Assembly (NCBI GenBank): GCA_040143965.1
Contig: JASJQH010006960.1
Coordinates: 1-32,237 of the forward strand
Direction: 5' to 3'
Origin: Basidiobolus ranarum
Lineage: Eukaryota
Length of the DNA stretch: 32,237 nucleotides
Each line of letters starts with the position of its first letter. Position 1 is the first letter of the stretch. The position numbers and the translations under genes were made by a program. Of the stretch, positions 1 to 32,237 are shown piece after piece. The notes below the pieces were generated by a model that ran no database searches, was not told where the DNA came from, and saw nothing but the letters and a program-made list of their open reading frames with translations.

Positions 1-885
1 AATCCACTTTTCTAAAGTTCTTAAAAAAAAAGTGGTTAAGAAAGCTGATAACAGATTTAGGCTATTCTGAATATTCACCAACTACAATGTCTTATATATA
101 GCTTAGTGCTTAGTTATCTTATATTTCACTAAGATATTGCCCATTATTCCCAATCAGAATTTACTTGGAATATTTTTAGCAACTTAGAAGTTCTCAGATA
201 TATAGATTTTTCAAACTTGTGCTAGATGTCCCAAACTTTGCACACATGTTCCTGGGACCTTTCTTAAAACATTCAATACATTAATTTGTTGAAATCTTGA
301 CAAAACTATAAATGTCAACTTTCTACTAAATAAATCAATAAGTGAAAACCACCAATTTCTCTAATTCTCCAAATCACTTTCAACAGGCTCCCAAATACTT
401 TAACACTTCAATGGCTTTAAAAAACATACACTGAACTTTTTCTTTGGCTTAATAGAAGTGAGATTTTCTATTACTTCTCCGTTGAGAACAGCAAGCATCT
501 CTACGAAATATTCAAAAATATGCTATATGCTGGATTAATGAAATAATCCAGTATTTCAACAATAATGGCAAATAATCAAAACCGCAGATTCTTCTATATG
601 GCCAACATTGTATGTATAACTTTGCAAATGAAGATTAAATATACATGTAGCTAATTATTCTTTGGAATTTTAAACCATCCATGGATTACCTATTTAAGTA
701 ACATTTAAGCAGAATAGAATTCCAGCAATCTGTTGAAGGAAAAAAAGGGATCCATTCGAATTTAGATTCTGAATAACAAACAACCAGGAACTGTCGCCCT
801 CGATTAGTAAATTAACTATAGTTAACAAGTAAAAAAATCCCATTTTGTATTACACAACGGTCTTCACCTTATCAGCGTCTTCACT

Positions 886-2149
886 ATGTCAACTTTGGAA
901 GCATTGCGTTCACCTGGACTTCGTCCATTCTCTCCCAACGATTTAAGTTCTATTCCTGAGCAATTCTCTTCTGAGAAAGGTGCTCCCTTCATTATCGGCG
1001 TTGCTGGTGAGATATTTCCTTTTGGGTGGTTTTTTTTCTCTTGCAATGTTTAACCCGTTTCCATGATTTTTTAGGTGGTCCTGGAGCAGGAAAGGTTTCA
1101 ATATTTTATTCCTTCCGAGGTTTATACTCTTGTTCTTTTTCTCTAGTACTAACCAAGATGATCGGAATTTTGCATATTTACTAAGTAGAGAGTAGTATGT
1201 GACTCTGTGATTGAACGTTTAAAGACTATCAACCCTTCTCATACCCGAAAGATAGCCATTCTAAAAATTTCCCAGTTTATGCGTGAGTTTGAAGGAGAGG
1301 AGCTTGAAGCAGCAAAGTCAGGCCATTTGAATATGGATCATCCAGGTATTATTCACTTTTTATCTTTAAGGTGACTCTCTTATGTTAAAAATGACTGTTG
1401 TACTCGAACTTTTAGATGCTTTTGATTTTGATCTTTTGAAGAGTGTTTTGAAATCACTTTGCTTGGGCAAGCCAGTTAAACTACCACTTTACGACTCGCA
1501 AAATTTCCGAAGGTACGAAGATATTCTTGTACCGATTAGAGGAAACATACATAGAAATGACCTAACCCATCTTCTATCTTTATAGAAAGGAAGAGACTCA
1601 AGATTGGAATGAGATTCCCGACGTAGTACTCCTTCATGGTTGTTTAGCACTTTTCGATCCTGAAGTGCGTCAATACCTTTCAATGAAGATTTTTGCGGAC
1701 GTTGATAGTGATACTAGACTGGTGAAGATGGGTTAGTAATCCACTCAATGTCCTTTGATCGCCACGTGGTTAACATTCATATTTCATTAGTTAATACGGA
1801 ACTAGCCAAGCCCCACTACAATTTGGATAAAACTCTACACGATTATGCACGTATCTCAAAGCCTACATTCGAGGCTTTCATCTACCCGGTAAATACTTCA
1901 CTTATTAGTGCAATTAGAATTCATCAACTAAAGTGGACTCTTTTCACAACCCTATTTTAGAGCAAAAAATGCGCGGATGTCATCATGCCCAGAGGCTCGG
2001 GTAATCATGTTGCAATTGCGTTGATTACCGAGCACATCAATGATCTACTCATGGGCAATTTCACCCCTGTCAACTATTCTAACAAAGGTGCGATAGTTTC
2101 GGATATCTTTGAAAAGCCAAAGAAGTTCTATAACCCCATACCCGAGTAA
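886..2149 (+). CDS. Uridine/cytidine kinase-like protein (PRK/UK family), probably catalytically degenerate; 7 exons, 275 aa
   Basis: Exons 886-1006, 1075-1094, 1189-1345, 1416-1512, 1586-1731, 1791-1888, 1961-2149, all GT-AG and in frame. Translation has PFIIGVAGGPGAGK, NMDHPDAFDFDLL, KIFADVDSDTRL, KPTFEAFIYPSKKCADVIMPRG and NHVAIALITEHI, typical of uridine kinases. Confidence 0.88.
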
Positions 2150-2285
2150 AGTCGCCTAGGGTTAGGATTAGGGCTAGGCTATTTCGTTAGAAGATCCCCC
2201 AATAAAGTGAAGTTAATTTATTTAGTGCTTTGAACAAAATACTACATAAGCTTTACTATACATTTGGATTAAAACCCCGATAATT

Positions 2286-3538
2286 TTAATACCTATCCGA
2301 ATTTTGAATTAATGGGGTTGTTTTGCCACTAGACACAGGGTCAAGTGAGTTAGGTAGAAAGTATTTCACCAACTTGCGTGAATTATCAGCGAGGCTTTCT
2401 GGTAAATATACGAATCTAGATAGACTGGTCATAAAAAATTCCAACAACTGGGATTTGGGGTTTGCACTAGGGACATCTTCACACTCGAATTCATTTAATT
2501 TCTTTTCCAATCTAGACAGCCTTTCCTCATTTTTAGCTCGAATTCTCTGCTCTCGTCGGTCATATTTCTGCAGTAATCCAGAAAATTGTATTAAAGCTGG
2601 CTCTACTCCATCACGTACTTGGCCGATGTCTCGTTTAGTTGCGTAGGCTTTGGTCAACTGATTCAGTTCATTTTCTAGAAATCCCACTCGTCTTCTCAAT
2701 CCTTCTACCTCTCCTACGGGATAATGTATTTCCTCTTGTAGCATCAATGCTCGTTTCTTTAGTAGACTAGCCAAATACATGGTTGGTTTTACACCAGCAG
2801 CAAAGATGAATATCATGATATTTAGTTGCGAGAAGTAGTCATCAAACTGAGATAGGTAATTCTTAGAGATATGTAGCAAATAGCCTCCTAGCATTGGTGA
2901 GATTATCACAAGAACAAATGCCAATCTTTCTTGGCGTCTGAGTTTCTTTTCTGCTTCAAAGCGTATGACTTCTTGAGCTGCATCTCCCGGTTCGATAAAC
3001 GTCCCGGCCAGGGATACCATATTCATTGTCTTCTTTCTAGCGACAAAATAGAGCTCCCATGGTACTAGAGTATAACAAATGAATTAGTTTGATCATCAGA
3101 TACCAAAACAATATGAAATAGCGAAGATGGTTAACCTTTTATAACCAAATATAAATAGAACCCCACTAACACCAAGAGTAGCAGGTCACTCCAAGTTTGT
3201 GCATCTCCGTAGAAAATTGATATAATTGGAGGGAAAATCACCAGGAAAATGGGCCAGCTGTACTTGGAGGTCGAGAAACGCTCAATCTCAGGTACGTCTG
3301 ACCTTCTTGGTAAACTGGTTTTAGTGTGATTTGAATTAGTTGCTGTAACGGGGTTGAAAGGATAGTTGGCATTTCTTCGGGGCTCGTATCCACTTTGAGT
3401 ATTTTCCAATTCAGTCAACCCGAAACTTTTACTAAGAAATGTGCTCATTACGATCTTCTTCCTCTCTGGGCTCGGTGGGGCGCCGTTAGGGTTTCGAGCT
3501 TCAAAGCCCAAATTGCTCTTTGAGTTTTGTCGAGACAT
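2286..3538 (-). CDS. Uncharacterised multi-pass membrane protein with C-terminal coiled coil; 2 exons, 393 aa
   Basis: Exons 3538-3136 and 3064-2286 join two track ORFs in frame (…YLVIK-VPWELYFVAR…). About 4 hydrophobic segments follow a disordered N-terminus, then a heptad-like region (LRRRVGFLENELNQL…LSRLEKKLNE). Confidence 0.78.
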
Positions 3539-4842
3539 GTATTATCGTTTAAGCCACTCTGGTTCCAAGTAACAAAAAGATAAGGGTTGTTGATTAAAAG
3601 GGTGGCAAGGAAAGCGTATTCACTAGGTTCTTTTTGAGTTTTTTTCCTTATTTAACGAAATAAGAAGCAGGCATAGATTCGCTTTAGTTCAATAGTTGAA
3701 ATAATACAAAGACCTTTTCTTGAGAGTTTATACAAAATATTGAAAAGGGTTAAAGAGAGGGAAGAAACATTGCTGTGATGAAGGTTTGGTTTTGATAGTC
3801 ACTGACGTACATAAGTCACCACTGCTGAGTGCAGTTGATTTGTCCAAAAAAGAAAGAGCAGTCGTAACACACTTAGTCAACTACTCACTGCTTGCTTTGA
3901 AGATCGATCATTCGATTCAAGCATCACTCCTACGTCCATATTATGTGGATGAAGCTAGTATATATCTTCATACCGGTAAAGTGGGAACTTGAAACATCTA
4001 TCAATCCTGAGGCTTATTAACGAATCATCTTGGGTTCTGTAGAATGTATATATATTTATACACATTGCGCCCCAGAGCTAGTGTTGAGGGTTGACAAGTG
4101 AAGTCTGCAGCGATCTGTTTCTAAAATAAAATGGAAGCGATGTAGCTCTAGGGTGATCATTATCCCCAGAATCCGTGTGTCACTTACTACATATGTAGAA
4201 CATAGATCTCAAAACGTCATCGACCTATATAGCATTGTCTATTAGAGTTTGACCAATCGATGGAGTTGATGAGATCTCCGCATCGCTCATAGGTACCGTC
4301 ATCAAGGCGTATTTGAGTTTCAATTTAGAAATGTCACAATTACTATTTTCACAATTTCTCATTTTCTTCTTTTGACTCGTTTTCTTCATGTTCCTCGCTT
4401 CTATTATTCTTCTATTCGTTTGGAAGGCTTTGTTGTGGCAGTTGAGAAGAAAACCCCTTCGCCTTAGCCAAAACCATTCGTGATCAATAATGGGCTTTTG
4501 TCAACCCGTTGCTATTTTAATATGTCGTTATTTATATTGTTTGACCGGTTCCTTCTTCATAGGTGATTAATATGTCATTTCCTTTTTTGGATTTCATTAA
4601 TATTTATTGTTACCATATCTATCCACCAATCTATGAGTTATATTAAATTGCTTAACCGTTGGCATCTTTTTTTATAGCTTAACTAGTCCAACGCCCTCTC
4701 CTGTGTACTTTTTATATACCGCCTTTTCGACCTGTGTTCCGGTGAATTCTGATTTTTTTTGTTTATTCCATTTTAGTTCTACCTTTAAGAACAAGTTTAT
4801 CCTTTCTATCTTGGTTTCTTCGTGAACTGGTTCTATACAAAC

Positions 4843-6406
4843 ATGAGAGTCGACTTCTCTTATTCACGCATTTTCAAATTTTTATTTTTAACTTACCTAG
4901 TTATTTCCATTCTCTATATATTCCTTTTCTTTTATGGTTCTCCACACAAAACACATGACAAGCTCACACCAGTCACCCCTAGCAAAGTCCCACAACATAC
5001 CCAGCCTTCTGTAGAGGATAATAAGAACGAGATCTTATGGGCGAATAACCAAGGTACTTTCACACACACACGCACACACACTCTCTCTCTCTTGTCGCTT
5101 CAACGTGATTTGGTGTCTAATGGTGGTTGTTGATATATTTTAGGTTCAACTGTGCCTTTATCGGAGTCTTATGTTTATTCCAAGCTTTTTTCTGAAACCA
5201 TGCAACCCACAAACCTCAAGCCATATTACTACAGAATGGAGCCTGCTCCTTCTCCAGACGATATCACCGTAGCCACTTTGATTACCGCAGATCGTTTTCA
5301 GGTTTTTGAAAAGTTGGTCAATAACTATAAAGGTAGGGGAAGGCTTAGTTCTCACTTGAACAACTGTACACCTTTCTAAGTATAATATTTCATATAGGAC
5401 CCATCTCAGTTGCACTTCATATCTCTGATGACCATAATCAGGCCAACATATTACGTCGACTGGATAACATGTATCAATCTAATCCACTTATGAAGAAATA
5501 TGTGGATATTCATTTGATCATCGATAAATTTGAAAGACAATTTAATTATTGGAGAAATGTGGCTAGATTCTTCTCTCGTACCGATTACTTTTTACTGTTG
5601 GATATTGACTTTTACCTATGTACCGATTTCCGTCAAAGCCTTCAAAACCATCCAGAGTTAATGAATAGATTAAAGGATGGTAATGTGGCCATTGTTCTAC
5701 CTGCCTTCGAATATGATGTCTTAAATGAAGGCCGTGATGCTAAGGTATTCCCTCGGGTGAAATCGGATCTGGTGAAATTGGTAGATGACAAGAAAGTATC
5801 CATGTTCCATAAGGGATGGACTCGAGGACATGGCTCCTCCAATTACACCCATTGGTATCAAGCAGACACTCCTTACACCGTAACCGAATACAACTTCAGC
5901 TATGAGCCATATGTTATCGTTAAGAAAGACGGTATCCCTTGGTAATTAGTGGCTTCGAGATAATGAATGAATCTACTCGAATCATACTAACTGGAATTCA
6001 CTTGTAGGTGTAATGAGCGTTTCATTGGCTATGGTGGAAATAAGGCAGCTTGCTTATTCGAAATCTATCTTTCTGGAGTGGATTATTGGGTTTTACCACA
6101 GGATTTCATTATTCATCAGAACCATGATTATCTTGAGGATACTCGAAGAATCGAGGTAATGATTAACTCTTCTGGATAAGATTCACATCAATCTTAACTC
6201 ATTTCTCTCTCTTTTAATAGCGTAACTTCAACAAGAAAGTGTACCAAAATTTCCGTGAGGAAGCTTGTTTCCGTTACTTTAGGAATTTCTTATCTCGTAA
6301 TGAATGGGGCACACCTAAAGCAGATAATCTCAAGAAGGAATGCAGTAAGAGTGTCCCTAATTTCTTGAAAGATACCACGGCCTACCAGTCAGAGACTTTA
6401 CAATAA
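4843..6406 (+). CDS. Glycosyltransferase family 49 (LARGE/B4GAT1-like) type II membrane protein; 5 exons, 425 aa
   Basis: Exons 4843-5053, 5144-5332, 5398-5941, 6008-6155, 6221-6406. N-terminal TM anchor, DITVATL, GPISVALH, NYWRNVAR, DxD motif LDIDF, VLPAFE, YEPYVI, CNERFIGYGGNKAAC, FIIHQNH. Confidence 0.88.
5061..5092 (+). repeat. Compound (CA)n(CT)n microsatellite in GT49 intron 1
   Basis: cacacacacacgcacacacactctctctctct. Confidence 0.85.
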
Positions 6407-6810
6407 GCTTTGTTATTTAGATGTAGCATTTACCTTTACCTTTTCTTTTCCTTTACCCTTTCTTTTACCCCTTGCCCCGTATCTTTAACCCTTGTACTCA
6501 TAAGAATGGCTATTCAACTATCATGATCAACCAATCACTGATCCTTTTCAAATGGGATTTTCTTCTATTCATTCCACCCTAGGATACCATTGATTTTGTA
6601 TAAAGAAAACCCATCGATGTTCTCCTATCAGAGGGTTCATTTCATCAAATCTACCCACTGTTTCATTCGATAATAAAAACTTCGATTTCAGGGGTTTATT
6701 TTGAACAATCTGATATACCTAACCATAAACCTAACCATAACCATGGTGGTTGAATGTGAATTACATAGAGGACATTGAGGTTAAGTGCAACCGAGGAGTA
6801 CAAAGGATAC

Positions 6811-8619
6811 TTACTCTAAATCCCAGGAGTCGGTATGCAAGGGCTTTTGTCGTTGTCTTTCATTCCAATTTAGCACTTTGCGTAGTCCGTTAAACCAATC
6901 TATCGATTGATCATCCTTACAAATAGATGGCAATGGGTAATTGGAGGCGGTGATGGTTATCGAGTCTCCACGGTTCAGTTCTACTCGATTATGTCCATCG
7001 AATGATGCCTAATAAATGGATTTGTGGGGTGATATTACACAGTCTGGTTAGTATTCTTCATTGAAATCTAACAACACGGGAACTTACCCATGCGGTGCTT
7101 CTTGCTTGGGACGGTACACATATTCTCAACTCTTTATATCCTGGAATAACCATAGGACGACAGGTCAAGGTATGTGGACAAATTTGTGTAACCAATATTG
7201 CACACATTTCAGGGTGAATAAGTGACCCTCCAGCGGAAAGTGAATAAGCGGTGGATCCTGTAGCGGTAGCTATGACTAAACCGTCCGCCAAGATGGTAGT
7301 CAAGTGAATATTATCAACAAACAATTCCAACATCACCATATTCGGATTCGCTCCACGGTCTACTACCAATTCATTTAATACATGATGTACACCACGTTTG
7401 GTAAGTGCACATCCACCTTCAGCCCCAGGGTCATCAAGACAAAGGTTGCATAGACTAGGTTCGGATTCGATATTGGACAAGTTCTCTATGTCCGGTACAG
7501 AATTGGCTATTGTTTTGTATACGGTACATTTGATTCTCATTCGAAGATTGGCATGAATTGATTTACTGTCAATTATGTGACCAAGTGTTTCTTGAAATTG
7601 ACCAAAATTGAAAACCGTTAAGAATCCTAGAGATCCCAGATGAAACGAGAGGATTGGTGGTACTTTTCTTTGAAAGAGTAAAGAAGTATAAAGCACAGTT
7701 CCATCACCACCTAAAGTGACCGCCAAATCAACGTACTCAGGAAAGTCTTGATGAGACCAAAACTTTAATCTGTCTACAATCGCAGGACTTTCAGAGGCGA
7801 TAGTTTCATACTTGAATGCAGAGTTATTCTTGAATGTATCTCCAACATAAACTGTAAGGTTCTCGTATTTTTTGAGAAGCCAGGTAGCCACTAATTTCGT
7901 GTGTTTCACCAGCTCTGGTGTAGGTTTGGTGACTATAACAATATCCGTGACAATCTCCAGCTCGACCAAGTATGATTTCAATTCACTTATAGAATTCGTT
8001 ACTTTTGAGTATCTATTTATCAAGCTTGAAACGCAAGTACGATTTTTCGCGCAATTCTCTGGTGTAGAATTCTAACAGAAAGAGTGTTGTTTTTCTTAGT
8101 CTCCAATATAATCAAGTAATCCTGTGAGAAAAAATATACCTCATCGGTAATTCGTGATTTGATATGGATTCTTTTGTGTCCTTGTTCAACAATCTCTTTT
8201 AAATATCTCCAAGCATCGTTATTTTCTTTGTAGTTGGGTTATGATCAGTTATATGTAAAAAAAAATTACAAAATGAGGGAGATGTTACCAGTTATGGTTA
8301 TCCAATCTCCTTCAAAATCTTTCCATAATAATTTGTAATCAGTAAGCTGAAAGTCGTTATATTCCTTTTGAAATTGCTCAACAAGGAGAGAGAAGACCAG
8401 ATTTTCTTCTATTCACGAGACGTAACGAGGGTAAAAGAAAGAAGTCAGTATGTGTTTGAGAATAAAAGGTTAAAAGATAGTAGGAAGATCCCAATGTAAA
8501 CCATTTATCGTAAAAACCAATGTGTTATTTAAAAAAAGGACATATATACCTTTGATAAAGACAAAGTTGGTGTCTCCTCGATGTGAAAGTTTAATACGCA
8601 ATTGAGAGGGATCGTTCAT
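6811..8619 (-). CDS. ATP-NAD kinase with N-terminal PB1 domain; 5 exons, 485 aa
   Basis: Exons 8619-8550, 8408-8289, 8225-8140, 8071-7088, 7008-6811 are in frame, with an in-frame TAA two codons before the ATG. Kinase motifs TLGGDGTVL, GSLGFL, VLNELVVDRG, DGLVIATATGSTAYSLSAGG, ASFDG and LNWNERQRQKP are intact. The N-terminus has RIKLSHRGD and KLLWKDFEGDWITITENND (PB1 Lys and OPCA motif). Confidence 0.88.
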
Positions 8620-9480
8620 ATTTTATAAATGTTCTATATTGTTTGGTGAATCCTTTGAAGGAATTCAATCAAGTGATGGTAGTAGATGCGTATAACAGAC
8701 TGAAAAAGAAATCAAATAGTAACAGTATAAGCTTGAAGGTAAATCAGAAACATTACTAATACTCTCTAGTCTTGGATTTTTCTGGATTCGATTTACAGTC
8801 ATACACATGACATGCGTTTAGGACTGAGTCCAGAATAACGATTCAGTTACAATGTCACCGGCTAAAATTAATCTCGATATGACTTTCAATAATTCGGTCA
8901 ACGATGATCGATCAATGACATAAAAGACAGAAGGTTTTGTGACTACTAATTCCGATGATCTGATGACGCACACTAAAGATTTAAGGGTACTAACAAGCAC
9001 CCAGTGTAAGTCGTCACATCAAATGAAAGAGGGTATTATTTTACAGTCACAAATCGACAAATCGCTTCTACATATTGAGTAAGTGGATATCAATCTGTCT
9101 GATGTGGAAATACCATGAATGCACTGTTAATGTACCGTAAATGCTCTCATTCTTGAATTGATTTCTTGGTTTTAAAAAAGATTTTCATAAGAGACGGGGT
9201 GAACCAAAGATACATCTCAAATATGGATGAAGAACATCGTGAAAAGATAGGATTATTACAGAAGTGATGGGTGTACGGCAGGTGAAGAATAATGAAACCC
9301 GGGGAAATAATAGAAGGCCGCAGTGCAATTGCTCTGCAGTACAAATACGATCGGTCAATACAAGAATATCATTTTGTTCACGTTAGACACAAATAATGGG
9401 ATTCCGAAAAGTTCTTCTGCCACTCGGATGTATTTATATGCTCGCCAACACTCACTACAGTGTTGGCCATCTACTTAACA

Positions 9481-12400
9481 TTAAGCCAGATAATTATATA
9501 CACTCGCATCAGATTTGTCCCGCTCCAAATACTCCCGATCAATTAGAGATTCTATTCGCTTCTTGAGATCAGAGGCCTACATAAGAGATGATGAGTTAGC
9601 ATTTAGTGAGTTGACGAGCTTGAGGCTACAAGTATACCTTAACAGGGAATCGCAGCTGTTCGAAAAGCTCGTTCATCAGTAACGTGTGGCTTAACTGTTT
9701 CCGTGTTTTCATAATTCTTACAATGGCCGCATCTACTTGATATTGGCGATCTTGGAACACTCTCTCCGTAGTATTAGTATTCTCTTCAACCTAGAAGATG
9801 GAGAAAAGGTAAACCGACTTAGTACGCGTACTTTCCGTTGGATTCAACTAGAATAAAATTACCGTCTCTTTCATTTGTATAGCATTAACTTTGATTCTGA
9901 AAAGAGGAGCCGTAAAATCCTTGTTAAAAGAGAAATTATCTGCTTCGTCGACCTCGCGCCCTTTGGGGTATTTGGTCAGCACCCGAACCTTTCCGCATGC
10001 TAAAGATTGTAGCGTGCGTTCGAGTTCCTTTAGTTCTGAGTGGAGAAGCGTTAATGGATTGGTATTGATATGTGGTATTATGTGATCTTATGACAAACCT
10101 ATATTAGTAGCTTCGAAGATTTCCTTAAAGCTCATTTTAGTTTCAATATCAACGCCATTAAAAAGTAAAAGAACCATCGCCTGGTATAATGATACTGCAA
10201 GCTCCTTTTTGCCCTGAAAATTAAATACAATGAATGAGTATATGTCTATTTGCCAGTCATGGAGGCTCCATCTCACCTTAGGGAAGTGGGCTTTCAGGAC
10301 ACAATGGCCTAGAGAAGGTTGCCACATTAGACGACGACCATGATGCTTACTGAGGTAGAAAGACTTGAACACTTCTTGATATTCAGTCATCTATGTCATT
10401 GAAAAGTTAAGATTCTGGAAAAAAAAGTAGGCGAAAGATGATTTGGCATCTACCTGCTCGGCTAAAGTGATTTCTGCAGGAGGATAATTAGGCCAGTATC
10501 CTTGAGTTAAAACTGACACGTTAAGCTCGATGTCTTTACATAACTCTTTGTACTTTTGAGTTTGACGGAAAGAGATCATGATATCTCTAGAGACATCCAT
10601 ATCCTTGAACATTCCTTCTAATTTGCTAGTAAAGCTGGCCCCGCATTCGGTCTTCAGTTTTGAGAGCATAGATTTTTCAGCATCAAAAGAGGCGCTTTTA
10701 TTGAGTAGTAAGCGTTTGGCAAGATCCCGCTTGTAAAATGCCTCAAACACATCCTTGCCTTGAATGAATCTAAATAATATTAGCACATTATCTAAAATAC
10801 TCTCAAGCTCTTCATCTGTGGCAGTTTTATTCCCAGTGCGGAGCTTTGCATCGACAAACTTGGCAATCATTTCAGCTGGCTTGTTCTGTCTGACATTAAT
10901 GAAAGACTCAAAACTTTCTTTTAACGTGTTGAAAAAACTCTCGTTTTTTAGGAAACTTGTGGTAAGAATATCATCTAATTTCATCTTGAAGACAAGAAGG
11001 TCCTGCACCATCGTACTGTCTCGGCTAACATCAGTAACAATCTCAAGTCCAGCCTTCTTTACGTATACACCATAGAAAGTTTTCAGTTGGTCTAAATGGC
11101 CAACTCTGGCGAGCAACGAGTATAATCGAGCAAGATCTTCTTTTTGGCCATTGCTTACTAGACTATCAAAACCCTTCTCAAGAAGTAACGAGACGGGATT
11201 TGCAATTAGTTCTCGCTCGATCAATTCGATAAGAGGCTTTCTAGTCTCCTTATCCAAGTAGTGAATCGTCCGGTCTTTTTCTTCTTGTAGCTTCTGCTCG
11301 ACATAAAGAAGGTAACGAGACACTTCCAAAGCATGAACTCGGGTGTTACTCTCTTTGCGATAGAATAGCTCTGTAGATTCTAAGAAAGCACTTTCGAATC
11401 CGTTGAAGTATATGCCCAGATCTATAAACATTCTCAGTAAAGATTTGAGAATTGCTCGGTTGATAGACTCTCCAGATCTTTCTTTCTCTATTAAACAAAG
11501 CAGTCCGTCAAGTGTTTTCTTGCGAATCTCCTTGGATTCCATGACATGGTCTCTAAACAGGTCTAATCCCATATCCCTATCAAACTGAGATGTCAACTTC
11601 CAGTATAGAACAAACTTTTTAATAACCTCGATACTTACCACAACGAAGACAGGCCAGATGTCTGTAATACATAGGTACGATCGAGGTACAGAAAGATACT
11701 CCTGATCATGATCTTTATATGGACTATTAGTAATGCCGACAACAACAAGGTAGTGCGAAGTTTGATTTACCATTTGGCGGCAATGATCTTTCCAGCAATT
11801 GTCAATGGCGGTCAAGAAAACCTCATTAGTTGTGATGTTACTGAAAAAGTTGTTGAGTCAGGATGCTATTCAAATACAGATAAGTAATATGACTTGCGTA
11901 CTTTTTTAGTTTTGCTAGTTCTTCTGTTACATGCGTCTCGCATTCAGCTTTAAGCTTTCGGTACAGAGAATTCGCCATTTTATGATGACACAAATTTTCA
12001 CAAGCCTATCAAGAGAAATTTAATCAGTTTGGACCGGTATGACTAGGAAGAAAATAGGCAGTCACCTTGTATAGTTCCTCTAAACTATCTGGAACTGGTT
12101 GGCTTTCATGTATCGCATTGACAGCACCTTTAAGCTTCCGCCAAGTATCTGCCTCGTAATTTTCGGGTAGCTTAGGTTTGACTAGATAGGATGTGTGAGC
12201 AGATAGTCTTTGAATTTTTATTTTTGCACAAGTGTGGCGATTTATCGTCAGTTAACTGACCTTTGAAACTTTTGATCACCAATTTCTTCACCGGAGCTTT
12301 ACCCAATCCAATGCGAGAGCCATTTGAAGAATTAAACGAACCATTTTGGTCAATATTTTTTCTAGATGTTTGTTGATTGTTGGTTGAAAAAATATTATCC

Positions 12401-12765
12401 TTTATAGAGTTAAATCCAGAAGTAGCGTTGGTATTTGGAAAGTTGAAACTTCCCCCTTGAGTGGAACTACCTGAAGGGTGAGAACTATTACTAGGATTAA
12501 AAGTGAATGTTGAGTTTTCTTCACGAGCTTTTCCGGAGGAAGCCTGTCCATTGTTATTTGTGGTGAACATTTCAGCTAATGTGCGTTGCCTTTTTGGTAA
12601 AGGATTAGATTCCGTTTCAAAAGCAGTCTCTAAGGGTCGAGTGAGACTGGTGGTATTATTTGGACTTGGCGTGTTGTTGTTAATATTAGCTCTGTTGGTT
12701 CTGCCAACGTTAGACCTTGAAGAGTGGCTCGACCTGGTTGACCTGTTGTTTTTATCGAATGACAT
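9481..12765 (-). CDS. CUL4: Cullin-4 (CRL4 E3 ligase scaffold); 11 exons, 880 aa
   Basis: Exons 12765-12261, 12181-12066, 12005-11902, 11840-11771, 11712-11639, 11576-10454, 10390-10277, 10213-10099, 10035-9863, 9790-9638, 9576-9481. CUL4-type [51 protein letters not shown], neddylation motif [10 protein letters not shown]-terminal YNYLA*. Confidence 0.95.
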
Positions 12766-13507
12766 GGGAAAAAGAGGGGATATTCATCCAGGAGAAAGAA
12801 AAACGCCTCAATTTGCTATCAACATCTTCATCACTCATTCATGATATTAACCTAGTCATTTTGATTTTTTTTCTGAATACATGTCTATTACTAATTCACA
12901 GATGACGAACGCTTTGGGATAATAATAATTATCATATTCTCATCTTTGAGATGTTGTTTGATCGAATAATTGATCGGTTGATTTTAAATTGGAGTTCATC
13001 GACTATTCGGATGAAATGGCGCTATTCCAGATTGAAAATCGATCATTACGGCCTTTGGTGAAGTAACGATCATTTCGGCCAAGTAGGATCAGTCAGGTTA
13101 TTTTTTAAGCATTTAGGCACTTATTGTGTTTATGATAAAACCAGTAAAAGATAAATTGTTGGAGTATCGTAGATTTGGATACACAAACAGTGCAAATTCA
13201 AAGTGGATCATATGAGGTGCACAAGATGAAAATGTTACCAGAAACTTCTTGGCGCCCATAAATGTACACATATGGTACTGGTAGAAATGACCAAACTGGC
13301 TTGTAGAAGGCTAGAGGATCTTAATGCAGATGAAATCAGGAAAACACAATCTTCTCTGAGTTCTAAAATGCCATGTGTCGCGATAACAATCACACTGCTA
13401 TCTAACTAATCCAAATGAGATCATGCTATGTGCAGTCTGTGAAACTATGACACAGTTTATAAGAGAGCACTTGAACCGGTGTTTCGATACTACATCGATT
13501 CTATTAC

Positions 13508-14023
13508 ATGAGCTGCCTTGCCTTAGTACCTCCCGCATTACCTGACTTCCGGTCGGATAAAATGTATAATCGATTGTCCTCAACTTCAGTGAAGACAAAT
13601 CATGAGAAAGTTGACTTGACTGACATTCTCTATGGTTCACCCTACTCGCAGATGGAGAACACTTCATCCGGCTTTTTTGATACAACGCATATCACCTTGT
13701 ACGAAGGTCAATCTTTCACGCTATTTGAAGATCACATTTTGATCCACAACCAACATTTCCCAATTGAAAGAGTTCAACGTATAGAATATCGAAATATTCT
13801 CGACGTATCCACTGATGAAGGACTCACCCTTAGCTGGCATGACTTGAAGACTGGGGGTCTCACACTGAACAGTATTAGGAGATCCCCGGTCCTCGTATTG
13901 ACTATCAGAAATAAGCATAGGAAGCTTAAGAAAGTTGGATTCTCTTTGATGGATACAGCTGCTTACTCCTTGCTGAAACGGCTGGTATACGAAGCAAACC
14001 ACACACCATTAATTATAGATTAA
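13508..14023 (+). CDS. Hypothetical 171-aa protein, possibly PH-like beta fold
   Basis: Single ATG-initiated ORF. The C-terminal ~110 aa alternate like beta strands (TLYEGQSFTLFEDHILIHNQHFP…RIEYRNILDV…VLVLTI…KVGFS) and end in an amphipathic helix (AAYSLLKRLV). Confidence 0.6.
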   Translation: MSCLALVPPALPDFRSDKMYNRLSSTSVKTNHEKVDLTDILYGSPYSQMENTSSGFFDTTHITLYEGQSFTLFEDHILIHNQHFPIERVQRIEYRNILDVSTDEGLTLSWHDLKTGGLTLNSIRRSPVLVLTIRNKHRKLKKVGFSLMDTAAYSLLKRLVYEANHTPLIID

Positions 14024-14374
14024 GCTTTCTTCCAATGATGCCCTTATTCCGACTTGTAATTACTAAAACATTAACTCTGTAAATAATCTTAACAACCCTA
14101 AACCGCTCTAACCCTGTAAATTTACCTAAATAAATTCCGAAATACGCCATGTGCTTTGAGGTTCTGTCTTACTCTGCAGCCTTCTTTGTACCCTAACCCT
14201 AACCTACCACAGATTTCTATAGACTCCTCCATGAACCTGTTACTTCATATATGAGTGTATTTCAGGTTTACTGGCAATTTTAATATTAATTGTTTGATTC
14301 AAATTAATTCTAATCTATGTGATTGAAATATATTTATGAAGGAAAGTCATGTTTTAAATACAGCTACAGATCAA

Positions 14375-14383
14375 TCACGTGAC
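14375..14383 (-). promoter_or_regulatory. GTCACGTGA E-box (Cbf1-type bHLH site) about 100 bp upstream of the Prp2/DHX16 start
   Basis: atcacgtgac on the + strand matches the RTCACGTG consensus. Function is inferred from position only. Confidence 0.4.
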
Positions 14384-14483
14384 AGTCGCGAATTTTACTG
14401 CGGTCAATTGTTGATACTATCTAATGGCACTTTTTTTTTTAAATAAAGTAAACCAGGTAGACTCCAAGAAGGCAAGATATATC

Positions 14484-17400
14484 ATGGATCTTAAGAACTG
14501 GGTATCAGATAACATATTAAAGTTTCTTGGCCTTTCTTCTAGAGAAGTTGTAGAGTATATTATTACTTCGGCCAAAACTTCCACCAGTGCTGAACATCTA
14601 TATACCACTTTAAAAGACGAAGGATTTTCAGCAAACGATTCAGCGAAAAATTTCGCTTACGAGTTATATTCGCGTGTTCCTCACCAAGCGCCAACCTCTA
14701 AGAGAAAAAATGAGAGAACTGAGGAGCAACGTTCTAGTAAACAAACAAAAACAACTACTTCCAAATTCGAACCAACAAGCGAAGATAACTCCCAAGTTGA
14801 CATAAACTTATCTTCTAAAAAATCTAAAGGTAAACAGATAAGAAAAAGAGGAGATGACGGCCAATGGGATAGCGATGAAGAGCAAATCAATAGATACCAA
14901 CCACCCGAAGAACCCCTTCTTGATCCTGAAACAGAATTCGAAAAAGCTGAGGAAGAAAGATTACGAGATTTGAAAGAGCGAGATGAATTTTCCGACAGAC
15001 TTAAAAATAAAGACCACGAAAAGACTAAGAAGTTGATAGAAGATAGATCTGGTAAAGACGAAACCGAGGCTATAAAGCGTCGCAATCTGGCGGACGATCC
15101 TGAAGCAAGAAAATCCGCACTTCCTAATATTCGTGAACGCTCTCGCCAAGAATACCTGAAACTACGTGAAGAACAACGACTAGAACTTTTGAGGAAGAAA
15201 ATTGAGGATGAAGAAGTTTTGTTTCACGATGAGCAGTTGACCAAAAAAGAAATCGAAGCCCACAAATACAACAAAGAGGTGCTAAGGCTCGCCGAAGAAC
15301 GCCTAAAAATCGACGACAAATTTGATGGGTACGTTATGCCTGAAGACTATATCACTGAAAAAGGAAAAATAGATCGCAAAAAGAAGGAGGAGGTACTCTA
15401 CAAACGTTATGAGGAAGACCAAAACCAAAAGTTTGTCTCCGAGCAGGACCAATGGGAGATGCATCAAATTAACAAATCTCAGCTCAAAGTTGGCGCAAAG
15501 GATCGCCCGAAACATGATGAACAAGACGAATATGACTATGTGTTTGACGAACAACAAATTGATTTCATTTTAGAAACTACCCTTAATGCGAAGAAGGCCG
15601 AGGAAGATGAGGGAGAGAAAATCAGTGAATGGGAAAGAAAGCAAATGTCCATCAAAGAAGTTCGTCGATCACTTCCTATTTTTAGTTTTAGAGAGCAACT
15701 TGTCCAAGCAATATCTGAGCATCAAGTACTTATTATTGTTGGAGAGACAGGCTCCGGAAAAACTACGCAACTCCCACAGTACCTGCATGAAGAGGGCTAT
15801 ACTAAGGGTGGTAAAAAGGTTGGTTGCACACAGCCTAGAAGAGTCGCAGCCATGAGTGTTGCCGCTCGTGTGGCTGAAGAAATGGGAGTTAAACTCGGTT
15901 ACGAGGTTGGCTATTCTATCCGCTTTGAAGATTGCACCTCCGACAAAACTGTTATGAAATACATGACTGATGGTATGCTTCTGCGTGAATTTTTAACAGA
16001 GCCTGATTTATCTAGCTACAGCGCTTTGATTATCGACGAGGCTCACGAAAGAACTCTGCATACCGATATCTTATTTGGGTTGGTTAAGGATATCGCAAGA
16101 TATCGCCCTGATTTGAAGCTTCTCATCTCTAGTGCAACAATGGACGCGCAGAAATTCTCGGAATATTTTGACGATGCCCCTATCTTTATGATTCCTGGCC
16201 GTCCATTCCCTGTTGAGATTTACTATACTAAAGCCCCAGAAGCGAATTATTTGCAAGCCGCCGTTACGACCATCATGCAAATCCATGTTACCCAGGACAA
16301 GGGTGATATATTGGTATTTCTTACAGGTCAAGAGGAGATTGAAAGCGCTCATGAAAATTTGCAGCAAACGTGTAGAGTTCTAGGGAGCAAAATTAAAGAA
16401 TTGATCATCTGTCCTATTTATTCTTCTCTCCCATCGGAGATGCAAAGCAAGATTTTTGAACCTACCCCAGACGGAGCCCGGAAAGTTATTCTTGCTACCA
16501 ACATCGCTGAGACCTCTATTACCGTTGACGGAATTGTTTATGTGATTGACCCTGGCTTTTCTAAGCAAAAATGCTACAATCCGAGAACCGGTATGGAGTC
16601 TCTTGTGGTTACGCCATGTTCAAGAGCATCTGCTGATCAAAGAGCTGGGAGAGCTGGACGTGTTGGTCCAGGAAAATGCTTCCGTCTCTACACTCAATGG
16701 GCATACTTCAATGAAATGGACATGAATACAATTCCAGAAATTCAAAGATCCAATCTTGGAAACACTGTCTTGCTGCTGAAAAGTTTAGGCATCAATGATC
16801 TAATTGAATTTGACTTCATGGATCCACCACCCGCTGAAACTTTAATCCGAGCCTTAGAACAATTATATGCTCTGGGTGCTCTAAACGATCGTGGCGAGTT
16901 AACAAAGTTGGGTAGAAAAATGGCTGAATTGCCCACAGACCCTATGTTAGCTAAAACCATAGTTGCCTCCGAAAAATTCAACTGCTCAGAGGAGATATTG
17001 TCCATTTGTGCCATGTTAACTGTTCAAAACTCCGTTTTTTATCGACCAAAGGATAAGAAATTCCACGCCGATAAAGCACGTCAAAATCTCACTCACCCCG
17101 AAGGAGATCATCTCACATTACTGAATGTCTGGACTCAGTGGGTAGAAACAAATTTCTCTATGCAATGGTGTTACGAAAATTTCATTCAATACCGGTCTAT
17201 GACAAAGGCACGAGATGTCCGTGATCAATTAGTGGGACTCTTGGAGAGAATTGAAATTGTCCCCGTCTCAAATCCTAATTCTGCCGATACTACACCCATT
17301 AAAAAAGCGCTTACATCTGGATTCTTTTATAACGCGGCTCGGTTGCAGCGCTCCGGCGACGCGTACCGTACCGCCAAGCACAGCCAAACTGTCAATATCC

Positions 17401-17594
17401 ATCCTAGTAGTGGTCTATTTGAAGAAAGACCGAAGTGGGTTATCTATTTTGAGTTGGTACTTACCTCCAAGGAATTCATGAGACAGGTTACGGAGATCAA
17501 ACCTGAATGGCTATTGGAACTGGCACCACATTATTATAAAGCGAAGGAAATCGAGGAAGACTCGAAGCGTAAGATGCCCAAGGCGCCTCGTTGA
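14484..17594 (+). CDS. DHX16: Pre-mRNA splicing DEAH-box RNA helicase Prp2/DHX16 (S. pombe Cdc28-like); intronless, about 1036 aa
   Basis: [52 protein letters not shown]. The N-terminus (MDLKNWVSD…, [18 protein letters not shown]) is DHX16-type. An in-frame ATG at 14424 is a less likely start. Confidence 0.93.
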
Positions 17595-18158
17595 TTATAT
17601 TTGTCAACCATTAATCCTCATCCATGAAACCCCCCCCCCAACTGTAGAATATCAATTGGAAACTATATCCTTGACTTCTTGTCTCTACATTGCGCTCGCG
17701 TATCAAATTCATTTCCTTCTACTTTCATACTAGAGTGCACCATCAATTTACTTTCTTCAATTATATTGTAATATATTCAACATCTACGGCTGTCTTTTTT
17801 GCCGCGTAGTCATGAAATAATGGTATTGTTCGATGAAAACCAAACATCTCTCACTTGCAAGGATTTCTGATAAAATAAAACAATTCAGTTTATTGATTGT
17901 ATAAGCGGTTGATAGTAAAATAAAACAATGAAGTGTGCGGTGTTAATATGCTTGCAGTAAAGGACCTAAAAAGCGCAGAAAGCGATGCAACAACAAATAA
18001 AGTGCAAACGGTGTTGATGTGTCGTCTAATCAATGTTAATGAAATAATATAGTGCTGATGAAGAGAATTGCTTGGTTTGTTAAGGATGGAAGTATTACAC
18101 AAAAGATTATTGTTATTGACGATTCCGAAGTTCATCAATGTATGCAGTCGAGTCCACT

Positions 18159-20245
18159 TCATTTCTTGGATCTGTTCTTTCTTTTGGTGGGATCAAGTTC
18201 CTTCTTACGAAGACGAATGGACTCGGGGGTCACTTCTACAACTTCATCGTTACCAACATATGCGATGATTTCTTCGAGAGACATGGCTTTGATAGGACTA
18301 AGCTTGATAGCTTCATCCTTACCGGCGGCTCTCATATTATTGACTGCTTTGGCGCGTACAGGATTGACCTCAAGGTCAGAGGTATCCTTGCTGTATTCAC
18401 CAATTACCATTCCAGTGTAGATTTTGCTACCAACTGGGACAAAGAGTTTTCCTCTTGGCTCAATCAAAGAAAGAGCATATGAGGTTGAATCACCGACTGC
18501 GGTTGATACCAAAGCACCTTTACGGGTTTTCTCCATTTCACCTCTATAAGGCTCCCATGCATGGAAGATGTGATTCAGAACACCCAATCCACGAGTGTCG
18601 TTTTTGAACTCAGCGTGGTATCCCAAAAGACCACGAGTGGGGCAATGGAAAATAAGACGAGCTTTATCTCCAACCTCAGTGAAAATCTTCATTTCAGCCT
18701 TACGTTGAGCCAATTTCTCAATGATTGTTCCAGCAAACTCGTGGTCCACATCAATGGTTACTTCTTCAACTGGTTCGAGGGTAGCACCAGTCTTGGGATC
18801 CTTTCTAAGAACTACACGTGGTGGAGAAATGGATAATTCGAAACCCTCACGACGCATAGTTTCAATAAGAATACCAAGTTGAAGTTCTCCTCTACCGCAG
18901 ACTTCAACACCGTCCAAACCAGGTGTTTGGGATACTGCAAGAGCAACATTAGTCTCGGCTTCTTTCAAGAGACGATCCCGAATCATAGTGGAAGTGAGAT
19001 ATTTGCCCTCTTGTCCGGCAATTGGGGAGTCATTTACACCGAAAAACATAGAGACAGTAGGTGGATCGACAGGTGTGGAAGGAAGGGGCTTTAGAACTTC
19101 AGGATTGCAGAGAGTTGAGTTGACAGTGGCATTTTTGACACCAGCAATGGTAATAATATCACCAGCTCCAGCTTCATCAACAATGATTTGCTCAAGACCA
19201 GTACGAGTGAATAGCTTGGTGACACGGGCTTCATCAGTAACGTTGCCTTCGGGGTCAAGTGCATGAAGACGATCATTCACCTTGATAGTACCAGAAGTGA
19301 TTTTACCCAAGAAGCACTTACCCAAGTAGGGATTACTCTCGATTTGTGTAACAAGCATAGAGAATGGTGCATCGCGATTTACATCAGGGCTAGGTACGCG
19401 TTCCAATATCAAGTCAAAGAGGGGATCCATATTGGCTTGCTTGTCTTCCATATTTTTAACAGCCCAACCATCTTTGCCAGAAGCATAAACAATTTCATAC
19501 TCAAGTTGCTCATCGTTGGCACCCAAGTTCATGAAGAGATCAAGAAGCTCGCTGTCAACTTCAGCAGTACGTGCGGTGGGTCTATCCACTTTGTTGATTA
19601 CAACCAAAGGTTTAAGACCAGCTTCTAACGCCTTGGAGAGTACAAATTTAGTTTGGGTCATGGGACCTTCTGTGGCGTCCACTACCAACGCGACACCATC
19701 GACCATGGAAAGAATACGTTCAACCTCACCACCGAAATCAGCGTGACCAGGAGTATCAACAATGTTAATGCGATGATTTTTGTACATGATACTAGTGACC
19801 TTGGATAAAATGGTAATACCACGTTCTTTTTCAAGAGCGTTAGAATCCATGACACGAATATCAGACAAATTTTGCAAGGTTCCTGATTGGCGGAGTAAAC
19901 TGTCAACTAGAGTGGTTTTACCGTGATCGACGTGAGCTATATGGTGCATAGATTAGTATCAACCGTGATAAAGACTTTAGGCGAAGGAGGTAGCTACTTA
20001 CCAATGATGCCAATATTTCTGATGAATTTCGAGTCAATAAGAGTTCCAAGTACATTGGTGGGAGCCTCTTCGCTGGCAGCCTCCGGAGTGGCACTTGAAT
20101 AGGCACGCAAGAAGCGATAAGTAGCTTGGCCAATAGACTTGCTAAGTATAGGAGAACGTACATTTGAACGTAAACCAAGCAAGCCGTAGCTGCTCTTAAT
20201 AGGGGCACGAACGGCAGACACAGAAGGGAGTCTTAAAGCAAACAT
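18159..20245 (-). CDS. typA: Translational GTPase TypA/BipA with predicted mitochondrial presequence; 2 exons, 673 aa
   Basis: Exons 20245-20002 and 19936-18159 restore IRNIGIIAHVDHGKTT. Also ERGITILSK, DTPGHADFGGEVER, NKVD and the TypA-specific GRGELQLGILIETMRREGFEL and EVTPESIRLRK. The first ~50 aa are R/S/L-rich with no acidic residues. Confidence 0.93.
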
Positions 20246-20334
20246 ATCCAGCAAGTATAGAACGCTCGTTGGAGAATACTATCAGACAAGCAAACAAACA
20301 CAAGAGAAGCGAGCAGAAAGGAGTGCTCTCAAAA

Positions 20335-20344
20335 TGAAAAATTT
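20335..20344 (+). promoter_or_regulatory. RRPE-like element TGAAAAATTT upstream of typA
   Basis: Close match to the fungal ribosome-biogenesis element TGAAAAWTTTY, about 90 bp upstream of the typA ATG. Confidence 0.4.
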
Positions 20345-20627
20345 AACAGATCCATAACTCCACACATGTGCTGTGCCATAGCTCAGCATATCACAGCCAG
20401 ATTTCCTATCCAGGATGATTGGATGAAGAAATTTTTTTGAACTTGTGTTGATCTTAAATTTTCTAAATTAAATATTCAAACGACCAATTGGTACCAAACA
20501 GTGAACCCAAACAGTACTTAACTAACCCTCATTAACCGAGCCATTCCATTCTGTATGTCAAGTACTCCTTCCTATTTTAGACACCTGGATCAAAATGACA
20601 ATGGGGTGGGGGCACAGTATTAAACCG

Positions 20628-20842
20628 AGGGTTAGGGTTGGTGCTAATTCCCCACCCCCACTCCCCACACTGTATGGGTTAGGGTTACATCCATCTATAT
20701 ATATATATATATATCAGGGATAGGGTTAGGTTGTGGGTAATCTCCTAGGGTTAGGGTTATCCAGCATGTGATGAATGTTGTATCTAATCACAATTTTGGC
20801 TAAGCCATGTCGATGAAGGGCTGAGCTGTGGGTTAGGTTAGG
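20628..20842 (+). repeat. Cluster of short interstitial telomere-like TTAGGG repeats with an (AT)n tract
   Basis: agggttagggtt 20628, gggttagggtta 20676, tcagggatagggttaggtt 20714, ctagggttagggtta 20745, gggttaggttagg 20830; (TA)n at 20696-20714. Confidence 0.75.
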
Positions 20843-20909
20843 ATCAAAGTTGGGCTGAAAGTAGGGGAAGTATAAATATTGTGAACATAGTGTCGTAACG
20901 TTGATAGTC

Positions 20910-21859
20910 ATGAAATATACTCCAAGCTTCATTTGCAGGGTAGGAATTGCATGGTGTCTAGCCTTTAACCACTATGGTAATGCTCAAAATCAGCCATCGC
21001 TGCAAAATCTCATTATTTTCGGAGACGGATATAGCGACAGTGGTAATACGTTTATCCTGGACAACAATACTTGGCCTCAAAGACCATACTTTCGTGGTAG
21101 GTTCTCCAATGACCAAGTGTGGTCTGAACTTGTATTGCCACCTTTAAATATGCCACTCTCTATGTATGCGTACGGGGGATGTAGAGGTATCTATCTATGT
21201 AGTTCGATATGCACACATGAACGATCCTAACTATTGCTACTTTAGCCGACGAAGTCACTCAAACACCCAACAGCTCCGAAATCATACCTAGCATCACACA
21301 ACAGATGAGAGATTTCCTATCAGTACCTACCGACAAAATACTACGCTCCTTGGCCGTAGTGTTTTTCAGCGGGGCTGAGTTTCTGGAGGAACCTCTATCA
21401 GATCCTAACCAAGTTATTAAAGCCTTTCGAGAATGCATATATGAATTATCGCAGAGTGGGGTTCACAATATCATATTAACTACTCTACCGCCATTAGATC
21501 GTTTTCCAGGGGTTCAATTCGATCGAATCAGACAGTACCAATTACGTAGGATTGTTGATACCTACAACAGAGGAATGATCTCCTTGGTAAATTATTTCGC
21601 ACGCCGGCGTAAAATAATACTGTGGGATATACACAACATTTTCTCCCAAGTTATGGACAATGATTCCTTTAGAACTATCCACAAACCTTGCCTATTCAAC
21701 TCATCTAAAGGTACCCTCCAACAGTGTAACTATAGTGAGGATTACCTCTTTTGGGACACTTTGCATGTTACATCCAACATGCATCGCTTACTTGCCAAAT
21801 CATTCGTACACCAAGTCAGTTCCTCCTGGCCGGACATTCCCGTGTGGGGAGATGTTTAG
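20910..21859 (+). CDS. Secreted GDSL/SGNH hydrolase-like protein (CE16-like) with the nucleophile Ser replaced; 2 exons, 296 aa
   Basis: Exons 20910-21186 and 21246-21859. Weak signal peptide, LIIFGDGYSDSGN, GRFSNDQVWSE, YAYGG, TLPPLDRFP, YLFWDTLHVT. Confidence 0.85.
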
Positions 21860-22545
21860 GCCATGCTTTGACCACTCTTGTATATACATATAACTACCCA
21901 TATATCACGTGATATGCAGGAACATTTTACTAATGCACTTCATTGTACTTTATGACTGAACTATGATTGAGCATTTGGGTATGTAACAGTATACCTCGAT
22001 TTACTCGATTTACAATAAAAATGAGCATATGATTATATGGACTGATTATATGGACTGCATTCTATATTGATGCCTTTTATTTGGAAATTATTAAGGCATC
22101 GGATAATTTGCATGCGTAACCCTAACCCTAGCCTTGTAACATAGTGAGTACTTTATTCATTATAAAAATCACCCGCTTGTCCCTCTGGTGCACGTTTCTG
22201 TATATCTGTCTGACACTTTGAGCCAATCTTTGCTTAAGTTTCTTCCATTATTTCCCACTTGCAACTCTATCCTGCTCCTTAAGTCGTACCAAGCCCTTTT
22301 AGTTAGCTAGTCGTTAATATTATCGATATAATTTTGCATCTATCTCTCGATCAAATTCTAGTAATTTGCCGCTTGTGCCGACTCTGGTACTGAGAAGTAC
22401 CAATAGTTTTTCCTACCCTCAAGACCTTTTCTCCTCACCTCATTTCTATTATTATCTTTGTTTATTTCATTCTCACCAATTTGTTTCATCATCTTGTTAC
22501 CCTCTTACGAAACGCAAGGAAGGCAACACACCATTAGCAGAAGTT

Positions 22546-23403
22546 ATGTTGAACAAACGCTTAACCAAGGCTTTTCGTCGAGTTACTGAAAAAACTAAAG
22601 CCCATCTCCCCAAAACTTCCAGCTCTGCTTCTGTAGATAAAACATATCATCGTTTCCAAGATGACCTTGAACTTGACGATTCAGACCGGAATTATTACCA
22701 ACAACCTGAATACATTTTATCCCAAGCCTATTCTGAAAAACCTCTTACACCTCCGCTTTCTCCCCAAACCGACCCAAAGAAGCTCGATTCGGTAACTGTA
22801 CGCCGGACTCCTACTGTTACCTCTCGAAGCTCTGGGAATTTTGTTCGAACTATGCGTTTAATAAGTAAACAACGAAGAGAGGGCGCCCGTGTATCGGATA
22901 TTTATGATATATTTTTCCCAGAACAAGGTATCTGCAAAGCACGGGCTATTTACTTTGCAGCAAGAATAATGAATCACTTTCCGGACTTCATTCCTACAAA
23001 GTCTCTAGCAGGTGAGGATCCGGATACCCTTGACCGACTATATCACACTATTGCTGATAGAGTTTACACCTATTCATATGTAAATTCCTTCATGCCTAGT
23101 GGAGAGAAACAGGAACATATTTTGGCTAAATTTGAACAGGAAATGCAAGCTTTTAATCCCAAATATTTAGAGTTCAAAGGAGGACGTGAAGCGATTTTTG
23201 CAGTTCATTATGCTCTAAATGTAGTGTTTCCCGATGACCTCGAAACAGAAGAAAAGGTAAAGCTAGTTCAGATGGCTCGGGAATGTATTGAGAACTGCTT
23301 TGAGAGTGAAGAGAAGCTCAACGAAAATGAACGCCAGTGCATGTATAATTTTCATAAACTTATGAGTGGTGTTGAATGGCCTGATCCAAATTTAATGGTC
23401 TGA
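22546..23403 (+). CDS. Hypothetical protein, 285 aa; disordered N-terminal half and helical C-terminal domain
   Basis: Long single-exon ORF with first ATG at 22546 (MLNKRLTKAFRR…). No family recognised. Confidence 0.7.
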   Translation: MLNKRLTKAFRRVTEKTKAHLPKTSSSASVDKTYHRFQDDLELDDSDRNYYQQPEYILSQAYSEKPLTPPLSPQTDPKKLDSVTVRRTPTVTSRSSGNFVRTMRLISKQRREGARVSDIYDIFFPEQGICKARAIYFAARIMNHFPDFIPTKSLAGEDPDTLDRLYHTIADRVYTYSYVNSFMPSGEKQEHILAKFEQEMQAFNPKYLEFKGGREAIFAVHYALNVVFPDDLETEEKVKLVQMARECIENCFESEEKLNENERQCMYNFHKLMSGVEWPDPNLMV

Positions 23404-24084
23404 TGAAGATTGACTATCACGCATATCCTGTCTCTTGTTTCCTTCACACACGCATGCGCACACTATCCACACCTTCCCTACTTAGATGTTTTATGGGTAT
23501 CAGTTTGTATTAGCATACTCAGATTGTATATACATTAGTGTGGGCCTATCTTAATGTGTTCGTTGCCTAGCCCACTGCTCCACATAACACCAACTATCTC
23601 CGTAATCCTCAAACTACTATCTCTACTTTAATGCTCGCCATCGCTCATCATTTGTACTTCATCTAATACCCAACCCCTAATGATCTAAATGTTTGAGCGA
23701 ATTTACTTTATTATTACCCAACAAATAATAAGATTTACAATCCATAATAGAATGCTTTGTTCTCGAATATTTCACGCGTTCGCTAATTTACAGCAACGGT
23801 TTTTTTTAATGACTGAAATTTGTTGAAAAAAAATTTACTAAGGAAAAAAAAGAGAAAAATCAAATCTTAGTACCATATTGAACCAGTGGAGCCAATGATC
23901 GCTGTAATTTGAAAAAAAGTCATTTTTTTTTCTTGACTGAAAATGTAGGAAAAAAGGTTATGGTGGCCGAGAATTAGGTATTCATGAAATAGAAAAACCA
24001 ACGACGAACAGTCTCTTTTCTAACTTGGTCGTGCGTTCTCTCCTTTCCAACTAACCACAAACCGAGAGTTCTCTTTTTTCAGTC

Positions 24085-25723
24085 ATGGTCAGCTTCATAC
24101 CTTTCATATGTTTATTGAATAGTTTTAAACTGTGCTTTTATTACATATCTTTCCACTGATTACTGTATATGATTACTCACGCAAACATTCTCTTCCTACC
24201 AATAGGTCAACTACGTCCTGTTCGAAAGCGCTTCTGGCTACGCTCTCTTTGAGAGACTTGAATCCGAGGAAATCGGTTCCAAACTTGACGAAGTTCAAGA
24301 AAGCTTCTTGGATCTCGCCAAGTTCGGTAAAATGATTAAGCTCAAGTCCTTCGTCCCCTTCAAGAGTGCCGCTCATGCTTTGGAGAACGCCAACGATGTT
24401 TCTGAGGGTAAGTTTCAGTTTTGTTGATTCTCAGTCGTAGTAACATTGTTGTTAAACGTTGATTATCTTTTCTTAGGTATCTGTAACGAAACCTTGAAAG
24501 CTTTCCTTGAGATGAATCTTCCTAAATCTAGCAAGAAGTCCAAGGTTGAGTTGGGTGTTACCGAGAAGAATCTTGCCGGTTCCATCAAAGCCGAAGTTGG
24601 TGTTGAGTGCTCTACTAGTGAGCTTGCTCAAGAGCTTATCCGTGGTATCAGATTCCACGCTGATAAGCTTCTTAAGCAATTGAAGGAGGGTGATTTGGAA
24701 AAGGCTCAATTGGGTTTAGGTCACTCTTACTCTCGTTGTAAGGTTAAGTTCAATGTCAACCGTTCCGATAACATGGTCATTCAATCTATCGCACTTCTTG
24801 ATCAACTTGACAAAGATCTCAACACTTTCTCCATGCGTGTTAGAGAATGGTATGGATGGCATTTCCCCGAACTTTCCAAGATTGTCAATGACAATGCTCA
24901 ATTCGCCAAGATTGCTAAGTTCGTTAAGAACAAGAGCACTTTGACCGAAGAGAGCCTTGAAGGCCTCGAAGAGATCACTGGTGATGCTGATAAGGCCAAG
25001 CAAATTTTGGATGCTGCTCGTTCCTCCATGGGAACTGACATCTCCGAATTCGATTTGCTTAACATTGAAAACTTCGCCACTCGCGTTGTTTCCTTGGCCA
25101 ACTACCGCAAGGAACTCCATGATTACTTGAACAGCAAGATGTCCCACATTGCTCCTAATCTTTCGGAACTTATTGGTGAAGTTGTTGGTGCTCGTCTTAT
25201 CTCCCACGCTGGTTCTTTGACCAATCTTGCCAAGTATCCCGCTTCCACTGTCCAAATTCTTGGTGCTGAGAAGGCTCTCTTCAGAGCTCTCAAGACCAAG
25301 GGTAACACTCCCAAGTATGGTCTTATCTACCACTCCTCTTTCATCGGCCGTGCTGGTGCCAAGAACAAGGGTCGTGTCTCTCGTTTCCTTGCCAACAAGT
25401 GCTCCATTGCCTCCCGTATCGATTGTTTCCTTGAGAAGCCTACCACCAAGTTCGGTGAAGCTCTTAAGCAACAAGTTGAGGACAGATTGGCCTTCTACGA
25501 ATCCGGTGCCGCTCCCAGCAAGAATGCTGACGTCATGAAATCCGTTATGGATAACCTTGATGATGATGAGGTTGCTGTCCCCGCCAAGAAGCGTGATGCT
25601 GAGGATGCCGATACCGACAAGAAGAAGAAAAAGAAGAAGACCGAAAAGGCAGAGAAGAAGTCGGAGAAGACTGAAAAGAAGTCTGAGAAGAAGGACAAGA
25701 AGAAGAAGAAGAAGTCTGAATAA
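24085..25723 (+). CDS. NOP56: Nucleolar protein 56, box C/D snoRNP core; 3 exons, 483 aa
   Basis: Exons 24085-24087 (ATG only), 24206-24407, 24477-25723. [81 protein letters not shown] tail; strong codon bias. Confidence 0.96.
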
Positions 25724-26279
25724 ACGTGTAGGAAGAGAAATCCTTAGAGAAATGTAGTTAGAAAGTACACATCGTTTCTCCCTCTCTTGCCACCCAATTA
25801 TAATTACATTTTTATATAGATATTAGAGAGCGATATTTTCTCTAGTTTTTTCGAGACCGATTCTTTATCTAAAGGTAGAATTTGTTTCTTCTGTGCCTTC
25901 TTTCTTCCTATTCCGATATTATTCTATATCTTTATTTCATTAACATACGAACACGCGCAATTCTTTTAGTTACTTTGTGAATACTTTCATCTGTCCAACA
26001 CAATCTTCCCTATTTCGAAAGAAAAAATGATGAAAAATATAATAAATTTATTGTAGACAGTCCTGCTATTCACTAATTTTATACATAACCAGCCATAGCA
26101 TTAATCCTTTACTATTACTAATGCGAGCTGATCATTCAACCATCACTGAATGACAAATCAATCACATTGTGCCCCAAAACTGGAGGAGTTGCAGTTTGTC
26201 ACGTGTACCATGAACAAAGGAGAAAGAACATAAATACATCCTTGCCTAACTCGAAACCTCACTCTTACACGAACTTATT

Positions 26280-26747
26280 ATGTCTGTTTCCGCCCTTGTC
26301 AAAGCCCTCGCCCACCCCTACATTAGATCATCCCATAGATTTTATTCTTCGCAGATTTTGAAAAAGTATGGATTACCGGAGAGGCCACAAGAACCAACCA
26401 CCTGCTGTATGAGGTAGGTATACAACTAACCCTAATCCTAATACTCACCTGACAACTAACTCTGTTGCATATACTTATTAGCGGATGTGCAAACTGGTAA
26501 ATTGATCTAGTTCTCATTATTATATATATATATGCCAATACCTAACCCTAAATATTGCATCAGTGTCTGGGATGTATTCAACGATGATATCAAAGAATAC
26601 AACGAAGCAGTGAAGAATATTAGAAGCGATTATCAAGCCAAAGGAATACCAATCCCTGAAGAACTAGAGCAGGAGCTAAGTCAAGAAATAGAAGTAGACC
26701 CCTCCATGAAAGCATTCCTAGATATGGAGAAAGCGATGAAGAAGTGA
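26280..26747 (+). CDS. Small mitochondrial oxidoreductase-like-domain protein (OXLD1/yeast YPL107W-like); 3 exons, 110 aa
   Basis: Exons 26280-26413, 26482-26496 (15 nt) and 26564-26747 give PERPQEPTTCCMSGCANCVWDVF and a C-terminal DPSMKAFLDMEK. The N-terminus is presequence-like (MSVSALVKALAHPYIRSSHRFYSS). Confidence 0.88.
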
Positions 26748-27591
26748 ACATTGTTTCCATACCCGTCCCTTAAATATTGCTTCTATCCCCATCTTCATGC
26801 CCTTTCCTATCATTTTGTACAAATAGCATTCATCCCATTTCATAAATCTAGATAAATAAATCTCGTTTCAGCTCGGTAGTGACGTAGGCAGTGATTGATT
26901 TGGAATTCAAGGCTGTCCGAATCACATGGATATCGCGCTTAAATAGTTTAGATAAGCAACCTAGATTCCCTCGTATATATTCAAGAAAGCAGATTGGGTG
27001 ATTGCTCGTGTGGTTGTACCTAGGATACATCTTGAACCCCACATGCTATGCTATATGCTGAAAATGTAATAGCTTCCTAAGCCAAATTGAACCATCATTC
27101 CAATGATCTTTAGCATACATACACACCCTCACTAAAGATGTGGTAAGCGAAGGTTGACATCATCAGTTGGAATGTCGGAATCTCTGAATGGCCAGACCTA
27201 GGATTAAATAACGATCAACTGAGGCCAATCAATATCAACTTGGATGAGAAGTTCTATCTTCAAGCTCAGATCATTGTCACTGATTTTATTATTAGAACCT
27301 CTATATAAGAAAGCTATAAAAACTTGACTAATAAACCTTAATTAACCCTATTATCAATTTTGTTCCAGCTGACTCGAATATCTACTCAACGAGTTTGAAA
27401 ATCCATCAGTTGTTTGTTCCCTTTTCTCTACTTCTCTTCCCAATAATAATAATTACCCTCATCTGAGAACAGCTTGCGCTTTACTTTCAAAGTATCATTT
27501 ACGGAGCACTTGTATATTGTGGAGATATATAAAACCTGTACATATCGAAATCCTCGAATATCTCATAATTCACGCATCTATTTAAGTACAC

Positions 27592-28857
27592 ATGAAAGCA
27601 AAACATTACCACTTGCCCATTCTTCTACTACTTCTTGATTCAACCCCACAAAACTTTGGCCAAAGTGTCAGCGACCAATGTTACAGCTTGAGTAGCTCGA
27701 AGTATTGTGGTGGAAGCTATGGTAGCTACTATCTCTCTACTAATACTGTAATAGAAGGTATTCCAGTCACAGATGTTGTTTCACTCGACCGTGCTATCGA
27801 TTATTATTTCGGCTCACCGCAAGATATTAGAACTTGTTCGACTTATTTTCGATGTAATCCTATGAGTACTTGGGATGGTGTGTATTTCCCTCCCTTTCGT
27901 GAACTTTTTTATTGTAGACAACTTCTGGAAAATCCTTTTTCCATGGCATGTAATTCAAAAAACCCAGTACCACCAACCTGTCAAGCAGATTGTCTTCAAA
28001 GCGTAGATGAATGGCAATTTTTATGGGGTAATGATACACTATGTAATTCACCTGGAGACCTTGCTTCCAAGCGAGCTGCCATAGTTCAAGGATGGTGTGA
28101 TGTTTCACCATATAATGGTACTCAAGCGAACTGTATACAGCCTAAAGATACACCACAAACTGTTTGCGGTATGTTTATACTATTTTCACTTCATGGCTTT
28201 CTTACTTTTAAATAACGAAATTGATTTTTACAAATTGACTTAGGCTATTCACTCCCTCAAGATCTCCCATCCCTTTGCATTTATTGTACAGGTAGTCCTC
28301 AAGCTCCGTGTTGTAATTCGGACCACGTTCGCTCGTGTAAAAACTCGGAAAACAACTCGAAAAGTCAACTTATTATCATTCTACCCATTGTAGTGGGATG
28401 TTTGGGTATGATTGGATTAGTCGCTGGTGTATGGCTTTACTATAAAAAGAAACGACAACATGGAAATACCCGAGAAAGCGCCAAAGATCCTAACCCAGGT
28501 ACATTTACTGGCCCCAATCCCAGGAGTTCCACTATGGATTCAGAGTATATCACACCATTCTCAACGGTATACACTTGTGTTTACCCTTACGAGCCCACAC
28601 TGCCAGACGAACTTCGGATCCTGCCAGGCGATGCAGTAACCATATTGATGACTTTCGAGGATGACTGGGGCGTAGGTCGTAATTTAACACGCGGCGGTGA
28701 GGGTGCATTACCACTTGCATGCCTAGACAAAGGAGTGACACCCTCGGAAGAGACTATAGTTTCAATAAGTAGTAGCAGTAGCATACCGAGACGAACATGC
28801 TCCAAGCGTGATTCTGGCAATATACGAATATCTCAATATTCTACAAAATCCACATAG
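27592..28857 (+). CDS. Single-pass membrane protein: signal peptide, Cys-rich ectodomain, TM, cytoplasmic SH3; 2 exons, 396 aa
   Basis: Exons 27592-28168 and 28244-28857. LPILLLLL signal, about 17 Cys in the ectodomain, TM LIIILPIVVGCLGMIGLVAGVWLYY followed by KKKR, SH3 YTCVYPYEPTLPDELRILPGD…DDWGVG…GEGALPLACL. Confidence 0.85.
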
Positions 28858-29850
28858 TGGTTTCAAAGGCATTTTACATACTCCGCAACCAATCACTTAC
28901 TAGAAACGATTTAACTCTATAGTGCGTGAACAATCGACTCATTAGCCGGCCTACCCTGGGTATCATTGCTGATGCATCTTCCTTGTACCGCTTTTACCAA
29001 GAAAGAGAGTTGATTCACTCAGCACCACAACACATATCTCTACCTGCACATAAGTAATGAGGCGTGTTTTTTTAGCTCAAGACCTCGCACTTGATATCTA
29101 TAGCCTCTCCGGAGCTCAGTCAATGGAACTATTCTCTCTGACGGCACTCCAACCTTTGTTCTTTAACACATTTTCATAACATTTCCACTTCACTAAAACA
29201 ATCCAACTGTCTATAAAGAATTTTGATAGAGTATCTGAATTAACCAAATGGAAATACACGATATCATGATTTGGATCATATCAAATGCACTCATATCCTG
29301 AATTAGGCTAAATTCTATTTTCCATGGTTAGATGGCAATTGTGCTAATGATGAATCTAGGCTTGGCTTTCTTTCAAACCTGCAAAATCAATTATATCAAC
29401 ACGGCATTTGATCTAAGCCGACAAAGCCTGCTCAACTAGCAATTAGGCTCATTTCTTTCAAATCCCTACATTATTCAGAGTATGTTCTGCACATAGTAGT
29501 TCCCCACTCACTCTCACGTATGGTTGTGTTTCTCGCGTCTATCAATTAGTGTCACAGAATTCGGATTCTGTTAGACTATTCCATAGAACTGGCCTCAAAA
29601 GTTTAAATCTAATTTAGAGTAGCCAATTATGTACACTCAGATGGCAATTAGTGGGGCTACCATCACTCATCAATTTAATACAGCCACTATGTTATTGGTA
29701 ATGATGGGTAGCAACAGGTAACGATGGTAGCAATGGGCTGGATGGCACGGTTAGGTTGTCATCCCAACTGACTTTGAATTGATTCTTCGCACAATGCATT
29801 GTCAGTTTTCTATTCTTCACCGTTGACAGTTTGATTGTTAGATTATAGTT

Positions 29851-29898
29851 ATTATTAGACTTCTCCACACTTCGAGTCATTATTAGACTTCTCCACAC
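29851..29898 (+). repeat. Perfect 20-bp direct repeat, period 28
   Basis: ATTATTAGACTTCTCCACAC at 29851-29870 and 29879-29898. Confidence 0.85.
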
Positions 29899-30286
29899 CG
29901 TTCTTTGTATTGTGATGGTTAGGGCCAGGGTTGGCTTATTACAATCCAATAAGGGGAAATTGAAGAACCAGTTTTTTTGGAGTATTATTGATACCAAAAA
30001 TGGGAGGTGCCTGGTGTGCGCCATCTGGGTCGAACATTGGTTTGATCATATTGTTCCAATTATACTTTTTACTTAGTTTTTACCTCTATTTTCGACCGTC
30101 TCACTATATATTAGCGCCATCCTCACATTTATCCTTACTCTTAAATCCTTGGGTCGCTTTCTCACTAGTGTCTTCATTTATTGACCACAATATATCTTTA
30201 CGCGTCCCACCTGTTTCACTATCCTTATTCATATTCATTTCTCTTCATCTACACTTGAGCCAAAATTCACAAACGTATAATATTCA

Positions 30287-31579
30287 ATGCTGACAACTCT
30301 AAAGTTTGGTAGCTTCGACCAATTTTGCGGTACGCTAGCATATACCCTATGTCCTTTAGTTGGCCCACAGGCCTATCGCACAATACCCGAGTGCGCTTCA
30401 CGTAATTTGGACCTCGGTGGTTTTCTAGTTTTTCAGCCAGGTACATCTTGAAAGTATGCACAGTCTACATACTTTACAATCTCAGTAACTCTTTTTGTTT
30501 CATGAACAGGTGCGTTAGCTGCTTATATTATTGCTATCCTCGTGACTGTAGTTATGATTTATAACATTCGAGTTAAATATACTGCTGTTGGTAAGTTTAT
30601 CTATTCTAAAAATAAGGATAAATAATGTATTGATAACTTCATGGATATTGACGAGTATTATGACCTTTACAGGCCGTCAGGAAATGTTATGTTTCTTCTA
30701 CTTGTACACTTTAACGGTGATTTTGGAGCTGTTGTTGATTGGAGGCTTTATTCCCATCTCCTCGGAAGTATACTCTGTAAGAGCTTTTCAAGGAATTTCT
30801 CATTTTTCTCTCACTGGAACGAATACTTATCATTCTCAATATAGTGGTTTACTGCTGCTCACATTGGACTGATATCAGCTTCAATATGGTGCCTTTTATT
30901 GAATGGCTTTGTTGGGTTTCAATTTGCTGAAGATGGTACTCCGCTATCACTTTGGGTATGTATATATAGTGGCTCGGTGCACTATATTTGTTGATATGTT
31001 ACTCAACTCTATGTATTCATTCTTTAGTCTATCCGTATATCATCTTTACTCATTTGGGGAGCGACCTTCTTTGTTTCTATCGCCACTTTCCGTAATATGT
31101 TTGGCAATTCAGGAGTTCTTAGTTCAGGAAGTCCATTGATTCTTTGGATCATTTATTTCATCTTCAACGGAGCGGCCCTCTTGATTTACTTCATTCTACA
31201 AATAATCCTTGTTGTGAATACTTTGACTGACCGTTGGCCATTAGGTAAATACGGAATATTGAATATGAGAATGATGATGATTTTATACTAAGCAACATTC
31301 ACTTTAGGGGATATTCTTATGGCGGGATTCTCCTTTGTAGTGGGACAAGTTATACTGTTGGTGTTCACAACTGATGTATGCACATTGATCTCACACTATC
31401 TTGATGGGTTGTTCTTTACCGTACTGTGTACATTATTCGCGGTAATGATGATCTATAAATATTGGGACTCCATAACCAAGGATGACTTGGAATATACTGT
31501 CGATTACAAACCGGATCAGTGGGAAGTCAAAGGATTTCTAGAAGACACCGAAATGGATTATTATCAAGACAGATATTAA
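30287..31579 (+). CDS. CHS7: Chitin synthase export chaperone Chs7; 6 exons, 312 aa
   Basis: Exons 30287-30440, 30510-30590, 30673-30776, 30845-30955, 31028-31244, 31308-31579. FGSFDQFC…[66 protein letters not shown]. Confidence 0.95.
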
Positions 31580-32065
31580 GAGACTCGAACATCCTCACGA
31601 TTTTCCATTCCTTTCAAATATACATATCTCATCTGACTTACCATGATTGTTCAGTAATTTCCCTTTGGTCTCTTTGTTGGTTAGCATGTACTTTCATTCA
31701 TTTAACTCTATGGTCTTGTCATCTCCTTTTGTTGTCATTTGAACAAAATCAATTCACTTATTATAATCTTAATTTCCCTTTTCTTTTCTTGAGTAGATTC
31801 CCTTTCCATGAAATCCACACGGATTTTCGTGTTAATTTCCTTTCACCCAATTAAACCGAACCCAACTCAATTTCACTCCACTACATAAATTCAACCCCAT
31901 CGTTGATCCAACCGATACTTGTAACTGACTATAAACAATCTAACTACATTCATTGGTTGTAGTTGGAGTAACCATATTATGGGAATATCCAACTATTGGT
32001 TGAATTTATTCTATGTACATGATGAAATGTTGAAATATGCGAGAATTCAATTTAACCTATGGTCA

Positions 32066-32192
32066 TTAAAGTGTTTGAACCTCTCCTGCTGACCAAATAT
32101 GAATCTGATTCCCTGCCAAAGTGGGATCATGTTTCTTATTTTCATGAATGGTAACCCATCCTGCTCGGTCACGTGAATCCCGCTTGCACCAC
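32066..32192 (-). CDS. Possible last exon of a minus-strand gene continuing beyond the window
   Basis: A pyrimidine tract and TAG acceptor (ttctctatttttctag) precede more GC-rich sequence, open as WCKRDSRDRAGWVTIHENKKHDPTLAGNQIHIWSAGEVQTL*. A second frame is also open to 32047, so the frame is uncertain. Confidence 0.35.
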
Positions 32193-32237
32193 CTAGAAAA
32201 ATAGAGAATAATTAATGGATTGATTTACTGCGAATGT

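What the first reader, a model, noticed from the sequence alone, without database searches (positions are those of the whole stretch)
8140..8619. NAD kinase fused to a cryptic N-terminal PB1 domain: candidate scaffold-tethered NADP(H) supply module
Seen: three small exons missed by the ORF track splice in frame onto an intact NAD kinase. They encode MNDPSQLRIKLSHRGDTNFVFIKEENLVFSLLVEQFQKEYNDFQLTDYKLLWKDFEGDWITITENNDAWRYLKEIVEQGHKRIHIKSR. This fits the PB1 consensus along its length: the beta1 Lys (RIK), the acidic OPCA motif (WKDFEGDWITITENND versus YxDxDGDxxxxxSDxD) and the closing strand, so it looks like a type I/II PB1 able to pair head-to-tail. Established: well-known fungal PB1 proteins include Bem1, Cdc24 and the NADPH-oxidase regulator NoxR, which assemble through PB1-PB1 contacts; yeast Utr1/Yef1/Pos5 and human NADK have no PB1. 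Inference: this kinase may dock on the Nox/polarity scaffold to supply NADP(H) locally, or polymerise as p62 does. I know of no description of this architecture but could not search for one.
Basis: partly seen in the sequence, partly recalled or inferred. Interest (0 to 1): 0.85.

Follow-up and report, generated by a model that had tools for sequence, protein, structure and literature searches.

The report
NAD kinase with N-terminal PB1 domain
This Basidiobolus gene encodes an ordinary NAD kinase that carries a protein-docking PB1 domain at its front end, an arrangement shared by many early-diverging fungi but apparently never studied.

Summary
A five-exon minus-strand model (6811-8619) has GT..AG at all four introns. 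It reproduces a deposited 485-aa Basidiobolus ranarum protein letter for letter, so the upstream exons were already annotated.

Residues 6-89 form a divergent PB1 domain:
- Pfam gives 20.3 bits for this protein, below the 23.6 cut-off; the 81%-identical paralog scores 25.7.
- A profile of 17 orthologous N-termini hits PB1 chains in 12 of 13 PDB matches.
- The AlphaFold model (pLDDT 88) matches PB1 structures at VIA-align ranks 1-23, Z 9.0-11.3.
- A search of 1.84 billion proteins returns NAD kinases and then true PB1 proteins.
- The strand-1 lysine and the acidic OPCA motif are both conserved.

The domain is on 35 of 120 fungal NAD kinases, all within one 52-row clade of chytrids, Zoopagomycota, Glomeromycota and Mortierellomycota. 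None of the 64 Dikarya/Mucorales-type rows has it.

Three literature searches pairing PB1 with NAD kinase found nothing, and the passages read from two PB1 surveys name other fungal families only. UniRef, however, already auto-names the paralog "PB1 domain-containing".

Binding partners, polymerisation and a link to NADPH oxidase remain untested. Splicing has no transcript evidence.

The parts
8550..8619 (-). Exon 1 (70 nt). ATG at 8617-8619. Encodes PB1 strands 1-2, including Lys10 (8590-8592).
   Evidence: An in-frame stop lies one codon upstream of the ATG. The donor is GTATAT.
8409..8549 (-). Intron 1 (141 nt, GT..AG, 31% GC)
   Evidence: Read-through meets a stop (ORF 8470..8622).
8289..8408 (-). 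Exon 2 (120 nt). Encodes PB1 helix 1, strand 3 and the first part of the OPCA motif (W52-T63).
   Evidence: On its own it hits Pfam PB1 at E=0.029.
8226..8288 (-). Intron 2 (63 nt, GT..AG). It splits the OPCA motif.
   Evidence: Read-through meets a stop (ORF 8266..8412).
8140..8225 (-). Exon 3 (86 nt). Encodes the end of OPCA (E64, D67), helix 2 and strand 5 of PB1. Ends in phase 0 after residue 92.
8072..8139 (-). Intron 3 (68 nt, GT..AG). Retention would shift the frame.
7088..8071 (-). Exon 4 (984 nt, residues 93-420). It encodes the flexible linker (93-102, 8042-8071), a helix at 106-123, the NAD_kinase N-domain (residues 136-260, 7568-7942) with GGDGT at 7697-7711, a variable low-confidence insert (residues 283-313, 7409-7501), and the start of NAD_kinase_C.
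7009..7087 (-). Intron 4 (79 nt, GTAAGT..AG)
6811..7008 (-). Exon 5 (198 nt, stop codon included). Encodes the end of NAD_kinase_C (to residue 447) and the C-terminal tail.
8149..8604 (-). PB1 domain as a whole (residues 6-89, spread over exons 1-3).
   Evidence: Pfam residues 7-75. AlphaFold elements E6-13, E16-23, H29-39, E48-53, E59-62, H67-77, E82-89. PB1 fold matches.

Best explanation
The gene encodes a NAD kinase, the enzyme that makes NADP+ from NAD+ and ATP. There is no room for a mitochondrial presequence, because the protein starts directly with the PB1 domain, so it is presumably cytosolic. Its first ~90 residues are a type I/II (AB) PB1 domain, tied to the catalytic core by a short flexible linker. 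I put this identity part at about 0.9.

The mechanism is inferred, not shown. PB1 domains bind one another front to back: the strand-1 lysine face of one binds the acidic OPCA face of the next. This domain keeps both faces. My preferred reading is that it lets kinase molecules associate with each other, and with the 81%-identical paralog in the same genome. NAD kinase cores are themselves oligomers (recalled knowledge), so this would give higher-order assemblies that concentrate or regulate NADP+ synthesis. Docking onto a different PB1 protein is the close second reading. The confidence figure is for the homotypic mechanism.
For: Gene model: see the observation check.

Kinase:
- NAD_kinase scores 76.9 bits and NAD_kinase_C 120.3 bits, both far above their cut-offs.
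- The GGDGT motif, the N325-E326...D330-R331-G332 block and residues of the TGSTAYS-type motif (T361, T363-S369 at 90% or more; L370, S371 and G374 invariant) are conserved in 28 orthologs.

PB1:
- Pfam PF00564 gives E=5.4e-4 over residues 7-75, matching profile positions 2-72 of 84. The paralog scores 25.7 bits, above the cut-off.
- The profile of 17 N-termini hits 13 PDB sequences at E<=10. Twelve are Cdc24, NBR1, PKC zeta/iota or p40phox; best E=0.0033.
- The AlphaFold model has pLDDT 88.3 and beta-beta-alpha-beta-beta-alpha-beta topology.
- The top 7 Foldseek matches are all PB1.
- VIA-align ranks 1-23 are all PB1, Z 11.3-9.0. Generic ubiquitin-like folds score 8.8 or less.
- The profile search of 1.84 billion representatives gives 29 hits. 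I scanned 20 of the 23 new ones: 3 are NAD kinases, 12 are PB1 above the Pfam cut-off (plant NLP type, NBR1 type, small PB1 proteins), 2 are PB1 below the cut-off and 3 have no family.
- The three nearest protein-atlas clusters are PB1, score 0.88-0.89; this is a lead only.

Both binding faces, in 37 aligned sequences:
- position 10: 28 K and 4 R
- D54: 35
- acid at 56: 33
- acid at 58: 30
- acid at 64: 28
- acid at 67: 30
The Lys and OPCA columns coincide with those of bona fide PB1 proteins.

Modular tether: in the full-length model, PB1 and core are confident while residues 93-102 fall below pLDDT 50.

Selection: the domain is kept in 35 of 120 NAD kinases, across at least six lineages.
Against:
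- This protein's own Pfam score is below the gathering cut-off. Only 1 of the 10 proteins scanned passes it, and 4 of 10 show no PB1 hit at E<=1.
- No binding of any kind was shown.
- In the 7 Spizellomycetales sequences the OPCA core has a one-residue deletion and partly lost acids, and 4 have Arg for Lys. This fits poorly with a universally conserved homopolymer and leans towards a heterotypic partner.
- Six clade members with N-termini of 66-115 residues upstream of the core cut show no such domain.
- The tree is FastTree with local support only, and it covers only the 120 best of 8000 scored candidates.
Confidence: 0.45

Rival explanations
1. Heterotypic docking. The PB1 domain binds the PB1 domain of another protein, such as NoxR, Bem1, Cdc24 or the CBS-PB1 protein Mug70. 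This would place NADP+ synthesis next to a polarity or NADPH-oxidase scaffold.
For: - Both faces are present, so either face could serve.
- The Spizellomycetales forms keep the basic residue while the OPCA face decays, as expected if the conserved job is to bind someone else's OPCA face.
- The best PDB sequence match of the profile is Cdc24.
Against: - No partner was identified or tested. No genome is held for this window, so I could not check whether Basidiobolus has Nox or NoxR.
- A passage of PMC2121648 (2007) states that no Nox gene had been identified in Zygomycota. That old grouping holds several of the lineages carrying this fusion, though sampling was thin at the time.
- Dikarya are where the NoxR-Bem1-Cdc24 complex was described (reference 23 of PMC7051960, seen only as a citation). 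They show no PB1-NAD kinase among the listed hits.
Confidence: 0.3
2. Intramolecular regulator. The PB1 domain folds back on the kinase core or on its conserved pre-core helix and gates activity. Precedents are the p40phox PB1-PX contact and the inhibitory N-terminal region of human NADK (the latter recalled).
For: - A flexible linker of about 10 residues would allow folding back.
- Non-canonical intramolecular PB1 contacts are known: the p40phox PB1-PX contact is described in the introduction of PMC7051960 (passage read).
Against: The strong conservation is precisely on the canonical intermolecular faces, Lys10 and OPCA. The tools gave no inter-domain confidence figures, so the model neither supports nor excludes a contact.
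Confidence: 0.12
3. Annotation artefact. The PB1 exons belong to a separate small gene, or are not expressed, and the kinase is made without them.
For: There is no transcript evidence. The two B. meristosporus models P0003 and P0004 lack the N-terminus.
Against: - There is no Met in exon 4 ahead of the catalytic motif.
- All junctions are canonical and in frame.
- The same fusion appears in 35 gene models from many independent genome projects.
- The N-terminus is as conserved between the paralogs as the kinase.
- P0003 is flagged 'partial', and P0004 starts at an internal Met of the pre-core helix.
Confidence: 0.03
4. A generic ubiquitin-like domain rather than a PB1 domain, with some other ligand.
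For: SUMO, UBX, FERM-F1 and TBCE ubiquitin-like domains also match the model.
Against: - These matches all rank below the 23 PB1 entries (Z 8.8 or less against 9.0-11.3).
- Sequence profiles in both directions pick PB1 specifically.
- The OPCA and Lys columns align with those of bona fide PB1 domains.
Confidence: 0.03

Closest known systems
Fungal and animal cytosolic NAD kinases (S. cerevisiae Utr1/Yef1 type, human NADK)
   Same: The same two-domain catalytic core, NAD_kinase plus NAD_kinase_C, with the GGDGT and NE..DRG motifs. The helix before the core is predicted in this protein.
   Different: They sit in the sister clade of 64 rows, which includes a YEF1-like yeast protein (P0066). None of those rows has the N-terminal domain. 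Their N-terminal regions are otherwise unrelated.
PB1 domains of NBR1, aPKC iota/zeta, MEK5/MEKK2/3, p62 and Cdc24 (solved structures)
   Same: The same fold (Z 9.0-11.3, rmsd 2.1-4.1 A over 79-95 residues). A weak but specific profile match. Shared Lys and OPCA columns with bona fide PB1 proteins.
   Different: Only 7-20% identity to these chains. The domain is attached to a metabolic enzyme rather than to a signalling kinase, autophagy receptor or GEF.
The fungal PB1 families listed in published surveys: Bem1, Cdc24, NoxR, CBS-PB1/Mug70
   Same: A PB1 module in a fungal protein. Potentially these are the partners.
   Different: The NAD kinase family is not among the four families in section 9 of PMC7051960 (read in full). 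It is also not among those named in the passages read of PMC2121648. Supplementary lists of both papers were not seen.
aPKC and MEKK2/3-MEK5: enzymes with an N-terminal PB1
   Same: The same design: an N-terminal PB1, a linker, then a catalytic domain. The PB1 serves to assemble the enzyme with partners (recalled knowledge of these systems; their PB1 structures appear).
   Different: Those are protein kinases in signalling cascades. This is a small-molecule kinase of cofactor metabolism.

Membership tests
PB1 domain (Pfam PF00564) | Significant match to the family profile | tested here: inconclusive
   The window protein scores 20.3 bits, E=5.4e-4, below the curated cut-off of 23.6. The paralog P0002 scores 25.7 bits, above it. 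Four other orthologs score 14-16 bits and 4 of the 10 scanned have no hit. The reverse profile search recovers 12 proteins with PB1 above the cut-off among 20 scanned.
PB1 domain (Pfam PF00564) | Ubiquitin-like beta-grasp of about 80 residues with beta-beta-alpha-beta-beta-alpha-beta order, closest to solved PB1 structures | tested here: met
   AlphaFold model with pLDDT 88.3. Foldseek top 7 are PB1. VIA-align ranks 1-23 are PB1, Z 11.3-9.0, above other ubiquitin-like folds. This rests on a predicted structure, not a solved one.
PB1 domain, type II/B face | Conserved lysine on strand 1 | tested here: met
   Lys10 is K in 28 and R in 4 of 37 sequences. The column is shared with the Lys of bona fide PB1 proteins.
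PB1 domain, type I/A face | Acidic OPCA motif (aromatic-x-D-x-D/E-G-D, then further acids; consensus recalled) | tested here: met
   W52-K-D54-F-E56-G57-D58...E64..D67. D54 is kept in 35/37, an acid at 56 in 33/37, at 58 in 30/37, at 64 in 28/37 and at 67 in 30/37. The motif aligns with the DxDGD of true PB1 proteins. It is degenerate in the 7 Spizellomycetales sequences.
PB1 domain | Front-to-back binding to another PB1 domain | not testable with these tools
   This needs binding assays; no usable computational result was obtained.
NAD kinase (Pfam PF01513 + PF20143) | Both catalytic-core domains above the curated cut-offs | tested here: met
   NAD_kinase 76.9 bits (cut-off 25.5). NAD_kinase_C 120.3 bits (cut-off 23.7).
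NAD kinase (Pfam PF01513 + PF20143) | Conserved GGDG(T) and NE..DRG motifs and the glycine-rich TGSTAY-type motif (motif names recalled) | tested here: met
   G213-L219, N325, E326, D330-G332, L370, S371 and G374 are invariant in 28 orthologs. T361 and T363-S369 are conserved at 90% or more.
NAD kinase (Pfam PF01513 + PF20143) | Phosphorylates NAD(H) with ATP or polyphosphate | not testable with these tools
   This needs an enzyme assay.

The most novel reading that the evidence does not exclude
PB1-NAD kinase is a fifth, ancient fungal PB1 family that was overlooked because its PB1 is too divergent for standard thresholds. It was present early in fungal evolution and lost in Dikarya and Mucorales. 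It physically couples NADP+ synthesis to PB1 scaffolds. Either it plugs into the NoxR-Bem1-Cdc24 polarity/oxidase complex, or it cross-links kinase oligomers into PB1-driven filaments or condensates. Either way, cofactor supply would be spatially organised rather than merely cytosolic.
Probability: 0.2. Interest if true: 0.75.

Novelty: new variant of a known kind. Interest (0 to 1): 0.5.

Why it matters
NAD kinase is the only route to NADP(H). How cells control where and when it acts is still being worked out, for example through the regulatory N-terminal regions of the animal and plant enzymes (recalled). A PB1 module hard-wired to the enzyme in a whole clade of early-diverging fungi gives a directly testable case of scaffold-based or polymer-based control of cofactor supply. 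It also adds a family to the fungal PB1 inventory that two published surveys do not name in the parts I read. Finally, it shows that divergent PB1 domains fall below standard annotation thresholds: only 1 of 10 proteins scanned passed the Pfam cut-off. The functional part is still hypothesis only.

Tried and rejected
- Complex prediction with two copies of residues 1-92 returned 'no answer' (score 0.00, controls not run, alignment not used). It says nothing for or against self-association.
Junctions could therefore not be checked on reads, and read laying was not used.
- The genome search 'own': no genome is held. I could not look for NoxR, Bem1, Cdc24, Nox or other PB1 genes of this organism, or fetch the paralog's DNA to compare intron positions.
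- The search for homologous proteins with the N-terminal profile and lengths 'longer' returned only 7 proteins, all already known, among 8000 word-sharing candidates. It added nothing on distribution.
- Paper searches: 'PB1 domain'+'NAD kinase', 'PB1'+'NADK' and 'NAD kinase'+'Phox and Bem1' each returned 0 papers. 'NAD kinase'+'Mortierella' returned 3 papers, irrelevant by title and abstract start. 'NADPH oxidase'+'NoxR'+'Mucoromycota' matched 6 papers (5 listed); none was opened. NoxR combined with names of early-diverging genera gave 12 listed papers, none containing NoxR.
- Rejected after testing: the exons as a chance ORF pattern, a separate upstream gene, and a generic ubiquitin-like domain (see rivals).
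- The conserved His13 first looked specific to this family. The same 'K-x-x-H' pattern occurs in several bona fide PB1 proteins, so I dropped it.
Full report
**1. What is at the site.**

The region 6811-8619 on the minus strand holds one gene of five exons: 8619-8550, 8408-8289, 8225-8140, 8071-7088 and 7008-6811.
- All four introns (141, 63, 68 and 79 nt; 29-35% GC against 33-43% in exons) begin with GT and end with AG.
- The joined CDS is 1458 nt. Its translation is identical to a deposited protein of 485 residues, P0001, named by NCBI 'hypothetical protein K7432_002963 [Basidiobolus ranarum]' and by UniRef 'Uncharacterized protein'.
The claim that the exons had been missed applies only to a naive ORF list, not to the public annotation.

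The small exons are required:
- The long exon-4 frame has no methionine until its residue 178, beyond the catalytic GGDG at residue 121.
- The ATG at 8619 has a stop one codon upstream.
- Retaining intron 1 or 2 gives an early stop (ORFs 8470..8622 and 8266..8412). Intron 3 is not a multiple of three.

**2. The kinase.**

Residues 136-260 and 324-447 match the Pfam families NAD_kinase (76.9 bits) and NAD_kinase_C (120.3 bits). In an alignment of 28 orthologs, G213-L219 (GGDGTVL), N325, E326, D330-G332, L370, S371 and G374 are invariant. T361 and T363-S369 are conserved at 90% or more. Nothing suggests an inactive enzyme.

The full-length AlphaFold model has mean pLDDT 80.8. It shows a confident core, a helix before the core (106-123) and three low-confidence stretches: 93-102, 283-313 and 475-485.

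**3. The N-terminal domain is a PB1 domain.** Six lines of evidence agree.

(a) Pfam PF00564 matches residues 7-75 to profile positions 2-72 of 84, at E=5.4e-4 and 20.3 bits. That is under the 23.6-bit cut-off.
- The paralog P0002 (490 aa, 81% identical in the kinase) scores 25.7 bits and passes.
- Orthologs from Synchytrium, Linnemannia and Entomortierella score 14-16 bits.
- Four of the ten proteins scanned give no hit.

(b) A profile of 17 orthologous N-termini (A1) finds 13 distinct PDB sequences at E<=10. Twelve are Cdc24, NBR1, PKC zeta/iota or p40phox. The other is tektin-4. The best E-value is 0.0033.

(c) AlphaFold on A1 gives pLDDT 88.3 with strands 6-13, 16-23, 48-53, 59-62 and 82-89 and helices 29-39 and 67-77.

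(d) Fold comparison:
- The seven best Foldseek matches are PB1 structures: NBR1, AtNBR1, PKC zeta and PKC iota (E from 5e-5, TM about 0.65).
- VIA-align ranks 1-23 are all PB1 domains or PB1-bearing chains (Z 11.3-9.0).
- TBCE, FERM, UBX and SUMO-type ubiquitin-like domains follow at Z 8.8 or less.

(e) The reverse search of 1.84 billion cluster representatives with A1 gives only 29 proteins at E<=1e-3. Of the 23 not seen before, I scanned 20 (P0139, P0140 and P0142 were left out of the Pfam scan):
- 3 are NAD kinases;
- 12 carry PB1 above the Pfam cut-off, in plant NLP-type (GAF_NLP, in most also RWP-RK), NBR1-type (ZZ + N_BRCA1_IG) or small proteins;
- 2 have PB1 below the cut-off;
- 3 have no family.

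(f) The protein-atlas feature search puts three PB1 clusters first (0.88-0.89), which is lead-level only.

**4. Both PB1 faces are kept.**

Counts are from 37 aligned N-termini: 33 of the 35 carriers below (P0010 and P0030, which hold only part of the domain, were left out) plus four unnamed ones from the deep search.

| Position in P0001 | Conservation (of 37) |
|---|---|
| 10 (strand-1 Lys) | 28 K, 4 R |
| D54 | 35 |
| acid at 56 | 33 |
| G57 | 26 |
| acid at 58 | 30 |
| acid at 64 | 28 |
| acid at 67 | 30 |
| F36 | 37 |

- When bona fide PB1 proteins are aligned to the A1 profile, their strand-1 Lys and their DxDGD..D segments fall in the same columns.
The type names and the OPCA consensus are recalled knowledge.
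- The exception is the Spizellomycetales. All 7 sequences lack one residue in the OPCA core, and 4 have Arg at position 10.

**5. Distribution.**

A local HMM built from 12 clear cases finds the domain in 35 of the 120 best NAD-kinase homologs; 12 of the 35 are the seeds themselves. By the names the carriers are:
- Basidiobolus ranarum (2 paralogs);
- many Mortierellomycota;
- Rhizophagus (2);
- Calcarisporiella;
- Syncephalis;
- Synchytrium (2);
- seven Spizellomycetales.

A FastTree of the kinase core alone, with N-termini cut off, puts all 35 in one clade of 52 rows (local support 99).

| Rows in the 52-row clade | Count |
|---|---|
| Carry the domain | 35 |
| Fewer than 60 residues upstream of the cut, so too short to hold it (three flagged 'partial') | 11 |
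| Longer N-termini without the domain (four chytrids, Piptocephalis, one unnamed) | 6 |

- The sister clade of 64 rows has no carrier. It holds all Dikarya rows including a YEF1-like yeast protein, the Mucorales, and second paralogs from Glomeromycota, Mortierellomycota and Calcarisporiella.
- So the fusion marks a distinct NAD-kinase lineage of early-diverging fungi that coexists with the Utr1/Yef1-type enzyme.
- Caveats: the method is FastTree only; the sample is the top 120 of 8000 scored candidates; there is no outgroup; long branches were flagged.

**6. What is in print.**

- Three full-text searches pairing PB1 with NAD kinase returned nothing.
- Section 9 of PMC7051960 (Sci Rep 2020), read in full, lists four fungal PB1 families: Bem1, Cdc24, Mug70 and NoxR.
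- The passages read from PMC2121648 (2007) name NOXR, Bem1, Cdc24 and CBS-PB1.
- Supplements of both papers were not available to me.
- The architecture is nonetheless visible in databases. UniRef auto-names P0002 and the Linnemannia ortholog P0008 'PB1 domain-containing protein', and P0002 carries PF00564 in the precomputed domains.

**7. Mechanism.**

Shown or well supported: a NAD kinase with a discrete N-terminal AB-type PB1 on a flexible tether. Everything beyond that is inference.

My ranking of mechanisms:

| Reading | Confidence |
|---|---|
| Homotypic association (self or paralog) that cross-links the oligomeric enzyme | 0.45 |
| Docking on another PB1 protein (the NoxR/Bem1/Cdc24 idea) | 0.30 |
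| Intramolecular regulation | 0.12 |

- I favour the homotypic reading because both faces are retained in most lineages. AB-type PB1 domains such as p62, plant NBR1 and TFG commonly self-associate (recalled; p62 and AtNBR1 filament structures are among the matches).
- The one-sided decay in Spizellomycetales is the main argument for the heterotypic reading.
- The NADPH-oxidase link has no direct support here. A 2007 statement that Zygomycota lack Nox weighs slightly against it, with old and thin sampling.

**8. Verdict.**

The fusion is a conserved but unstudied variant of NAD kinase rather than a one-off. It is of moderate interest: a new domain architecture built from two well-known parts, already present in public annotation, with an attractive but untested functional story.

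Noticed in passing
window 7409-7501 (P0001 residues 283-313): The kinase core carries a low-confidence insert (pLDDT below 50) of very variable length among orthologs: 26 to 142 residues between the flanking conserved blocks. In Basidiobolus (CNLC / CGLC), six of the seven Spizellomycetales and Synchytrium microbalum it holds a CxxC pair, in 9 of 28 sequences overall. A redox or metal role is conceivable but was not examined.
   Followed up: partly
window 18159-19952 (-): An uninterrupted 597-aa frame encodes a TypA/BipA-type translational GTPase (GTP_EFTU, EFG_C and BipA_C domains). From recall, this family is typical of bacteria and plastids. It could be an organelle-targeted protein or a bacterial acquisition. 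PMC7466969 (title and abstract start seen) reports horizontal transfer in Basidiobolus.
   Followed up: no
window 9481-11857 (-), 5349-6400 (+), 14415-17594 (+), 24428-25723 (+): The neighbours are ordinary housekeeping genes. A cullin lies upstream on the same strand. A Glyco_transf_49 glycosyltransferase converges on the kinase's 3' end. A DEAH-box helicase and a Nop56/58-type snoRNP protein follow. None carries a PB1 domain or suggests a functional cluster.
   Followed up: partly
proteins P0003 and P0004 (Basidiobolus meristosporus): The two B. meristosporus orthologs pair one-to-one with the two B. ranarum paralogs in the tree, so the duplication predates the species split. Both public models lack the PB1 exons: one is flagged partial and the other starts at an internal Met. 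This is probably under-annotation.
   Followed up: partly
proteins P0054 and P0072 (Chytridium lagenaria, Dinochytrium): Inside the PB1-kinase clade, these chytrid proteins have Arg/Ser/Leu-rich N-termini that look like mitochondrial presequences in place of the PB1 domain. This may be a replacement of the docking module by an import signal. It was not tested.
   Followed up: no
protein P0123 (unnamed, 698 aa): The PB1-like segment sits at residues 346-416, ahead of the kinase domain that starts at 449, with about 345 extra residues upstream. This is either a longer architecture or a merged gene model.
   Followed up: no
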